A stretch of 64,000 bases of DNA from IMG/VR virus record IMGVR_UViG_3300047321_000298, positions 1 to 64,000 of that record; one strand, 5' to 3'. Below the pieces are notes generated by a model, which worked only from the letters and a program-made list of their open reading frames with translations, searched no databases and had not been told where the DNA came from. Position 1 is the first letter of the stretch, and each line of letters begins with the position of its first letter. Shown in pieces: positions 1-64,000 of the stretch. Position numbers and translations under genes: made by a program. Origin of the DNA: a virus (taxonomy: Duplodnaviria > Caudoviricetes).

Positions 1-1293
1 CTGGGATTCACGCCCGTCACGTCGGTTGATGGGATGAGCGGCGCTGTCACTTTGCCGTTGGCTACGGCTGCTGCTCCTGGACTCATGCAGGTTGGTACCG
101 GCCTGTCAGTTACCAACGGAGTCGTTTCGCTGAGCGCTAGCTCTCTCGTTACATCGGTGTCGGGCCAGACTGGTGACGTTGTTGTGCAGGCGACTAACAA
201 CAATTCAGCAACAGGCGTTTCGCTGATCACTAACAGTGGATCGACTACGGGCAACATCAAGCTGAAAACGATAGTGGCTGGCGCGAACATGACGCTTGCG
301 ACGGATGCGAATGGCAATCTGCAAATCAACGGTACAGCCTCTCCCTACACGCTGCCGGTAGCTACCTCAACAGTCCTTGGGGGTGTGAAGCAAGGGGCTG
401 GTGTGAGTATCGCGGGCGACGGCACCATTTCGGTTTCCGGAGTCGTGACTTCGGTATCGGGGCAGAGCGGGACAGTGACCGTGCAGGCGTCAGATAACAA
501 TGCTGCTACGGGCACGTCACTCATTGCTAACAGCGGAGCGACGACGGCTAACATCAAGCTGAAGACTATCGTTGCGGGCTCCAACATTACGTTGGCGGCT
601 GACGGTAACGGCAACCTGCAAATCAACAGCGCTGCTGCGCCCTACACATTGCCCGTAGCCACCTCATCTGTGTTGGGTGGTGTCAAGCAAGGTGCGAACG
701 TCACCATTGCAGGCGACGGCACTATCAGTGTTGCGGCCTCACCGGTCACGTCTGTAAATGGGCAGACGGGTGCAGTAACTATCCAAGCGGCCGACACGTC
801 AACAGCATCGGGAACAACGCTGATTTCTGACAGCGGTGTGAGTTCAGCAGTCATCAAGCTGCGTCGCATAGTGGCGGGTGCGGGCATCGGCGTAGCTGTG
901 GATGGTAACGGCAACCTTCAGGTTAGTGTGGCCAGCCAGTACTACGACGTGCCACTTGGCATCGCAGGAATTCCGGGTGCCAGCCAGATTGTCGGTCAGT
1001 TCGTCGCAGTGCGAACGATGAACTTCGCATCTAACTTTGTTGGGTCCGCTGGTTTCGCGACAGCTTCCGCCACGGCAAGCACGACATTCACCATCAACCG
1101 TATTCGCTCAGGCGCAACAACGGCAATCGGTACTGTGGTTTATGCAGCCTCAGGCACTGCACCTACGTTCACGACGACGGGCAGCGCAACGCAGCAGCTA
1201 ATAGCCGGTGACGTTCTGCAAGCTGTGGCTCCTGCAACAGCGGATGCGACGTTGGCCAACGCGACATTCACTCTTCTCGCTACGGCGGCTTAA
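1..1293 (+). CDS. Modular fibre protein (5' end runs off the window)
   Basis: Frame is open from base 1 (LGFTPVTSVDGMSG...). Repeated modules LPxATxxxLGGVKxGxGxxIxxDGTISV, VTSVxGQxGxV and ASDNNAATGTSLI..KLKTIVAGSNITLAADGNGNLQIN; distinct ~115 aa C-terminal beta domain. Confidence 0.75.
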   Translation: MGFTPVTSVDGMSGAVTLPLATAAAPGLMQVGTGLSVTNGVVSLSASSLVTSVSGQTGDVVVQATNNNSATGVSLITNSGSTTGNIKLKTIVAGANMTLATDANGNLQINGTASPYTLPVATSTVLGGVKQGAGVSIAGDGTISVSGVVTSVSGQSGTVTVQASDNNAATGTSLIANSGATTANIKLKTIVAGSNITLAADGNGNLQINSAAAPYTLPVATSSVLGGVKQGANVTIAGDGTISVAASPVTSVNGQTGAVTIQAADTSTASGTTLISDSGVSSAVIKLRRIVAGAGIGVAVDGNGNLQVSVASQYYDVPLGIAGIPGASQIVGQFVAVRTMNFASNFVGSAGFATASATASTTFTINRIRSGATTAIGTVVYAASGTAPTFTTTGSATQQLIAGDVLQAVAPATADATLANATFTLLATAA

Positions 1294-1294
1294 T

Positions 1295-2227
1295 ATGTTT
1301 GCAATGAACTCTATGTGGTGGGGATCGGGGAAACCCCCGTTTCCTGCCTATAGCACGGGCGTGGGCATCTTCGGATCGAAGTTTGACGCGATGATGAAAT
1401 ACGCGTTCACCAATAACGCGGTAGCCAATGGCACTGCGTTGGTATCCAACACCTTTGATGCTTCGGGCACTAGCACTTCGTCACTAGCGCTATTTGCGGG
1501 CGGGCAAGATTCAGCGAACACAAAGATCGCAACGTCCTCAGTGTTGACGTTCGCTAGTGATTCGGTTGCTACGGGTGGCAACCTCAGGGTCTCGCGTGCA
1601 CTGCCGAACAGTGTCGGCAACGCAACGATAGGCTACTTCGCAGGCGGTGACATTGGAACGGGCGGCTCATTCACTGGGTCTACGGCCGTTGACATCTACA
1701 CGTATTCCAGTAACACATCAGCCTCAGGGACGGCACTGTCGCTGGGAATCAACGCATCAGCAACTTACGGCACTGCGACTATCGGTTACTTCTCAGGCGG
1801 TCAGGCATCCTCAGCTAGTCCCGCGTGGCAGGGTGCTACACAGAAATACACATACTCGAATAATTCGGCCACAACCGGAACCGCGCTCTCCGCAGTCAAG
1901 TCGTGGTGTGCAGGTATGAGTAACACCAGCCTAGGGATTATTGCGGGTGGTGGTAATTCGACGGGCGCGCTGGCGGTCACTGAGAAATACACCTTCGCTG
2001 GCGACGTTCGCACGCTTGGCACCAATCTTATGCAACCGCAATGGGGCGGAGCCGCTGCCGGAATAGCCTCGCTCGGTGTTGTAGCAGGGGGCGGTGCAAC
2101 TGTAGGCAATGCCGCTGCCAAGACTTCGATCTATACCTATGCCGGTGACACTGTGGTCGGCGGTACTAATCTTCCCGCAGCCATTACTTCCGCAACAGGT
2201 GTTTCGTCTACTCCGGGGCACTTCTAA
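1295..2227 (+). CDS. Kelch-like beta-propeller repeat protein, probable virion/receptor-binding component
   Basis: About six repeats of G(Y/I)FAGG...(T/D)KYTY...GT.L; ATG 1295 directly follows the upstream TAA (ORF-track start 1208 overlaps the previous gene). Confidence 0.6.
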   Translation: MFAMNSMWWGSGKPPFPAYSTGVGIFGSKFDAMMKYAFTNNAVANGTALVSNTFDASGTSTSSLALFAGGQDSANTKIATSSVLTFASDSVATGGNLRVSRALPNSVGNATIGYFAGGDIGTGGSFTGSTAVDIYTYSSNTSASGTALSLGINASATYGTATIGYFSGGQASSASPAWQGATQKYTYSNNSATTGTALSAVKSWCAGMSNTSLGIIAGGGNSTGALAVTEKYTFAGDVRTLGTNLMQPQWGGAAAGIASLGVVAGGGATVGNAAAKTSIYTYAGDTVVGGTNLPAAITSATGVSSTPGHF

Positions 2228-2229
2228 TC

Positions 2230-2856
2230 ATGCACTATAAAACCAATCGACAGAACCATGATTTTCAGTTGGCGTACTTTGTTGCCGGTTCGTGTAAAAC
2301 ACCCGATGCCGCTTGGTCTCTTCTATGCGACCTAAGGGATGATCGACAGGACGCGCTGAACCTGGCGAAGGCGGATTCGTTGCGCACAGAAGCAAAGCGC
2401 ATGCGTGCGCAAGCGATAGTGGACAGGGATGGTGTGACTGAAGCGGACAAGCTCGAAGCGCAAGCTGAATTGCTGGAAATTAACGGGTCGGCACAAACGA
2501 CGCAGAAGAACATAGCGGCTGCTGAAGCCGAGCTTGCAATGATTCACAAGTTGCAGGAGCGTCTGCAACCGCTGCGTAAGTATGCACACCTTCCGGACGC
2601 AGAAGCGCACGAGGCAGCGCAGGCTGAGGAATGGAAGCTCGAACTGATGTATCGAGCCGAGAATTTCATGTTGATGCAGGGTTCCATACCGGTGGATCAG
2701 TTCGACACCATGCGTATGCACCCAGCGTTCACGACGGAGATTCTGCCGTTCCTGAACGAAATCCGTGCGCAGCTAGTTAATGTTCAAGGCGATCTGACGA
2801 AGCTCAAGTTTCTGACGCCAGCACTCGATATTCCGAAGCTGCTAGGCCACGCCTGA
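2230..2856 (+). CDS. Hypothetical alpha-helical/coiled-coil protein coupled to the propeller gene
   Basis: 208 aa ORF, 2 nt after the previous stop; A/E/L/Q-rich heptad-like sequence. Confidence 0.6.
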   Translation: MHYKTNRQNHDFQLAYFVAGSCKTPDAAWSLLCDLRDDRQDALNLAKADSLRTEAKRMRAQAIVDRDGVTEADKLEAQAELLEINGSAQTTQKNIAAAEAELAMIHKLQERLQPLRKYAHLPDAEAHEAAQAEEWKLELMYRAENFMLMQGSIPVDQFDTMRMHPAFTTEILPFLNEIRAQLVNVQGDLTKLKFLTPALDIPKLLGHA

Positions 2857-2877
2857 ACAATCTAAAGGGGAATAATT

Positions 2878-5292
2878 TTGCTCGTTCAAATCACGAACGC
2901 GGGCGCAGCTTTGCTCGCAGCAAACTCAGGACCGATTGAACTGTCAACGTTCAAGCTGGGTTCTGCATACGGGTATATCCCGGAATCAACAGACACGGAT
3001 ATTCACGGTACGCTCGTCAATACCGGTGCCCCTTCATCGTTCCAGGTGATTAACGCGAATGTCTTCAAATATTCCGTTTATCTGGATTACGATCTTGGAC
3101 CGTTTCAGTTTGGTGAGCTTGGACTCTTCACGACGGACGGTGTGCTGTTTGCGCTGGGTTCAAACTCGGTGCTCCTGAACAAGCAACCTGAATCGGCTGG
3201 TGTGTTTTCGGGTAACTCGATTCGTCTCGATATCTATCTGTCGATTGTTGGTCAGAATTACGCGATGTGGTTGGACTATGCATCGTCATCCAACAATTTT
3301 CAGATGGCAGTCTTGCAATCAGTGGACAGCTTGCCGCCACCGCAGAGTGCTACACCCAACGCCTACATCATCACGGGCGCGTCTTCGAGTCAGTCATCGT
3401 TTATGGCGTACACGTCGCAGACGGGACTCTGGAATTTCGACTGCTATCAGTACGCTAATCAGGCGGCTGCGACGGTCACGGCATTCACTCCGAATTCGAT
3501 CACGATTTCGCAATCTCAGTATGTGCCGGGAATGTCACCAGCGTATCCGGGTGCGACGATCATCGAGTTTTCGAGCGGTGCGCTGTACGGGATTTGTCGC
3601 TACGTAGCGAACGTGACGTTGAGCGGCGGTAACGCAGTGCTCACGTTCGATACCCCGCTGATGTTGACACCGAAAGTAGGGGACACGGTACTAGCGTTCG
3701 GGCGTCAGGCGCTGAGCACCACAATCCCTAACCTTCCGATTGCAACAACGTCATCGCTTGGTGCCGTGGTTGTTGGGGATACGCTGACGGTCACTTCAGG
3801 AGGTCTGCTGAACGTTAAGCCTACCTCTTATCCAGTGCTGTCGGTGAACGGTATGACGGGTGACGTTGTGCTGCACGCCACCGACATTTCGGGCTTGGCG
3901 ACTGTCGCAACGACCGGTTTGTATTCATCGCTTATCGGAACCCCGACTCCGTACGCGTTGCCGGTCGCGACATCGTCAACGCTCGGAGGTGTAAAGGCTT
4001 CTGCGGATGGCAACCTGACGATTGGCCCCACCGGGATCATCGATCTTGGGTTCTCGCCCGTCAAGACTGTGAACGGCGGGTCTCCGGACGCGGCCGGAAA
4101 TGTGGCGGTCGTGTTACCCGCTCCCGTGGGACTCGTTAACCCAACGGCCATTGATGCAGGCACCGACTTCAACACACTGAAAACGTGCGGCTTGTACTTC
4201 GGTCTGGATGCGAACGCTGCATCGTTTGTGAATGCGCCTTCGACAGCGGCCGGAGGCACGCTGGACATCGAGCCGTTCACAACATCCGCAACTGGCGGTG
4301 ACGTGATTCAGCGTTACCAGATGTCCAATGCGCTGTTTTTCCGGCGCTACACGCAAGCGTCAAACACGTGGTCAACCTGGACTCAGGTGTCAACGAGTTC
4401 TGCGCTTCCGATTGCGTCAGCTTCGACACTGGGCGGTGTCATGGTTGGAGCAGGGCTGTCTGTTACAGGGGCGGGTGTGCTCTCGGCAAATGTTAAGAGC
4501 GTCAACGGACAAACAGGAATCGTGGTGTTGGACGCGAGTTCAGTCGGTGCTCTTCCTTCAGATGTTGTGAACATTCCGGGCGGAGTGCCCTCGCTCGATA
4601 TCAATACCGGGACTTCAAACCCCGATACCGACGCATACACGTATGGCCGGTTGCCGTTCTATCAGAACACCTTGGGCGACTGGTTCAACGCAGGGAAGTG
4701 GGATGCGTCAGCGAACCACGTGATCCAGTCACACACGGGCAACACGACAGCGGACACGAATACGTCACTGGCTTCCGGTGGACTGCAGACGATTGACATA
4801 TCGTACAACGGCAAGGGTGTTACGGGTCTTTCCAATCCATCCTACGAGGCGGTCAACGCTGAGGGCATGGTCTATGAGGTGAGCGTCGCTGGAACCACAG
4901 CGCTGGATGGAATTAGCACGTGGAATGTGGGCGATTTGGTGGTGTGCATAAACGGCGCGTGGACCCGGATTCAGTCGGGCGCGGCTGCAAATTCGCTGAC
5001 ATCGAATAGCAGTTGGTATCGCACGAACCCGGACGGAACCTTGGAGATTGGCGGTCACCATGTAATGACGGCGGGTAGTACGACGACGACCATAACGCTG
5101 CCTGTCACTATCGGTACCTATCTCAGCGGCTTGGTCACGGATATAGGCACGTCATGTTTCTCTGGAGGAATTGCGCCACTCAGTTCGACGCAAATCACGC
5201 TTTACGCACCTGCGTACTGGCTGGATAACACAGGGACTGCCGTTGCCCGTGGCGACTTCGATATGCAATGGCGCATCCTGGCTAAACCTTAA
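2878..5292 (+). CDS. Baseplate-anchored tail fibre protein
   Basis: N-terminal ITNAG..GSAYGY..GPFQFGELGLF anchor (P2 gpH/DUF3751-like), LPxAT..LGGV repeats, central DFNTLKTCGLY knob-like motif, C-terminal WYRTNPDGTLEIGG (gp53-like tip). Confidence 0.85.
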   Translation: MLVQITNAGAALLAANSGPIELSTFKLGSAYGYIPESTDTDIHGTLVNTGAPSSFQVINANVFKYSVYLDYDLGPFQFGELGLFTTDGVLFALGSNSVLLNKQPESAGVFSGNSIRLDIYLSIVGQNYAMWLDYASSSNNFQMAVLQSVDSLPPPQSATPNAYIITGASSSQSSFMAYTSQTGLWNFDCYQYANQAAATVTAFTPNSITISQSQYVPGMSPAYPGATIIEFSSGALYGICRYVANVTLSGGNAVLTFDTPLMLTPKVGDTVLAFGRQALSTTIPNLPIATTSSLGAVVVGDTLTVTSGGLLNVKPTSYPVLSVNGMTGDVVLHATDISGLATVATTGLYSSLIGTPTPYALPVATSSTLGGVKASADGNLTIGPTGIIDLGFSPVKTVNGGSPDAAGNVAVVLPAPVGLVNPTAIDAGTDFNTLKTCGLYFGLDANAASFVNAPSTAAGGTLDIEPFTTSATGGDVIQRYQMSNALFFRRYTQASNTWSTWTQVSTSSALPIASASTLGGVMVGAGLSVTGAGVLSANVKSVNGQTGIVVLDASSVGALPSDVVNIPGGVPSLDINTGTSNPDTDAYTYGRLPFYQNTLGDWFNAGKWDASANHVIQSHTGNTTADTNTSLASGGLQTIDISYNGKGVTGLSNPSYEAVNAEGMVYEVSVAGTTALDGISTWNVGDLVVCINGAWTRIQSGAAANSLTSNSSWYRTNPDGTLEIGGHHVMTAGSTTTTITLPVTIGTYLSGLVTDIGTSCFSGGIAPLSSTQITLYAPAYWLDNTGTAVARGDFDMQWRILAKP

Positions 5293-5310
5293 TTCAAAAC
5301 GGGGATTGAG

Positions 5311-5679
5311 ATGAGCAGACTGAAGTTGATAGCGCTGTGGTTTCTGGTCACGCTGTTCATGCCACTGTTCAGTGTTGTCATGCTGATCCAAGCGGTAGTC
5401 GGATCGCAGAGCAGAGCCAAAAATATGGCGTTAGCTCAAGACGAATGTGGAAACTCGATGTTCGGGGGACCTTCAACACAGACGATGTCCTCGCGAGTTG
5501 GGGACGGTCTGATAGAAGGTAAAAGGTGGGCCAAGATCGTCGGTCCTGTTATCGATTTTTTATTCGGAGCCGGACATTGTTTGTCGAACGTCGATCTTGG
5601 GGCCGGTCTACTGACTGCGGCACAGATGTCGGAAGTAGATGCAGCAGATAAAGAGCAGGGACTCCCCGCTCAATACTAA
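5311..5679 (+). CDS. Hypothetical phage protein with N-terminal hydrophobic segment
   Basis: SD GGGG/GAG; motif ALAQDECGNSMFGG..QTMSSRVG resembles small tail-fibre-linked phage proteins. Confidence 0.55.
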   Translation: MSRLKLIALWFLVTLFMPLFSVVMLIQAVVGSQSRAKNMALAQDECGNSMFGGPSTQTMSSRVGDGLIEGKRWAKIVGPVIDFLFGAGHCLSNVDLGAGLLTAAQMSEVDAADKEQGLPAQY

Positions 5680-5684
5680 AAACG

Positions 5685-5723
5685 AAGGCCCCAAGCAATC
5701 CTCTGCTTGGGGCCTTTGTCTTT
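5685..5723. terminator. Bidirectional intrinsic terminator
   Basis: 13-bp stem AAGGCCCCAAGCA/TGCTTGGGGCCTT with A-run before and T-run after, between convergent genes. Confidence 0.85.
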
Positions 5724-6636
5724 AACGAAAGAGTCCTTTGGTCTTCGGGTACATGACGCTGTGCAGATCGTGGTAAGGGCCGGGGAGTGAAATTACCGGC
5801 TTCTCCTTGTACAGCTTCCACTCATCTACGTCTGAGGGCGGTGCGCACGTATCCACAAGTTGCACGAGCTTGCGATTGCGGCGGAATAGTTCGAGATTCT
5901 CTTGAATGAATCTGCGCTCCTTGCCGGTCGATTGCTTATACCAAGCCTGCAGCGTGCCGTGCTCTTCAAGCAGCTTCTTTGCAGTTACAGGGCCGTAGCC
6001 CTTGATCGCAGGTATCGAGTCGCCCTTGTCGCCTATCAGCGTCTGGTAGTCCACCATCTGATCGACTCTGACGCCCTTGCGCGCTTCCGCGTCAGCCACC
6101 GTAATGAATCGCGGAGCCGCTTCTTTGGTCTGGGGGTCCTTGTACGAAGAGTCGTATAGCGAAACGTATTCGGTCAGGTACTGGTATGCATCCTTGTCGG
6201 AGGTTCCGCAGATGACTCTGTATCTGTCTCCGTACTTGCGGGCTATCGAACACAGTACGTCGTCCGCTTCGTATTTCTTCGGTTGGTAGAAGCCCATACC
6301 GATTTGCGAGAACAGTTGGTAAATGGGATCAAGGAAATCGTACACGTCGAGTTCCGATGCCGAACTGCTGTATCCATTGTCCACCGGCTCCGCGTGAGCC
6401 TTTCCTTTGCGCTCGCCCTTGTATAGCGGATAAACCTTGTACCGGAAAACGTCTGGGCCGTCGAACGCGCAGCACACGTAGTTTGCACGTACCGCCAACG
6501 CGTCCTTGCAGATCATGCTCAACAGGCGGTAGGGAATGACTTCGGTCAACGGCCGGTTGGTCTTGGTCGTGAAGAAAATTCGGTGCAGATACCACGGACC
6601 GTCAGGGACAAAAATCGTCTCTCGTTTGCTTCTCAT
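5722..6636 (-). CDS. 5'-3' exonuclease / flap endonuclease (T5 exonuclease, T4 RNase H, PolI N-terminal family)
   Basis: Motifs PDG, AFD, YKGER, EADDVL, SDKD and H3TH LIGDKGDSIPAIKGYGPVTAKKLL. Confidence 0.92.
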   Translation of the reverse strand: MRSKRETIFVPDGPWYLHRIFFTTKTNRPLTEVIPYRLLSMICKDALAVRANYVCCAFDGPDVFRYKVYPLYKGERKGKAHAEPVDNGYSSSASELDVYDFLDPIYQLFSQIGMGFYQPKKYEADDVLCSIARKYGDRYRVICGTSDKDAYQYLTEYVSLYDSSYKDPQTKEAAPRFITVADAEARKGVRVDQMVDYQTLIGDKGDSIPAIKGYGPVTAKKLLEEHGTLQAWYKQSTGKERRFIQENLELFRRNRKLVQLVDTCAPPSDVDEWKLYKEKPVISLPGPYHDLHSVMYPKTKGLFR

Positions 6637-6920
6637 TGCTCACCATGAAATGTGGATTCAACCACGATCTTGACGTGGGTGGTCGTCGCGTAGTCGGATT
6701 CGTCGGCTGTGTGGGCGTCGATAGCGCGCACCCGAAGATATGGATGAAACCTGGACTGGACCTCTGCCTGAAGCGCAGGGATCAGTTCTGCGTAGTCGTC
6801 GGCCGCGATGCCCGCTCCGCTCTGCTTCAGGAACGCGTGCATGAACAACAGAACTTCGCGTTCGTTTTCAACAATCGCACGTGATGCGCGCTGCGACGAA
6901 AGACCTAAAAGCTTCTGCAT
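6633..6920 (-). CDS. Hypothetical protein
   Basis: 95 aa ORF with SD GGGGG and 4-nt overlap into the exonuclease gene. Confidence 0.55.
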   Translation of the reverse strand: MQKLLGLSSQRASRAIVENEREVLLFMHAFLKQSGAGIAADDYAELIPALQAEVQSRFHPYLRVRAIDAHTADESDYATTTHVKIVVESTFHGEQ

Positions 6921-7022
6921 AGGTACACCCCCAATTCTTTATTTACTGCACACCGTGAAATTGCTGTGTGCAATGCATCGGGCATCAATTTCATCTCGGT
7001 AGTTCAGAAAAACGGAGCCTCT

Positions 7023-7430
7023 ATGCAGTTTGACCAAAAAGACCCATTTGGGTACCCGCTTGGCACCTATCTATGGGTGTTTGGGGTCGCGCTAATCGGG
7101 GGCGCAGTCAAGTACTTGAATCACAGTTCGAAATTCTCGTTCTATATCTTGTTTCGCGATCTTGTCACCGCGTGCTTCGCTGGGCTCTTGACCTTCTGGC
7201 TTTGCGAGTGGACCAACATCAACGGCCCGTTGTCCGCTGTGCTTATCTCGATAGCCGGATTGATGGGCACGCGTGCCTTGAGGGAAATCGAAAATCTGTA
7301 TCGGTTACGCATGGGTCTTCCTCCGGAATCTGACGAGGAACGGGAGCATCCCCAGAAGGTGGAAATTGACTTGAGGGTCAACGGGGATGTTCAACAACGT
7401 CAAGGACGCACGGAGCACGAAGGGGATTAA
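7023..7430 (+). CDS. Holin
   Basis: SD GGAG before ATG 7023; three hydrophobic segments, LISIAGLMGTRAL motif and charged C-tail; upstream of the endolysin. Confidence 0.75.
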   Translation: MQFDQKDPFGYPLGTYLWVFGVALIGGAVKYLNHSSKFSFYILFRDLVTACFAGLLTFWLCEWTNINGPLSAVLISIAGLMGTRALREIENLYRLRMGLPPESDEEREHPQKVEIDLRVNGDVQQRQGRTEHEGD

Positions 7431-7432
7431 AA

Positions 7433-7894
7433 GTGATTCTGACCAAAGAACATCTTTCGCTCAGGAGTATCCGGCGCGCTGCCGATCATTTTCTGGCTTT
7501 GTCCTCGCCGTTTGTCCTGGCAGCTTTAGTTGGTGTTGGGGGCGTGTGGTCGATGGAACGTGCGCCCGCGCAGACCATTGTCGATACGTCTACCTACTTC
7601 CAGGTTCGGGCGGGGCAGAGCCTGAACCTGGATGTCCCAGTGATCGTTCAGACGCAGGCACAGCGTGAGATGTATCGCACGTGGTTGACCGACGCGTCTG
7701 GGAACGTGGCCTACCGGTTCCCAGATCAAATGGTTCAGGACACAACGCGTCTGGACCTATCCAAACGACAGCTAACTGTTCCTACGTTCATCAAGAGCGG
7801 TGTGTACGTACTGCACGTAGAAGTGATCTATCCGTTCAATCCATTGAAGAACGGAACGATCCTGATGAGCGTTGCGACGCTGTACATAGATTGA
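7433..7894 (+). CDS. Membrane-anchored protein of the lysis cassette, function unknown
   Basis: GTG start; one N-terminal hydrophobic stretch followed by a beta-rich domain; between holin and endolysin. Confidence 0.5.
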   Translation: MILTKEHLSLRSIRRAADHFLALSSPFVLAALVGVGGVWSMERAPAQTIVDTSTYFQVRAGQSLNLDVPVIVQTQAQREMYRTWLTDASGNVAYRFPDQMVQDTTRLDLSKRQLTVPTFIKSGVYVLHVEVIYPFNPLKNGTILMSVATLYID

Positions 7895-7902
7895 GTATAG
7901 AA

Positions 7903-8595
7903 ATGTCTACACCATCGAGCTATTCCATAAAAGCGGCTCAGCTTTCCGCATTCTGCCCGGCACTTCCACAAGCAACAGTATCGATCCTTGTTGATTCGAT
8001 TAACGCGGCAATGGCGCGCTTCCAGATTGATCAGAGTCCGCGCCGGGTGCGTTATTTCATGGCACAGACGTGTTTTGAAACGGCGAGATACACCTCGTTT
8101 TCAGAAAACCTGATGTACACAACGGCTCAGCGACTGGTTGCGGTTTGGCCTACGCGGTTCACATTGCAGGCACCGCTTCAGCCGAGCGTTAGCTATGTCC
8201 AAACGGGCCTGGCCTACGCCCCGAACTACATAAACAACCCGGAAGCGTTAGCGAACCTCGTGTACGCGAATCGCATGGGTAACGGGGGTGTTGAGTCGGG
8301 TGACGGTTGGCTGTTTCATGGCCGGGGTGCCATCCAGCTAACCGGACGCGCTGCGTATGCAGCTTATGACAAGGCGGTGTACGGCGATGGCCGCATTCTT
8401 GCCAACCCGAATCTCGTATCAAACATCAAAGACGCAATGCTATCCGCTGCGTGGTTCTGGGGTTCCAACGGACTCAATGCGCAGGCGGATGCCGATGCGT
8501 TCACGCGCGCCACGCAAATCATCAATGGTTCGACGGTCACCGTTGCTCAGCGACTTGCTGTCTTGAATCTCGCGAATTCGACATTCGTCTGGTGA
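7903..8595 (+). CDS. Endolysin, glycoside hydrolase family 19
   Basis: RVRYFMAQTCFET..ENLMY, YANRMGNG, DGWLFHGRGAIQLTGR, SAAWFW are GH19 phage lysin motifs; ATG at 7903. Confidence 0.92.
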   Translation: MSTPSSYSIKAAQLSAFCPALPQATVSILVDSINAAMARFQIDQSPRRVRYFMAQTCFETARYTSFSENLMYTTAQRLVAVWPTRFTLQAPLQPSVSYVQTGLAYAPNYINNPEALANLVYANRMGNGGVESGDGWLFHGRGAIQLTGRAAYAAYDKAVYGDGRILANPNLVSNIKDAMLSAAWFWGSNGLNAQADADAFTRATQIINGSTVTVAQRLAVLNLANSTFVW

Positions 8596-8613
8596 GGAAC
8601 GCGCTTGATTTAC

Positions 8614-8670
8614 CCAAGTTACTCGAATCGAGATGATTCGCGACCCCACGTCGGAGAGTAAGTAACTTGG
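8614..8670. ncRNA. Candidate three-way-junction structured element
   Basis: CCAAGTTACT/AGTAACTTGG 10-bp closing stem enclosing CGAATC/GATTCG and CGAC/GTCG hairpins; intergenic; no U-tract. Confidence 0.35.
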
Positions 8671-8710
8671 TCTCCACCAAATAAATACTGGCGCGATAAG
8701 AGGCAACCTA

Positions 8711-10531
8711 ATGGAAAGCGTATTTTATTATCCAGTGACCCTGCACCGGGGCGCTGTAGCTACACCTGTAGTCGCCGCGTGGGCCCAGTCACTTCCTAAC
8801 AGTAACGACATTCAGAGTTTGGTTCTGGTGTTGTCCAGTTCAGAGGGCACGCAAGAGCCTGGTATGTATCTGTGGGATGGTTCGCGTTGGCGTCTGACTA
8901 TCCCATACCAGAACGTGGCCTATGCCATCATCAACGGCGCGCAACTCGATCTGTATTTTAGTTTGTCCGCACCTGTGCAAACACCCACGACGGGAACGGT
9001 TGATGTCTGGCGAAACGCTATCGAGTTCGAGACGACGACGCTGGCGAGCGACAATAATCTTGTGTGGGGCGTTTCGTACGTACCAACCGAGGGCGCTGGT
9101 TCCGTAACGTCGGTCAACAACGTGGGTCCTGACGGAACCGGGAACGTCTCAATCGCAATCTCGAACATTCCGGGCCTGCAGACAGCGCTTGCTAATGCCG
9201 GTTCGGTCAAGACTGTTGACGGCCAATCACCCGACGCGAACGGCAACATTGTCGTTAGAGCGCAGGATAACAACGCAGCCTCAGGCGTGTCGCTGATCGC
9301 TGATTCGGGTGCGACCACAGGCAACATAAAGCTAACACGTCTAGTAGCAGGCTCAGGCATCACGCTCGCAGCGGATGCTAACGGCAACCTGAAGATCAAC
9401 GGCTCGTCACAGGGCGTAACGCAAGTTACCTCTGAAGGCACGGGGACTTCGTTGATCGGAAATGACGGGACGACGGGCGGTATCGCCATTCTCAAGTCGC
9501 TAGCTGCGGGTTCGAACATCACGATCACACCGGATGCGCAGAACCATACGCTGACCATTACTGCAAATCAGGCTATCACTCCAGCGACAACCTCAGCGCT
9601 TGGTGGCGTAATCGTCAAGGCCGGTTTGTCTGTGGATGGTACAGGCAATCTGTCTTTGGCTGCACCTACAGGCGTGAACCTGGGTGGTGTTAAAGCCGGT
9701 ACAGGAATTTCGATTGCAGCAGACGGCACTATCTCGGCTTCCGGCGCTGTGGCTTCGGTATCCGGACAGACGGGTACGGTTGTAGTCCAAGCATCGGACA
9801 CGTCAACTGCTTCGGGTACCTCATTAATTAGTGACTCAGGTGCTACGACAGGGAACATCAAGATCAAGCGTGTTGTTGCAGGCTCCAACATCACGTTGGC
9901 GGCTGACGGTAATGGCAACCTGCGGATCAATTCGACGTTGACCTCTGCGGTGACCTCGTTTGCAACGGGCACGTCGGGTCAGTTGGTTGGTGACATCGTA
10001 TTCGCTGCGGGTCAGGCAATTTCGTTGTCGAACACAGGCAACACGATTCAAATCAACGGTACAGGCGTTCCTGAGGCTCCCAACGACGGCACGCTATACG
10101 GTCGTCAGAACATGGGCTGGACGGCGATTCCGTCAACGGCGAATCCGATTGTTGCGGTGAACGGACAAACGGGTACGGGCGCTGTGTTGTTGGTTGAGGC
10201 ATCGCCTCCAGCCAATACGGCTGTCATCAAATCGCTCGTCGCGGGTGCCAACGTCTCAATCAGCGATAACTCCGGGCTCATCACGATCACTGCGTCGATT
10301 CCTGGCGGCACTGTCGCTACGGTCAACAGCAAAGGACCGGATGGTTCTGGCAACGTGACGCTTGCTGCCTCTGATGTGTCCGCGCTTCCTATCGTAGGCG
10401 GAACTATGGGCGGAGCCATCAACATGAACTCATTCAAGGTCACGGGGCTACCTACGCCAACTGTTGGGAGTGATGCCGTTCCTCTCTCGCTCATCACGGG
10501 ATTGGTAATTGACGGTGGTGTGATTGGTTAA
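8711..10531 (+). CDS. Modular fibre protein
   Basis: Shares the ASDTSTASGTSLISDSG..IKIKRVVAGSNITLAADGNGNL and LGGVKAG modules with 1..1293; also VPEAPNDGTLYGRQ motif. Confidence 0.75.
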   Translation: MESVFYYPVTLHRGAVATPVVAAWAQSLPNSNDIQSLVLVLSSSEGTQEPGMYLWDGSRWRLTIPYQNVAYAIINGAQLDLYFSLSAPVQTPTTGTVDVWRNAIEFETTTLASDNNLVWGVSYVPTEGAGSVTSVNNVGPDGTGNVSIAISNIPGLQTALANAGSVKTVDGQSPDANGNIVVRAQDNNAASGVSLIADSGATTGNIKLTRLVAGSGITLAADANGNLKINGSSQGVTQVTSEGTGTSLIGNDGTTGGIAILKSLAAGSNITITPDAQNHTLTITANQAITPATTSALGGVIVKAGLSVDGTGNLSLAAPTGVNLGGVKAGTGISIAADGTISASGAVASVSGQTGTVVVQASDTSTASGTSLISDSGATTGNIKIKRVVAGSNITLAADGNGNLRINSTLTSAVTSFATGTSGQLVGDIVFAAGQAISLSNTGNTIQINGTGVPEAPNDGTLYGRQNMGWTAIPSTANPIVAVNGQTGTGAVLLVEASPPANTAVIKSLVAGANVSISDNSGLITITASIPGGTVATVNSKGPDGSGNVTLAASDVSALPIVGGTMGGAINMNSFKVTGLPTPTVGSDAVPLSLITGLVIDGGVIG

Positions 10532-10546
10532 TGAGGGAAGAACATA

Positions 10547-11821
10547 ATGAACGTTAATATTCCAGTCGCGCTCCCACGGCTCCTTACTGCGGGGGCGAAG
10601 CCGACTACAGCGCAGATTCTGACTGGGCAGCTTGCGATAAATCTAGTTGACCGCAAGCTGTTCACGCTGGATAACACAGGGGCGATTCAACAGATCGGGG
10701 TGGCTTTATCTGACCTCTCTATAGTTGCCGCCACGGGTAGCTATAACGACCTTAAAGACAAGCCGAATATCAGTGGTTCGTATGTGCTGCCTGCTGCGAC
10801 AGCTACTGTCTTGGGGGGTGTGTTGATCCCTACGGCGGCCGGTTTGTCTGTAGCCGCCAACGGGACACTTACCAACACGGGTGCGCTGTCCGTCAACTCG
10901 CGCACGGGAGCAATCACCCTCACAGCTACTGACGTGGGACTGCCTACCGATCTTTTGTCGGGGCCTTCTACAACGGTGGCATCGAAGTATCTACCGGCGT
11001 CGCTCGGTGGTGCGCTGACGTATCAGACGACGTGGAATGCATCAACGAACACACCTGCTCTCGCTTCGGGTACGGGCACCAAGGGCTTCTACTACGTCGT
11101 GTCCGTGGCGGGTACCACCAATCTGGATGGGATCAGCACGTGGGGAGTAGGTGACTGGGCTATTTTTGACGGCACCGCGTGGGGGCGCTTGGCTAACTCA
11201 AGCTCAGCCGTTACGTCCGTCAATAGCAAGACGGGTGCAGTCACGCTTACCGCTGTGGACATTACTGGCTTCGCTGCGGTGGCAACGTCAGGCAACTACA
11301 ACGACCTGTCGAACAAGCCAACGCCTTACTCGCTGCCCGTAGCAACCACCGCAGCAATCGGTGGTGTGATGCTGACAACCGCAGCACAGCAAGCGGGTAA
11401 TTCAGCGACAGGCAAATTGGCGACGGTTGCGACATCGGGCTCGTATAACGACCTCCTAAATCTGCCTGCCAATCCGAATGTCGCGCGTCTTCCGGTGAAC
11501 GTGCAGGGCAATCCGAACGTCATCACCGAAGTGTTTTATGACTTCTCGCAAGCCTGCCAGTTTCCGCAAAACTTTGCGGGTTCGGTCATCACGGCGAAGC
11601 TCATATCAGGGACTACAGCCACCATCCGCATCATGCAATACAACACGGCAAACCCGTCGGGTGTGCAGGTGGGGACGATCAATGTGGATACGGTCAACGG
11701 CACGACTTTCACCTCAGTGGGTTCGGCCACGTCCTTCGCAATCGGGGATGAACTGTCATATCAGTTCGTGACTACGAACATCTCGCGTTTCACCGTGACC
11801 CTTCAAGGCACGTGGCAGTAG
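10547..11821 (+). CDS. Modular fibre protein
   Basis: LxxVATSGxYNDL repeats, LPxAT..LGGV, WNASTNTPALASGTGTKGFYYVVSVAG..LDGISTWGVGDW module (also in 2878..5292); C-terminal domain similar to that of 1..1293. Confidence 0.75.
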   Translation: MNVNIPVALPRLLTAGAKPTTAQILTGQLAINLVDRKLFTLDNTGAIQQIGVALSDLSIVAATGSYNDLKDKPNISGSYVLPAATATVLGGVLIPTAAGLSVAANGTLTNTGALSVNSRTGAITLTATDVGLPTDLLSGPSTTVASKYLPASLGGALTYQTTWNASTNTPALASGTGTKGFYYVVSVAGTTNLDGISTWGVGDWAIFDGTAWGRLANSSSAVTSVNSKTGAVTLTAVDITGFAAVATSGNYNDLSNKPTPYSLPVATTAAIGGVMLTTAAQQAGNSATGKLATVATSGSYNDLLNLPANPNVARLPVNVQGNPNVITEVFYDFSQACQFPQNFAGSVITAKLISGTTATIRIMQYNTANPSGVQVGTINVDTVNGTTFTSVGSATSFAIGDELSYQFVTTNISRFTVTLQGTWQ

Positions 11822-11843
11822 TAATCGCCAAGGAGAATAAAAA

Positions 11844-12989
11844 ATGGCTGTTCCGCAATTCATAGCAGCGCAAGAAGGTTTCGACATCTACCCGAATGGT
11901 GCCATAGCCGCCAATTATCCGTGGTTCGTAACGAACGCCGCGCAGCAAGGCCAGATTAATGCGACGGCCGGTGCATTCGGTGGATGTGCTTTGACGTTCC
12001 CGACTTCAGGTGCGGGATCAACGCTGGTATCGGGATTTGAGTATCAGTTCCCGTCCACCATGAGCATGATTCGAGGCAATACGAGCGCGGCCGGAAAAGG
12101 TTCGTTTGCTCTCAGTGGTTGGCTAAACATCAACACTATGTCGGCAGGTTCGGGCACCTTGCTCGGCTTGGGTACAGCAGGTGTGCCGGGTTCGTTCTAT
12201 CCGTTGCTCAACATATCTAACAGCACTGCCGGTGGTACGAATCTCCAGTTCATCACAAACATCAACAGCCCGACCTCGTCACCGTACAACTTCAACATCC
12301 AGTTGAACACGTACTACTGGGTGCAACTGCAATTCTCGTACTACAGCGCGACGAGCACTGCATCATCAGCAGTCCTGCAAGCCACGTACACGATCAACGG
12401 TGCTGCTGTGCAAACGGACATTCCAGTCACGTGGACCGCTGACGTGTTCTCTGGTGCTCAGATTGCCAATCGGTTGAAGTTCTACGCATCGAATTTCTTG
12501 TCCTATTTCTGGGACGATCTGATGATCCAAGCGGTGAGTGGTGCAGACACGAACTGGCCCTTGGGTGCGGGCGTGAACCCCACACCGGAAACCGTACCGT
12601 CGATCAGTGCGCGACGCATCTATACGCTGACCGCAACCGGCAACGGATCGCTGACACAGATGACGCCGTCTGGGGCTGAGCCGAATTGGCAGTCCGCTAC
12701 AGATACGACAGGTGCCAATTATGTGACTGCGACCGCCGTGGGACAGACGGATACGTACAAGTGGAATGCCCCAGCAATGTCAGATGTCCGCGCAGTGTCG
12801 ATTCGCGGCAGTTCGAATCGCTACCAAAATCTGAACGGCTCGTTCAAGACATCAGCGGGCGGCACGCTGACACAGATGGCGACTAATAACGGGGCATCGC
12901 GCTACATCGGCATTGCAGAAACCGATGGTACGAATGCATGGACGGCTGCGTCGATCAATGCTGCCGAGTTCGGCCAGACTTCCAAGTAA
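11844..12989 (+). CDS. Virion accessory protein, beta-sandwich (LamG/ConA-like) candidate
   Basis: SD AAGGAG; S/T/N/G-rich beta protein; C-terminal region similar to that of 13001..15193. Confidence 0.5.
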   Translation: MAVPQFIAAQEGFDIYPNGAIAANYPWFVTNAAQQGQINATAGAFGGCALTFPTSGAGSTLVSGFEYQFPSTMSMIRGNTSAAGKGSFALSGWLNINTMSAGSGTLLGLGTAGVPGSFYPLLNISNSTAGGTNLQFITNINSPTSSPYNFNIQLNTYYWVQLQFSYYSATSTASSAVLQATYTINGAAVQTDIPVTWTADVFSGAQIANRLKFYASNFLSYFWDDLMIQAVSGADTNWPLGAGVNPTPETVPSISARRIYTLTATGNGSLTQMTPSGAEPNWQSATDTTGANYVTATAVGQTDTYKWNAPAMSDVRAVSIRGSSNRYQNLNGSFKTSAGGTLTQMATNNGASRYIGIAETDGTNAWTAASINAAEFGQTSK

Positions 12990-13000
12990 GGGGTAGAACA

Positions 13001-15193
13001 ATGACTTTGAAGATGATGCAGGGCTTTGAAACAATGCGCGACGACTCTGATCTACGCGCGCAGGGCTGGGTTGCATCCCCGACACTACAACCGATGGCGT
13101 TTGCAGGATCGCTGAGTAGCTTGAATGGAGTTTCGCTGCGTTCTATTGGAGCGGGCGCTTCGAATACTGGCGCTCCCGGCGCATCTGGTGTTCCTGATCC
13201 GGGTTTTTTCAACACTGGTATCACCGTCAACCAAGCGTGGCAGGCAGGCGGCTTTGTCTGGGGCTTCAACGCTAAACTGAACGGTGCCGTTGCGAATTCA
13301 TATGGTACGAGTTCTAGCAACAATCAGAACCAGGTTTGCTTCGACGGATCATTGTACTGGGCTGTGCAAAAGACAGGCGGCGCTACATACAATGTTGCAA
13401 CGTCGCCAGATTTAAAAACCTGGACAACCACTACCGCGCAGCCTGCCGGAGGCACGGGGCAGGGTGCGAGTATTTTCTACATGGGCGGTGGCGTAGTTGG
13501 GGTGATCAGCGGAGCCTACAACAGCACGACGGGCAACCTAGTGTATTACACGAGCAACAATGGCGCGTCCTGGTCTACCTCTGTGCAGATGGGGACTTAT
13601 AGCAGTGGGTCGGCACCTGTTGAAGGTATCGGCTTTGCTACTGGAAACTCAACGTACCCTCACGGCATCGCTTTCGGCACCGGCGCGGTTATGTCCAACG
13701 GCACCTACGGGGGCATCTGGATAGGCAACCTGGCGACAGGGATGGTGCAGGTAGCAAACTTTACGAGTCTTGGTTTCTACGTGACCGGGCGTCCGTTCAT
13801 TCAAAACGGGATCATCGTAATCAACTCCCAGGGTACCCAGCAGTTCAGCGCCACTGCGTCGAATTCAGCGCTGAATACAGCAGGTGCGTGGACTGCATCA
13901 ACGTTTGCGGCTATCGGCAATAAAGGGTCATTGGCGTATAGCCCTACGGCAAATATATACGTCATAGCCACCAGCGCTGGTCTCTACACGTTCCCTAATA
14001 CTGGCGGTACCAATACGCCGGTTATTCAATCGGGCACAATTACGACCACGCAGCGCTCATCCGTTGCCGCCATGTACGGAGTTTACTGGACGGGTACGCA
14101 GTTCGTGGCACACGGCGCAAGCGGCTACATCTTAACGTCTCCGGACGGTGTAACCTGGACGAATACTTCGCATGTCCTGCCTCTCGCGGGTGCCTTTTCC
14201 TGGACTACATCCCTGTACGACGGATCGAAATACGTATTGTTCTCGGATGCTAACAGCGGAGTTATTGCAACCACCCCGGACATGGTTAGCAACTACGCCG
14301 TACAGTACGTAATGGAGGGTGCTGAGGGCAACGCGTTGGTCAACGGTAACGGTCACACTGGCGTTTACTCAGGAACAGCGCCCAGCCCAACTACCGGCTT
14401 GTGGACTCCTACAGCGAACTTCTTCGGCTTTGCACTGGGCGCGTTGTCGAGCGGCAACCGCCAGATGAACATCATCAACGCCGGATCAGGAACGGAAGCG
14501 ACGCGTACTCTGAATGGTGTACAGGCGAACCCGATCCACTACTTCGAGTTAGTGTGCAAAGCAGCGGCGGGCGCAAACGCGTTCACCCATGAAATCTGGG
14601 TGGACGGTCAGCCGTTGTATCAGGGAGCGACCGGAATCGTCATGGGTAGTGGCTCTAGTGATACGACTTCGTTTCTGATCCTATGTCTGGATCGTTTCTT
14701 TACGATTACTGGTTACGATGACAGTTACTTCAACCTGATTGATGGTCAGGGCCTGTCCGGTGTACTTGGTATCGTCAATATCGTCGCTCAACGTGGCGAA
14801 ACCGACACGCAAGCGCAGTGGGTGAAGACAGGTGGTGCAGCATCGAACTCGTTGTCAGTAAATCAGCCTGCTCTGTCCTCGTCATCTGCCAACTATGTCT
14901 CGTCATCCAATGCAGGTGACAAGGACATCTACGCGACCACTGACACGCTGCCAGCGGGTTACACACCCAAGGCTATCCAGAACGAAGCATACTTCACTAA
15001 GACATCAACGACCGCGCCGGTCGTCAATATCGGCTCGCTCAGTGGCTCTACTGAGAGTGACAGTGCCAACGCAACCATCAGCGGTACGGGTGCGTATGTA
15101 TCGCAGATTCTGGAGAAAGACCCGAACGGGAACGTTGCTTTGACTTCTGGTGCTGTGAACGCGATGAAGTTTGTGCTGAATCACATAAGCTAA
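13001..15193 (+). CDS. Large virion accessory protein with beta-propeller-like repeats
   Basis: ATG 13001 with SD GGGG; repeated S.D..TW / WTGTQFVA.G..G.ILTSPDGVTWT motifs; shared C-terminal domain with the previous gene. Confidence 0.55.
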   Translation: MTLKMMQGFETMRDDSDLRAQGWVASPTLQPMAFAGSLSSLNGVSLRSIGAGASNTGAPGASGVPDPGFFNTGITVNQAWQAGGFVWGFNAKLNGAVANSYGTSSSNNQNQVCFDGSLYWAVQKTGGATYNVATSPDLKTWTTTTAQPAGGTGQGASIFYMGGGVVGVISGAYNSTTGNLVYYTSNNGASWSTSVQMGTYSSGSAPVEGIGFATGNSTYPHGIAFGTGAVMSNGTYGGIWIGNLATGMVQVANFTSLGFYVTGRPFIQNGIIVINSQGTQQFSATASNSALNTAGAWTASTFAAIGNKGSLAYSPTANIYVIATSAGLYTFPNTGGTNTPVIQSGTITTTQRSSVAAMYGVYWTGTQFVAHGASGYILTSPDGVTWTNTSHVLPLAGAFSWTTSLYDGSKYVLFSDANSGVIATTPDMVSNYAVQYVMEGAEGNALVNGNGHTGVYSGTAPSPTTGLWTPTANFFGFALGALSSGNRQMNIINAGSGTEATRTLNGVQANPIHYFELVCKAAAGANAFTHEIWVDGQPLYQGATGIVMGSGSSDTTSFLILCLDRFFTITGYDDSYFNLIDGQGLSGVLGIVNIVAQRGETDTQAQWVKTGGAASNSLSVNQPALSSSSANYVSSSNAGDKDIYATTDTLPAGYTPKAIQNEAYFTKTSTTAPVVNIGSLSGSTESDSANATISGTGAYVSQILEKDPNGNVALTSGAVNAMKFVLNHIS

Positions 15194-15205
15194 CGGGAGG
15201 CTTAA

Positions 15206-15568
15206 ATGGCTAACCCCGTAAAGGCTCAAGCCGTAGCTCGACAGGTGCTGCTGCAGGCGAGCCCTGTCGCCAAAGTTCAGGCAGTGGCCCGGCAGGTGAT
15301 GCTGCAGCAAGGTACTACGGTCAAGGCTCAGGCGGTGGCGCGACAGGTCTTAACAATCGCGCCCACGAACACGCGAGATTTTAGTGTAGTGGTGGAGGCT
15401 GCTGCTGCGGGTTTCATCCCTGCACGAGATTCAGGTGTGGTCGTGGAAGTTTCAGCGGGCCTTCCGTATCAAGCCACAGACTCTGGCGTGGTGCTGGAGG
15501 TCGCTGCGGCTTCGACCGTAACGCCAGCGATGCCAATGCAGCGGATCGTGTGGTTCACACCTAGCTAG
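15206..15568 (+). CDS. Small internally repeated protein
   Basis: Three copies of (K)xQAVARQV and three of (R/T)D(F/S)xVVxEV; SD GGGAGG. Confidence 0.55.
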   Translation: MANPVKAQAVARQVLLQASPVAKVQAVARQVMLQQGTTVKAQAVARQVLTIAPTNTRDFSVVVEAAAAGFIPARDSGVVVEVSAGLPYQATDSGVVLEVAAASTVTPAMPMQRIVWFTPS

Positions 15569-15571
15569 GAG

Positions 15572-15883
15572 ATGACTATGTCTGATGTTCAACCCGGCAT
15601 GAATTTGAGCGTAGACGATGCACGGCAGATGATCCAGGTCTATGACTTCAATCAGACTGACTGGAACGCCAATACGATTCCGATCCCGGACGAATACACG
15701 ATCCAGTTTCAGCCGTCACTGGATCAGACCGTTCTGGAAAGCATCGCAAATGGTCGCGAGGTTTCCTACGCGACGCAGATTGCGTACGCGAATCGCCCGT
15801 TCGGCACCGGTTACATAACCGAGTCGTACACGGTGTCGCTGCAGCAGTTGCTTCCAAAAGACAGCACTACAACGACGGCATAA
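15572..15883 (+). CDS. Hypothetical protein
   Basis: SD AGGAG, coupled to previous gene. Confidence 0.55.
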   Translation: MTMSDVQPGMNLSVDDARQMIQVYDFNQTDWNANTIPIPDEYTIQFQPSLDQTVLESIANGREVSYATQIAYANRPFGTGYITESYTVSLQQLLPKDSTTTTA

Positions 15884-15964
15884 CAGCTAAAGAGTTGGGT
15901 ACGTGCACTCGATTGAGAAGGCGTACCCAACGACATAGGATGGTCAATTGAAGAAGGAGGTACC

Positions 15965-16249
15965 GTGAGAGTCGATGCTGCAAACCGACTTGCCGCAGAC
16001 GTACTGATGAACAACGAAAACGTGACTGTTGGATTTGATGAGAGCCGGGTAGGGCAGGTGCATGAGCTAGAGGGTTCCTCTGAACTGCCGATCTATCCGC
16101 TTCCTCAGGGACACAATCTGGACGACGGTGTGCTGAAGACAGGCATCGATTGTGATCCGGAGATGGCACCTATCGAACCCGTGAGCGATCCGGGAGTGCC
16201 TGAGCTAAACGCAGCGGCCCGCCTGGCAGTAGCGACACCGAATATCTAA
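15965..16249 (+). CDS. Hypothetical acidic protein
   Basis: Strong SD AAGGAGG before GTG 15965. Confidence 0.5.
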   Translation: MRVDAANRLAADVLMNNENVTVGFDESRVGQVHELEGSSELPIYPLPQGHNLDDGVLKTGIDCDPEMAPIEPVSDPGVPELNAAARLAVATPNI

Positions 16250-16259
16250 GTACATACCG

Positions 16260-16340
16260 TTCCCCAACACAATTTGATAGATGCAGGGACTTTGCGGCAA
16301 GTAACGACCTTTACTTGCGTATCAATTTGGGCACGGGGAA
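16260..16340 (+). promoter_or_regulatory. Structured 5' leader sequestering the RBS of the TraR-like gene
   Basis: TTCCCC/GGGGAA outer stem, CAATTTGATA/TATCAATTTG stem, inner hairpins incl. perfect GCAAGTAA/TTACTTGC. Confidence 0.45.
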
Positions 16341-16347
16341 TACAGTT

Positions 16348-16560
16348 ATGGACAAGGTGGACGAGGCTCAAGGGCTGATTGAAGACGTGAGGGAGGACCA
16401 TATTTCGCACATTCGCTCACGCGTAGGCAAGTCGCTAATCTTCAGCGGCTTCTGTTACTACTGCTATGAGGGTGTGCGCTCGCCTCATATATTTTGTGAT
16501 CTTGATTGTCGGGATGACTACGAACGCGAGCAGAGAATGAACAGAATAGAAGGCCGATAG
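16348..16560 (+). CDS. TraR/DksA-like C4 zinc-finger protein
   Basis: N-terminal DKVDEA = DxxDxA motif, helix, then CxxC...CxxxC; ATG 16348. Confidence 0.65.
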   Translation: MDKVDEAQGLIEDVREDHISHIRSRVGKSLIFSGFCYYCYEGVRSPHIFCDLDCRDDYEREQRMNRIEGR

Positions 16561-16575
16561 AGCAGAAGCCTCAAG

Positions 16576-16613
16576 AGCCCCGATCCCACAACGCAAGGGA
16601 TCGGGGCTTTTTT
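16576..16613 (+). terminator. Intrinsic terminator
   Basis: 12-bp stem AGCCCCGATCCC/GGGATCGGGGCT followed by T-run. Confidence 0.9.
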
Positions 16614-16655
16614 ATTGCAGTTTTATCCAAACTTGCAGAGCTAAGGAGTAAATAG

Positions 16656-17048
16656 ATGTCCACAGTCATAGGAAATTGCACGGACTGTATCGTATCGCTT
16701 CCGGCGCAACCGACGCATGCGGTAAACCTTCGAGTCCAGACATCAGTGTCGGACAATATGGTGATCCGCGAGACCGGCGCGTACCAGCAGTCGTATGCGA
16801 ACGAACAGTCATCCGATCTGGTGGTGCAGATCGCAAAGTCGGGGAATTACGCGCTTCCGTCCGGGACCCAATTCCTCTTCTTGCGTGTGTCCGCGCCGGT
16901 CTCAGTGACGGCTGTCGCTGGTGGCGTGTCGATGACGTTCAACGTTGCGGGATTCCTCATTCTGGATACGCCGTACTCTGCGATCCAAATTTCGAATCCG
17001 AGCGCAACAGCCACAGTAAATATGAATCTGACGTACATCCCAGCCTGA
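16656..17048 (+). CDS. Hypothetical beta-rich protein
   Basis: SD AAGGAG; 130 aa, followed by a terminator. Confidence 0.6.
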   Translation: MSTVIGNCTDCIVSLPAQPTHAVNLRVQTSVSDNMVIRETGAYQQSYANEQSSDLVVQIAKSGNYALPSGTQFLFLRVSAPVSVTAVAGGVSMTFNVAGFLILDTPYSAIQISNPSATATVNMNLTYIPA

Positions 17049-17053
17049 CGGTC

Positions 17054-17085
17054 AAGCCCCGCGCCTAGCAAGCCCGGGGCTTTTT
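17054..17085 (+). terminator. Intrinsic terminator
   Basis: AAGCCCCG/CGGGGCTT stem plus T-run. Confidence 0.85.
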
Positions 17086-17097
17086 GTTGACTTTATA

Positions 17098-17126
17098 TTG
17101 ACGAAATGTGCAGCAACTGCTAAATT
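17098..17126 (+). promoter_or_regulatory. Sigma70-type promoter with TGTGCA spacer motif
   Basis: TTGACG-AAA-TGTGCA-GCAACTGC-TAAATT (17-bp spacer) at the head of the accessory array. Confidence 0.6.
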
Positions 17127-17235
17127 CGGCTAAGTGTGCAGTAAATATGGTGTGAGTCCAGCAGAAAAGCCGATTCTTTCTTGGCGTGCTGGGAAAACCC
17201 CTGCCTTAGACGAACGTTTCCACGGAGAGTGACGG

Positions 17236-17775
17236 ATGGATGATCGACAGAAAATTGCAGCATTTCTTGAAACCCACGAGCTATCGAAGGGCCTAGGCTC
17301 CGAATCGTCACCGTGCTCCATTGCTGCAATCAACCTGGCGCTGACCGGGAGACTCACAGACGAGATTCCAGACTGCATGTCCGAAGTGATCGGGCGGTGG
17401 ATCATTGGTGTACAGGATGCCATGACGGACGACTTACGCAATAGTGTGCGGTGGAAAGCATTGCTACCTACTGCTGCGGGAACCGGGCGTGCGCACGAAC
17501 CAGAACGCAGCGCACTGATCCTGACGTGGATGTTCGAAAAGGTGTTGTCTCAGCTTCAAGGGCTTGCAGACGAAAAGGGTTTTGGTAACGAGTGGCGCAA
17601 CATGCTGACGCTGAGAACCCCAGGTGCTGCTCGTGCGGCTGAGCATGCTGCGTTTGCTGCTGCTGCGTTTGCTGCTGCGTTTGCTGCTGAGGCTGTTGAA
17701 TTTTGGCAACGCGCTGACCCCTGCGGGCTTTTGGAGCAATTGAGTGCGGTAACCGGGGCAGGGGGCAAGGAGTGA
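17236..17775 (+). CDS. Hypothetical phage protein with Ala-rich tandem repeat
   Basis: SD GGAG; C-terminal AAFAAAAFAAAFAA from GCTGCGTTTGCT repeats. Confidence 0.65.
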   Translation: MDDRQKIAAFLETHELSKGLGSESSPCSIAAINLALTGRLTDEIPDCMSEVIGRWIIGVQDAMTDDLRNSVRWKALLPTAAGTGRAHEPERSALILTWMFEKVLSQLQGLADEKGFGNEWRNMLTLRTPGAARAAEHAAFAAAAFAAAFAAEAVEFWQRADPCGLLEQLSAVTGAGGKE

Positions 17776-18267
17776 CTTACACCGAACAAGAACTGTTTGA
17801 CAAAGTTTTAGGACACCTCGCGCAACAGAAGGTGAAGAGCGCGGTGTTTAACGAACCTACCACGCTCCATTCGGAAGGAAACTGGTCCTGCCTTTATCGC
17901 GGGCCGAACAACACGCAGTGTGCGTTTGGTGTACTCATTCCTGATGCGGCTTATACGCCCTTCTTGGAGGGCTGGCTTCACGTGCAGAACGCTTCTAAAC
18001 GAGGCGGAGCGAAAGGTTGCGGGAGAGGCTTTGGGTGAATACCGACTCACTTTGAATGAATATCGACTTAAAGAGGCGATGACTACCTCATTCGTGGACG
18101 CAATGATTCCGTTGATTCCGCACAAGGAACTTTTGCGAGGGCTACAGGCCGTCCACGATTCAGACTCTGGCCCGGATTCGTGGGGCTGGCGGCTTGAAAC
18201 ACTCGCAAAATCCCACGGTCTGGAATTCGACCGTGCCGCGTTCGAACAAAAAATGAAGAGTGAATAG
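17772..18267 (+). pseudogene. Frameshifted hypothetical gene (4-bp GGCT duplication)
   Basis: ORFs 17772..18038 and 17920..18267 join into one 163 aa frame if one GGCT of GGCTGGCT (17970-17977) is removed. Confidence 0.65.
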
Positions 18268-18692
18268 TGAATCTCGCTAGAGAAAAAATCCTCGAAGTTC
18301 TGGAGAAGCACGGGCCCCAAACTCGTTACGCTGATTCGTGGACAGATGAACACCACATAGCGTTCGCTCAAGGGATTCTTGAAGCGGCCAGCGCGCAGCG
18401 TCCGGACATTTCGGAGTTTGAAGAACTGCTGGACGATCTGGCGGGTGCGGTTGCCGAGACGGCAGTATTCAACGTAACTCAGCGCTCGATGACCGTTCGT
18501 ATGGTTCGGCCGCGCCGGATAGCCGTCCTGAAGTTCGTAGCTGATTTGGTGGCACGAGTTTCGAACAGGCAGCAAGCTGGTTACGTGATGAAACACAAGA
18601 CGGGTCCTGGCCGTGGCTTTTCGTGGGATGCAAACGACAAGCAGTTCAGTGCCGACTGGATTCGAATCCCCGCATTTATCGAACAAAAATGA
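18267..18692 (+). CDS. Hypothetical protein
   Basis: Stop/start-coupled ORF in the accessory array. Confidence 0.55.
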   Translation: MNLAREKILEVLEKHGPQTRYADSWTDEHHIAFAQGILEAASAQRPDISEFEELLDDLAGAVAETAVFNVTQRSMTVRMVRPRRIAVLKFVADLVARVSNRQQAGYVMKHKTGPGRGFSWDANDKQFSADWIRIPAFIEQK

Positions 18693-19222
18693 ACAAGACA
18701 AAAATTGAAGCGTTGCGCAACGAGCTACTGCAGGAAGCGGACCGGCTCAACCGACCGACAGGCCAACTGGGGCGCATTGCGCGCAAATTGACTGCGATTC
18801 TGGAAGAGGAATCGACGCCAGAACAGGCTGGGAGTACTCCGCCTAACAGATGGGCCAAAGAGGGCGAAGCGGACCCGCACGGCACGTCCTATGACTGCGA
18901 GCGGGCATCTTTGACGCTGGGCCAATACACGGATGACGAATTGGCGAACGGGGTTTTCCTGAACGCCGATCAGCCGATGAACATAGAGCGCATCCTAGCC
19001 CGCGATCCGAACTATCACGCGCCGATTGCCTGGCTCACTGCAGCGAAGGACCGTATCCGGTGGCTGTCACGTGCGCTCGTGCGCGCTGAGAGTGCAGGGG
19101 GTTCGCTGACGCCCGCTCAGTGGGCTGACGTTTATTACTTCGCTCGCGCGTCTGAAATCGGTGAATTTTTGGGACGTGCCGAGGAAGTTTTTAACGCCTC
19201 ACTTGTGGAGAAGCGCCAATGA
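18689..19222 (+). CDS. Hypothetical protein with prophage ead/Ea22-like module
   Basis: ATGA overlap at 18689; CERASLTLGQYTDDELAN..LTAAKDRIRWLSRAL module resembles temperate-phage accessory proteins. Confidence 0.55.
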   Translation: MNKTKIEALRNELLQEADRLNRPTGQLGRIARKLTAILEEESTPEQAGSTPPNRWAKEGEADPHGTSYDCERASLTLGQYTDDELANGVFLNADQPMNIERILARDPNYHAPIAWLTAAKDRIRWLSRALVRAESAGGSLTPAQWADVYYFARASEIGEFLGRAEEVFNASLVEKRQ

Positions 19223-19668
19223 ATCGCGAGTCCCTGTACAAGCTGATCCAAAGTTTCGGATACACCACCGCTCCGCAGACAGACGAACTGGTTGGCGCGA
19301 TTTTCTCAGCTATGCCTCCGTCAGAACCGGTCTATGAGGCGATGGCTACGGACGAGGATCACATCGAAAACGGCCCGAAAGACATCTGGATGGACTGCGA
19401 GTCTGACTTCTTCGAGCAGATGCGAACGCGCAAAGATATGCGAACGCGCATCCTGTACACGGCACCACCATCAGACAAGTTCGTGAGCATCGAACTGCTC
19501 AAGGAGAAGGTTGAGAAGATGAAGGAGCCGCTCGATTCCAGCGTGACACAGGAGCGGAGTAGCGGGTGGCGAGCGGCAGTGGAAAGCTTCGAGATTGAGT
19601 TCATTCCGGAGGCTAGAGAAGCGCACGCTGCGTTCTGGCGAGCGGCTGCGAAAGGGAGCAAATCATGA
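19219..19668 (+). CDS. Hypothetical protein
   Basis: ATGA-coupled ORF. Confidence 0.55.
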   Translation: MNRESLYKLIQSFGYTTAPQTDELVGAIFSAMPPSEPVYEAMATDEDHIENGPKDIWMDCESDFFEQMRTRKDMRTRILYTAPPSDKFVSIELLKEKVEKMKEPLDSSVTQERSSGWRAAVESFEIEFIPEAREAHAAFWRAAAKGSKS

Positions 19669-19907
19669 GAGGCGAGCAGCGGGAAGAGCAGCGCGCGCTG
19701 TTCGAGGAACGGGCGTTCAATCAGCGTTTCCTGATGTCGATCCGGAAAGTGGGCCAGGGCTGCATGACATTTCAGGCGGTAGGGTGCCCGACCAAGGCTG
19801 AATTTGTGAAGCGTCAAGCTGATGGCTCGTACGAGGACCAGACTCTCAATGCAATGTGGTGGGCGTGGTGCGAAGCGGTCAGACTCAACAGAGGGGCGGA
19901 GGAATGA
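19665..19907 (+). CDS. Hypothetical protein
   Basis: ATGA-coupled; GSYED..LNAMWWAW motif. Confidence 0.55.
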   Translation: MRGEQREEQRALFEERAFNQRFLMSIRKVGQGCMTFQAVGCPTKAEFVKRQADGSYEDQTLNAMWWAWCEAVRLNRGAEE

Positions 19908-20248
19908 AGACGCTTAGTGGCAACCAAAAGGCGCTCGCCTTGAACCTGGCCAGGCACGCAGAGGAATCACACATTCTTGCGGGCAACGAGGTTTGTGCTG
20001 AACTCATGAAGCAGTGTGGGAGGACAATCCGCGAATTACTGGGGACTCGCATCGAACTGGACGATCTGGTGAAGGACGCTAGTGATCACCGACTGTCAGA
20101 CGATCTGATAGGCAAGCGTTTCCGCATGCTCTTGAGTGATCCCACCTGCACATGCGGCGTTTCGACGGGCACGCCGCACGCTGAAGACTGCCCGATAACG
20201 TCACACGTGCGAGCGCTGTTCGCACAGTCCGGAGAGTACCCGTCATGA
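19904..20248 (+). CDS. Hypothetical protein with Cys/His motif
   Basis: SD GGAGG, ATG 19904; CTCG..TGTPHAEDC. Confidence 0.55.
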   Translation: MKTLSGNQKALALNLARHAEESHILAGNEVCAELMKQCGRTIRELLGTRIELDDLVKDASDHRLSDDLIGKRFRMLLSDPTCTCGVSTGTPHAEDCPITSHVRALFAQSGEYPS

Positions 20249-20799
20249 GCGTCACACAAATAACGAACGAGCGGATTATCGAACTGCTGAACGAGGCAGA
20301 TCGCGAAACGATTGAGTCCGAAGACAGTCAGGCGTTTTACATCCGGTTCGCGCGGAAGATTGAACAGGAGATGTCCCCGACGAAGGACGCGGAAGACGCA
20401 GCTTTGTTCCGTCATCTGGTTGAGCACGCGTGGGAATTCAAGACATCCTTCGACAAGGAGGGTCAGCCGACCCGGATCAAGGCTGACTTCAAAATCACGA
20501 CGCTGACTAGCGACAGCATGGGCGACAGTATCCGTTCGCTGGTTCATGACTTCGGAAAGAACGCGGAAGCGCTAAGCGAGAAACTCGAAATGACAGCGAC
20601 TGAATGCGCGGTTGGGGGTTGCTCGAAGATCGGCTGCGAGGGCGGAATCTACTGCTTCAACGCAGACGGTACGCGCAAGGAAGTGACAGAGGGCCAGAAA
20701 GAGCAACTGCGCGATGCGCTGAAACAGTTCACGCAAGGGAATGATGATCAGCGGCCGGAACTACCCGCCGCTTCAAGTGCAGGGGAGGCGGTAGGGTGA
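20245..20799 (+). CDS. Hypothetical mosaic protein
   Basis: ATGA-coupled ORF; Cys cluster CAVGGCSKIGCEGGIYC. Confidence 0.55.
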   Translation: MSVTQITNERIIELLNEADRETIESEDSQAFYIRFARKIEQEMSPTKDAEDAALFRHLVEHAWEFKTSFDKEGQPTRIKADFKITTLTSDSMGDSIRSLVHDFGKNAEALSEKLEMTATECAVGGCSKIGCEGGIYCFNADGTRKEVTEGQKEQLRDALKQFTQGNDDQRPELPAASSAGEAVG

Positions 20800-21110
20800 G
20801 CCTATACCAATGTGAGCACTGCGGCTGCATGGAGAACACTGCACCTGGGATGCAGCCCAAAACCCCTGAAAGGTGGTTCGACTGGACCGGTATCGAAGAC
20901 CGAAAGGGCAAGCATCTGTGCAGCGTGTGTGGTCCCACGAAGTACCGCAGTGGTGAGCCGACTGAATATGGCGTATGGCATGGGCTGTTCCCCCGCTATT
21001 TCCTACCGATGGGCGAATTCAGGACGAACCGCGTGGGCAACCTAGAGCACATTAAAACGGGCAGCACCGACTGGAAGCCGTTTGTTTTGCGGCAAGAGGA
21101 ACCGATATGA
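20796..21110 (+). CDS. Hypothetical zinc-binding protein
   Basis: YQCEHCGC..LCSVC; GTGA overlap. Confidence 0.6.
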   Translation: MSLYQCEHCGCMENTAPGMQPKTPERWFDWTGIEDRKGKHLCSVCGPTKYRSGEPTEYGVWHGLFPRYFLPMGEFRTNRVGNLEHIKTGSTDWKPFVLRQEEPI

Positions 21111-22318
21111 CGAACCTAACGAATCCCCCTGGCGCTGAGGGGCAAGACACAGTGCGGGGCGATAACGCCGCGTCGATTGAACCTATCGTCGTCCTGACCA
21201 ATGAAGAATTGAATGCGCTCACAAAGCAGCGATTCGGGAACATGCACCAACGGTACGCAGAAGGATTTCGCCGCCTCATGTGTGACGCCATCGAAGCAAA
21301 CGCCGTGAAATCTCGCGTTGCCTCCGCTGTGCTGGCCACGGCTAAGGACGGCGAGGATTGCATCAATTGCGGCACCCGCGTCGATCCTCGCTGCGGATGC
21401 GAACGGGGACGAAAGCTTGCCGCGTACTATCGAACTCCTGAGAATGCAGTGCCGCCGTCGTCCACAGCAGCGACGAGTTCAACGGACCGCTGCTATGCAC
21501 CCGCATGCGGCAAGTGGGATGGCAATGATTCGTGCACGTGCCAGCGAGTTACGGCCACAGAAGCGCAGCTTGAGAATCTTGACGTGGCGGTCCACAAGTT
21601 GGCGACAACGCACGCACTGGATCGCACGGGCTCAGGTGGTTGGATTTTTGAAAACCACAAGCTGTTCCTTTTCGCCCACGAGCTAGGCCCAAAGTATCCG
21701 GCCGCAACAAAGGCTGTGTCGCTGACTGATGATGCGCGCGAATGCCTGATGGATGTCGTTACCCATCACCATGACTTTCGGACTGCATGCATCGAGGTGA
21801 AAGCATCCAATGAAACGACGCGCAGTGATGAGTCATATTGGCAAAAGCAAATCGATGTGCTGGACCGCATGAGAGCGCAAGCGGAACGCGCGCTAGCTGC
21901 ACGCGGACAGGTCACGACGAAGCGTGACGAACCCCGGCTAGATAAGCCCGCTCAGGTTGGGGGAACCCGATTTCATGCGGGAGTGAAGTGGTCCACGGTA
22001 ATCGCAGCCACGCAACGACACTTCGAATACATGCAGACCCCTGAGAAAGAGGCTGAACGTATCGAGAAAGGCAAGGCGCTTGTTGAGTATCTTTTGAGCG
22101 GGCAGGCCGCGTCACCGGAAGCAGCGGAGAACGAGGCACTGCTCAAAGCGCTAGCTGAATGCCGCGAGGCGTTCCCTGTGCCAGAGGAGGGCTCGACGCT
22201 GGATGGCTACTGGGTGTCTGCGGTCGGTGACCCCTTCGAAGTTCCGGCTTACATACGCGCCGCGCTTGCTGCGCAAAAAGTTGCCGAGAACACGCAAAAA
22301 CCAAACGTTAAAGGATAA
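21107..22318 (+). CDS. Mosaic accessory protein
   Basis: 403 aa of short modules joined by A/T/S/P linkers, ending RAALAAQKVAE. Confidence 0.6.
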   Translation: MTNLTNPPGAEGQDTVRGDNAASIEPIVVLTNEELNALTKQRFGNMHQRYAEGFRRLMCDAIEANAVKSRVASAVLATAKDGEDCINCGTRVDPRCGCERGRKLAAYYRTPENAVPPSSTAATSSTDRCYAPACGKWDGNDSCTCQRVTATEAQLENLDVAVHKLATTHALDRTGSGGWIFENHKLFLFAHELGPKYPAATKAVSLTDDARECLMDVVTHHHDFRTACIEVKASNETTRSDESYWQKQIDVLDRMRAQAERALAARGQVTTKRDEPRLDKPAQVGGTRFHAGVKWSTVIAATQRHFEYMQTPEKEAERIEKGKALVEYLLSGQAASPEAAENEALLKALAECREAFPVPEEGSTLDGYWVSAVGDPFEVPAYIRAALAAQKVAENTQKPNVKG

Positions 22319-22322
22319 TTAC

Positions 22323-22685
22323 ATGACATCCAAAGTCACGACGGTAACCGACGTGCTGATGGCGCGCATCGTTAGCGGACAGTACGTCCACGTCCTGCCC
22401 CCTCAGGATAAGTTGTCGCTTAACCTTAAGGTCAGTCGGACATCGGTGCGCGAAGCAGTCTCCAAGCTCGAAGTCTGGAATGTTGTCGCGGTTCGTCCCA
22501 AGACAGGCACGAAAATCAATCCGCCCAAAGACTGGTCTATGGTCAGTCTGCCGGTGGTAAAGTACCGGTTGATGTCAGAGGGACGCGGACTGAGTGTCGA
22601 AACGATAGACAGCCTGCTGGAAGAAATACGCGCCACTCTGCTGGAGGTTGTGACACCTAGTGCCGCACCAGACACGGCCGGTTGA
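22323..22685 (+). CDS. GntR/FadR-family winged-HTH domain without effector domain
   Basis: IVSGQY..LPP..KL...LKVSRTSVREAVSKLE...V.VRPKTGT.INPPKDW matches the GntR DBD; protein ends ~35 aa later. Confidence 0.8.
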   Translation: MTSKVTTVTDVLMARIVSGQYVHVLPPQDKLSLNLKVSRTSVREAVSKLEVWNVVAVRPKTGTKINPPKDWSMVSLPVVKYRLMSEGRGLSVETIDSLLEEIRATLLEVVTPSAAPDTAG

Positions 22686-22699
22686 TAAAAGGCAAAGAG

Positions 22700-22927
22700 A
22701 TGAGTCCGAGGATCGACAAGCTCAGAGCAGGCCAGCGCGTGAGACTGGCTAACGGAGGACACGCGGTAATCCGTCAGCAGGATAGGGCGATGAAGCTGGT
22801 GACCGGCACGTCAGAGTACGGTGACCAATCGTTCATCTGGACGTATGACGGGGCCGCCGTTTCGTGTTTTTCCGTTTGCGTGCGTCAACGGATGCCAACC
22901 CTTGACATCGTTGAAGTGTTGATCTGA
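22700..22927 (+). CDS. Hypothetical protein
   Basis: ATG 22700; followed by a terminator. Confidence 0.5.
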   Translation: MSPRIDKLRAGQRVRLANGGHAVIRQQDRAMKLVTGTSEYGDQSFIWTYDGAAVSCFSVCVRQRMPTLDIVEVLI

Positions 22928-22946
22928 TTTTCGCGTATCTGGTACG

Positions 22947-22969
22947 ACCCGCTTCGGCGGGTTTTCTTT
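22947..22969 (+). terminator. Intrinsic terminator with UUCG loop
   Basis: ACCCGC-TTCG-GCGGGT-TTTCTTT. Confidence 0.85.
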
Positions 22970-22979
22970 CCTCTAGTTG

Positions 22980-23008
22980 TTGACGTTCTGTGCAAAGTCA
23001 CTTAGAAT
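22980..23008 (+). promoter_or_regulatory. Sigma70-type promoter with TGTGCA spacer motif
   Basis: TTGACG-TTC-TGTGCA-AAGTCACT-TAGAAT directly after a terminator. Confidence 0.7.
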
Positions 23009-23046
23009 GGACTTGTTGGTTGAGTGAACGACTGAGGGGAACGAAA

Positions 23047-23340
23047 ATGGCGGGTCAATATCTTGCACTTTGTCAGCGATGCAACGGCACCGGCCGGTAT
23101 GATCGCGGTGCCTGTTTTGGTTGCCGCCCCTTCGGATCGTTGGGCTGGGTTCGCCGGGTATCGAGGGCTAAGGACGGTGCCCAAGTGACTGCGATACGGG
23201 ATGCAGCGGAAGGGCGGATTGACTGGATCGTGATTTACAACGCGACCCCGAAGCAAGCTGTTCAGATCGTGCAACGGCAAATGCGTGTAGCAGGAAAGCC
23301 TGAAGCGTTGATCGAAAGCGTTCAGGCTCGTGTTCTCTGA
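23047..23340 (+). CDS. Hypothetical protein with CxxCxGxG zinc-finger motif
   Basis: SD GAGGGG; CQRCNGTGRY..ACFGC. Confidence 0.6.
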   Translation: MAGQYLALCQRCNGTGRYDRGACFGCRPFGSLGWVRRVSRAKDGAQVTAIRDAAEGRIDWIVIYNATPKQAVQIVQRQMRVAGKPEALIESVQARVL

Positions 23341-23357
23341 CGTTGGGCCAGACAAAA

Positions 23358-23573
23358 ATGACGAAGCTTACCGTAAGTCGGGAGTGGCTGATTCACGAAG
23401 CCACCTCAATCGAGCAGTCTGCGCAGGAGTCGCTGAGGGCTTGGATTCTGTTGGGCAAGATGGAATTCTATGGTCAGGCGATGTCGAAGGCCGTTCAACT
23501 GCGGAGGATCGCGGAAGTCAAAAGCATCAGCGAGCGGCGCTTTCTGCTTCGCGAGCTTGGATACAATTGCTGA
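23358..23573 (+). CDS. Hypothetical protein
   Basis: Short ORF in co-oriented array. Confidence 0.45.
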   Translation: MTKLTVSREWLIHEATSIEQSAQESLRAWILLGKMEFYGQAMSKAVQLRRIAEVKSISERRFLLRELGYNC

Positions 23574-23601
23574 GACAATACACTACGCTAAGGGGCACAC
23601 G

Positions 23602-23838
23602 ATGAACAGCAAGCAGCGTCGCAAAGAATACAGGGCAATGCCGAAAGCAGGCACGCGCGTCAATTGGAGCAGTAAGTCCGGCCGCCCGATGGAAGGCGTT
23701 GCTGTTGGGCCGCACCCCGCTCACCAGGATAAGTGGAACGAAGAGCGCGGCAACGTTCCGAGCGTGCATCGCATGAAAGTGAGTCTGATCGGCGGGGCCC
23801 ATGTTCATCCGCTCGTGTCGGGCCTGCGATCTGTTTGA
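23602..23838 (+). CDS. Hypothetical basic protein
   Basis: SD AAGGGG, ATG 23602. Confidence 0.5.
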   Translation: MNSKQRRKEYRAMPKAGTRVNWSSKSGRPMEGVAVGPHPAHQDKWNEERGNVPSVHRMKVSLIGGAHVHPLVSGLRSV

Positions 23839-23883
23839 CGAGCGGCGCACAGACTGCTGACCAAACACAAAGAAGGGGATGCA

Positions 23884-24150
23884 ATGAAAGTCATGATTAA
23901 CGATCAGCCGTACGTGTCGATTGCCTTGCTCGAACGGGCGCTCGCGGCACACGGTGAAGCGCTCGAAGCGTATCGCCAACTTTGCGCTGAAACGAATAGC
24001 TGGTCGATCCCGGATGGCTTGACGGAGCGTCAGAAGGAAAACATCCGCGCGAGCCTCAACGGATTCGAACGACAGGCGGATCGCTCGGAGAAGGTGGCGG
24101 AAAAATTGCGTCGCGACATCGCTGCGCTGAACGAACAAGCATCTGCTTAA
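23884..24150 (+). CDS. Hypothetical helical protein
   Basis: SD AAGGGG. Confidence 0.55.
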   Translation: MKVMINDQPYVSIALLERALAAHGEALEAYRQLCAETNSWSIPDGLTERQKENIRASLNGFERQADRSEKVAEKLRRDIAALNEQASA

Positions 24151-24163
24151 CAAAGGAAAAACG

Positions 24164-24715
24164 ATGACCACTATTTGCTGCCCGTCCTGCGACTGGACCG
24201 GCTATTCGTACGAAGCGAACAGCCTGACCAACGATCAACTTCGCGCACTGCAACCCGGCACGCCGGTACCGTACGGCGCGTGCCCGCTCTGCCGCACGCC
24301 GCTCATTCCGGGCCAGGTCTTCGCGAGCGACGAACTTCACCCGGAATTCGACTGGAACGCGGAACGTCCCGAACGTCAGAACCTCACGCAGTATCAGCGG
24401 GACTGCCTGGTGAACCTGATTGCGAAGCTGGTGCCGGACCATCCGGGTTTCCTGGGCTCGAACGAAATCGCGTTTGCTCTGCGCTCGACTATCGGGTCTG
24501 AAATCCCTATCGACTGCCCGCCGTTCAACCAGTTGACGTTGGCTCCGTACATGCAATCGTGGGTCTATCCGCTGCTGGTCGGCGCACTCTACGGTGAGCC
24601 GTATCCTGGACATCGTCGCCACGCTGCAGACGACGCGGCACAAGTGCGCAACGCAGTGAAGATCAAGCGCATCGCGCCAGAACAGACGGGCAGCACTGAC
24701 GAGCTTCTATCATGA
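24164..24715 (+). CDS. Hypothetical protein with N-terminal zinc ribbon
   Basis: CCPSCDW...GACPLC; SD AAGGA. Confidence 0.6.
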   Translation: MTTICCPSCDWTGYSYEANSLTNDQLRALQPGTPVPYGACPLCRTPLIPGQVFASDELHPEFDWNAERPERQNLTQYQRDCLVNLIAKLVPDHPGFLGSNEIAFALRSTIGSEIPIDCPPFNQLTLAPYMQSWVYPLLVGALYGEPYPGHRRHAADDAAQVRNAVKIKRIAPEQTGSTDELLS

Positions 24716-24927
24716 CGACTACTGGACGCGAAAAGCGCATACCACTGACCGAGAGCGAGGTTGCGTTCCTCATTAAGAAGGCGGGGCACCACCGGCCGCT
24801 TGAACTGACGTTTGGTCGGCGCGTATGCCTGCGCGTCACGGATGAGAGCGCATGGGCTATTCCCTACCTCATGGCCTGTCGCCTGCAAACGATAGACCAA
24901 CTCATCCAATACGGCGTGCTGCACTGA
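24712..24927 (+). CDS. Hypothetical protein
   Basis: ATGA-coupled. Confidence 0.5.
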   Translation: MTTTGREKRIPLTESEVAFLIKKAGHHRPLELTFGRRVCLRVTDESAWAIPYLMACRLQTIDQLIQYGVLH

Positions 24928-24941
24928 CCCACGAGCACGGC

Positions 24942-25289
24942 ATGAGAATCCACGACCCCGCATCGTTGCCTGTTTGGATGACTGATCCAGGCCCTATCGA
25001 CGTGACCCACCATGCATGGATCAGATGGTGCGAAAGATACCCAGGCCAGAATCTCTTTGCGACCTACGCGCGGGCGAAACCGCTGACATCAGGGTACAGG
25101 AGACGGATTCGCGAGAGGTTCCCCGAACTGTATGCGAAATGGTTCGGCTCTGGCTGGAACGGCCGGAACTTACGGATGACCGGCGAAGGAGTTGTGTTCG
25201 TCTGCTCGCTGCGAAAGGGACACGTTGATCTGCTGATCACAGTGTTTCCGATGATGCCGAAGAGCGGGGCGGGGACCGTAATCGATTAG
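24942..25289 (+). CDS. Hypothetical protein, possible RelE-like/BECR-fold RNase
   Basis: VTHHAWIRWCER N-terminal motif and VVFV..LLITVF C-terminal strands. Confidence 0.4.
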   Translation: MRIHDPASLPVWMTDPGPIDVTHHAWIRWCERYPGQNLFATYARAKPLTSGYRRRIRERFPELYAKWFGSGWNGRNLRMTGEGVVFVCSLRKGHVDLLITVFPMMPKSGAGTVID

Positions 25290-25327
25290 GCCGCTCTGCG
25301 CTCAACATAAATAACGAAGGACGAGAT

Positions 25328-25627
25328 ATGCCAGTCGAAGATTTGCACGAAGTTGCAGGCGTCACAGGCGGTCACGCAGTGGTCAAGATTCAGTCCGGGA
25401 CCGATCACAAATGGATCGAGCTTTACGACGAAGAGTGGGACACGATTCTCGGAACGCTGCCTGCGGAGACGGGCGCGGATACGATCAGCACGGTGCTAAG
25501 CATGATCAACCGCGCGTTTGATCGCGGCTTCGAAACCGGCAAGGCGCGCAAGCAATACGAACTGTGTGAAGTGCTCGGAGTGCATCGGCTCGTGCGTGAT
25601 CTGAAGGACGAAATCAGGGAAAGGTGA
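25328..25627 (+). CDS. Hypothetical protein
   Basis: SD AAGGA. Confidence 0.55.
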   Translation: MPVEDLHEVAGVTGGHAVVKIQSGTDHKWIELYDEEWDTILGTLPAETGADTISTVLSMINRAFDRGFETGKARKQYELCEVLGVHRLVRDLKDEIRER

Positions 25628-25812
25628 CTGGATTGATAACGGAGAAAGAGTTGCCAAAGGGCTACGCGTGCGAAGCTTGTGGCACGGAGCACCGGTTCCC
25701 TGCCTATGTGTACGCACACTGGGAGGTGCGGATTACGCACTCGTGCGACTGCGGGGCGAAGCACGGCGTTCTGTGCGGCGTTGCTACACTTGTTGAACAA
25801 AACGAAGAATAG
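25624..25812 (+). CDS. Small zinc-ribbon protein
   Basis: CEACG..HSCDCG; GTGA overlap. Confidence 0.55.
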   Translation: MTGLITEKELPKGYACEACGTEHRFPAYVYAHWEVRITHSCDCGAKHGVLCGVATLVEQNEE

Positions 25813-25840
25813 TTGACGGTTTGTGCAGGACCTGTATAAT
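25813..25840 (+). promoter_or_regulatory. Sigma70-type promoter with TGTGCA spacer motif
   Basis: TTGACG-GTT-TGTGCA-GGACCTG-TATAAT (16-bp spacer). Confidence 0.7.
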
Positions 25841-25882
25841 CGGTTCTGTTGGTGTTGGAGGTGAAACGAATCGGGGATCGAA

Positions 25883-26125
25883 ATGAGCAAATTTACTGAC
25901 CAGTTTGACGCGGTGGTGGCGGCGTTGGATAGTGCACCATTCGCCGCGCAAGTTGCTTGGGATTCAGCAAGTTGCCATGCTCAAAACGTTCTTGGTGGCG
26001 AAGCATGCAAGTGGGAAACGGAGGCATTCAAGGAATACGTTGTCGGCTGCGTTGACCAAGCTTCGTACTTTCAGGAAAGCGCTGAGGCACGGGAGTTTTT
26101 CGAAGAGTTCGGTATCTTTGGCTGA
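25883..26125 (+). CDS. Hypothetical acidic protein
   Basis: SD GGGG; first gene after promoter. Confidence 0.55.
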   Translation: MSKFTDQFDAVVAALDSAPFAAQVAWDSASCHAQNVLGGEACKWETEAFKEYVVGCVDQASYFQESAEAREFFEEFGIFG

Positions 26126-26135
26126 GGGGAACGGG

Positions 26136-26525
26136 ATGGACGGAAAGATTCTTGCTGTGGATGTGTGCTCTGATCTGTACGTAGCGGGCCGCACGGAAGA
26201 CGGTGAGCAGTACACGGCTGAGGTTTATCTGGTGTGCGCTGAATTTGCGGACGGTTCCGTGTACGCGCACGTCGAGCGCTTCAAGGGTTGCAAGGTCGAA
26301 CAGGTCGATACAGAAGATGAGTCGTTCACCGCGTTCGTTGACATCCGTGAAGAACAGAAAGCTAAGGCCGAGAAACTGGCTGCGCGTGTCAATCAGTGTG
26401 TGGCTACAGGCCGCAAGCTCGATCCGCAGTTCTGGACGTTTCATCGCACAGTGTACGGGTCTTCAGCCTACCTCCACGAAGTTGCAGAAATGACGCCACG
26501 CCAACGCGCGGGCGAACCGGATTAA
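26136..26525 (+). CDS. Hypothetical protein
   Basis: SD GAGGGG, ATG 26136. Confidence 0.55.
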   Translation: MDGKILAVDVCSDLYVAGRTEDGEQYTAEVYLVCAEFADGSVYAHVERFKGCKVEQVDTEDESFTAFVDIREEQKAKAEKLAARVNQCVATGRKLDPQFWTFHRTVYGSSAYLHEVAEMTPRQRAGEPD

Positions 26526-26536
26526 GGGAGTAGCAG

Positions 26537-26764
26537 ATGGGTATCAAGTACGCCGTAGAGCAGCGCCTTCGCTTCATTGATTTTTTGGTGTCTCACTACG
26601 GCACGATCAACAGGGAAGCGCTCACCGACTACTACGGTATCTCGTTGCCTCAGGCGTCTGACGACATCGCTGAGTACAAAAAGATGGCACCGAATAACAT
26701 CATGTATGACAACACCAAGAAGACCTACGTACGGGGCGCACTGTTCGCGCGGGTGTGGGGCTGA
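26537..26764 (+). CDS. Stand-alone winged-HTH of the CapW/BrxR (WYL regulator) type
   Basis: EQRLRFIDF..HYGTINREAL.DYYGIS.PQASDDIAEY..MAPNN..YD..KKTYV matches the recalled N-terminal domain of CapW-like WYL repressors; no WYL/WCX domains follow. Confidence 0.75.
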   Translation: MGIKYAVEQRLRFIDFLVSHYGTINREALTDYYGISLPQASDDIAEYKKMAPNNIMYDNTKKTYVRGALFARVWG

Positions 26765-26796
26765 TTTTTGACAGAGCGCTACCACTCACACAAGTC

Positions 26797-27204
26797 ATGA
26801 AAATAAATAATCCCTTTCCCATAGAGATTGACGAACTGATGGCCCAGATGGCTGCGTTCGAGGAAGCCAACACGAAAGCGTGCATGGGTCCCGCACAACG
26901 TAATCACGGGTTTCTGCTGCAAGGCACCTGGTCGCAGGCATACGTAAGTCAGGAGGTGTCGAGTCGTTTTGTCGGCTGGGTCATGGCATCGCACGCGAGC
27001 GGACGCAGTGCCTTGCCTGAGCCCGGAAGTGCACGCGATCTGCTGCGCTGGTTGAAGAAGTACGAAAGTGTCCTGTCCAGTAGTCTGCTAGCGATGGAGG
27101 CTTCGAAAACTGACGCTGAAATACTGGAAGACTGTAGGGGAATGCTCGAAGCGTTGCGCGAAACAATTAAGGTTGCGGAGAGCGGAGCTACCGCGAGTCA
27201 CTGA
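26797..27204 (+). CDS. Hypothetical protein
   Basis: ORF in co-oriented array; start uncertain (26755-26838). Confidence 0.5.
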   Translation: MKINNPFPIEIDELMAQMAAFEEANTKACMGPAQRNHGFLLQGTWSQAYVSQEVSSRFVGWVMASHASGRSALPEPGSARDLLRWLKKYESVLSSSLLAMEASKTDAEILEDCRGMLEALRETIKVAESGATASH

Positions 27205-27236
27205 TAGGTAAGCTTGACAAAACTGGGCACAGGAAA

Positions 27237-27479
27237 ATGACAAAAGCACAGCTTCAGAAACGGCTCGATGCGATGGCTGCAGAGATAACGGCGATCACTG
27301 AGGAACTCACGAAGCAATACGGTGAGGGCGCGAATCTCTACTTCGAGGCGGGTGGCAGCATCTACGCGATGAAGCCCGAAGCCAGCTACAGGTACGACAG
27401 AGATGCAACGCTGGAAAAGCGCCAGGCGGGGGTCATCGCATCTAGCCAGTGGTGCAACTTTGATTGCGGCGCTTGGTAG
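27237..27479 (+). CDS. Hypothetical protein
   Basis: SD AGGA; ends QWCNFDCGAW. Confidence 0.55.
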   Translation: MTKAQLQKRLDAMAAEITAITEELTKQYGEGANLYFEAGGSIYAMKPEASYRYDRDATLEKRQAGVIASSQWCNFDCGAW

Positions 27480-27495
27480 CAAACACGGATAAACA

Positions 27496-29061
27496 ATGAC
27501 AAAGAATCTTGATAACGAGCGCGCTGCATTCTCCGCATGGGCACGATCCAAGCGAGTAGCGGATAACGACTTTCACTTCTACATCTGGGAGGCGGCGCTT
27601 GCATCCACCGCGACGAGCGATCCGGCCGCTGCCTTGCATGAAAGCCAGGTTCGAGCGTTGGCCGCTACGGTACAGCGCCGAATCGACGCGTGCGGTGTCG
27701 CTGCGAATACGCCAGACGCTGATTATTTCGACGCGTCAACGAACCTGATTATCGCAGCGCGCGAATTGCTGTCTGCTCTGGGCGGCCAACCGGCCGATGC
27801 GACGCCTCTCGATGAGGACGCGTCCAAGAGTGCGGGTCCCGATGGGCAACCCCTTTCCGATGGGCGGATATGGGAAATTGCTGCCGATGTTTGGCGGCGC
27901 AGAAGAGTCCTGACGGACCGCGAGTTCGAACGTCAATTCGCCCACGAAGTGATTGCCGCTGCGCTTCACGAAATCCGCGTCGCGCTCACCGCCGAAAAGG
28001 CATGGGAATCGGGGGAGCCGGTGGCATGGGAATCGACCACGCCCGTATATCACCGATTTATAACTGACACTCGGTATCAAGCTCTCCGCCCGGAGACGCG
28101 CAAATGGTACAAGCCGTACCTGTGCCCTCACTGCGTCGCTCCACAACAGCCCACGCAATCTGCCGATCAAGCCGACGCACCAACAGAAGGTTATGCGTTC
28201 AAGTGCGACGGCAAGCTATGGGTTGTGACTGATCCAGCGGTTGCTATGAAATGGCAGGATCAGGGGTTTCTAGTTACGGCCGTTGACGCCCTGACGCGCG
28301 ACGCGGGGGACGCAAACCCAGACGAGCCGCTATCGCGTATTTCTCAAACGGAAGTCGATGCGTTGATTGCCGAGCATAGCGAATGGACACCTCAGGGCAG
28401 TGCAATTCTTGGCAGTCAGCGTCGGTTATTTGCAAAAGCTTTGCTGGATCTGGTGACCGCGCAATTGTGCAAGGAAGATGCCGCTACCGTGGCGTACCCG
28501 CGCTACATCGTCATCGGCTACGGGGAGACCGATCACCCGCAGGCCGCGTTCGTCAATGAGCGTGAGCAGCTTCTGGATGCGGTACTCGGCATGATGTACA
28601 CGAGCCCATCCGATGCGTGTGACGACACGCGAGAAGAATACCGGAAAGACCTGGCTGATGACGACGAGTGGTCGCACGAAGGCATCTGGCGCACAGAGTT
28701 CGAAATCGGTGGGGTCGTCATCTATGACCTTGGCGAACCTGCCCACCAAGACGACAGCGGCAAGACTATCGGTGAGGACGCCGCGAATGGGGCAATTGGG
28801 GAGCGGGAAGCGTTCCTGACATGGTGGTGCGCAGACGTGCCCGAACACATGCGCGAGAAGTGGAAGGAAAGCGTTGATGAGTGTCTGCGTAACAATCACG
28901 CACAGGATAAGTTGGTCGGCGCGTGGGACGGCTTCCAATTCGGCCTGACTGTCGCCCGCGCCGCTCTCACCGCCGAAAAGGTGGCAGCGGAGCCGATTCG
29001 CACGCACCCATGCAAGTGTGGCGTGTGCGCCGAATGCAATTGGGCAATGAGCCATGAATGA
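27496..29061 (+). CDS. Large mosaic accessory protein
   Basis: 521 aa; repeated ERxAF..W and (R)xALTAEK modules. Confidence 0.6.
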   Translation: MTKNLDNERAAFSAWARSKRVADNDFHFYIWEAALASTATSDPAAALHESQVRALAATVQRRIDACGVAANTPDADYFDASTNLIIAARELLSALGGQPADATPLDEDASKSAGPDGQPLSDGRIWEIAADVWRRRRVLTDREFERQFAHEVIAAALHEIRVALTAEKAWESGEPVAWESTTPVYHRFITDTRYQALRPETRKWYKPYLCPHCVAPQQPTQSADQADAPTEGYAFKCDGKLWVVTDPAVAMKWQDQGFLVTAVDALTRDAGDANPDEPLSRISQTEVDALIAEHSEWTPQGSAILGSQRRLFAKALLDLVTAQLCKEDAATVAYPRYIVIGYGETDHPQAAFVNEREQLLDAVLGMMYTSPSDACDDTREEYRKDLADDDEWSHEGIWRTEFEIGGVVIYDLGEPAHQDDSGKTIGEDAANGAIGEREAFLTWWCADVPEHMREKWKESVDECLRNNHAQDKLVGAWDGFQFGLTVARAALTAEKVAAEPIRTHPCKCGVCAECNWAMSHE

Positions 29062-29263
29062 GTCGCAACCAGCACAGGCACAGGTGAAGCTGACGGAGAT
29101 TCAGCAGGCCATTGCCGACTATCACTTCGCTCTCGACACTCGCGCCCACGGCGGGGTTGCTCAGGACCGCGCGTTCAATGCGATTTGCAACGTGCTGGGC
29201 ATGCACTGGAAACAGGGGGAGGAATTTGATCGACGCGCCAGAATGACGACGAGGATTGAATGA
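29054..29263 (+). CDS. Hypothetical protein
   Basis: Overlapping start; IADYHFALDTRAHGGVAQ motif. Confidence 0.55.
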   Translation: MNESQPAQAQVKLTEIQQAIADYHFALDTRAHGGVAQDRAFNAICNVLGMHWKQGEEFDRRARMTTRIE

Positions 29264-29673
29264 AGGTATCTGAATTGACCGGCGCAACGCTGGATTACTG
29301 GGTCGCCCGAGCCGAGGGCTTCAAGCGAGCCGATGGGCATTCTGACCCGATGGCGTTGCAGTTTCCTGCCGGAAGCCTGTACGATTTCCAGTTCGGCTAC
29401 ACAGCGCCACCGTTTTCGAGCGCCTGGCGATATGGCGGCCCGATCATTCAGCGCGAGAACATCGGCTTTCGTCGCGAGCGCGGACTGGACGGTAGTGAGT
29501 ATTGGGCCGCAGTGGTTGACCAGTTGTATCTGCATGAGCAGGACATCTATCAGGGCGGCGCTAATGAGTTCGGCCCTACACAGCTAATTGCCGCGATGCG
29601 TGCTTGGGTCAAAAGCAAGTTTGGTGAGACCGTCCACCTGGACACACAAGGGGAAGTGACGCCCACTGACTGA
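29260..29673 (+). CDS. NinX/DUF2591-family phage protein
   Basis: MKVSELTGATLDYWVARAEG..FSSAW..GGPII.RE.I..GPT.LIAAMRA.V.SKFG pattern. Confidence 0.75.
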   Translation: MKVSELTGATLDYWVARAEGFKRADGHSDPMALQFPAGSLYDFQFGYTAPPFSSAWRYGGPIIQRENIGFRRERGLDGSEYWAAVVDQLYLHEQDIYQGGANEFGPTQLIAAMRAWVKSKFGETVHLDTQGEVTPTD

Positions 29674-29740
29674 TGCAAACTGCATATGTCCATGCTGTGA
29701 TTTACAATTCGACGTTGCGAAAAACTACAGAGAATAAGAA

Positions 29741-29962
29741 ATGCTGTTCTTTCGGGATCGAAAAAAGGGTACCGGCGACATACCGGTAGTAAGACAGTTC
29801 TCGCGCCACGGCAACGACACGCTAGTACGCTGCCCGTTCTGCGCGGAGCCCACGGTTATTGAAGGCCCTGACAGGCACGTTTTCGGCAAGAGCCTGGTGC
29901 ATGGCTGCGGCCATTCATTCATCGTGGCACGGGACGCAGAATATGACCCGTCGATAGAGTGA
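29741..29962 (+). CDS. Small zinc-ribbon protein
   Basis: RCPFC..HGCGH. Confidence 0.5.
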   Translation: MLFFRDRKKGTGDIPVVRQFSRHGNDTLVRCPFCAEPTVIEGPDRHVFGKSLVHGCGHSFIVARDAEYDPSIE

Positions 29963-30087
29963 TGCTGCTGCTGTAGCACGACACCTAGTGGGTTGGTTGA
30001 AGACTGGGGTGACAAACAGTTGAGCATCGGCAGCACAGCCAGAGCGAGTGTTGCGCTAATTGCCACACAGGCAGACGAGGGGTGACC

Positions 30088-30498
30088 ATGGAAGTTGTAA
30101 TGAGATATTTTAGCAGGCTGATGGGCGTGCGCACCGAACCGATCAGCGCTAGTTCTGCACGCTATCAGTACGCGGCTCGTATCGACCCACGGGTAAATGA
30201 TCCGACGCGCATCCGGCGTATCGTCAGCAAGGCGTACGAGGCAATTCGTGGTGCCATGGCTCAGAAGCAAAGCGTGATCGTGCCGTACGTCACTACCGAG
30301 ATTTACGATGACGAGGACGAAGGGCATCTCATGTATGCGCGCGCATTTAAGGCAGGTAAGCTCGCGGCCGAACAATTGCGTGATCAGGGCTACACGGTGA
30401 GTGTCGAACGGCGAGTCGTTGTTGAGCCCAACGACTCGGAATGCTACGAATACTATCTGGCGATCAACTGGGAAGAACAGAATGGCAAAGCTGAATGA
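30088..30498 (+). CDS. Hypothetical protein
   Basis: SD GAGGGG before GTG 30082/ATG 30088. Confidence 0.55.
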   Translation: MEVVMRYFSRLMGVRTEPISASSARYQYAARIDPRVNDPTRIRRIVSKAYEAIRGAMAQKQSVIVPYVTTEIYDDEDEGHLMYARAFKAGKLAAEQLRDQGYTVSVERRVVVEPNDSECYEYYLAINWEEQNGKAE

Positions 30499-31315
30499 GG
30501 CGGCGCTTAGGCCGGAAGCGTTTCAATGGCCGAAGCTGCCGGATTTACCGGCTCCGGAAAAGGTCGAGCTAAAAGGGCCATCGTTCGCGCACGCGCAACC
30601 GATCAACTACTTTACCGAGCATCAGATGCAAGGCTATGCAAACGCGTACGGCGAAGCTGTTCGTGCTGCCGTCACGGCCGACAAGCTGGCGGTGCAAGAG
30701 GTGATGGGTTTCGATGAATTCTGGCGAATGCTTGCAGCGAAAGGCTACAGGTGCGATTTCGATAGAGTGGACAGTGCTTATTTCGGATACAAGTTGGCTA
30801 TCGAACTTGCCGCGCAGTGTGCTGGGCAAAACACAACTCCGCAAGACCGGGCAGGGTGGATTGATGCGAATGTGTCTGGAAATCCAACGCTGCTACGGGC
30901 CATGAAAAACATTGCGAACGCCGCTCCCGATAATTCAGGCGATCACACGACAGCACAGACGGTGCAGAGTGAGCAGAGTGAGCAGAGTGAGCAGGCGCGG
31001 ACATCGGAGAACCTCATGGAAATGACCAATGAGACTTTGAAAGGCATGCGCGCGTTGCTGTCGAGACGCGCTAGTGCAGTTCAAGTGCTGCGCGAACGGC
31101 TTGCCCAATCCAAGCAAGCCCTGACGACGCTATCAGTGATGAAGGGCGCGGAGCTTTTGCCTCTGATTGACGCGTACGGAGCAGCCGAGCGCCGGTTTGG
31201 TTACTACGAAGGGTCTGGCGAGGTCTTTAATGATGCGGTCGAGAGAGCAGAGGCACAATTGAACGGAATTCGCGCACGGGCCAGGGAGAAAACAGGCAAT
31301 GGCAAAGTTGAATGA
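30482..31315 (+). CDS. Mosaic accessory protein flanked by 20-bp direct repeats
   Basis: ATG 30482; YFTEHQMQGYA motif; QSE x3 tandem repeat. Confidence 0.6.
   Translation: MAKLNEAALRPEAFQWPKLPDLPAPEKVELKGPSFAHAQPINYFTEHQMQGYANAYGEAVRAAVTADKLAVQEVMGFDEFWRMLAAKGYRCDFDRVDSAYFGYKLAIELAAQCAGQNTTPQDRAGWIDANVSGNPTLLRAMKNIANAAPDNSGDHTTAQTVQSEQSEQSEQARTSENLMEMTNETLKGMRALLSRRASAVQVLRERLAQSKQALTTLSVMKGAELLPLIDAYGAAERRFGYYEGSGEVFNDAVERAEAQLNGIRARAREKTGNGKVE
30964..30994 (+). repeat. 9-bp tandem repeat GCAGAGTGA x3.4
   Basis: Read directly; in-frame QSE repeats. Confidence 0.9.
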
Positions 31316-31665
31316 GGAAGCAAAAAAAGCTGCTGGAAGATGCAACGGTGGAGCGGGCGGATTGGAGTGACCGAGAGTTGAACATCCATCCAGATTTTGC
31401 GGCTGACTATCGCTCGTTTCTGAAAACATGGAGCAATCAGACGCCAACGGAAGACATGAAGTCGCTGTGCTTCTACTACTTCCGTATGGGATCAACCAGC
31501 GCCGCACTCACCCACGAAAAGAGCTTGCCACTGAGCGTGGAACAAAAAGCCGCTCTCGATCTGGCGGTGCTGAATCTCAAGACTCACGGCGATGATCAGT
31601 TGCTGGCTGCGGTAAAGCCGATCATCGAGTATTTGCAACGCGTTTCGCAAGCGCCAAGTATTTAA
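31312..31665 (+). CDS. Hypothetical protein
   Basis: ATGA-coupled ORF. Confidence 0.55.
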   Translation: MRKQKKLLEDATVERADWSDRELNIHPDFAADYRSFLKTWSNQTPTEDMKSLCFYYFRMGSTSAALTHEKSLPLSVEQKAALDLAVLNLKTHGDDQLLAAVKPIIEYLQRVSQAPSI

Positions 31666-31719
31666 ACGAAGCAGCAAACAAACCGCAGTAGAACTAAAAT
31701 CAAACCACGAGAGACCATC

Positions 31720-31923
31720 ATGTTGAGCAAAATCGCAACGCTGTTGAAAAAGGTTCTGTCCGCAACGAAGCGCCCGGAACTTCCGGAAGACCACACCTGG
31801 AGTCAGGCGTCGATGACTGCTCAACGTGCCAAGGGCGAGATAGAAGTCCTGCGTCAGGAGTCAGGCAATCGAGCGGCCCCGGCCGATGGCGCACAAGGTC
31901 TGACCGACAGCGCTTCGGCCTGA
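31720..31923 (+). CDS. Hypothetical protein
   Basis: Short ORF with GAGA SD. Confidence 0.4.
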   Translation: MLSKIATLLKKVLSATKRPELPEDHTWSQASMTAQRAKGEIEVLRQESGNRAAPADGAQGLTDSASA

Positions 31924-31940
31924 CGCAAAGGGGGCCGCAC

Positions 31941-32261
31941 ATGATGCTGCTGAAGCTGATAGCCAGGGCTCTTAGGCGAGCCCACGATCCGAGGGCGACA
32001 CGCCGCGCGCAGTGGGCGGCAGTCAAGTCCACGGCCCACATAACGCGCGATCCTGCGCTGCTCGCGGCGATTGCAGACGCGGAACAACGCGCTAACGAAG
32101 CGCTCAGGGAAACGTATGGCTCCGCTGCTATCGCACACCCCACGCCCAAGCAGGCCGATGAACTGTGCGGGCTGGCACTGCGTCTTGTCTCCGATACAGA
32201 CGGGTACATCGTAACGAAGAATAGTGAGGATCAACATGTCGGATTGGATTCCCGTAGCTGA
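31941..32261 (+). CDS. Hypothetical protein
   Basis: SD AAGGGGG. Confidence 0.45.
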   Translation: MMLLKLIARALRRAHDPRATRRAQWAAVKSTAHITRDPALLAAIADAEQRANEALRETYGSAAIAHPTPKQADELCGLALRLVSDTDGYIVTKNSEDQHVGLDSRS

Positions 32262-32421
32262 CGCGAAAGTAGACGGCCAACAGTGCGCCCTGAGGTTCCG
32301 TGATCGGTTAGGTTCGTACGAAATCGAGAAGCCGTGTTTTCTGCACGATGACGGTTTCTGGTACGTTATCGACCCACCATCGCAACTAACGGTCAAGCCG
32401 ACGCACTTCCGCCTGCTGTAA
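32236..32421 (+). CDS. Small DUF551-like phage protein
   Basis: MSDWIPV...VKPTHFRLL pattern; SD GAGGA. Confidence 0.55.
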   Translation: MSDWIPVADAKVDGQQCALRFRDRLGSYEIEKPCFLHDDGFWYVIDPPSQLTVKPTHFRLL

Positions 32422-32436
32422 GCGTACACACAGGGA

Positions 32437-32465
32437 TTTACACAACCCGAAAAACGGTCTATAGT
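32437..32465 (+). promoter_or_regulatory. Sigma70 promoter of vapBC
   Basis: TTTACA-17 bp-TATAGT, 36 bp before vapB; near-palindrome TACGTCGTA just downstream. Confidence 0.6.
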
Positions 32466-32501
32466 ACATACGTCGTACACACACGATGTGAGGAACAACG
32501 A

Positions 32502-32738
32502 ATGACCACTACACGGGTTTTCAAGAACGGCAACAGTCAGGCCGTTCGTATCCCTGCTGAGCTTGCATATGACCGTACGGATATCGATCTTGAAATCGAG
32601 CGCGTAGGGGACGAGATTCGCATTCGACCGATTGCCCGACCGCTGACCGGAGTGCTCAGGAAATTCGCGAAGTTCGGTGCAGATTTCATGAGCGAGGGGC
32701 GCGGTGATCAGGAGCAGACTGAGCGGGAGGGTCTCTGA
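32502..32738 (+). CDS. vapB: VapB antitoxin (AbrB/SpoVT fold, VagC type)
   Basis: TTRVFKNGNSQAVRIP..L..D..EIERVGDEIRIRP; 1-nt overlap with toxin. Confidence 0.93.
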   Translation: MTTTRVFKNGNSQAVRIPAELAYDRTDIDLEIERVGDEIRIRPIARPLTGVLRKFAKFGADFMSEGRGDQEQTEREGL

Positions 32739-33145
32739 TGCCCCGCTACATGCTCGATACCAACATGTGCATCTACCTGATGAAGAATCAGCCTGAGCAG
32801 GTAGCCAAGCGGTTTGCGCAATGTGTCGTGGGCGATGTGGTGATGTCTGCTATCACGTACGCAGAGCTTGAATACGGCGTGGCCGTTTGCGAAAACCCGG
32901 CACGCGAGCGGCGTAATCTTTCATCGCTGATCGAGGACATTCCGGTCGTTCCGTTTGATGCACCGGCCGCCGTTGCGTACGGGCCGATTCGGCAAGCCAC
33001 CCGCGACAAGAAAAAGGACCATCTGGACAAGCTCATAGCAGCGCACGCGGTTTCCCTTGACGTTCTGCTTGTCACGAACAACACGAAAGACTTCGTGCAG
33101 TATCCGGGCGTCCGGCTGGAAAACTGGCTTGATGAAAGCCACTAA
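32738..33145 (+). CDS. vapC: VapC PIN-domain toxin (endoribonuclease)
   Basis: YMLDTNMCIY, SAITYAELEYG, D.LIAAHA.SL..LVTNN.KDF..PG.RLENW; acidic PIN residues intact. Confidence 0.95.
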   Translation: MPRYMLDTNMCIYLMKNQPEQVAKRFAQCVVGDVVMSAITYAELEYGVAVCENPARERRNLSSLIEDIPVVPFDAPAAVAYGPIRQATRDKKKDHLDKLIAAHAVSLDVLLVTNNTKDFVQYPGVRLENWLDESH

Positions 33146-33157
33146 TCAGGGGGTCGT

Positions 33158-33532
33158 GTGGTTAATCTGAATGCACTGTTCAAGCTGAAGAAGCCGTGCG
33201 AAAACTGCCCGTTCCGCAAGGTCGGGGCAATCCAACTGCGGCCGGGTCGTGTGGAAGCAATCGTTGACGGCTTGATTCGAAACGATCAGTCCACGTTCCA
33301 TTGTCACAAGACTGTGCACGGGCCGAAGGGTGGCGGTGACGGCGAACTGACGGGCGAGGAAAGCTACTGCACGGGCTCTATGATCTACTTGCAGAAGATC
33401 GGTCAGCCGAACGTGGCAATGCGTTTGGGTGCCGGGTTGAAGATGTTCAAGCCTGACGATCTGGCTGCTCAATATGATGTCGTGATCGATACGATTGCAC
33501 CAAACAAGAAACGCGTGACCGATGATAGTTGA
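33158..33532 (+). CDS. Hypothetical Cys-rich protein
   Basis: KPCENCPFRK..TFHCHKT..YCTG. Confidence 0.6.
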   Translation: MVNLNALFKLKKPCENCPFRKVGAIQLRPGRVEAIVDGLIRNDQSTFHCHKTVHGPKGGGDGELTGEESYCTGSMIYLQKIGQPNVAMRLGAGLKMFKPDDLAAQYDVVIDTIAPNKKRVTDDS

Positions 33533-33557
33533 CGATCTGTGCAGCGGGCTATAGAAT
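33529..33557 (+). promoter_or_regulatory. Sigma70-type promoter with TGTGCA spacer motif
   Basis: TTGACG-ATC-TGTGCA-GCGGGCTA-TAGAAT. Confidence 0.7.
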
Positions 33558-33588
33558 GAACTCGTTGAACATCGAACGAGGGGAAAAC

Positions 33589-33756
33589 ATGACACAGCAA
33601 GAACTGTTGAAATCGATTCAGGAGCGGATCGAAACGTTCGAGGGGTACGTGAAAGACGGAGTGTCGAACATGCCGATCAGCGGCACCGTTTCGTTGCTCC
33701 AGCAAATCCAGAAGGATGTGGAATCGCTGGACATCGAACGAGGGAAAAATGGCTAA
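33589..33756 (+). CDS. Small hypothetical protein flanked by direct repeats
   Basis: SD GAGGGG, ATG 33589. Confidence 0.55.
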   Translation: MTQQELLKSIQERIETFEGYVKDGVSNMPISGTVSLLQQIQKDVESLDIERGKNG

Positions 33757-33988
33757 GCCCTACGCAACGCTGCAGCTAGACGAACAACAGTTTCTGTCGC
33801 TGCGAGGTGCCGCGTGTGAGACGCGCAAGACCGTGTTCAAGGCTTGGAGTGATGCGACGGACCCTAACGAAAAGGCGTTCTATCGCGAGCGTGTCGCAGT
33901 CTGGGACAACATGATCCAACTGTTCGATGACCGGCTGATTGCTGACACCAGTCAGGATGCGCCCGATGAGGAAGAGGGCGAGGGCTGA
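33749..33988 (+). CDS. Hypothetical protein
   Basis: SD GAGGG, ATG 33749; acidic C-terminus. Confidence 0.55.
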   Translation: MAKPYATLQLDEQQFLSLRGAACETRKTVFKAWSDATDPNEKAFYRERVAVWDNMIQLFDDRLIADTSQDAPDEEEGEG

Positions 33989-34103
33989 AAACCCGCTCGT
34001 AGCATCGATTTTTACTGTGATTTTTACAGAGGAATCGGGGCTAAAATGTGCCCTGAATGGTATCCCTAATGCGGGCCATCTACTACACAAAAACAGGTGC
34101 AAC

Positions 34104-34334
34104 ATGAACGCAGCAGAAGGACTAAGACGTATCGCAAAGGGAATCGGCTATTTAGGCTTCGTTCCTCTGGGTCTGGTGATCTACGACATCGTCTACGCTA
34201 TGGCGAGTGGTCGGCACTGGCCCGGAGACAGCCTGCTCAATATCGGCTTTGCGCTCCTTCTGCTTGCAGTCTTCAAGGGGGTTGCGTGGGTCATCCTCGG
34301 ATTTACAGCACCAAAGCGGACTGAGGGAAGCTGA
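34104..34334 (+). CDS. Small two-TM membrane protein
   Basis: SD AGGT, ATG 34104; two hydrophobic segments. Confidence 0.6.
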   Translation: MNAAEGLRRIAKGIGYLGFVPLGLVIYDIVYAMASGRHWPGDSLLNIGFALLLLAVFKGVAWVILGFTAPKRTEGS

Positions 34335-34373
34335 GCGTAGAATTTCGCTTCGATAGATGAACCGGAGGATTGA

Positions 34374-34583
34374 ATGCCGTTGAGTCAGCAAGACCTGAAC
34401 ACACTCGCGCAGTTGCATGCGCTGCGTGGTGCAGAGAAGGACGCAATCGACAAGGCGCTCAAGGCAGCAGTGCAGGAGATAGAAGCAGCCAATTTCGTAA
34501 CGCTCGGAGACTCACACCTTGCGGCCCTACAGGCAGCGCTGACCAGGTATTTCCTGGCGTCGAATCCGGACATCTTGCCGTAG
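34374..34583 (+). CDS. Hypothetical protein
   Basis: SD GGAGG; last gene before the bidirectional terminator. Confidence 0.55.
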   Translation: MPLSQQDLNTLAQLHALRGAEKDAIDKALKAAVQEIEAANFVTLGDSHLAALQAALTRYFLASNPDILP

Positions 34584-34607
34584 CTGCAACACCCATCAGG
34601 CCCAAAG

Positions 34608-34647
34608 AAAAAGCCCCCGAATCCAATACAGGAGACGGGGGCTTTTT
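34608..34647. terminator. Bidirectional intrinsic terminator at the strand switch
   Basis: AAAAAGCCCCCG...CGGGGGCTTTTT between convergent operons. Confidence 0.88.
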
Positions 34648-34652
34648 TGTTG

Positions 34653-35162
34653 CTAGTTGGTCGCTTCCGCTTTCAACTGAGGGCCGAACGACAGGGGCAG
34701 CGGGTCGGCTGCTAGCTCGGTGTTCTTCTGCTCGACCCACAAGCGTAGCTGCGCGGTGTTAGGTGCATCGTAGGACAGCGTGAGATGCGCACGGTAGTCC
34801 GGGAACGAGTGCTGCAACCCTTCACCCAGCAACTCGGAATGCAGCCGCTGTAGGTCCGGAGAATCGATGCACGCAACGAGCACCGGCCGCTGCTTGTGAT
34901 CGAGCCACACCTGCAGGCTAGTCACTGATCCCTTGCACACGCGATCTGCTGGCGGCTTCACACCGAACGGAAGATCATGCTTGTGGTAAAGCACCGTCAC
35001 GTGAAAATCCGTGGAGTGGTTCGGCTTGAACGGTGCACCCGCCAGAAAGTTGCGCAGACTCAGGATCGACTGCTCATCCGGATCGGCCCACACGTAGAGT
35101 CCGGAGCCCGAATCAGCCTCCCGGATTTGATCGTAGAGAATCTGCGCTTCTATCTTGAACAT
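34653..35162 (-). CDS. acb1: Acb1-like (T4 gp57B family) 2H phosphoesterase, anti-CBASS candidate
   Basis: Two HxT motifs (FHVTVLY, AHLTLSYD) plus SGLYV, LQVW, VLV..DS..L..LH and G..H.F.DY..H.TLSY blocks collinear with recalled T4 gp57B. Confidence 0.8.
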   Translation of the reverse strand: MFKIEAQILYDQIREADSGSGLYVWADPDEQSILSLRNFLAGAPFKPNHSTDFHVTVLYHKHDLPFGVKPPADRVCKGSVTSLQVWLDHKQRPVLVACIDSPDLQRLHSELLGEGLQHSFPDYRAHLTLSYDAPNTAQLRLWVEQKNTELAADPLPLSFGPQLKAEATN

Positions 35163-35273
35163 ACACTACCTTCATTGTTTATAGGGCTACCCGGATAGCA
35201 TCGACCGTGAGTGCTGGCTTTTGTGTTGATCGGCGTACGCTATCGTTTGCTGTCATTTGGACCCGCTATGCAG

Positions 35274-35840
35274 TCAACTCCATTTGATCGACATGATTTC
35301 ATCGATGTCCTTTGCTGAAGCCAACTTGGCCTTTAGCTTTGAACGCGTCTGGAAAGCCTCCCACCCTTGTGCGGTTATGGCTGCGTTTAAGCCCTGAATA
35401 TCTTTCAGTGTGAAGGGAACCGGGGTGTTATCGGACGATATCCAGTAGAACCCGCTGGGAGTTTCGCCTAGGATGGAATACGATTGCGCTGCCCTTGCAA
35501 CAGATGCCGCACTTTCTGCATCAGCTTCAAACTTCTTGGTCACACCTCCCTCTGTAGTGAAGGAGATGTCGCTGACCACAGCGGAGTTGTAAGACGCAGT
35601 TATCGTCCTCTTCTGTGCTCCGCGTGCCTGCGACAACAGGAATTCAGGCGAGGGCGGAGTTAGCTTGTCGTCATTTACTGTCCAGCCGCCTTGCACCGCG
35701 AGACAAGCTTGCCATTCGTCATGGCTCAGGGCAATCGCTTCTACGCCTTCTGGCACTGGACTGTCAGTGCTATCGTAGAAGGCAACGATAACCCCATTCT
35801 TATCATATGCTGCGTACTTCTGACCCATGTCGGTCTCCAT
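35274..35840 (-). CDS. Tail fibre assembly chaperone (DUF4376/Tfa-like)
   Basis: Directly after a fibre gene; YAAYD.NG..AFYD, F.W...DN..VPFT..D..GL motif. Confidence 0.75.
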   Translation of the reverse strand: METDMGQKYAAYDKNGVIVAFYDSTDSPVPEGVEAIALSHDEWQACLAVQGGWTVNDDKLTPPSPEFLLSQARGAQKRTITASYNSAVVSDISFTTEGGVTKKFEADAESAASVARAAQSYSILGETPSGFYWISSDNTPVPFTLKDIQGLNAAITAQGWEAFQTRSKLKAKLASAKDIDEIMSIKWS

Positions 35841-37459
35841 TAATAGCCTATTGCGAGCCAGTTAGCACCTTTCTGATCGGCTCCGATAACAGCGGACGAA
35901 TTTGTGAAACTCACAACTCCGCTGTAGTTGTTGTTGGCAACGTTTCCGGGGCCAAACAAAGAGACGCTGTTTAATACCCTCAAGCAAGCGTTAGGGAACG
36001 TAATAGGGAAATTAACGGTGGGGAACGTTTGATTGCCGGGAGTGGTGCCCCATTGGAGTATTAGTCCATCTGGTAAAACGTCATACCCGTTCCCTGCGAA
36101 CAGCGTGCCGCTACCTAGTTTTCCGCGCATTGAAAACGGGAACCAGTCCGTCCAGTTAGCACCGTTGTTGTAGCCTTGTCGCCAGTACGGGGGATACCCA
36201 CCGACACCGTGACTATCGCCACCGCCTGTATTCCACGGATACGCGATCTGCGTGATGTCTGAGCCATGCGCGCCGGACACACCGTCACCGATGTTGTGAA
36301 CCCAGATGTTGCAGTTCCAGTTGATCGGCATGTTGGCCGGTAGGTTGCCCGAAGTCGCAATGTACAGCCCAGATGCAAGCGCGTTGCTGTTCAGATCGTC
36401 CGCACTGGTCAGTTGGCGTCCGCTGCTTGTTGACGGGCTCTGAAGCATGCCGACCGCTTGAATCACGCCCGGTTGCGGCATGTACAAGCCGGAACCACCG
36501 TACGCGAGACCAGGTGTGCCCACAGTGGCGAGAGGCGCGCTCGGAGGCGGGTCGATGATCTGCGAGTAGTAAATCTTCAGTCCCGATTGCGTGGACGAAT
36601 ACAGACGGCAGTGGCTACCAACAGCCGGTGAATTCAGCAGCGGGATATTGCTGTACGTGCCATCGTTCGTCACGTTCAGATTGAACCGGTAGTTAGCGCC
36701 TGACGTAACGATGCTCGACACTGACCGGAAAAATCCGTCCGGTGTTTCGAGGACCCACTGACGATTAGCAGATGCGAGCGCAGCAGGCGTGAACAGGGCC
36801 GGTGAAAACTCAACCCATGTCGTGGACGAGTTCAGGACCGGTGCCGCGTTGTTTACCTGATAGTAGGTCGTGCCCAGAGTCCACGATGAGTCACTCGAAT
36901 TTTGCAGGAGCGACGAATCACCTGAAGGGCTTAGCTCGCGCACAACGTACAGCGGAACATCGGGGTTAGCCGATACACCGGGCGGGTACACGTCGGACCA
37001 CTGATAGATATCGAGCACGGCCGGGGGCGCGTTGATTGTGTCGATCTGGAAGACTGCAACCGACTGCTCCAACTTCAACAGGCAGTTGAACGTGTAGCTC
37101 GATACGACGTTCGTGCCCAGGCTCGAATACTTCGTTTGCGGCTCGTCAAAGACGCCCTTTGCAAACATGACACCGCCATCGAGATACAGCGCGACTTCAC
37201 CGAACTGAAAAGGACCGGCATCGACCGGAATCTGACAGATGATGTTGAGCGTGTTGTTGCCGATGTATTCGTAGCTAGTTGGCACACCTGTGAAAAGCAG
37301 GTTGCCATTCAGACCGGCATCAGTGCGTTGCGGATCGTAGCCATAGGCCGATCCAACTTCAAAGCTGGTGATGTGAATGTAGGGACCTTCAGGCATCGCG
37401 GTTGACGCGACAGCAAGCCCCGCATTGGTGATCACCAGAAGTGGTGTGCCGTTACTCAT
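35840..37459 (-). CDS. Baseplate-anchored tail fibre protein
   Basis: N-terminal ITNAG..GSAYGY..GPFQFGEV anchor (paralogous to 2878..5292); C-terminal GY.VLPDGLILQWG..FPI.FPNAC tip. Confidence 0.88.
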   Translation of the reverse strand: MSNGTPLLVITNAGLAVASTAMPEGPYIHITSFEVGSAYGYDPQRTDAGLNGNLLFTGVPTSYEYIGNNTLNIICQIPVDAGPFQFGEVALYLDGGVMFAKGVFDEPQTKYSSLGTNVVSSYTFNCLLKLEQSVAVFQIDTINAPPAVLDIYQWSDVYPPGVSANPDVPLYVVRELSPSGDSSLLQNSSDSSWTLGTTYYQVNNAAPVLNSSTTWVEFSPALFTPAALASANRQWVLETPDGFFRSVSSIVTSGANYRFNLNVTNDGTYSNIPLLNSPAVGSHCRLYSSTQSGLKIYYSQIIDPPPSAPLATVGTPGLAYGGSGLYMPQPGVIQAVGMLQSPSTSSGRQLTSADDLNSNALASGLYIATSGNLPANMPINWNCNIWVHNIGDGVSGAHGSDITQIAYPWNTGGGDSHGVGGYPPYWRQGYNNGANWTDWFPFSMRGKLGSGTLFAGNGYDVLPDGLILQWGTTPGNQTFPTVNFPITFPNACLRVLNSVSLFGPGNVANNNYSGVVSFTNSSAVIGADQKGANWLAIGY

Positions 37460-37489
37460 TTACATACCTCTGTTAATGATTGAAGTGCG

Positions 37490-37846
37490 GGCTCTCGCAT
37501 TAGTGGTTTACCCGCGAAATGTTGATAAAATCCATTATGTCAAGTTCTGCTGCAACGCACCAAATGAATGAAATCAAATACATAGGTCAAGTAGCTGACC
37601 CTTTAATGAGTAAAAAGCGACAAAACAACACTTATTGCGTGCCCAGGCAACCAATATGCAATTGTTTTTCTGTGCAGCTATTGACAGTTTGTGCAACCCG
37701 TGCAGGTGCGAGTCATCGATGTGGAATCGAGCGGAAAAAGTTATCCACACGGCACGCAAGCCGCGTAGTTATCCACTTGCAGGGGAGTTGTTCACAATGC
37801 GTGAGGCTTATCCAACGCTTCGCGACTTATGCACAGCGTTGGAGCC
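37490..37846. other. oriC-like locus: AT-rich tract plus DnaA-box array
   Basis: TTATCCACA 37741, TTATCCACT 37769, TTGTTCACA 37788, TTATCCAAC 37808, TTATGCACA 37827; 37501-37680 is 39% GC by hand count (70/180); largest non-coding gap in the window. Confidence 0.6.
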
Positions 37847-38968
37847 TTATGCGTACTGCTGCAGGATGTCGGAGAGGCGTTCCATGTTCGTGTGCAGCCG
37901 GAAGTCTTGCCGCTCGCGTGTCGTGTGCACGTAGCCAGCCGGACGTGTCGAACCATCGAAGAACACCAGGTACAGATACTTGAAGCCCTTGTGCAGGGCC
38001 CCGCGAGCCTTGCGCGTAATCTCGTCTGTCACGCTTCCCCTATCGGCCGGGGGCTCGCTTGTGAGGTCGATCACCAGACCGCGCTTTTCGATCCACAGAT
38101 CAGGCGCGTAGTCGCGTCCTTCCGAGCGATACGTTGGGCCGGATGTATCGATAGATTGCGCAGCGATTCCCTCAGTCAGGAGCCACGGAATCGCCACCTT
38201 TTGGGTGCCAACGACCAACCACGAAGCGCCGCCCGAATCGAGCCGTTGTGGGGCGTTTTTGAAGGCCGCACGCAGCGCTTCGACGGGTTCCAGAGGCGCG
38301 ACCGGCAGCGCCTTTTTCTTGATACGCACGGGCACCGGCAGATCGTCTTCAACTTCGATCTTCAGGTTGTGTGCTGAGTCCCTGAGCTTTTCCCGCACCT
38401 CCCGCCGTTGGCTCGAACTGGTGCGTTTGCCGTTGCTGCGTTCTAGCTCGTTGCGCCGGTTTGATTCCACGCGTTTGGCTATCGCTTCCGGACGTGATCG
38501 CGGATCGACCGATGTACCGTTGGAGCGTTCAAGCTCGCGATCCATGATCATCTCTTTGTACGTCTTCGAGCGACGCAGCGCGCGGCTTCGGTTTCTGAGT
38601 TCCGGCCGCTGCGCTACGTTCGTGTACTTGCCGCCTGATCGTTCTAGCTCGTTGCGTCTGCGCGTCTCGATCTTCGCCGGGTCTTTCCACGAGCACGCAG
38701 CAGAGCAGTAGCTGATGTACTTCAGTGCGCGTTTATCGAACCGGACCGTTTCGTTGCAGCCCGGAGTCTTGCACGTTGATCGCGCGTTAGGAAACAGGTG
38801 CGTGTAGAACTCAAGCTGATTGAACCGTGAGCCCAATGCGTCCTGCAATTCACTAAACAGTTCCGCGTCTATACGGTTGCGCAGCCATGCACTGAATCCA
38901 CCTGGTCCGCTAGGTTTGGATAGCTGCAGCAGCCCCCTCACATCCTTTATAACAAGTTTCTGGTCCAT
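37847..38968 (-). CDS. Homing-endonuclease-like protein (zinc motif, repeats, degenerate PD-(D/E)xK domain)
   Basis: C..PGC..V.F....Y..YCS..C, three RxxELERSxG repeats, YAPDLWI...LVIDLTS. Confidence 0.55.
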   Translation of the reverse strand: MDQKLVIKDVRGLLQLSKPSGPGGFSAWLRNRIDAELFSELQDALGSRFNQLEFYTHLFPNARSTCKTPGCNETVRFDKRALKYISYCSAACSWKDPAKIETRRRNELERSGGKYTNVAQRPELRNRSRALRRSKTYKEMIMDRELERSNGTSVDPRSRPEAIAKRVESNRRNELERSNGKRTSSSQRREVREKLRDSAHNLKIEVEDDLPVPVRIKKKALPVAPLEPVEALRAAFKNAPQRLDSGGASWLVVGTQKVAIPWLLTEGIAAQSIDTSGPTYRSEGRDYAPDLWIEKRGLVIDLTSEPPADRGSVTDEITRKARGALHKGFKYLYLVFFDGSTRPAGYVHTTRERQDFRLHTNMERLSDILQQYA

Positions 38969-39043
38969 CTACATATCCCGCAGTTTGCTTGCATATAGCT
39001 CAAATTGGGGTATGTGCGTGTAGCGCTTCAGATGTGTTGGGGC

Positions 39044-39087
39044 TACAGCGTGCAGTCTACAGTTGGGTCTGTACAGCGTGCAGTCTA
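39044..39087. repeat. 16-bp direct repeat TACAGCGTGCAGTCTA x2
   Basis: Exact copies at 39044-39059 and 39072-39087 (28-bp period), intergenic. Confidence 0.9.
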
Positions 39088-39128
39088 TATAGCGCTCTAC
39101 TGCTGCTTTGTGCTGCGTTTTTTTGTGT

Positions 39129-40247
39129 TCAGAACAGACGGCTAGACTGTATGTTCAGTGCACGTTGCTGCTGATCCGATTGCAGACCGAACACATAGTT
39201 GCGGAACCCGTAGTTGATATCGAACATCACAGGGAACGACGGTTGACTCACCTTAGAGCCGGTTACCGTCAGTTGCTCTGTATCAGCCCATGACAGAGAT
39301 ATGATCCCTGATTGGGTAGTTGAGTTGTTGGATGAGGGTTGCAGTGTCCCCTGTGTTTGGTTGTTACCAGCGAATCCTGAGAGCATCTTGATGAAGTACT
39401 GTCTCTGTGTAAGCTGTGCAGTAGTCGGTGAGTTCGCTGGTGTCATAAGCTTGCCGTTGATGAGGAACTGCGATCCATACTGAACGAACGACGTGCCCAT
39501 TGATCCGCTTTGTGTTCCCATGAATCCCCAGTAGGCTGACGTATCTGTCATGTTTACTGTTGAACCTAGCAGCTTGACGTAGCCATGGCTCGATGAATCC
39601 ATGTTCCTCACTACATCCGCATAGATCGAATACAGAGCGATTGACGGAGTGGCTGGTGCTTGGGGCAGGTTTAAAGCCACCCCTTCAAACGTGATAGACC
39701 CGCCGTACCTGTTGATTCCGTATAGAACCCATTGCGCGTTTGTTTGGCCTGTTGAGAACGTGATAGTCGGTCTCTGGAGGTCTTGCATATACTGCGATTT
39801 ACACTGTGTTCCGGAGACCAATGTGTCGAAATCTCCGTAGTTCGTATCCCCATAGAACGTGAACACAAGGTTAGCTCCGGTGTAGATCGCAACGTCTGAC
39901 TGAGGGAACGAGAAGGTCTGGGAGGCGAGCAGCGCGATATACACAGAGCCCGTTATCTGCTGATTCGGAAACAGCGATTGGGCTGCTTGTACGGCTTTGG
40001 CTATAGTCTGGAACGGCTGTGCTTTGGTACCCGGGTTTGTATCTGAACCTGAGTTGGACACGTAGAAAGCGGTGAACGAACCGAAGTAGGAGTGGCTCCC
40101 AACGTACACGCCATCTGCATTGGACTGAACGAGGTTACCGGGTTGCTGTGAAATCGGCACCTGAGTCGGGGGGATGGTCGCTGACGGGTCCATCGGCCGC
40201 GTTACCTGAAGGGCTGAATCGTAAAACGAAGGAAGCTGGTATGTCAT
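39129..40247 (-). CDS. Baseplate-associated protein with beta-helix (tailspike-like) signature
   Basis: FYVSNSGSDTNPGTKAQPFQTIAKAV is the typical cap motif of pectate-lyase-like beta-helices; lies in the baseplate operon. Confidence 0.55.
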   Translation of the reverse strand: MTYQLPSFYDSALQVTRPMDPSATIPPTQVPISQQPGNLVQSNADGVYVGSHSYFGSFTAFYVSNSGSDTNPGTKAQPFQTIAKAVQAAQSLFPNQQITGSVYIALLASQTFSFPQSDVAIYTGANLVFTFYGDTNYGDFDTLVSGTQCKSQYMQDLQRPTITFSTGQTNAQWVLYGINRYGGSITFEGVALNLPQAPATPSIALYSIYADVVRNMDSSSHGYVKLLGSTVNMTDTSAYWGFMGTQSGSMGTSFVQYGSQFLINGKLMTPANSPTTAQLTQRQYFIKMLSGFAGNNQTQGTLQPSSNNSTTQSGIISLSWADTEQLTVTGSKVSQPSFPVMFDINYGFRNYVFGLQSDQQQRALNIQSSRLF

Positions 40248-40251
40248 GTTT

Positions 40252-41496
40252 TCACCAATAAGGGACGTACTGATTAGCTGAAAGCTGCGTGAACCCTTTG
40301 GGGTTGCACAGAAGGTTCTGGCGCTGGCCTACGATCTGGGCCGGAATCAGGTTTAGGCCCTGCGTGCGCTCGACCGGTACCGACGTATAGAACGGGATAC
40401 GCGCGTCTGATCGGGTGGAACCTGGTACGGGCATCCACCCAACGGGGCCAAGAAGCACTGAATAGCCGGATGTCTGACCGTTCGTTGATTCGCCGCCCAT
40501 TAGCGTTGAGGGAACCACCCCGCTTGTTGAACCCTGCCTGTCGGTCGCTGCGTATGCCGGTATGGAATTACCGTTCGTGTCTTTAATCCACGCAGTAGGC
40601 TGCCCCAGCATGTAAACGCCGCTGTAGTTCGTGTTTGCCGGTGTTGTAGTCAGCGCACCCATCGGTATTTGAGGCGACACATCGAACGTGGGTGGAGCAT
40701 CTGATCCATACGAAAACAGATTGGACATCACGATTTCGTTGTTTGCCCACAGACCTATGGCCACGACCTCTGCGTCTGTCCGTTCTCTCGTTTCGTCGTC
40801 CGTCACCCACATATCGAACGATATATCGACCGAATGCAACACGAGGTTGTAGTTGGCAATCTCGTAGAAGAACGAAATCAGCGTGGAGATATCCAAGCCC
40901 TGTAATCCGCCCTGCGCGACAATCGCCACGTGCGTTGTCGGGTACCACGTGCCGCCTTCCCACAGAGGTGTACCGATAGCCGCGTCTCCGTCCTTGAAGA
41001 AGTGCACGTAATCCTGCGTCCACAGGCGTGACACCTGAAGCGATGAGCTTAGGCAGTAGTTGATGAAGTTGATAAACGACTGCGTGCCCTTGCCGAACCA
41101 GTAAGCACCGACCCAGCGCGCAATCGCCTGGTACGAGTCGTTGGATATGATCCCCGCGTTCATCAGCTTCATGCCAAGCATATTCACCTGTTTGACGAGA
41201 ATCTGACGTTCGGGCTGAGACCACGCCTCAAACGGGATTAACTGCGCTTCTTCGACATACTGTGTTTCCAGTGCAGGATTCGATACCCACATGTTTCGCA
41301 GATCACCCAGAATCTCGGTCGGAATATCGACTGAAGCTTCGAACACATCGTCAATCGCATCCATAAATTCAACGAAATATGGGTTCTGCGCCATGTACGG
41401 CGGAAGAAGGATTGAACGCGGGGTCCGGTACCCCAAACGCTTGTTCTCAACCGGATTCGTGGATGGAACATCCAGCGTGTACTGATATTGAGTCAT
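40252..41496 (-). CDS. Baseplate wedge subunit (gp7/gpI-like)
   Basis: Follows the gp6-like gene; LLPPYM..YF.EF.DAID.VF and Y..KGT.SFI.FI motifs. Confidence 0.6.
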   Translation of the reverse strand: MTQYQYTLDVPSTNPVENKRLGYRTPRSILLPPYMAQNPYFVEFMDAIDDVFEASVDIPTEILGDLRNMWVSNPALETQYVEEAQLIPFEAWSQPERQILVKQVNMLGMKLMNAGIISNDSYQAIARWVGAYWFGKGTQSFINFINYCLSSSLQVSRLWTQDYVHFFKDGDAAIGTPLWEGGTWYPTTHVAIVAQGGLQGLDISTLISFFYEIANYNLVLHSVDISFDMWVTDDETRERTDAEVVAIGLWANNEIVMSNLFSYGSDAPPTFDVSPQIPMGALTTTPANTNYSGVYMLGQPTAWIKDTNGNSIPAYAATDRQGSTSGVVPSTLMGGESTNGQTSGYSVLLGPVGWMPVPGSTRSDARIPFYTSVPVERTQGLNLIPAQIVGQRQNLLCNPKGFTQLSANQYVPYW

Positions 41497-41505
41497 GGAT
41501 CATCC

Positions 41506-43353
41506 TTAACCTATCGAGCTACGTGACGGCTGGCCTGAATCGATCTGCTGCTGACGCTCTGAATAGAACACGTTGATAACCGGAGGCTGAGCCAGCGTGT
41601 TGTACTGGATAGGCGTGTTAGCTATCGTTGTGGGCGTCGGTCCTGAAGGCGTCAGTGTCCCGTTGTCCGTGAACGTGTAGGTAGCTGCGGATGTTGCCGG
41701 AACCGTCGTCAGAATCCCCAAGCTTGCGCCCGGTGCACGTCCCCACACTGTGTACGATGCAGCGTCCATCACTGCGGGCCAGGTCAGCGTGATTCCGTAG
41801 TCGGCGGTTGTCGAAATGACTTGAGGGAATACCCAGTTCGTTGGGGTTCCCGACTGCCCATTCGTCAACGTCGTTGAAATCGCATAGCCGTACACCAGTT
41901 CACCAAGCGAGCCGCCACCTGGAACGAGCGTGTACGTGATCTGCGGGCTTGTTGGAGCCGTCACGATCATCGGCCCTGTCGGAGACAACACTTCTACGTA
42001 CGAAATCTGTCCGGGGCTCGATTTGAATGCTGCGCGCTCAAGATCGGATTCATAGAAGTTCGTCCGAAGCAGGCCGGGGCGTGGAGCAAACAGCTTTATG
42101 ATCGCGTCCGTCACCTGCGTCTGCACCTGTTGCGGAAGCGCAGAGTTGAAGATGTAGACGTTCATCTGCACGGTGCGAGGGACCGCAATGGGCTCCTGCC
42201 ACAGGAAATAGCATGAGTACATGCTCACAGCCTGACAGTAGTCCGTGAACTCCTTGATCTGCGCTTGTGACCATGGGCTAGTGGTCAGTCCCGACACGCG
42301 GATCACGTTCATCCAGCGGTAGTCGCTCGGATTGATTTCGCGCTGCGCTTGTGTCACCGCATCAACGATTCCGGGAAACGTTGCGACGGTCGCGAGATAC
42401 TGCGATTTTGTGACTGCTGATTGATACGTGCCGAACCCGCCTGATGCCACGTTTTTGTACGCGAGAGTCGGATTCTGGTTCGATCCGCCTTGCGGATTGT
42501 CAGTCATCACGCCATAGATCAACGGGAATCCGGTGACCGTGACTTGCGTGCCCGATGTCGTCAGCGAGTTGCCGTTTGCACCATGAGTCACCGGGTACGT
42601 GATAACGACCGTGTCAGAGACTTGCGGAATCGAGCCGAACGCTTGCAACGTGCCGAACTGCGCAGACGTTCCGCCCAGGTTGCCGAATTGCAGGAGCAGG
42701 CGTCCATCGCTTGTCGTAATGTCCGCGTATCCCGGGAGTCCATCGAAGTTCCACAGACCGCCATACGATTTCGGGATTATCGTGCTGTTGATCTGAACAG
42801 TCACGTCCTGATCAGAGACCACAAACGCATCTTGCGAACCCACAAACGTCTGGCGCTCGGTGCCCAGGCCGTTCATCTGGTAAGAGTACAGTTGCCCCTC
42901 ATACAGCGTCACAGCCAGCGGAATATTCGCTTTGAAGGTCAGCGCATCACGGTTGAAGAAGTAGTTACCAGCGGCTGAGAATTGCGTGTAGGGCGGAAGC
43001 GTGACATCGACCGGGCTCGTGATTGACGCGGGAGCCTGAGCGGGCAGGCAGCGAGCAATACGCAGGCCCTGCATTTGCGTGATTGACAGGATCGCTGAAT
43101 CTGACTGTGCGGTTTCAGCGAATGCATCCTCCGCTTCGCGGATCACACGGCCTTGTGCAAATGTCCCGACAGTCGAAACCAGTTCGATTAGCGTCTGTGA
43201 GGTCTGCGTCGTGAGGTTACCGACCCAAACAGGTTTCTGTTGCAAATAGGCTTGAAACTGCTGCACGAATTGATCGACATCGGCAGTCAGATCGCTCAGT
43301 ACAAGCGTTACTGCTGGCGTCGATGTGGTGCTTGAGGTAGCGGGCGTAGACAT
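41506..43353 (-). CDS. Baseplate wedge protein (T4 gp6 / baseplate J-like)
   Basis: AF.ETAQSDSAI, AVTKSQY, position after the gp25-like gene. Confidence 0.8.
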   Translation of the reverse strand: MSTPATSSTTSTPAVTLVLSDLTADVDQFVQQFQAYLQQKPVWVGNLTTQTSQTLIELVSTVGTFAQGRVIREAEDAFAETAQSDSAILSITQMQGLRIARCLPAQAPASITSPVDVTLPPYTQFSAAGNYFFNRDALTFKANIPLAVTLYEGQLYSYQMNGLGTERQTFVGSQDAFVVSDQDVTVQINSTIIPKSYGGLWNFDGLPGYADITTSDGRLLLQFGNLGGTSAQFGTLQAFGSIPQVSDTVVITYPVTHGANGNSLTTSGTQVTVTGFPLIYGVMTDNPQGGSNQNPTLAYKNVASGGFGTYQSAVTKSQYLATVATFPGIVDAVTQAQREINPSDYRWMNVIRVSGLTTSPWSQAQIKEFTDYCQAVSMYSCYFLWQEPIAVPRTVQMNVYIFNSALPQQVQTQVTDAIIKLFAPRPGLLRTNFYESDLERAAFKSSPGQISYVEVLSPTGPMIVTAPTSPQITYTLVPGGGSLGELVYGYAISTTLTNGQSGTPTNWVFPQVISTTADYGITLTWPAVMDAASYTVWGRAPGASLGILTTVPATSAATYTFTDNGTLTPSGPTPTTIANTPIQYNTLAQPPVINVFYSERQQQIDSGQPSRSSIG

Positions 43354-43363
43354 GAATTAAGCC

Positions 43364-43795
43364 TTACGTATTTGTTGTACTCACACTGAAACTGACGGCG
43401 GAAGGCTGTAGATTCAGATTGATGGTGAATGCGATACGCACCTGATACCCCGGTAGCGTCATATCAGGCGTCACATACGAGTTCGAGTTATCGAGCGTGA
43501 TTCGTGGCTCCCACCGCTGTAGAGCCTGGATCATCGCCACGTTCATTTTGTTCGCGGTTGATTGATCAATTGGTTCTTGCAGGAACTGGTACCAGAGGGA
43601 GCCATACAGCGGCTGGAAGATTCGGGAGCGTGCGCCAATCGCACAGTTGCAGATGTTGTAGATCGAGTTCTGGACTGCCAGGACGTTCGGCAGTCGGTCC
43701 GGGGCAGCGTTCAGCGTGACAAGACTATTTACGTCGATCCACGTTGCCCCGTTTAGCGAGATTTGGTAATTCGTTAGTTGTGCCATGGCTATCAA
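43364..43795 (-). CDS. Baseplate wedge subunit gp25/gpW-like
   Basis: IGARSRIFQPLYGS..L.EP.D...IQALQRWEPRI. Confidence 0.9.
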   Translation of the reverse strand: MIAMAQLTNYQISLNGATWIDVNSLVTLNAAPDRLPNVLAVQNSIYNICNCAIGARSRIFQPLYGSLWYQFLQEPIDQSTANKMNVAMIQALQRWEPRITLDNSNSYVTPDMTLPGYQVRIAFTINLNLQPSAVSFSVSTTNT

Positions 43796-44577
43796 ATATG
43801 CGGGGTAGGTGTGTTGGTATTGCGTTGCGCTCCATCATCGTCGTACACATGGAAATGTTCGTTGTAGAACGTGCGCATGTTCGCCATCGTTTGTCCGTTG
43901 CCGGTGCTCGTGCTGTCCGTGATGTCACCGCCAGCCGAAATCGTTGTGCTTGCGAGGACAGGGCCGTTGAACTGATGGACAGATGCTGTGTATGACGCTG
44001 GGCCCGACGCGTTCAGGTTGTACGCTGAGCAATTGATGTTTGCGGTGCCCGTCACCTGAAACTGCAGATTCCCTGACACCTGATGCGTTTCGTTGGCCTT
44101 TACCACGTGGATCACGTTACCGGCTTGATCGTAGGAAACCGTGTCGCCTGACTGATGGGTCCATACCCAGGTACCGGCTGACATATCGACTTGCAGCGAA
44201 TTGCCCTGCGGATCGACAAAGCCCCATCGGGTCGGTACGTTGAACCACGGATGTGCGTTAGGTTGCGTGTACAGCGTCTGATACAGGGGCTTGTGCTCAT
44301 CCCCGTTCTGAAGCTCTACCATGACCGTAGACCCCACCTGCGGGAAGCCGTAGACCCCATAGGGGCCCTTTGGTCCGGTACCGAAACCAAAAGGGGAGTC
44401 CTTGATTGCGCCAATCCACGGAACAGCGCCCTGCGTTGGATCGAACAGGCCGGGTACCGTTGCCTGGACTCGCGCGATACCCAATGAGTCCGTGTTCACA
44501 GACACAGTGCCCGCGTAATAGCCTTGCCCGTAGTCTTCTTTGTGTTGAACAGCATCATTGATCGTGTTGAGCGGCAT
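43792..44577 (-). CDS. Baseplate central spike (gp5/gpV-like, no lysozyme domain)
   Basis: OB-fold YAGTV..N.D...RVQ..VP..P.VGS.V.VE..NGD..KP.Y; beta-repeat stem; terminal HxH (EHFH). Confidence 0.85.
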   Translation of the reverse strand: MPLNTINDAVQHKEDYGQGYYAGTVSVNTDSLGIARVQATVPGLFDPTQGAVPWIGAIKDSPFGFGTGPKGPYGVYGFPQVGSTVMVELQNGDEHKPLYQTLYTQPNAHPWFNVPTRWGFVDPQGNSLQVDMSAGTWVWTHQSGDTVSYDQAGNVIHVVKANETHQVSGNLQFQVTGTANINCSAYNLNASGPASYTASVHQFNGPVLASTTISAGGDITDSTSTGNGQTMANMRTFYNEHFHVYDDDGAQRNTNTPTPHI

Positions 44578-44580
44578 AAA

Positions 44581-45702
44581 TCACCCTGACGTATAGGGGG
44601 TATTCACACCTTGGCGAACACCCAAAATCTTTTCTGCGTATTGAGCACCAGTCACCAGAAGCGAACGACCGCCCACGATGTACGTACCTGAGTACGCTAT
44701 GTCCTGCTTGTTCACATCGGAGTCCACGGCAAACGTGAACGTATCGAGAAGCCTGAACGTCGTAGGCGTCTGGATCAGAAACTCGACATCGAGCGAATAC
44801 AGATTCGCGATGCGCATGTTCTGGTAAATCGCGCTCTCATAGTTCGCATGCGTGTTGCCTACGTCGATCCCCCCGAACGACTGATATCCCCGCGCGACGG
44901 TCTGCTTAACCGTTGAGTTGAAGAGGGGACTTGAAACGTCGGGCGAGAACGTGACCTGTTCGTTCGCTGTACTAAGATTCGCGCCGACCATAGATTGCGC
45001 ATATCGGGTGTTCTGATACCCCGTCATCTTGTTTGCGATCCCCGATTTCGCTTTCGGGTTGTAGTCGGCTGCTGTGTAAGCTCCAGACTGATACTCGCCA
45101 AGAATCACTGTCTGCGTCGGTCCCGGAAGCTTCGTCACGTCGCGATAGACCATTGATCCATCGGGATTGACGCCTAGCTCCATATACGAGGTTGCTGATG
45201 CATAGCCACGACGCTTTATGATGTTTGCAAACTCACCGTACGTACGATTGCGGGGCATCCATAGCTGTGCGTCGTTTGTTGAGTCTCCAGAGAACGACAT
45301 TCCGCATTTGCTTGCGATCTGCTGGAGCGCGGCGCTTGACGTACCCTGAATTCCACCTATCGAGGTGCCCGCCCAATACAGAGGGAGGTCCAGATATCCA
45401 TCCACCTCGTAGGTGAAGCCGTTACCGTTGAAATCCTTCGTATGGTGAAACTTCCGGAAGTTGTAGGTAACGGTAGGAGAAGCCAGCGGTTTCAGCGTTA
45501 TGCGCAGTGGTATGCCGTCCTGAAGCTCAAGCTGATCGAGCGAGTGCAAACCATCGAAGATGGAGAAGTGACAGAGCGGCAGGATTCCACGCGTCCACCA
45601 ACTGATCTTGAGGAAGTTGAGCGTGTTGATCGATTCGAGCGGAAATTCCTGATTGTTTATGAACAGCGATACTTCAATTTTCCCCTCAACAACGTATCCC
45701 AT
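44581..45702 (-). CDS. Baseplate hub protein (gp27-like)
   Basis: Position immediately before spike gene; size and composition. Confidence 0.6.
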   Translation of the reverse strand: MGYVVEGKIEVSLFINNQEFPLESINTLNFLKISWWTRGILPLCHFSIFDGLHSLDQLELQDGIPLRITLKPLASPTVTYNFRKFHHTKDFNGNGFTYEVDGYLDLPLYWAGTSIGGIQGTSSAALQQIASKCGMSFSGDSTNDAQLWMPRNRTYGEFANIIKRRGYASATSYMELGVNPDGSMVYRDVTKLPGPTQTVILGEYQSGAYTAADYNPKAKSGIANKMTGYQNTRYAQSMVGANLSTANEQVTFSPDVSSPLFNSTVKQTVARGYQSFGGIDVGNTHANYESAIYQNMRIANLYSLDVEFLIQTPTTFRLLDTFTFAVDSDVNKQDIAYSGTYIVGGRSLLVTGAQYAEKILGVRQGVNTPYTSG

Positions 45703-45709
45703 TTGTACC

Positions 45710-46060
45710 TCAGATCGTTACCGACGCCTGCTGAGTGGACTTCTGCTTACTCAGGTATGCGAGCAGCGCGCTCTTCGTCGGTATGTTCAAAACAATGCCA
45801 ATCGCTATATCTGAAAGCGGATCGGAATAGCCGTTGTATGCGAGCAGGCCGCGCCATAGCGAGGTATCACCAAAGAACCGATAGCTGAGACCCGGCAGGT
45901 TTGCCATATCGGTTGCAGTCAGTTGGTACTGCGTCTGCGGCTGCACGTTGAACCGTATATTTTTGTACGCGGACCGAAAGATGTCGTAGTTCTGTCCGGT
46001 TGAATCCAATGGCGTATAGTTCGACCAGTTGAAGTCTCCGGTGTAGCCAATAAAAGGCAT
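45710..46060 (-). CDS. gp53/gpX-like LysM-type baseplate protein
   Basis: LSYRFFGDTSLWRGLLAYNG..DP...G.VL.IP. Confidence 0.8.
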   Translation of the reverse strand: MPFIGYTGDFNWSNYTPLDSTGQNYDIFRSAYKNIRFNVQPQTQYQLTATDMANLPGLSYRFFGDTSLWRGLLAYNGYSDPLSDIAIGIVLNIPTKSALLAYLSKQKSTQQASVTI

Positions 46061-46071
46061 GAGTCACCCCA

Positions 46072-47031
46072 TCAAAGACTGAATGTGTAAGCTGAATTTC
46101 CCGACACGCCGAACGAGTTGGATTGAGGACTGCCAGCGCCTGGAGGGAGGGAGAACTGCGAAGCGGATGCCGTAGCTGGAGTTGAGTTCGCACCTGGATT
46201 AACAAACAACGATTCCAGATCGCCCTGTGTCAGCATGAACAGGGGCTTGAACCTCACCGATACGCGTGCGTGGTGTGGAAGCCCCGTCTTTGCGTCGAAG
46301 TTCGACAAGAACGTCTGACGCACTCCAGTGACCACCACCGAATCGAACTTCAGATAGTTGCCAATCCAGATCGTGATCGGATTCTTGACCAGCGATTTCC
46401 AGTAGGCTGCGGAGCCAATGCCTGGGTTCTGCGTGATCGACTGTACCGCTGCGCTGTTCGAGCCGTCCGTTGTCTGCGTATTCGGGTCGGTCATCTGACC
46501 GGACTGCGTGTTGATGCCCAACTGACTAGCGGCACCGCCTGCTAAGTTTGATGCGCCGTTAAACACCGCACCCAGTACGGACGAGCCGGACGCAAAAGCG
46601 GTCTGCAAAGTAGTGACCGCTGCGGAGCCCGCAGCCGCCCAATCGATGTAGGGTCCTGGGCTTGACAGAAAACCAGTAGCCGAACTTACTGAAGGCATCA
46701 CCATCTTCAATAGATTCACGATGTTATTGCGCACATCGGCTACAGGATCGGATTCTGTGTGGAATTCAATCTCAACAGCCAGTTCGGTATCGGTTGACCC
46801 CGACCAAAGCTGTGCGGTAAATGCCTGCACCGCAAGCTTGGTTCCCATTAGAGCCGCACCGATGTTGATTACCTTATTGTTGCTCAGGCCCTGAGGGAGC
46901 ATCTGCTCATAGGCCGCGCCCACATCCATTTCAAACTGTTCAGGCATTGGTGCTTCTACGGTGAGCGTGCTGGACCCAGAATTGTTAGACAGCGTCTGCT
47001 GTATAAGCACAACATAGTTCGTATTCGCCAT
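46072..47031 (-). CDS. Tail-tube-initiator-like protein (gp48-like)
   Basis: Tube-fold-like strands; position in T4-like baseplate order. Confidence 0.5.
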   Translation of the reverse strand: MANTNYVVLIQQTLSNNSGSSTLTVEAPMPEQFEMDVGAAYEQMLPQGLSNNKVINIGAALMGTKLAVQAFTAQLWSGSTDTELAVEIEFHTESDPVADVRNNIVNLLKMVMPSVSSATGFLSSPGPYIDWAAAGSAAVTTLQTAFASGSSVLGAVFNGASNLAGGAASQLGINTQSGQMTDPNTQTTDGSNSAAVQSITQNPGIGSAAYWKSLVKNPITIWIGNYLKFDSVVVTGVRQTFLSNFDAKTGLPHHARVSVRFKPLFMLTQGDLESLFVNPGANSTPATASASQFSLPPGAGSPQSNSFGVSGNSAYTFSL

Positions 47032-47038
47032 AGCTATC

Positions 47039-48463
47039 TCACGTATTTACTGCGATCATTTCGCCGTTTTTGCCGGTCAAGATCGTTTTGCTTCCTGATG
47101 GCTGAGGCAGCAAGCCGCCCGCTCCTGGCTGCGACTGCGCGACCTTCGATGGAGTTGCTGCTGCGTTTGATATCGTGGTTCCGGGCTGCACCGAGACACC
47201 AGAGTCAGCTACTCTTGTGGGGTTCGCATTGCTAGCAAGCAACGCGATGACTTCGCGTGCGCGGTTGCCGACCTGTGTGAACCATGCGCTCGAAGTCAGA
47301 GATTGAACCGCGCCTTCGATGTTGAACATCTGCATGAACTTGGTGAACTGCGGCCAGCGCTTCCACCACGACGCACCCATGTTGTACGTAAGGTCGATCA
47401 GTGCCCCCTGACCCTTGGGGTTCAGCCGGTCGAAGTTTGGAATCTGCATTGCAGCTTTCTTGTGAGACTCGAAGTCCTTATCGAACAGAGCCATCACTTC
47501 CTGCATGCTGAATTCACGGTTCCACTCCGGGGGCAGTGATCTACCGTCACCGATCAGGTGACCCACGCCCACGGTCCACAATCCACGCGAGTCCTTATAG
47601 GGCTTCGTCTTCACACCCTCGTGGCGCATGATCATTTTCTTGGTGTCTGCGTCACTGCCGGACAGATTGGTTGCCGCTGCGTCGCCTGCTGCGTGCGGTG
47701 CTTCAGCAACAATCGCTCTACCACTGTCCGCAACGGTTGGCTGCGAGGGTGCTACCGGCTGCGAGGGCGCTACGTATGAGCTACCCTGATCTGCGGTTGT
47801 CGGCGCTTCGGAAACCTCCGCCCGTTCCGCTGCGTTAGCAAAGTCTGGCTCACTGGCTACGTCCGTAGGTGAGCCAGTGGACGAACCCTTGAAAAACTTG
47901 TCGTAGACATACCAGGCCAAAGCCGCTGCACCACCGGCAAGCGCGATGAATGGCCACAGTTCCGGATTGACCCCGATGAACTCAAGAACGCCCATGAAGA
48001 TAGGGCGGATCAGCCACTCAAGGACACCGCGAATCGCATTCCGGACGACGGTTTTAACTACGTCCCATATCGCTTCCAGCGCATAGCGCATGATGCGTTT
48101 GATGACGGTCTTGAGCACCTTCTTGATCGTGCGTTCGACTATGCTCTTGATCAGTTTCTTACCAAGGCTTTTGAAGAAGTCCGCGCGCTCGCGCTTCTTC
48201 ATTTCTTCGATGATGTCTGCTGATTCGAGCATCGCTTTTACGATGTCGTCCTTGTCAGCGTCTGTTAGCTTCGAAGAGTGATACTCGCCCAACGCCTCGA
48301 ACGTCCATTCAACAGTTGGTGTGTTCTTTGCGTTGGGCACCACCATGATGTCCAGCAGATCGTCTAGCGGCATTTCACCAAGAGATGCCATGATCCGATC
48401 TTCATCACGGTCGTCTGATTCCTTGTAGGGAACCAGGGACGCAGCATCCATTAGTGTTTGCAT
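47039..48463 (-). CDS. Tail-associated lysozyme (GH24) with N-terminal helical/TM region
   Basis: RHEG..KPYKDSRGLWTVGVGHLIG, ALIDLTYNMG, S.W..QVGNRA; hydrophobic LWPFIALAGGAAALAWYVY. Confidence 0.85.
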   Translation of the reverse strand: MQTLMDAASLVPYKESDDRDEDRIMASLGEMPLDDLLDIMVVPNAKNTPTVEWTFEALGEYHSSKLTDADKDDIVKAMLESADIIEEMKKRERADFFKSLGKKLIKSIVERTIKKVLKTVIKRIMRYALEAIWDVVKTVVRNAIRGVLEWLIRPIFMGVLEFIGVNPELWPFIALAGGAAALAWYVYDKFFKGSSTGSPTDVASEPDFANAAERAEVSEAPTTADQGSSYVAPSQPVAPSQPTVADSGRAIVAEAPHAAGDAAATNLSGSDADTKKMIMRHEGVKTKPYKDSRGLWTVGVGHLIGDGRSLPPEWNREFSMQEVMALFDKDFESHKKAAMQIPNFDRLNPKGQGALIDLTYNMGASWWKRWPQFTKFMQMFNIEGAVQSLTSSAWFTQVGNRAREVIALLASNANPTRVADSGVSVQPGTTISNAAATPSKVAQSQPGAGGLLPQPSGSKTILTGKNGEMIAVNT

Positions 48464-48465
48464 TA

Positions 48466-50331
48466 CTAGCCTGTGAAGTACGGTGTGTTCATCATCATCA
48501 GCGAATCATCAGTGCCCGTATGGAAGTTGAACGTTGACATGCCGATCTGAGGACCACCCTTTGAAGGACGGTTATCTCCAGTCCCAGCAGAAGCGCCCAT
48601 ACCTGCGGCAACCCCTGTGTTGGGGACTGCAACACCCGCCGTCATAGAAGCGGATTGAGCAGGCGCAGAGGTCGTTGATGTCGTGTTGCTGATTGAGGTC
48701 GGACCCGATACGGACGAGCGATTTCCGCCAATCGTCGTAGTCGAACCACCAACATTCACCGAAGATTCGCCCGGGTTCGTGGTGCTGCCACCAACTGAGG
48801 TTGTCGAACCTTCGAGGTTGACCTTGTCGGCACCGACAGTAATTCCCAGCTTGTTCGCAACCCACGACTGCCAACTTTGATGGCCCTCGCCAGGTGTGCC
48901 CTTCGCTACGGCGTTCGGGTTGCGGTCCTTGTTTGCCGCATCCATCTTTGCCATTTCCGCCTTTTGTTCGGGCGTCAGGTTGTTCAGGTCTGCGTGGCCC
49001 GCCTTAGGTCCCGTGAGCTTCGCTGCCGGACCATTGCGTGACGCGTCAACCTCCTGCTGAGTTACTGTGTCGGACTTCGGATGCAGCTTTTCGAGCACCC
49101 AATCGAGCACCTCATGCGCCTGTTTCCCGACCCAATCCCACGCTTCACCGACCGCCTTTTTAAGGTTGTCCCACGTCGCGTACTTGGTGATCAGATCACC
49201 GATTGTCTTGAACAGTTGCGGATTCGTTGCCATCAGGAGCAGGGCACCGCCCAATGTCTTCAGCCAACCCCAGCCATCGTCGTCGCTGCTCTTCTTCTTG
49301 CTCTTTGAAGGATCACCGACAATCGACTTGTACGAGTTCCAGAACGTGTCTGCTCTGTTCTCGTCCTCTTCCTTCTGATCTACGGTTGAGTCGTCGTCCT
49401 TTTGCAGGAAGTCCATCAGCTTCTGGTAAAGCGATGTCTGGTCTGATGCTGCCTTCGTGATTGCCTGCTCTGCGGCCGAACTCAGCGATATTGAACCTGA
49501 AGCAACAGACGACTTCGTGTGAGGCTCCATACCTCCGGTCTGATCCGTCAATGCCTTTGGCCCACTCGGCTGCACAAGTTGCATCGCGCTGTCTGCAATC
49601 GTGTGAGGCTCCATGTCAATCACGTCGTGCATCGCGTGACGTTGTTGAAGCGGAACCAACGCGTTGTTCGTCGCGCCGTGTGGAGCGGGAAGGGCTAGCG
49701 CTCCAGCATGTGGCGCATGGGCCTGCTTTGCCGCACGTTCCTTGTTGATCTGTTCCGCAAGATCGCGAAGCGTCGTCTTGAACACGTCGGCAATCTTTTC
49801 GACCAGCGACGTTTCGCGAGTCTGCCAGCGATTCGCATCAGCTTCGAGCAGCGACTCTTCCAGCAAGTCGTTCGCAGCAAGTAAATCGCTAGTCGAAGGA
49901 AGATCAGTCGGCAGCGCCTCGTGCACACCTGTGAAGCCGGTGTTCATCGTCTTCGTCAAATCCTCGTTGGATTCGAGGGCAGACAGTTCGATGAATTCCT
50001 TGATCGTTCCGACTATGTTCGGCTCGATTGTCTGGAGTGCTGCGTTGAGCGCCTTCTCGTAGGCCGTCAGGTTGTCTGCGTTGTCTTCGCGGATACCTTG
50101 CTCCAACTGCGCGTACGACGCTTCGAATTTCTTCGCCTGCACTTCGGATGCGGAGATTGCTTGTGCGAATGTCGTTGCTGCCAGAGACGAAAGACCGTTC
50201 AGGACCGAAGAGACGCGCGAGAAGTCTGCGGTGGATGCCCGACCCTGAACGATGTTGTTGAGTGACGAGCCTGCGCTGTTTTGCAGGCTCTGCCATTTCT
50301 TTGATGCCTGATCACTATTGAACCCAGCCAT
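48466..50331 (-). CDS. Tape-measure-like protein
   Basis: Long helical A/S/T/Q-rich protein with hydrophobic WGWLKTLGGALLLM segment, after tail chaperone genes. Confidence 0.5.
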   Translation of the reverse strand: MAGFNSDQASKKWQSLQNSAGSSLNNIVQGRASTADFSRVSSVLNGLSSLAATTFAQAISASEVQAKKFEASYAQLEQGIREDNADNLTAYEKALNAALQTIEPNIVGTIKEFIELSALESNEDLTKTMNTGFTGVHEALPTDLPSTSDLLAANDLLEESLLEADANRWQTRETSLVEKIADVFKTTLRDLAEQINKERAAKQAHAPHAGALALPAPHGATNNALVPLQQRHAMHDVIDMEPHTIADSAMQLVQPSGPKALTDQTGGMEPHTKSSVASGSISLSSAAEQAITKAASDQTSLYQKLMDFLQKDDDSTVDQKEEDENRADTFWNSYKSIVGDPSKSKKKSSDDDGWGWLKTLGGALLLMATNPQLFKTIGDLITKYATWDNLKKAVGEAWDWVGKQAHEVLDWVLEKLHPKSDTVTQQEVDASRNGPAAKLTGPKAGHADLNNLTPEQKAEMAKMDAANKDRNPNAVAKGTPGEGHQSWQSWVANKLGITVGADKVNLEGSTTSVGGSTTNPGESSVNVGGSTTTIGGNRSSVSGPTSISNTTSTTSAPAQSASMTAGVAVPNTGVAAGMGASAGTGDNRPSKGGPQIGMSTFNFHTGTDDSLMMMNTPYFTG

Positions 50332-50334
50332 CTT

Positions 50335-50487
50335 TTACCCCACGTACTGTTTTCCTTCCTGTGCCGCTTTGATACGGTCATCCCGCCGCGCCTGAGCAGC
50401 ATCGGAAAACTGCTGGAACTTATAGATAGGAGTGTCCTCGCTGACCTGAACTCCGTACTCGCTCAGAATCAGCAGTTCCCTATCCAT
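50335..50487 (-). CDS. Small tail assembly chaperone-like protein
   Basis: SD AAGGA, ATG 50487; between gp26-like chaperone and TMP-like gene. Confidence 0.5.
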   Translation of the reverse strand: MDRELLILSEYGVQVSEDTPIYKFQQFSDAAQARRDDRIKAAQEGKQYVG

Positions 50488-50500
50488 CACTTCCTTGGCG

Positions 50501-51844
50501 CTAGTTAGCGGGAAAGAAGCTGTGGGCAGCAAGCGAAAGCTTACTTTCGCTCATTGCGCCACACCCCTTGCACTGGATTTTTACGGTTTGATCTACGCCA
50601 TAATTACGTACCGCTTTGTCGTAGTCCTTAATTAGCTGCACCTGATCAGGAGTCGCGTTCTCAACAATGGCCACGCGCTGATCCAACGTCAGGTGAAGCT
50701 CCTGATGCTGAATGTGCGTAGCCAACTGTGCGAGGAACGAAAACTCAGCACGCTGATCCGGGTCCTGCATCTTCGGATGCTCTGCGAATTCGATTACATC
50801 GCGCATCGTCGGAGGACGAAACACCATGGTCGATGCGTCGCTGAAGTGATAAACCTCCGGATCAGGAATCGTTTCGAGTTCGGTGACCTTGACTGATGCG
50901 TTGGTGATGACTTGCGAAATCTCCAGCGACGATTCAGGAAGAACGGCCGCTTCGATTTCCGCATAGTGCTCTGCGGTCATCTGTCCGGCACGTACCATCG
51001 CCTGGAAGTCGATCAAGCGCAGACCATTCTCTACACGACGTGTATGCTCCGGATTCTTGCATCGCGTGGTGTGCACGAAATTCGATTTCGTGAACGAGTT
51101 CTGACGCAGCCAGAACAGCACGAAGTAGAAATCGGGTAGCGTCAGTTCGAACGCGAGGGGCACGCCACTCCATGCCGGATCACTCGTGTACAAAACAGAA
51201 GACACTGCTTCAACTACAGGCTGCAGTGACTGCTCGCGATGCGCCTTCTGGAGCTTGGCTATATGCTTAGCTAGGAACGGCTTTGCATAGAGGTCCTTGA
51301 ACCCGTAAAACGCGAAGTGCGAGGGCAGACCCAGCGAGAACGAGGAACCATCTGCGACTGGTGTCTGAAACCCGGGCATCGGGTTGCTTACCTGATTTTG
51401 AATGTCCGGCGCAGTCTCGTGCTGCTGCATGGACTGATGGACCCACGAGAAATCATCGGCCGCTGGTACCTGCGGTTGCACAGCCTGAGCAATCGGCCGT
51501 TGCTGCGTTTGCGGGGGCCGTGATTGAGCCTGTTGCTTGGCCTGCGGAGGAACGCGGTGCTGAACCATCGGAGACGGTTGCGGCTGAGCAGCCGGTGCCG
51601 CCTGCGTTTGCGTTTGAGCCAGAGCCATCTGGTCCAAGCTCTGCGCGTGCATCGCAATGCCAGGACGCTGCGGCTGCTGTACACGGGGACCTTGATCCTC
51701 AGTCGGCACCATCATCGGAACGCCCGGGAGCTTGATCGGCTTCGGAAAATGCGCGACGCTTTTCATGCGGTCCTGTTGGGCGCGTGCCAGCGCATCCTTT
51801 TTGTCCTGCGTGAATGGCATGAATTCTGTCTTCTTTTCAGACAC
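50501..51844 (-). CDS. Baseplate hub assembly chaperone (gp26-like) with Q/P-rich N-terminal extension
   Basis: LPS...Y....L..KPF, FRPPTMRD, terminal CKGCG. Confidence 0.6.
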   Translation of the reverse strand: MSEKKTEFMPFTQDKKDALARAQQDRMKSVAHFPKPIKLPGVPMMVPTEDQGPRVQQPQRPGIAMHAQSLDQMALAQTQTQAAPAAQPQPSPMVQHRVPPQAKQQAQSRPPQTQQRPIAQAVQPQVPAADDFSWVHQSMQQHETAPDIQNQVSNPMPGFQTPVADGSSFSLGLPSHFAFYGFKDLYAKPFLAKHIAKLQKAHREQSLQPVVEAVSSVLYTSDPAWSGVPLAFELTLPDFYFVLFWLRQNSFTKSNFVHTTRCKNPEHTRRVENGLRLIDFQAMVRAGQMTAEHYAEIEAAVLPESSLEISQVITNASVKVTELETIPDPEVYHFSDASTMVFRPPTMRDVIEFAEHPKMQDPDQRAEFSFLAQLATHIQHQELHLTLDQRVAIVENATPDQVQLIKDYDKAVRNYGVDQTVKIQCKGCGAMSESKLSLAAHSFFPAN

Positions 51845-51873
51845 GTTATTAACTCCGGTTTATGAGCAAGAAT

Positions 51874-53028
51874 TTAGAGTGAGGCGAAGCCCGAACCAAC
51901 GGCATTAATCCCGCGTTGGAGCAGGGCAGAGCCCGCGTTGGTTATCACTGAACCAAAGCTGTTGATGGTTGCGGTTATCGCGTTGTTAGTGCCGTTCTGA
52001 GCCACAGAGCCGGGAAGGATTGAACCCGCGTCCACCAGGTTCACAAAAACGTCCCCGACTTCGAAGGTCACTTGATTGATGATCCGGTTGCTGTTGCCGG
52101 ATTCCATGGCGTACGACTCAACGTTAGACGGCCAGCATTCGGTGTACTCGACAATCGCCAGAACGTTCGACGTAACGTCCAGCAGGTAGATGAAGATTGG
52201 AAACTTGTAGTCGGAAGGACGACCCCAACCACCTCCCATACTCGCTGCCTGATTAGCGGAGAACGGCGTGATAATCGCGTTCTGCCACGCCTGTATGTAG
52301 GTCAGCGCAACGTTTGATGAGTCCGCGTAGATTCCGAGACGCAAGCTGCCAACTGAATACTTCGCTGGGTATGCACGCGGGCGGCCCTCACGGAAAATGT
52401 GCTGAGCCTCAAACGTGCGGAAGGGCAGGGTAGCCTGCTCAACGTAGTACCACGGAAGCTGCGCAGCGTTAGACGTTGCAATCTGGCCGCCCAAGGCCGA
52501 GGTCAACCCACCGGCCAGTGCTGAACTCAGGTTCGATAGAATCGAACTGGAGGTCGCATTGGATGCCGTCTGGTTCGAGCCCGGAGTAATCACGGGCATC
52601 TGCGCGTACCACGTGTACGCGAGCATAGGATCGGAGCGAGCTTGCGCACCAGCCAGATCGTAGCCCGGGTTGATACCGTTATTTGACGAGCTTTGGAAGG
52701 AGGTCCCGGGACTCGAAAGCACGGAGCCGGACGACGCCATCCCACCTAAGCCGGATATAGCGGCCGAAAATGCGTTTGCCGGGGCTGAGGCGAGCGTAGA
52801 AACCGCTGCAGAGACATTCCCCGTGAGTAGGTCACCGGCTGCACCAACGACCGAACCTAAGGCCGATTTGACGGTATTGGACGCGGCACCTACGACATTA
52901 GATACAACTGTGTTCTTGGCGTTCGAAACAGCACCGGTAATGCCAGTCTTGATACTGTTGATCTGGCCTTTGGTATTTACTTTGATTTGACTTTCGGCGG
53001 AAGATACTGCATCGGAGAGAAACGACAT
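51874..53028 (-). CDS. Tail tube/initiator-fold protein (gp54/gp19-like)
   Basis: W...I...G.PSDYK..I..LD...YTECWP.NV..QVTF pattern of the T4 gp19 fold. Confidence 0.65.
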   Translation of the reverse strand: MSFLSDAVSSAESQIKVNTKGQINSIKTGITGAVSNAKNTVVSNVVGAASNTVKSALGSVVGAAGDLLTGNVSAAVSTLASAPANAFSAAISGLGGMASSGSVLSSPGTSFQSSSNNGINPGYDLAGAQARSDPMLAYTWYAQMPVITPGSNQTASNATSSSILSNLSSALAGGLTSALGGQIATSNAAQLPWYYVEQATLPFRTFEAQHIFREGRPRAYPAKYSVGSLRLGIYADSSNVALTYIQAWQNAIITPFSANQAASMGGGWGRPSDYKFPIFIYLLDVTSNVLAIVEYTECWPSNVESYAMESGNSNRIINQVTFEVGDVFVNLVDAGSILPGSVAQNGTNNAITATINSFGSVITNAGSALLQRGINAVGSGFASL

Positions 53029-53108
53029 AGGGCAGACCTTTCAAAAGGTGCGCCCTAACAATGAATGACAGGCGTTTGAACCTCTAACGCCTGTCTGTGC
53101 GTTAGGGC
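53026..53108 (-). promoter_or_regulatory. Structured leader with alternative pairings over SD/AUG
   Basis: GCCCTAAC/GTTAGGGC and GACAGGCGTT/AACGCCTGTC stems; ACCTTT/AAAGGT hairpin contains the SD. Confidence 0.45.
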
Positions 53109-53151
53109 AAAAAAGAGGGCGGCAAACCCTCGAAGGTCTTAGCGCCGCCCT
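53109..53151 (-). terminator. Intrinsic terminator
   Basis: AGGGCGGC/GCCGCCCT stem followed on the minus strand by CTTTTTT. Confidence 0.75.
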
Positions 53152-53251
53152 TGATACAGTTACATGCAAGCCCCCTTCCCTATGGGAATTCCGCGGCCCT
53201 TGCTCAAAGCCAACTTGCGTGCACCTGTTCGAGTTACTATGAAATTGGAGG

Positions 53252-53710
53252 TCAGTTTCCCCAGATCATCAACAATGCCGGGTCCACAGGGATATAGCCA
53301 TTAGGTGCTGGTCTCAGCAGCGATATGGAATCCGGCGCGAGCCGCCCTTGCGGAGGCAAGTAATAGCCGTTGTTTCTGGCGTCATCAAGAACGACCATCT
53401 TGGGATCGGCCTTCGGCACGTACAGGTCACGCTGAATCAGCGTCCGTGTGTTTTCCACTTCTTCCGGCCAGTGCTCTTCTGTCCGATAGGCAATCCAGTC
53501 CTTGGCTAGTTCCGGCTTTACGAGCAGGGTCAATCCGAGTCCTGAAAGCATACGTTCCGGCTGCTTGTCGAGACCAACGACCACCACCTCTGAGTACTGG
53601 TGACGGGCGTTGGCCAGCAGCGTAAGACAGTCGCGAAGCATCTGCCCTTCAACTGCTGGCGTGTACTTTGTGTAAGTCACACCGATGTAGAAAATACGAG
53701 GCTTGTTCAT
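53252..53710 (-). CDS. Hypothetical protein
   Basis: ATGA-coupled ORF. Confidence 0.55.
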   Translation of the reverse strand: MNKPRIFYIGVTYTKYTPAVEGQMLRDCLTLLANARHQYSEVVVVGLDKQPERMLSGLGLTLLVKPELAKDWIAYRTEEHWPEEVENTRTLIQRDLYVPKADPKMVVLDDARNNGYYLPPQGRLAPDSISLLRPAPNGYIPVDPALLMIWGN

Positions 53711-53934
53711 CTCTTTGTCCCCTTAGCTAGGGCTCGCGCTTTCTCCAGCGGAACCAGATAGACGCGATCATTTGATGCCAGAGTAAATCGCACCAGGTCA
53801 GGATCAGAGGACTGACGAACTCCAAACTTTGTACCTTTCTCCAAAGTAACACTGCTCGTTATCTTCAACGACCGGCCGCTGTAAGTGAACCAGTCGAAGT
53901 TTTCCTCAGTTTTCTTCAGAAGGAAGCTGTACAT
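53707..53934 (-). CDS. Hypothetical protein
   Basis: Coupled to portal stop; L.KG.KFGVR.SS motif. Confidence 0.55.
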   Translation of the reverse strand: MYSFLLKKTEENFDWFTYSGRSLKITSSVTLEKGTKFGVRQSSDPDLVRFTLASNDRVYLVPLEKARALAKGTKR

Positions 53935-55829
53935 TATTTGTAATTCCCAAAACCCGGAAGCGTTGCGCGGCCCAGCTTTTGCACGTTAGCCCGACGCAGC
54001 TTCTCCTGATAGTGCGGGTCACCATCGACCTTCTTCGCGATCTTCATAATCTGATCGTGCGCACGGTGGCGACGGTCTGCCATCGCCGCAGAAGGGATGT
54101 GCCGAACCTGATCGGTTTTCGTCAGCGCCCACGCATCACCCGAATCACCGAAGTCACGTGAAAGCAGGGGCTTGCGGTACGCGCGTTGTTGCATGAGGTT
54201 TGCGCTCATCGACGTATGCTGGTTAGTCCGTTCGATCAATGCGGAGAGTTCCGGCTGCTCTGCGTCATCGATTTCACGCTCGTCATCATCGAACTCGTTG
54301 GAGAAATGATCCTCGCCTTCGTGCGACGTATCCTTGCCGGTGAATTCCTCCAGGCGCTGACGCAACACCTTGTCTTCATCGAGGTCGCGTACCAGCGCGT
54401 CCGGGTCGATCTTTGCAGCGGCCATCCACATCTTGAGAGGGATAGGGACGCCCTTTTCCGAAGCCATTTCGAGCAGTTCCATCATGTTCTCTTCGCCCTT
54501 CGCTTCAAGCTCCTTGTGCCAGTGAAGCTGCGGCATCTTGAGGTTCGAACGGTTGGCGCGGTTGAACAGGAAGTCCACAATCTTGCCGCTCTTCGCTTTG
54601 TTCTTCGGATCGACATACAGATCGTTGACCACAGCAATCAGCGGGAACAGCTTCGCATAGAAGACGCGGTCTGTCAGGTCTGTGCGGTAGCTATTCATCG
54701 TTTCGAGGAACGTTGAATATGCAGACTCTGCCGCCGCGTACGACGATTCGCCAGACAGGAACGACTCACTGATGCCCAGCGCCCGGAGCTTGTACGGAAC
54801 AAGCACATCGGCCATGTCCGTCCACTTCCAGAAATCGCCACCGGGTCGGATGTCTGCGGCCTGCACCGAATTACGTGTCGAAATCCATCCGCCCAACGGG
54901 TCGAATTCGGCCTGCTGGAACTGCGACACGAGCGCCTGGAGTTCTTCGCCGGTCGGAGTCCAGTTGTCATCGCCAGCCGTCAGGTGAGTCATCGCGCGCT
55001 GACGACGCTGAGCCTCAACAAGCGTCCCACGGAACAGCGTCTTTTCGATCAGATACATCGGCAAGATGCGGTGCAAGTAGGACGTGTATGCGCGGTCCGT
55101 TGTTGAACGGCGCGGGACGAACAGTGTGGTCACCGGGTCCAGCGTGAACGCGCCCGACTTCAGCATGTCCAGGAACTGCGGAGGCATCGAGTCGAGATAC
55201 TTACGCGCGTACTCTGACGTGTCGTGCATGAACTGCTGTGTTGACTGACCAACACGCACATTGATCGTCGGGTCGATACCCCAGAACGGGGAGGGGATCA
55301 CGGCGCAGGACAGCGCGTCATGAATCAGCGTGTCCATGAACTGCTTTGAACGTGGATCGAACACCAACGATCCGCAGAAGAAACCATCAGTCAGGTGAGC
55401 CGTCGATATCGTAGGCATCATCTGGCGGAGGTTCAGTCGGTCTAACGCCTCTTCATAGAACTTCAGTTCTTTCTCTTCCAGACCGCGCAGTTCCCAATCG
55501 GAGAACGGAAAATGCGACTGGATGTCCACAGACGAACCCGCTGTGTTATCGAACAGATACATATCCCGGTAGAACAGGGCTAGGGTAGAGGTGTCGATCA
55601 GATGCGGGTCTGCGGGGATGATACCCGTCATGTAGTACTGGTAGTTCGACTGCCAAAACCCGTTCACGGACATTGATGCGCCGCCCGATGTTCCGCTCAT
55701 ACCCATGCTTGCGGTCACCTGCGTCATCGAACGCGGGGACGCACGGTGTACGATGGTGTTCCCCGGTGATTCGCCCATCATGTTTATTGAGCCGTTTGTA
55801 ACGCCCAAAATGCGCTTCTTGCTGTACAT
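53934..55829 (-). CDS. Portal protein
   Basis: Likely ATG 55829 (SD AGGA); size and packaging-cluster position; KLRALGISESFLSGESSYAAAE clip-like region. Confidence 0.7.
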   Translation of the reverse strand: MYSKKRILGVTNGSINMMGESPGNTIVHRASPRSMTQVTASMGMSGTSGGASMSVNGFWQSNYQYYMTGIIPADPHLIDTSTLALFYRDMYLFDNTAGSSVDIQSHFPFSDWELRGLEEKELKFYEEALDRLNLRQMMPTISTAHLTDGFFCGSLVFDPRSKQFMDTLIHDALSCAVIPSPFWGIDPTINVRVGQSTQQFMHDTSEYARKYLDSMPPQFLDMLKSGAFTLDPVTTLFVPRRSTTDRAYTSYLHRILPMYLIEKTLFRGTLVEAQRRQRAMTHLTAGDDNWTPTGEELQALVSQFQQAEFDPLGGWISTRNSVQAADIRPGGDFWKWTDMADVLVPYKLRALGISESFLSGESSYAAAESAYSTFLETMNSYRTDLTDRVFYAKLFPLIAVVNDLYVDPKNKAKSGKIVDFLFNRANRSNLKMPQLHWHKELEAKGEENMMELLEMASEKGVPIPLKMWMAAAKIDPDALVRDLDEDKVLRQRLEEFTGKDTSHEGEDHFSNEFDDDEREIDDAEQPELSALIERTNQHTSMSANLMQQRAYRKPLLSRDFGDSGDAWALTKTDQVRHIPSAAMADRRHRAHDQIMKIAKKVDGDPHYQEKLRRANVQKLGRATLPGFGNYK

Positions 55830-55866
55830 GTGTTTAATCCTGTTGTTCGATGCACTCGTACACGGC

Positions 55867-56364
55867 TCATTGCCTTGACCTTCGCGCGTATCGGTTAAAG
55901 TCGGCATTCCGGAAGGCCAAACGTATGCATAGGTTCAGCTTTGTGTCAGAGGCGATTTCTCGGTATTCCGCACGTTGAACCATGCGCAGGGTGTACCTAG
56001 CGCTCGCACCGTTCTTGGCTATGAACTTACGGACAACGAAGATGCCAACGCCTTTCGGAATGTCGCCCTTGATCTTCTCGTAGGTCTTGGAACCAACTAC
56101 GAAAAACAATTTATTCGAGTAGTCCAGATACTTGGGCCACTTACCTGCACGGTGATCCACGTAAAAATCAGCGGGGCAGCTTTTGATTTCGCAGATGACG
56201 ACTTCGCCTCTCATGTTGACGGCGAGTAGGTCTGCACGCAGCGCCCCGCTTGGGTTTAATCCGACCTCCGCATTCACCGCATAGCACTTATCTGTGTAAT
56301 ACCTTCGCACCTGATCCTTCAGAAGCTGTGCGATATCCTTGCGGGTCATCTGTGTTTTGATCAT
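55867..56364 (-). CDS. MmcB-family PD-(D/E)xK nuclease
   Basis: RADLLAV..GEVVICEIKSC.ADF..D..KW.KY.DY..KLFFVV. Confidence 0.8.
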   Translation of the reverse strand: MIKTQMTRKDIAQLLKDQVRRYYTDKCYAVNAEVGLNPSGALRADLLAVNMRGEVVICEIKSCPADFYVDHRAGKWPKYLDYSNKLFFVVGSKTYEKIKGDIPKGVGIFVVRKFIAKNGASARYTLRMVQRAEYREIASDTKLNLCIRLAFRNADFNRYARRSRQ

Positions 56365-57050
56365 CGTTGAAGGAACTTCACCATGTCGTCTCGTATCTTT
56401 CCGTACTGATCCTGGAGGAACGCTGCGATACGTTCCCGGCTATCCAGTTGGACCTTTCGAAACTGTTTGTACTGTTCCTCGTCACCCACAACTTCCTTGG
56501 TATCGTGCGCGACCTTTGCATACTCGGTCATCACCTGCATCGCCATGTCCAGGAACGCGGGGCGCAAGATGTTTTCTGTTATGGCGACGCCTAGCGCGCC
56601 CCGATCCTTAGTTGATTGCAGATCGATCACAAGCTCACGAATCGTCTGAACCAGCCCGTTGTACGAGTGGACACCGTACCGGCCGTTCGACTCGTGAACG
56701 CCCTTTTCGACTTGCGCAATCAGGTTGATTGACGACTGAATCAGTCGCTTGTTGAGTTTGGAGATAGTGGAGTCATCATCGTCACCAGACTCCAGCAATT
56801 CGACCATCTCTTCAGCGTCGTCACCGAAAACGGTGCGGAGATTGGCGAGGTTCGACGGAGCGTCTGTCGCTGCTTTCTTACTCTTGCGCTCAGGCTCAAC
56901 GATCACCAGTTCTGTGCTCGCTTTCTTTTTCTTCAGACGGGGTTGGTCGTCATCATCGTCATCCAGCGACATCGTGGGGCGCTTGCTCTTCGGCTTGCGA
57001 TTAAGATTGAAGTCCTCATCGACTTCGACAGCAACAGACTTTTTCGGCAT
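56361..57050 (-). CDS. Putative terminase small subunit
   Basis: Charged disordered N-terminus plus helical core; lies between TerL and portal. Position-based call. Confidence 0.4.
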   Translation of the reverse strand: MPKKSVAVEVDEDFNLNRKPKSKRPTMSLDDDDDDQPRLKKKKASTELVIVEPERKSKKAATDAPSNLANLRTVFGDDAEEMVELLESGDDDDSTISKLNKRLIQSSINLIAQVEKGVHESNGRYGVHSYNGLVQTIRELVIDLQSTKDRGALGVAITENILRPAFLDMAMQVMTEYAKVAHDTKEVVGDEEQYKQFRKVQLDSRERIAAFLQDQYGKIRDDMVKFLQR

Positions 57051-57053
57051 GGC

Positions 57054-57293
57054 TTAGACTTGGGAATCAGGGATCGGTATTGCGATGCGGTGCTCGTCGC
57101 ACGTGAGTACCGGGAATCCGTTTGCGTGTGAGCGCTCCATCGGCTTGCGGCACTCCGGGCAGAGACCGGCACCGGCCACGTCGGCGGACATGTCGATACG
57201 CGCGTGAACCTTGGACGCAGATGATTCGAGCTTTTTCTGTTTGTCAGAGACGGTTGCAGATGCCGTCATAAATGCTGCTGGTATCTTTTTCAT
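57054..57293 (-). CDS. Small zinc-ribbon protein
   Basis: CPECRKPM..LTCDEH. Confidence 0.55.
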   Translation of the reverse strand: MKKIPAAFMTASATVSDKQKKLESSASKVHARIDMSADVAGAGLCPECRKPMERSHANGFPVLTCDEHRIAIPIPDSQV

Positions 57294-57520
57294 TTCAATT
57301 CCTTGGGTATATAAATCGTGTCCTTGCGCGGAGTCATTCCCTCAGGACATGCGAAGAACTGGAAGCGTGTGCCGTGGCGGTCACCGGAATTCCAATCCTT
57401 CGTTAGATCAGCTACCGCCCGATGCGCCGCGCGCTTATTCTTGTACTGCTTTGGTGTATCCCACCACCTACCGGTTTCAAGTGGGGTGTGTAGAACGCGG
57501 CACCATACGTACCATTTCAT
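57290..57520 (-). CDS. Hypothetical protein
   Basis: ATGA overlaps at both ends. Confidence 0.5.
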   Translation of the reverse strand: MKWYVWCRVLHTPLETGRWWDTPKQYKNKRAAHRAVADLTKDWNSGDRHGTRFQFFACPEGMTPRKDTIYIPKELK

Positions 57521-58134
57521 GCGGATGTCCTCGGTGTTCGTTTCTGTTTCGGCGGCAGGCGGGATGAGTTCTCTGCCTGCAGCATGACCTTGTGCGGGTC
57601 ATAATCGAGCAACGAACCGGTCCCCTTTTCCAGACCGAAGATGCCGATGAAACACGCGTCCAACTGGTGCGGAGTAATCGCGCATTCTGCGTACATAGCA
57701 TCGAGAGTCAGCGGATCAAATCGCCTGTTCCAAGCGTTCTTCCAGGTAGCGGCTGTGATTGCCTTGATCGGCAGTCTGTAGCCCCCTAGAAGCCCGACCA
57801 TGACCCCAACGTATTCGATCAGGGGCCCAGACTGTCCACGCGTCTGGAACCGCTCTACGACGATTCCATTAGGCTGGTACACTTGAACCCATTTGTCGAT
57901 TTCGGCAAGGAAGTCGTTGCGCTGCTGACCGTACGCAACCAGGTCAGAAATCGGCTTTGTTACCAGCGAGTTCGCAACGATCTTCACCTTGCCGTGTTCG
58001 TTGCACGCAACTACTGAAATTCCGCAGTTGCGCGAACCAGGGTCCAGAGCGAGCACACGTTTTGTTGCATCGAGCAAGCCCGAACTTTCCGGAAGTGTGT
58101 ATTCCTTGTTCGGTTTTATTGGTTTTTTCGGCAT
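57517..58134 (-). CDS. ruvC: RuvC-like Holliday junction resolvase
   Basis: RVLALDPGSRNCG, IVVERFQ, HQLDAC: RuvC acidic residues. Confidence 0.85.
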   Translation of the reverse strand: MPKKPIKPNKEYTLPESSGLLDATKRVLALDPGSRNCGISVVACNEHGKVKIVANSLVTKPISDLVAYGQQRNDFLAEIDKWVQVYQPNGIVVERFQTRGQSGPLIEYVGVMVGLLGGYRLPIKAITAATWKNAWNRRFDPLTLDAMYAECAITPHQLDACFIGIFGLEKGTGSLLDYDPHKVMLQAENSSRLPPKQKRTPRTSA

Positions 58135-58180
58135 CTCTTATAGACCTCAGGAAGATGCTATGAAATTAAAGCGAATCACC

Positions 58181-60391
58181 TCATCTGTATCGCTGGCCGT
58201 AGCGGTTAGCCATACCGGAACGTGACGCAAATCCTGGCATTGGCATGCCCACTCGATTCCCGTCGTAGTTGTACTTTCGAGCCTCAGACAAGCGCTCCAT
58301 GACCTTTTCGTTATGGATGCATTTAGTCAGCAGCACAATCGCCCGCCAGATATCGTCCGTGGTGTGTTCGCCCTTTTCGGGTGCCCGCGTCGGGCCCGCA
58401 TCGCGAACGGTCACTGCCTGCAACAGGAAGTGAGCCACGGGCTTATTCATCATTTCCGTACGGTAGTTCTCCACGCGTCCGTCCAGGATGAAATCGATGT
58501 CTATTTGCTGGACTGTCGGCAGTATCAGGTTCTTGTTCTCGAACATCGCACGTGTCGCCTCGAAGTCGGCACGCTTTGGCGAGTATTGCTTCGGCAAAGT
58601 CCGGGGTTTTCCATCCGGATTCAAGCCCATGTCCTGACGTATGCGGTACAGCAAATCAATCGACTGCCACTGGTCGGCACCGAGCCCCACGGCGTTCAGG
58701 TCCTTTGCCAACTTCAAAATCACTTCCTGATATAACAGGTTGAAGTTGATCTTTCGGCCCTCCGTAGGCATGCATTCGAGAATCGTGGATACGATGGTCT
58801 TGCCCGTATCGAAGTCGTAGTGCCCGCCAGTAATCACGAATGAGTTGTTGGTGTGCCCCGCGTCGATTGCGATCACGGAGGGGTAGCGGAACGTTCTGAT
58901 CTTCTCGATCTTTCCGTAGACCTCGCCTGCGATGTCGTACTGGTAAATGAAGTTGTGACTGTTGTTGCCGTTGACGAAAATTCCTTCTTTCATCGTAGAC
59001 GGCTGAATGAAACGCGAGTGCACGGCTGGCGGGTTCGCGCCCCAATCTCGCTCTGCCTTTTCATAATTAGAGTTATAGGCAGCGACGATCATGGGTGATT
59101 GTCGTGTGAAACCCGGGTTCACTTCCCAGGTTGGCAAGTTAATGCCTAAGATGGTTTCACGTCCTACGTCTGTCTCTTTCGATTCCTTCAGCAGGCGCAT
59201 CATCTTGTCGCGCATGGAGTAGGGGGAGGACACATTGAAGAGAACAGGTTTCGGGCAGGTGAAGTAGCCTTGTTTCATCAGGCTCTCATACACCATGTTC
59301 ATCGTACCGAGACTTGTGAAAAGCGATTTGTGAGCTTCGTCAGCGTTGGCACGCTCCGAAGTCTCGTCTTCTTCCGTGTCGCCCTTCGGCAAAGGGAAGA
59401 GACCCAACTCGTCCAGACCGGCGAAGATTCGCGTGTCACCACGGAGAACCGTTGAGCGCGGGCCAGACGGGTAGATAAAGAGGTTCCGGTGATGGAATCG
59501 CATGTACTCGGTTGATACCTTGTACAGTTCCTTGCCGTATTTCTCTTTGTAGTGATCCATGATTTCGAAGTACTGCTGAAACCACACAGAGTCTTCGATA
59601 ATCTTTTTATACGGTGCCCACATCAGACCACGGGCTTTACCAAACGTCAGGCTGACGAACGTACCAGTAAGTTCGGTTGACGACTGCATCAGCTTTGTGA
59701 GCGTAGCAATCGGCGGAAATTTCAGATGCTTGTGCGTCAAGTACGACGAGTACATAGCCAGAGTCAGCGACTTACCGGAACGCTGACCTAGGACGTTCGC
59801 CAACTGGATGTAGTCATTCAGACCATACTTACGTTTCAGCAGACGCTTCGACCGGCCGCAGTCAGGACACTTTCCCTTTTCCAGCAGTACGAGGTGGCGG
59901 GTGAGCTTACGGGTGTCGTAGTCCACCGGCACATTGTGGACATCTAGCCATTCTTTCTTCGAGCAGCAGGGGCACACTTCACCGAAGAGCATCAACCCAA
60001 TCCACATTTGCCGCGCGAACGGTGGATTGATCTTCTCGCCAAGAAGGTTGAAGCAGTAATCGAAGAAGTTTTTCGCCATCTTTAGATCGCGAGTATCAAT
60101 CTTCAGATCGTGCAGGGTCCCCGTCTCGTGATCTTCCGCCTCGTGCATGTAGCGACGGATGTCGAAGTCATCAATGGGGGAGCCGTCCGTGTCGTACCCG
60201 CCATCCTTGATGATATATTCCGTGTCCTTAACTTCCTTGACCTTGACGCCCCTTGGTGTGCTCTTGATCCGCTTTTTCTGAATGTCCTCCATCTGACTAT
60301 CCGACAGGAGCATCGGAAACAGAATGTCGGCTTTTGCCTTCATCAAGCGAGTCGTCGCATCGTCTACCTGGCTATAATCTACCTTTCTCAT
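58181..60391 (-). CDS. terL: Terminase large subunit
   Basis: Walker A GQRSGKS, Walker B AGLDELG, RNase H-like VIAIDAG and terminal DD..A; zinc-motif insertion before Walker A. Confidence 0.9.
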   Translation of the reverse strand: MRKVDYSQVDDATTRLMKAKADILFPMLLSDSQMEDIQKKRIKSTPRGVKVKEVKDTEYIIKDGGYDTDGSPIDDFDIRRYMHEAEDHETGTLHDLKIDTRDLKMAKNFFDYCFNLLGEKINPPFARQMWIGLMLFGEVCPCCSKKEWLDVHNVPVDYDTRKLTRHLVLLEKGKCPDCGRSKRLLKRKYGLNDYIQLANVLGQRSGKSLTLAMYSSYLTHKHLKFPPIATLTKLMQSSTELTGTFVSLTFGKARGLMWAPYKKIIEDSVWFQQYFEIMDHYKEKYGKELYKVSTEYMRFHHRNLFIYPSGPRSTVLRGDTRIFAGLDELGLFPLPKGDTEEDETSERANADEAHKSLFTSLGTMNMVYESLMKQGYFTCPKPVLFNVSSPYSMRDKMMRLLKESKETDVGRETILGINLPTWEVNPGFTRQSPMIVAAYNSNYEKAERDWGANPPAVHSRFIQPSTMKEGIFVNGNNSHNFIYQYDIAGEVYGKIEKIRTFRYPSVIAIDAGHTNNSFVITGGHYDFDTGKTIVSTILECMPTEGRKINFNLLYQEVILKLAKDLNAVGLGADQWQSIDLLYRIRQDMGLNPDGKPRTLPKQYSPKRADFEATRAMFENKNLILPTVQQIDIDFILDGRVENYRTEMMNKPVAHFLLQAVTVRDAGPTRAPEKGEHTTDDIWRAIVLLTKCIHNEKVMERLSEARKYNYDGNRVGMPMPGFASRSGMANRYGQRYR

Positions 60392-60393
60392 GA

Positions 60394-61101
60394 TCAGTCC
60401 AGTTGTTCAGACTCTTCGCTGATTGGTTTTCGTTTAGGCTTCGACGTTACCGGCTGCGGCTGCGTTGATGCTGATCGGCGCTCCGGTTCTGTTGGGTGGA
60501 GTATCATCACTTCCTTTTTCGGAGTGATCGAGCCGACGAGTTCAGGAACGAGCGTTTCCGGCACGCCCATGTATTTCGCGATGAACTGTGCCATCCGGTA
60601 GCCGTGTGCGTACCGCATCATTTTTTCGAACTGCGCGAACGGCTCCTGATCAATAGGGGCGTCCAGTGTTCGCTGAAGCACGTCCATCGCCTGCGTGGTG
60701 CCTGCACTCACAGCCAGCACCTTGGGGCCCATTTCCTTCGTGAAGAACGAATAGACCTTTTCAATGTTGGGCGTCAGCTTAGGCGGCAGTTCTTTCGCGT
60801 ACAGCTTGAGCTTCTTTTCAACTTCGCCGTTCACCACTTCCAGAGTGGTTGGTTGCACGCCTTGTTTAAGCGTATCCACCGACTCAGCGAACGAGGGGCT
60901 TAGATGGAAAAAGAAGCGCGAGCGTTTCTTTTGCTGGTTGTTCTTTTCGGGCTTTGGTTTGCGCTTCGGGGCAGGGTCATCTGCAGCACGCTTCGCTGAC
61001 GGCGTTGCGTACGCAATGTTAGCAATGGCCGAAAGCACGTCATCTGCATCCTGCTCCTGCTTCCTTGTCTGAAGAACCAAATAACTGCTGCTTCCGGCCA
61101 T
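60394..61101 (-). CDS. Hypothetical protein
   Basis: Coupled between recA and terL. Confidence 0.55.
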   Translation of the reverse strand: MAGSSSYLVLQTRKQEQDADDVLSAIANIAYATPSAKRAADDPAPKRKPKPEKNNQQKKRSRFFFHLSPSFAESVDTLKQGVQPTTLEVVNGEVEKKLKLYAKELPPKLTPNIEKVYSFFTKEMGPKVLAVSAGTTQAMDVLQRTLDAPIDQEPFAQFEKMMRYAHGYRMAQFIAKYMGVPETLVPELVGSITPKKEVMILHPTEPERRSASTQPQPVTSKPKRKPISEESEQLD

Positions 61102-61106
61102 TTCGT

Positions 61107-62525
61107 TTATTCCTCGTCGCTCTCTGCGGTCTTGCCAGCCTGACGTGTCAGGCTGAACAGTTCTTCTGCCTTGCCGGACCGCATCTGTTTGAAACAGTAT
61201 TTCCGCAAGTCGAACGGCTTGTAGCCGAGTTGATTACAGATTTCCGTTTTCTGTGCCTTGTCGCCCAGAATCCATTGCTTCAGAGTCAGCCAATGAACAG
61301 GCTTGGCTGTCGGTCCAAAACCGTCGATGTTGACCTTCAGCTTCTTGCGGTCGTTACCGACAATCTGTCCCGTCAACTGCATGTAGTACAGCGTGTCGAA
61401 CACAGGATCGATACCGCGAGCCTCACCCTTTTGGTCTTCAACCCAAAGGCGAATCCAGACCTTGCGATCTGGTAGCGAAAGCTTGTTTTTCTTGTTCTGG
61501 ATACGCACGTAGCGGTAGCGGTCCACGCCTTTACCATCGGCTGACTTCTCGATTTCGCGGCGCTCTTCCTTGTCCAACTGACCATTGAACGGAAAGCCTG
61601 AGGTCAGGGACGTGAACCACGAGCGTGCGTCACTGTAAAACTTGAGCGCGTTACCGCACGCTTCCTTTTCCTTCGGTCCGTACATGGCCATCGGAATTTC
61701 GCGCAACTGGTTCAAGCCGTACAGCGCGACCATCTTGTCAGCCATGCGCGCCTTGATCCGGGGCAGGTGCTTTGCGTAGAATCGTGCGTGAACGCCCAGC
61801 GAGTTATCTACTTCTTCCTCGTCGTTCGAATCCGGATTCAGCGCAGGCCACGAGTCCATAATGATCAGACCCTGGAGTTTGCCGTCCTTGGCTTTAACCC
61901 ACAGACCCTTACCGTATTTCCGGCGCATGGTTGCATCTGCAACATCGCCTACCATCGCTTTGTGTTTCTTGTTGTCCTCATCGAACACGAGCCACCACTC
62001 ATCGCCAACGTAGCGCTTGTCCGGCAGCATCTTCAGCGTCGAGTGAAACCAGTTGAAGAACCGTTCGCCAGACTTAGGGCTCATGTAACGAACGCGAGGT
62101 GTGATCACCCACTTGCCGCTGGTCTTGTCCTTCTTGCCGAACAGTTGATCGGTCGTGAGGTTCACGCCCATCGTGCGCAGAATGTTCGACACGTACGGAA
62201 TCGAATTGCGCGTTGAGCCTTCTGCGTCGGCAAAGACGATCATGTCGATGTTTTCCTGCACGGCCGATGCCATCACGTTCAGTGCCGCAGTCGTCTTCGA
62301 TGACTGCTCGAAGCCCGCGCCACCGTACATTGCCGGACGGACACCGCCACCCAACAGGTGGTCATAACACAGCAGGCCCGTTGACATCGGCTCCGAGACA
62401 TCATTGATGTCTGTATCGAGACCTTGCCGAGCACCGACCTCGTCAAGCGTGTCGTTGATCATCCCCGAAATATCGAAGTATGATGTTTCCTGCGTTGCTT
62501 CTTTCGCAACTTTTTTCGTCGCCAT
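61107..62525 (-). CDS. recA: RecA/UvsX-like recombinase
   Basis: STG...D.LLGGG, GFEQSSKTT (Walker A variant), DAEG, IIMDSWPAL, NQLRE..MYG, GNALKFYS. Confidence 0.88.
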   Translation of the reverse strand: MATKKVAKEATQETSYFDISGMINDTLDEVGARQGLDTDINDVSEPMSTGLLCYDHLLGGGVRPAMYGGAGFEQSSKTTAALNVMASAVQENIDMIVFADAEGSTRNSIPYVSNILRTMGVNLTTDQLFGKKDKTSGKWVITPRVRYMSPKSGERFFNWFHSTLKMLPDKRYVGDEWWLVFDEDNKKHKAMVGDVADATMRRKYGKGLWVKAKDGKLQGLIIMDSWPALNPDSNDEEEVDNSLGVHARFYAKHLPRIKARMADKMVALYGLNQLREIPMAMYGPKEKEACGNALKFYSDARSWFTSLTSGFPFNGQLDKEERREIEKSADGKGVDRYRYVRIQNKKNKLSLPDRKVWIRLWVEDQKGEARGIDPVFDTLYYMQLTGQIVGNDRKKLKVNIDGFGPTAKPVHWLTLKQWILGDKAQKTEICNQLGYKPFDLRKYCFKQMRSGKAEELFSLTRQAGKTAESDEE

Positions 62526-62549
62526 TCAATGCACCTGAGTTTGGGGTAC

Positions 62550-62590
62550 AAAAGAAAAGGCCCGCAGCCCTCAAGAGAGGGTCACGGGCC
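62550..62590 (-). terminator. Intrinsic terminator
   Basis: GGCCCG/CGGGCC plus CCCTC/GAGGG stems followed on the minus strand by TTTTCTTTT. Confidence 0.75.
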
Positions 62591-62614
62591 GGGTTTCAAT
62601 CGAGGGACTAACGA

Positions 62615-64000
62615 TCAATCGTCTAGGTCGTCGTCATCCTCATCACGGGCGGGCTTACGCTTCGAACTGCGCTTAGGAGCAGGTTCGTCGTCTTCATCTT
62701 CATCCGGATCGGGACGGCGCTTTTTCGAGGTGCGCTTCGGTGCCGGTTCGTCGTCTTCGTCTTCGTCGTCGCGGGACGCTTTGCCACGCTTCTTGGGCGG
62801 CTCGTCGTCTTCATCTTCGTCGTCTTCATCCGGATCAGGGCGGCGCTTCTTGTTCGACTTCGACTTGGCGCTCACGCCTTCGTCGTCCTCGTCTTCGTCT
62901 GAATCGTCATCCCCGTCATCGTCGTCTTCCTCAGAGGCACGTTTTGAGCGACCCTTGGCTGAACTGGCGCTGCTTGTGCCGGTCTTGCCTTTGCCACGAC
63001 GCGGTTCATCGTCATCATCGTCTTGATCGTCATCGTCTTCATCCTCATCGCGCGATGATTTCGAACCACGCTTCTTGGGCGGCTCATCCTCATCGTCCAG
63101 ATCGTCGTCATCGTCATCCCGCGACGGCTTACCACGCTTTTTCGAAGCGGGTTCGTCGTCCTCGTCATCCTCATCTTCATCCGGGTCGGGGCGGCGCTTG
63201 CTGCTACGCTTGGGGCGATCTTCTTCGTCCTCGTCTTCATCTTCGTCAGATGAACGACGCTTGCTGCGCTTCGGCTGCTCGTCCTCGTCCTCGTCGTCTT
63301 CATCACGCTTCTTCGAACGCTGCTTGCGCTTCGGCTCGTCATCGAGTTCGATACCGGCGCGTCTGCAGAACCCTTCGAAGTCGCGCTTCACTTCCTCGTC
63401 GGTCTGCTCGGTGACCAGGTTCGACGTGTCGTAGCGGAGAAGTGCCAGTTCTTCTTCGGTCAGCGGCGTGCGCTCGCCCAACTGAATCTGGTACTGATCA
63501 GCCGGTGACTTCTCACTGTCGTAGTAAATACGAACATCGCAGCCGTAGGCTTCGTCTGCAACACTGTATGCTTTGCTACCTGACTTCTTCGAACGAACGA
63601 CGTTCAGTCCCTTGAGTTCCTTCACCTTCTCAACGAGTGAAGGGGGCATTGCAAACACCGTCCACGGCGTCCACGTATCGGAATCCTTGTCCTTGAAACC
63701 CGACTCGCGCTCTGCACGCGTGGGCTTCGTCAGAGTTGACGGAGCCTGACGCTGTGCCGAGCGCAACAGGAAGTCCGCATAGAACTTCTTGTTGATCTGG
63801 ATCGTCATCTTCTCTTTCGCTACACCTTCGTCCTTCTCTTTCTGCCAGAGCGCGAACCACGGATCGTAGATCGTGGAATCGAACGAGCCAGATTGCGGGT
63901 CCCACGAGCGAAGATTGACCGGGAATTTCCCCTTGCCGCCGCCTTCCTTCTTCTTGTAATTAACCCAGCCGGTTGCATAGCTGTTCAGTCCGCCATACAG
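62615..64000 (-). CDS. Probable ssDNA-binding protein (gp32-like) with long D/E/K/R low-complexity tail (5' end off window)
   Basis: Frame open to base 64000; aromatic-rich folded N-region, then ~240 aa charged repeats ending DDLDD; adjacent to recA. Confidence 0.55.
   Translation of the reverse strand: MYGGLNSYATGWVNYKKKEGGGKGKFPVNLRSWDPQSGSFDSTIYDPWFALWQKEKDEGVAKEKMTIQINKKFYADFLLRSAQRQAPSTLTKPTRAERESGFKDKDSDTWTPWTVFAMPPSLVEKVKELKGLNVVRSKKSGSKAYSVADEAYGCDVRIYYDSEKSPADQYQIQLGERTPLTEEELALLRYDTSNLVTEQTDEEVKRDFEGFCRRAGIELDDEPKRKQRSKKRDEDDEDEDEQPKRSKRRSSDEDEDEDEEDRPKRSSKRRPDPDEDEDDEDDEPASKKRGKPSRDDDDDDLDDEDEPPKKRGSKSSRDEDEDDDDQDDDDDEPRRGKGKTGTSSASSAKGRSKRASEEDDDDGDDDSDEDEDDEGVSAKSKSNKKRRPDPDEDDEDEDDEPPKKRGKASRDDEDEDDEPAPKRTSKKRRPDPDEDEDDEPAPKRSSKRKPARDEDDDDLDD

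Follow-up and report, generated by a model that had tools for sequence, protein, structure and literature searches.

A stand-alone CapW/BrxR-type winged helix in a jumbo phage as a possible signal-blind occupant of host defence operators

Why would a phage carry only the DNA-binding head of a bacterial repressor such as CapW or BrxR, which silences anti-phage defence genes? The question is raised by a 75-aa ORF of IMG/VR record IMGVR_UViG_3300047321_000298, for which a first-pass annotation of the sequence had proposed a sensor-less CapW-type winged helix-turn-helix (wHTH) protein, perhaps a locked-off repressor of host defence operons. The record is a complete virus genome of 245,517 bp with direct terminal repeats, and the window that we analysed is its first 64 kb (64,000 nucleotides). 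Because the large terminase is 60–62% identical to those of Ralstonia phage phiRSL1 and Burkholderia phages BcepSauron and BcepSaruman, the phage is, on sequence, a phiRSL1-like jumbo myophage whose host probably belongs to the Burkholderiales.

The 75-aa protein is genuinely homologous to the winged helix at the N-terminus of CapW and BrxR. In a phmmer search against PDB chains, residues 2–68 align without a gap to the N-terminal wHTH of P. aeruginosa (Pa) CapW (7tb5, 6e-15), which bears out the N-terminal match that had been claimed. Further matches are to S. maltophilia (Sm) CapW (7tb6, 1e-9) and BrxR (7qfz, 3e-9), with weaker ones to R. leguminosarum (Rl) CapW (9c5g, 3e-7) and Acinetobacter BrxR (7t8k, 1e-3). 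An AF2 model of the protein (pLDDT 94.9, order H-H-H-E-E) superposes on the CapW and BrxR heads with TM 0.84–0.95 and rmsd 0.7–1.5 Å in Foldseek, with TM 0.84–0.93 for CapW (7TB5, 7TB6, 9C5G) and 0.92–0.95 for BrxR (7QFZ, 7T8K/7T8L); the next-best fold, at E 2e-2, lies four orders of magnitude behind. Thus the profile and structure comparison that had been suggested as a check matched both regulators. Scans of the protein against Pfam, PHROGs and PADLOC were blank because the Pfam copy used lacked the newer model PF26109 (WHD_BrxR). That model is annotated on every homologue, and ESM Atlas gives the same name.

The head is close to that of CapW in sequence. It is 45% identical to Pa CapW in the Foldseek alignment and 51–52% identical to full-length relatives from uncultured organisms and Burkholderiales. 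Mutation of R32, S42, Q45 or S47 abolishes operator binding by Sm CapW (PMC9122588); the ungapped alignment places R26, S36, Q39 and S41 of the phage protein at these positions, so that all four tested contacts are kept, and their equivalents are invariant or nearly so across the family of short proteins described below. The arginine (Sm R32) is specific to CapW and is no feature of BrxR. With BrxR the phage head shares the fold and the Pfam head family; in contrast, its sequence matches are weaker, BrxR's SRQQ base-reading motif is absent, and the short-family position matching BrxR's base-reading R38 is variable.

Everything beyond the head is missing. Rl CapW is laid out as wHTH (1–70), linker (71–136), WYL (137–193) and WCX (193–297) (PMC11662680), and the phage ORF ends five residues past the wing, at the wHTH/linker boundary. 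The first-pass annotation had put the stop where the WYL domain would begin: the sensor is indeed absent, whereas the boundary was misplaced, a 65-residue linker being lost as well. Its statement that there is no downstream remnant holds for the whole 245-kb genome, which a 303-aa full-length relative matches only through its own residues 13–80, without trace of linker or WCX; profile PF13280 (WYL) reaches at best 12 bits over 20 positions there, below its cut-off of 21.8. A sensor split off into a separate gene was rejected, as neither the next ORF downstream (26797–27204) nor the rest of the genome holds a WYL domain. CapW and BrxR dimerise through the linker (domain-swapped), WYL and WCX. 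The phage head has none of the three, neither linker helices nor the WYL ssDNA sensor nor WCX, and hence lacks the known dimer contacts.

The gene itself is well formed. It occupies 26537–26764 on the plus strand and encodes, from an ATG start, a stand-alone CapW/BrxR-type winged helix (PF26109 WHD_BrxR in Pfam 38.1) with recognition helix at residues 36–50, wing at 55–66 and a family-specific tail, F70-x-R72-V-W74. The good Shine-Dalgarno sequence noted earlier reads AAGGGAG (26524–26530, plus strand), lies six bases 5' of the ATG and overlaps the TAA of the upstream ORF. The gene is the third after a near-consensus sigma-70-type promoter (25813–25840, plus strand; TTGACG-16-TATAAT, 11/12), the best promoter-like site within 22.5–34 kb. 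Between the two stand plus-strand ORFs of 80 aa (25883–26125; no Pfam, PHROG or PDB match) and 129 aa (26136–26525; phrog_1507, function unknown), and the operon continues with an ORF of 135 aa (26797–27204, plus strand) without WYL or other known domain. No operon neighbour matches a known defence or anti-defence family in Pfam or PHROG. As the promoter is of near-consensus sigma-70 type, the wHTH gene is presumably transcribed early, by host RNA polymerase. A P22 NinX-family protein is encoded in the same accessory array (29260–29673, plus strand; PF10765 E 2e-17, phrog_4389).

This promoter is one of about 29 copies in the genome of a family TTGACG-N3-TGTGCA-N6-GTATAAT, found only in the present phage and its close relative IMGVR_UViG_3300046463_000548. 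The extended consensus, which is strongly conserved, is GTTGACG-TTY-TGTGCA-N6-GTATAAT-CG-NTTCTGT, in which the spacer has a fixed TGTGCA and the -10 is followed by TTCTGT, and nearly all copies lie on the plus strand, in the window at 17098, 22980, 25813, 33529 and 37681 and outside it at 89085, 109495, 127337–146051, 169997–171606 and 204536–223320. We considered TGTGCA as a site of the wHTH protein and found no support, the element being confined to this phage lineage. The only palindrome in the spacer of the 25813 copy is one of 9 bp, CAGGACCTG.

Is the short gene a recent truncation, or a protein in its own right? A word-based search returned 25 clusters of 73–84 aa that are 53–73% identical to the window protein and share its end point. 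That search found no longer relatives; an exhaustive profile search of 1.84 billion representatives did recover them (2,184 matches, 178 re-scored). The best 50 of the 178 re-scored matches are all head-only, and full-length forms of about 290–305 aa begin lower. All 39 IMG/VR viral loci encode short forms (about 73–85 aa) that end 0–10 residues past the match. Six of 19 loci in bacterial genomes are short too, at least three of them on contigs that are also in IMG/VR as proviruses (P. nodosa, Paraburkholderia sp. C35 and Luteimonas terrae); 12 of the other 13 are full-length or longer CapW/BrxR-type forms, and the last, a mere 20-residue local match, is an unrelated protein. ESM Atlas clusters of WHD_BrxR proteins of 71–79 aa are 83% and 65% viral. 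A literature search turned up no description of head-only CapW/BrxR proteins of phages, and databases give them automatic names only.

Short and long forms differ consistently. Short forms (71–85 aa) stop right after a tail F-x-R-[VIL]-[WYF], to which the window protein conforms, and both stop position and tail motif are conserved over about 90 clusters. A column-by-column comparison shows that DNA-facing residues are kept in both forms. Long forms have W (100%) at the position of window H20, R (90%) at L17, E/D at Y21 and P at R72; the short family has lost these helix 1 and tail residues, and its signature is a hydrophobic residue for R, no Trp, Tyr for E/D and Arg for Pro. The two forms cluster apart on a tree, where the label short or long changes 7 times and shuffling gives 26.9 changes, and an AU test (p 0.21) does not reject one common origin for the short forms. 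Pairwise dN/dS within the short family is 0.06–0.40 (median 0.17). The gene thus belongs to an old, mostly viral head-only family under selection and is no recent truncation. The loss of long-form residues suggests that the short forms have long been adapting to the absence of the partner domains. Of the original description as a sensor-less CapW wHTH and locked-off repressor, the structural half stands, as a CapW-type wHTH without sensor encoded by a selected gene.

The family is also widely dispersed. Its carriers span GC 30–68%; among them are proviruses, genomes with DTRs and five further records of 187–315 kb, with backbones as diverse as jumbo phages, P22-like and Mu-like phages and integrase-bearing proviruses, and the short protein is common to unrelated phages at 50–70% identity. 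One cultured carrier is Stenotrophomonas phage Sonora, whose gp088 is 62% identical. PHROG and Pfam tallies of 141 flanking proteins reveal no recurrent family; these proteins include a primase, a polymerase, a portal, a tail sheath, transposases, an integrase and, twice, a Lar-like restriction-alleviation protein. A conserved partner gene was rejected, the sole widely shared cluster being the short gene's own antisense shadow ORF. On unrelated backbones and with no conserved neighbour, the short gene is a wandering accessory gene, a pattern typical of mobile genes with a target that is not phage-specific. In the Paraburkholderia nodosa provirus (L005), the gene with the Lar-like domain occupies 4936–5715 and precedes the short gene by two genes on the upstream side, and the same PHROG occurs at a second locus.

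An anti-CBASS gene is present in the same genome, as the first-pass annotation had stated. An Acb1-family phosphodiesterase is encoded at 34653–35162 on the minus strand (PF23474 E 2.7e-17, 63.3 bits against a cut-off of 27; phrog_755; also 2'-5' RNA ligase superfamily), 8 kb from the wHTH gene and on the opposite strand, in a tail operon. The further suggestion that the short protein complements Acb1 fails as a general link, Acb1 being present in only 2 of 36 other short-gene records.

If the head reads DNA as CapW does, which sites would it prefer? The short family has the same recognition helix, S-x-PQAS-x-D, as a PQAS subfamily of full-length proteins, and a common architecture, GWATA-N5-TATWC, recurs upstream of full-length relatives. 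The published E. coli CapW site, CGTATAATAATGCTACG, fits this architecture (PMC11662680), and BrxR half-sites, spaced 5 bp, agree with it (PMC9122601). In an independent Burkholderiales sample, the six closest full-length genes share the helix S-[IV]-PQAS-x-D; an exact GTATA-N5-TATAC lies at -54 to -57 of three of them, and a fourth has the operator with one mismatch. Over independent loci, with up to one mismatch allowed, the operator occurs at 4 of 10 with the PQAS helix (3 exact; shuffle mean 0.35) and at 6 of 51 with other helices (Fisher p 0.049, a small test), the motif having been read off some of the loci on which it was first scored. An exact palindrome common to all full-length relatives was sought and rejected: at most two loci share one, and the motif is limited to the PQAS-helix subfamily. 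The same helix also occurs in regulators whose operators differ in their flanks.

Phage DNA is not enriched in such sites. The whole phage genome has one GWATA-N5-TATWC site against 0.15 expected, and its half-sites occur about as often as expected or less (GTATA 59 against 58, TATAC 47 against 57). In the flanks of 38 short genes, near-matches number 20 where 32 would be expected, none of them exact; no CapW-type inverted repeat was found upstream of short genes, and no GWATA-N5-TATWC lies near the wHTH gene. It follows that, if the helix reads DNA as suggested, the specific sites of the head would not be on phage DNA. The sole exact site in the genome, GTATAGGGGGTATTC at 44591–44605, is probably a chance occurrence; it sits at the 3' end of a tail-region ORF on the minus strand.

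Potential targets are not rare in the presumed host order. A WHD_BrxR gene is present in 47 of 401 sampled Burkholderiales genomes, and the five closest full-length regulators adjoin defence operons divergently: an E2-E1-JAB system in three cases, Wadjet JetABC in one and a SAVED-nuclease CBASS effector in one. In the three E2-E1-JAB cases (L131, L132 and L133, from genomes G500, G578 and G558), the CapW-like regulator has an exact GTATA-N5-TATAC and is divergent from a two-gene unit of a 397–403 aa protein (no Pfam match, weak LmuA-like PADLOC match) and a 751–777 aa E2-E1-JAB fusion. The Wadjet case (L134, genome G791) is a CapW-like regulator divergent from a complete-looking jetABC operon, so this class also controls anti-plasmid systems in Burkholderiales. 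In four of five host genomes with a short-gene prophage, no full-length relative was detectable with the query used. A host match in the lysogen Paraburkholderia sp. C35 was uninformative, both forms being present with different recognition helices.

What, then, might the head do? The reading that we prefer, with a little less than even confidence, is that the wHTH protein occupies host defence operators and is blind to the signal. Such a role, the functional half of the original description, agrees with the retained contact residues, the PQAS-type helix, the lack of enrichment of its operator in phage DNA, the spread of the gene over unrelated backbones and the CapW-type regulators of defence operons in the Burkholderiales. 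The head would sit on host CapW-type operators, at 5-bp half-sites GTATA and TATAC five bases apart, over the -10 of a defence promoter. Having no WYL domain, it could not respond to ssDNA, the signal that otherwise ends repression, and the damage- or infection-triggered rise of defence proteins such as CBASS would be blocked. In setting out this course we infer DNA binding, a preference for these half-sites, early timing, a host target and a benefit to the phage. Published work speaks for a host target: WYL derepression raises defence dosage and so overwhelms phage inhibitors (bioRxiv 10.1101/2025.11.13.688357), and induction through CapW is part of what blocks prophage induction (PMC11662680). 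Only tentatively do we extend the proposal to the family at large, which would then comprise signal-blind immune-repressor mimics in many phage lineages, with which the inducible or priming arm of systems such as CBASS, BREX and Wadjet would be blocked.

Several published properties bear on how well a lone head could work. CapW dimers bind at only 0.3–3 µM (PMC9122588, PMC11662680), and the heads of full-length CapW move 13 Å apart upon ssDNA binding (PMC11662680); hence neither head holds the other, and one on its own may be a weak, low-specificity monomer. In favour of a lone head, a single arm of the inverted repeat is enough for binding and repression by BrxR (PMC9122601). WYL repressors do not act on one another's operators (bioRxiv 10.1101/2025.11.13.688357), so that one head would silence few systems. 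Repression may also be too slow to matter within one lytic cycle.

The same evidence can be read in other ways. The main rival, that the protein is an ordinary phage transcription factor acting on the phage's own genes, for instance by shutting off early promoters, seems to us on the unlikely side. A monomeric head that recognised GTATA as a half-site would cover part of the -10, GTATAAT, in many of the approximately 29 early promoters: GTATA is present in the -10 of 13 of the 29 copies, CapW operators likewise overlap a -10 (PMC9122588), the wHTH gene lies in an early-type operon, and HTH or wHTH factors of their own are found in most jumbo phages (PMC7824862). Against this, the promoter family is limited to one phage and its close relative, whereas the protein is common to unrelated phages; GTATA and TATAC are unenriched in the genome, and no full palindromes were found; and neither a neighbour nor a nearby operator is conserved over the 38 loci. 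A more local role, that of an Aca-like autorepressor damping the strong promoter of its own anti-defence operon, is very improbable. The gene's place as third after a near-consensus promoter, behind two small ORFs of unknown function, would suit it, as would the Lar-like restriction-alleviation gene that adjoins two relatives, yet the promoter is not a dedicated one but belongs to a generic set of about 29, short genes have no CapW-type inverted repeat upstream, the wHTH gene is not the last of its operon, and its neighbours match no known anti-defence family.

Interference at the protein level is improbable as well. Each head packs on the WYL domain of the other protomer in full-length dimers (PMC9122588, PMC11662680), and a phage head could conceivably dock on the WYL/linker surface of host CapW or BrxR, or compete for operators without repressing. 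The helix 1 W, R and E/D that probably make the head–WYL contact are, however, the residues lost from the short family, and a derepressed defence operon would harm the phage. As for a non-functional remnant of a captured capW gene, the ORF does span only a quarter of the parent architecture. Stop and tail motif are nonetheless conserved over about 90 clusters with dN/dS of 0.06–0.40, and the gene has a good Shine-Dalgarno sequence, a place in an operon and no remnant downstream; in practice, family-wide conservation refutes this reading, which we regard as excluded.

Among known systems, CapW, a CBASS-associated repressor, and BrxR, a repressor of BREX and defence islands, come closest. With CapW the phage protein shares the winged-helix fold, the S-x-PQAS-x-D helix, the CapW-specific arginine and the three other tested contacts; it differs in having lost the helix 1 Trp, Arg and acidic residue conserved in full-length forms, and its gene sits in an accessory operon, with no operator at its own promoter, rather than divergently from a defence operon. 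The same differences apply to BrxR.

Aca proteins are small stand-alone HTH autorepressors of phage accessory operons that have a strong promoter and move among unrelated phages. The phage head is like them in size and stand-alone form, operon type, promoter strength and mobility. It differs in HTH family and in neighbours that are no known anti-defence genes, and no CapW-type inverted repeat was found at its own promoter, whose spacer holds the 9-bp palindrome.

Were host operators indeed its target, the head would be a matching counter-move to the WYL-driven rise of defence after DNA damage or failed infection, and the first known case of counter-defence by imitation of a defence regulator. 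Were it instead a phage transcription factor, the family would exemplify the domestication of a host regulator head. In either case head-only proteins are small and cheap to express, and the GTATA-N5-TATAC consensus of the PQAS-helix subfamily offers a concrete probe for a host- or a phage-directed reading. A further arrangement appears in a Bryobacterales MAG (L052), where three tandem 17-bp units, TTTTTATACTAGCATAG, lie about 60–110 bases upstream of a full-length CapW-like gene; each unit carries a near-operator, and the array may be a multi-site operator.

Follow-up and report, generated by a model that had tools for sequence, protein, structure and literature searches.

The window, that is, the whole 64-kb stretch of DNA that was analysed, is the start of a 245,517-bp IMG/VR record of a soil phage (54.6 % GC). 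As the terminal repeat of this record measures only 127 bp, the physical ends of the genome cannot be placed from it. The baseplate wedge protein has 51-61 % identity with its counterparts in phiRSL1 (Ralstonia), BcepSaruman, BcepSauron, and BCSR5 (Burkholderia), and Motura (Achromobacter), which identifies the phage as a jumbo myovirus of the RSL1 type; the T4-like frame in which the original prediction had placed it is wrong, a phiRSL1/BcepSaruman-type phage being indicated by the wedge protein. The host is probably a Paraburkholderia or Caballeronia.

A gap at 37460-37846 is flanked by two minus-strand genes in an operon of baseplate and tail-fibre genes, with baseplate genes upstream and an Acb1-like gene downstream. 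The gene immediately upstream of the gap encodes a 373-aa protein with few relatives, and the contigs carrying these were used as a graded comparison series that includes L002 (99 % amino acid identity), L008 (88 %; a 41-kb JGI contig), and L009 (71 %). The features at the locus are the following.

35840..37459, minus strand: tail-collar fibre gene (Pfam Phage_tail_fib and Gp53-like_C; PHROG tail-fibre families), downstream of the gap
37500..37700, no strand: conserved AT-rich non-coding element, ~39 % GC, apparently a module separate from the boxes
37521..37543, minus strand: invariant 23-mer TTGACATAATGGnnnTTATCAAC, core of the AT-rich element
37681..37695, plus strand: copy of the early-promoter core TTGACA-N3-TGTGCA, no usable -10, conserved in L008
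37741..37749, plus strand: DnaA box 1, TTATCCACA, perfect, nearest to the AT-rich tract, identical in L008 and L002
37745..37768, minus strand: terminator-like hairpin with a T5 tract, between boxes 2 and 1
37769..37777, plus strand: DnaA box 2, TTATCCACT, 1 mismatch; L008 has TTATTCACA and L002 TTATCCACG at the same place
37788..37796, plus strand: DnaA box 3, TTGTTCACA, 2 mismatches, identical in L008
37808..37816, plus strand: DnaA box 4, TTATCCAAC, 2 mismatches; L008 has TTGTGCACA at the same place
37827..37835, plus strand: DnaA box 5, TTATGCACA, 1 mismatch, identical in L008
37847..38968, minus strand: free-standing, PD-(D/E)xK-like gene of the DUF7487 family, 373 aa, upstream neighbour of the gap
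38969..39128, no strand: second gap of the inserted block, holding two 16-bp direct repeats

The 373-aa protein, a divergent member of DUF7487, is Cys-rich at its N-terminus, contains three NELERS-G repeats, and is PD-(D/E)xK-like at its C-terminus. In the clade of the window the lysine of its E-x-K triad is replaced by threonine; relatives of 38 % identity have kept E-V-K. Judged by these residues, the protein is possibly an inactivated free-standing endonuclease. The direct repeats in the 160-bp gap on its other side, TAGACTGCACGCTGTA, are located on the minus strand at 39087..39072 and 39059..39044, 28 bp apart. The Acb1-like gene (34653-35162, minus strand; Pfam Acb1, 2.7e-17) specifies a putative anti-CBASS phosphodiesterase, ends the tail-fibre gene block, and occupies the same place in L008 and in L021-24. 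Elsewhere in the window, the stretch 15884-16655 contains nothing but short, doubtful ORFs, so that the gap with the boxes may not be, as predicted, the largest non-coding one.

A DNA similarity search with the gap gave no match among cultured phages and plasmids, and a search of Rfam gave one sub-threshold chance match only. A coding role of the gap was considered and rejected. Neither the 154-aa ORF at 37519-37983 nor the small ORFs are kept in L008 and L009; in the alignments inspected, the indels are not multiples of 3 and the substitutions are not at third positions, for which reason these ORFs were dismissed. The terminator was likewise discarded as a conserved feature, its fold z-score being -2.9 in the window and +0.6 in L008, where no terminator was called.

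The five boxes and their conservation

Five same-strand 9-mers resembling DnaA boxes had been predicted in the gap, and their coordinates, their location on the plus strand, and their start-to-start distances of 28, 19, 20, and 19 bp all proved to be correct, as did the perfect box at 37741 and the fit to TTWTNCACA of the one at 37827. These two boxes are the only ones that fit the strict motif; the other three have one or two mismatches to TTATCCACA. In the whole 245,517-bp genome a perfect TTATCCACA is found at 37741 only. Sites with at most one mismatch to it number 52 genome-wide, and three of these lie on one strand within 95 bp at the array. Same-strand clusters were scored in a 120-bp sliding window with 3, 2, or 1 points for 0, 1, or 2 mismatches. 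The array obtained a score of 9, the next-best site in the genome one of 4, and the maximum in 100 second-order Markov genomes was 5, so that the clustering, when set against these simulated controls, is beyond chance.

Both the array and the AT-rich element have been kept in L002, the gap of which differs by five point changes, including one in box 2 (position 9). The contig L008 carries five boxes in the same order (TTATCCACA, TTATTCACA, TTGTTCACA, TTGTGCACA, and TTATGCACA) with spacings of 29, 19, 20, and 20 bp, each preserved to within 1 bp of that in the window. The window and L008 are identical at 39/45 box positions and at 24/54 positions in the four spacers (Fisher p=1.8e-5); for comparison, the two flanking genes are only 50-57 % identical at their four-fold degenerate sites. 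As the spacers are about as identical as the four-fold sites, they have diverged as far as neutral positions, whereas the 9-mers have kept both sequence and spacing. Purifying selection on the sequence and the spacing of the boxes is shown by this alignment, which is one comparison, L008 being the sole independent relative with the array.

The window and L008 together provide ten boxes with the consensus TTRTNCACA, which vary mainly at position 5. In the published DnaA-box consensus, TT(A/T)TNCACA, position 5 is a free N (as quoted in 10.1101/866236). A search for a phage-encoded DnaA domain yielded none, only P-loop/HTH matches below threshold, and in a phage without its own DnaA the host protein is the likely binder. 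In a Burkholderiaceae genome, dnaA is preceded by a perfect box that likewise has the AGTTATCCACA flank. The assignment of the five 9-mers as DnaA-type binding sites is well supported by these sequence comparisons.

Alternatively, the repeats could be the sites of another protein, such as a phage repressor, the DUF7487 protein, or a plasmid-type Rep, in which case their likeness to DnaA boxes would be coincidental and their 19-22-bp phasing iteron-like. Five repeats at 19-20 bp do have the geometry of iterons, a DNA-binding-like gene is adjacent to the array, and the early promoters of the phage share a TGTGCA core, which resembles the TGTG.A of the boxes in minus-strand reading. However, the AA at positions 8-9 in this minus-strand reading is invariant in the ten boxes and not in the promoter cores, and a 9/9 match in the best-conserved box together with variation at the very position that is degenerate for DnaA is unlikely to arise by chance. 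Nor do the DUF7487 genes of L009-L012 and L021-L024 have boxes beside them, or the plasmids of the type that donated rep (see below) such repeats, and the chance that another protein is the ligand would seem slim.

The array was absent from phiRSL1, BcepSaruman, BCSR5, and Motura, and in none of these four genomes do two boxes occur near each other. The fibre gene of phiRSL1, BCSR5, and Motura lies only 10-22 bp from the homologue of 39129-40247, and the corresponding junction in BcepSaruman is likewise tight. The junctions next to nine more fibre-gene relatives in IMG/VR measure 14-24 bp and are free of boxes. In L010-12 and L021-24 the DUF7487 gene occupies the same position, immediately adjoining the fibre gene and without boxes, and in L009 it is followed by a gap of 236 bp with the AT-rich element and, again, without boxes. 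As the DUF7487 gene occurs without boxes in relatives, and as the array is missing from the other members of the family examined, the boxes are tied to neither. Conservation in related phages thus holds for L002 and L008 and fails for the four cultured and nine uncultured relatives. From this distribution, the array looks like a recent gain by one phiRSL1-like sub-lineage, between the DUF7487 gene and the fibre gene. At 5480-5680 of L008, the AT-rich element is set apart from the fibre gene by ~170 extra bases, which include an 18-codon ORF overlapping the start of that gene.

The AT-rich element and transcription

The GC content of 37501-37680 is 0.39, exactly the value claimed for it, and the 100 bp from 37517 rank, in nearest-neighbour energy, with the ~5 least stable stretches of that length in the genome. 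The tract was also said to adjoin the boxes, which it does not: about 60 bp of 52 % GC separate it from box 1. The element is present in a single copy in the phage genome, and all but ~22 of 190 aligned columns are invariant between the window and L008 (~88 %). In L009 it is box-less and inverted relative to the flanking genes. Inspection revealed no conserved ORF in the element, and a consensus RNA fold of three sequences had a weak energy and a positive covariation term, leaving an RNA gene unsupported. An invertible promoter was considered for the flipped element of L009 and rejected, as the inverted repeats are only weak (13-nt, 77 %).

The sequence of the 23-mer at the core of the element suggests an extended -10 promoter (TG-n-CATAAT) pointing at the fibre gene; TTGGTG is found at 37563..37558, 18 nt upstream of the putative -10. 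A variant box, TTATCAACA, follows the promoter-like 23-mer at 37528..37520, at the end of the AT tract that points away from the array. The same 23-mer is present in three distinct unrelated IMG/VR sequences on five contigs (L015, L016/L020, and L018/L019), two of these three having small HTH genes near it. In addition, 60 bases of the element match a Burkholderiaceae chromosome (G175:C1:3735654-3735713) at the start of a doc-like ORF, the Fic-type motif of which is unusually close to the ORF start. The 23-mer looks like a mobile promoter/operator or the end of an element. The AT tract is separate from the array, as it is inverted and box-less in L009 and recurs in phages that are unrelated and in the chromosome of a Burkholderiaceae member; judged by these occurrences, it appears to be a promoter-like module of its own and not a paired unwinding element.

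An early-promoter family, TTGAC(A/G)-N3-TGTGCA-N7-8-TAnAAT, is represented in the window at 17098, 22980, 25813, 33529, and 37681 and in the genome at 109495, 127600, and 220235. The core has eight exact copies in the genome, all of which, except that at 37681, are followed by TAnAAT.

The array could act on transcription as a DnaA-dependent barrier or regulator, stopping read-through from the DUF7487 gene or repressing or activating the fibre promoter, by which late genes would be tied to DnaA status. The array starts, with box 5, 12 nt past the stop codon of the upstream minus-strand gene and extends as far as the promoter-like element; all its boxes are on one strand, and they are conserved where the intrinsic-terminator hairpin is not. 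The variant box, moreover, coincides in part with the start site predicted for the fibre promoter. Schaefer and Messer reportedly found in 1989 that DnaA-box complexes block RNA polymerase in an orientation-dependent manner, which was counted in favour of a barrier. Nevertheless, relatives with the same gene pair have no gap at all, the boxes are 200-300 bp upstream of the putative promoter, and the promoter-like element faces the opposite way in L009; such a role is unlikely.

Plasmid-type genes and the origin question

At 217662-221461, 64 kb from the array, the phage carries a plasmid-type parA-parB-rep cassette with the following genes.

In 217662-221461: parA, type Ia, 427 aa (NCBIfam plasmid-partition RepA, 1.5e-61)
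In 217662-221461: parB, 343 aa, overlapping parA
220229-221461: rep, 410 aa, 55 % identical to 'Replication protein O' encoded after parAB on Caballeronia/Burkholderia megaplasmids

The 255-bp spacer between parB and rep contains GGCTGGAAA-type repeats. ParA is 68-91 % identical to proteins of Burkholderiaceae plasmids, the top match (91 %) being a Paraburkholderia protein, and no ParA above the family cut-off was found in phiRSL1, BcepSaruman, BCSR5, or Motura. A search with the wedge protein detected no phage structural genes in the bacterial genomes with the closest parA. The window itself contains, at 32502-33145 on the plus strand, a vapB-like gene (78 aa, AbrB/MazE-type N-terminus) and a vapC-like gene (135 aa) with a 1-nt overlap. 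This vapC was considered as a possible kin of the vapC beside rep on a Burkholderia plasmid, to which it turned out to be unrelated. As it carries parA-parB-rep and vapBC, the lineage may have a plasmid-like phase, and the phage is a candidate jumbo phage-plasmid. The boxes were also considered as part of a plasmid-type replicon, an idea that was abandoned: plasmids of the donor type contain 1-3 consensus boxes in 280 kb, none of them near rep, and since they lack box clusters, the array is not part of the parA-parB-rep replicon.

The original prediction saw in the array an oriC-like origin. The DnaA-type sites required for this are supported, but trios, an adjoining AT element, a skew switch, and family-wide presence are all missing. 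The basal unwinding system combines DnaA boxes and AT-rich DNA with at least three DnaA-trios (NAN) at 0-16 bp from a box (PMC8287927); a run of three NAN common to the window and L008 was not present within 16 bp of any box, on either side. Cumulative GC skew, which carries little weight in a phage, is lowest at 2 kb and highest at 214 kb, and the extremum looked for at 37.7 kb did not appear. The AT-rich unwinding element of an oriC-type origin, directly beside the boxes and co-inherited with them, was not found here. Neither was the cognate initiator gene that lies beside the repeats in an iteron origin, the neighbour of the array being the nuclease-like DUF7487 gene. The absence of trios, the distant AT tract, the flat skew, and a DnaB-type helicase encoded by the phage itself remove the hallmarks of oriC, albeit with room for an auxiliary origin. 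On these comparisons the array is not the origin of the phage family, and the case for an oriC is weak.

An origin dependent on host DnaA might be auxiliary in the lytic cycle or serve a plasmid-like carrier state, DnaA opening the AT-rich DNA with the help of transcription from the 23-mer. The array is the sole box cluster of the genome and lies beside one of its ~5 most easily melted 100-bp stretches, and the AT tract has TTATCAACA on its distal side. Array and AT-rich element are jointly retained in the window, L002, and L008, as those of an origin would be, and a plasmid phase is made plausible by the parA-parB-rep cassette, gained by this lineage alone, and by vapBC. Even so, an origin of this kind is improbable. 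No (NAN)3 run near any box is conserved between the window and L008, 60 bp of 52 % GC intervene between the AT tract and box 1, and the AT element is box-less in L009, in other phages, and in a bacterial chromosome. The array is missing from all other relatives examined and does not coincide with a skew extremum. The phage has its own DnaB-type helicase, the plasmid Rep is encoded 64 kb away, and the donor plasmids are without box clusters. Finally, the AT tract is on the wrong side relative to the orientation of the boxes, judged by the layout of the E. coli oriC.

With the plasmid-type genes in mind, the array might also be a site of cell-cycle coupling in a jumbo phage-plasmid, where host DnaA bound at 37.7 kb would either fire an oriC-like origin or time and limit the replication of the 245-kb replicon. 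The low-copy carrier state that this presupposes would be kept by the parA-parB-rep cassette and the toxin-antitoxin genes. Such coupling is decidedly unlikely; if true, it would be comparable to the control exerted by sites of the datA or crtS type.

Relation to known systems and meaning

The iteron origins of phage-plasmids and plasmids, such as P1 oriR and F oriS, resemble the array in having five repeats at ~19-20 bp beside AT-rich DNA, and the phage has parAB, Rep, and toxin-antitoxin genes. They differ from it in that the repeat unit in the phage is the DnaA box itself, with 9 of ~20 bp conserved, and in that no cognate rep is found beside the phage array, rep being 64 kb off and its plasmid relatives being without the repeats.

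In datA of E. coli and in the DnaA-box clusters of B. subtilis, about five boxes outside the origin hold DnaA, with an effect that scales with copy number. The datA locus has an IHF site and a defined arrangement of boxes that promote the hydrolysis of DnaA-ATP. The array likewise comprises about five boxes outside an origin; it differs in consisting of one strong and four weaker sites.

Bacterial oriC (PMC8287927) shares with the array the same-strand DnaA boxes and the easily melted DNA in the same gap. In the phage these come without trios, without an adjoining AT tract, and without a skew switch, and they are not conserved in the family.

In 25 T5-like phages, Davison described conserved DnaA boxes, including TTATCAACA, in the injection-stop region and argued that they are non-replicative (10.1101/866236). 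These boxes are away from the origins, and their function is hypothesised only (10.1101/866236). The T5 boxes and the present array have in common the combination of consensus and variant boxes (TTATCCACA, TTATGCACA, TTATTCACA, and TTATCAACA), a non-coding location, a lytic-type phage, and a position away from replication genes. In contrast, the eight boxes of T5 form pairs with a distance of 3 bp and lie inside inverted repeats of a terminal repeat, whereas the five boxes here are placed head-to-tail at ~20 bp in a tail operon and are confined to a narrow sub-lineage. Long inverted repeats flanking the array were not found, and with spacings of 19-28 bp it does not have the form of a T5-type iss.

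As in T5, the array might tether entering or replicating phage DNA to membrane-bound DnaA, to pause injection or to localise the DNA. The T5-like phages do conserve boxes in the injection-stop region (10.1101/866236), and other viral contigs have arrays beside terminase genes or at contig ends. The T5 model is itself only a hypothesis, however, and the boxes here are not 3-bp pairs in inverted repeats; they are in a tail operon 37.7 kb from the start of a record with a 127-bp terminal repeat that is too short to locate the physical ends. The likelihood of a tether is very low.

Same-strand arrays were detected by a spacing-restricted pattern scan in 35 metagenomic and 10 viral contigs. Perfect-box arrays of 12-45 same-strand boxes are present in L051, L071/L077, L075, L069, L046/L074, and L076/L078; that of L075 has 22 boxes with 19/20-bp phasing, and those of L071 and L051 have 25-45. 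The arrays of L074 and L076 are just upstream of terminase genes, and several arrays are at contig ends. The array thus belongs to an already known, functionally unexplained kind, that of phage DnaA-box arrays, with T5 as the published precedent.

To our knowledge, nobody has shown a function for DnaA-box clusters in lytic-type phages. The reading to which we tentatively give the most weight, at a likelihood just short of even, is that the array is a lineage-specific, recently acquired site for docking or titrating host DnaA. Each copy of the phage genome would then be occupied by several neighbouring host DnaA molecules, spaced by about two helical turns. The most likely effect would be the sequestration of DnaA as phage DNA multiplies, as in a datA-like sink, which the original prediction had named as its second option; in addition or instead, a local DnaA-DNA plug might form between the upstream gene and the fibre promoter. 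Docking that initiates phage replication appears less likely than sequestration or a plug.

Docking is favoured by an array that is the only one in the genome and far beyond the simulated genomes, with conserved boxes and neutral spacers, and by its non-origin features, namely its absence from relatives, the lack of trios, the independence of the AT module, and the lack of a skew signal. Precedent is provided by the conserved boxes of T5-like phages away from their origins and by the large same-strand arrays in viral contigs. On the other hand, the selection footprint comes from one independent relative, L008, five mostly weak sites make a small sink next to the 12-45 perfect boxes of other phage arrays, and an origin, too, would be expected to be conserved jointly with the AT-rich element, as the array is in the window, L002, and L008.

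In conclusion, the locus is fixed and has close relatives with array and AT-rich element, with the AT-rich element alone, or with neither, which provides a clean evolutionary contrast for experiments. If docking of DnaA has no measurable effect, the recurrent arrays in phages need another explanation. If it alters host initiation or phage persistence, the array would represent a new route by which a phage reads or manipulates the cell cycle of its host.
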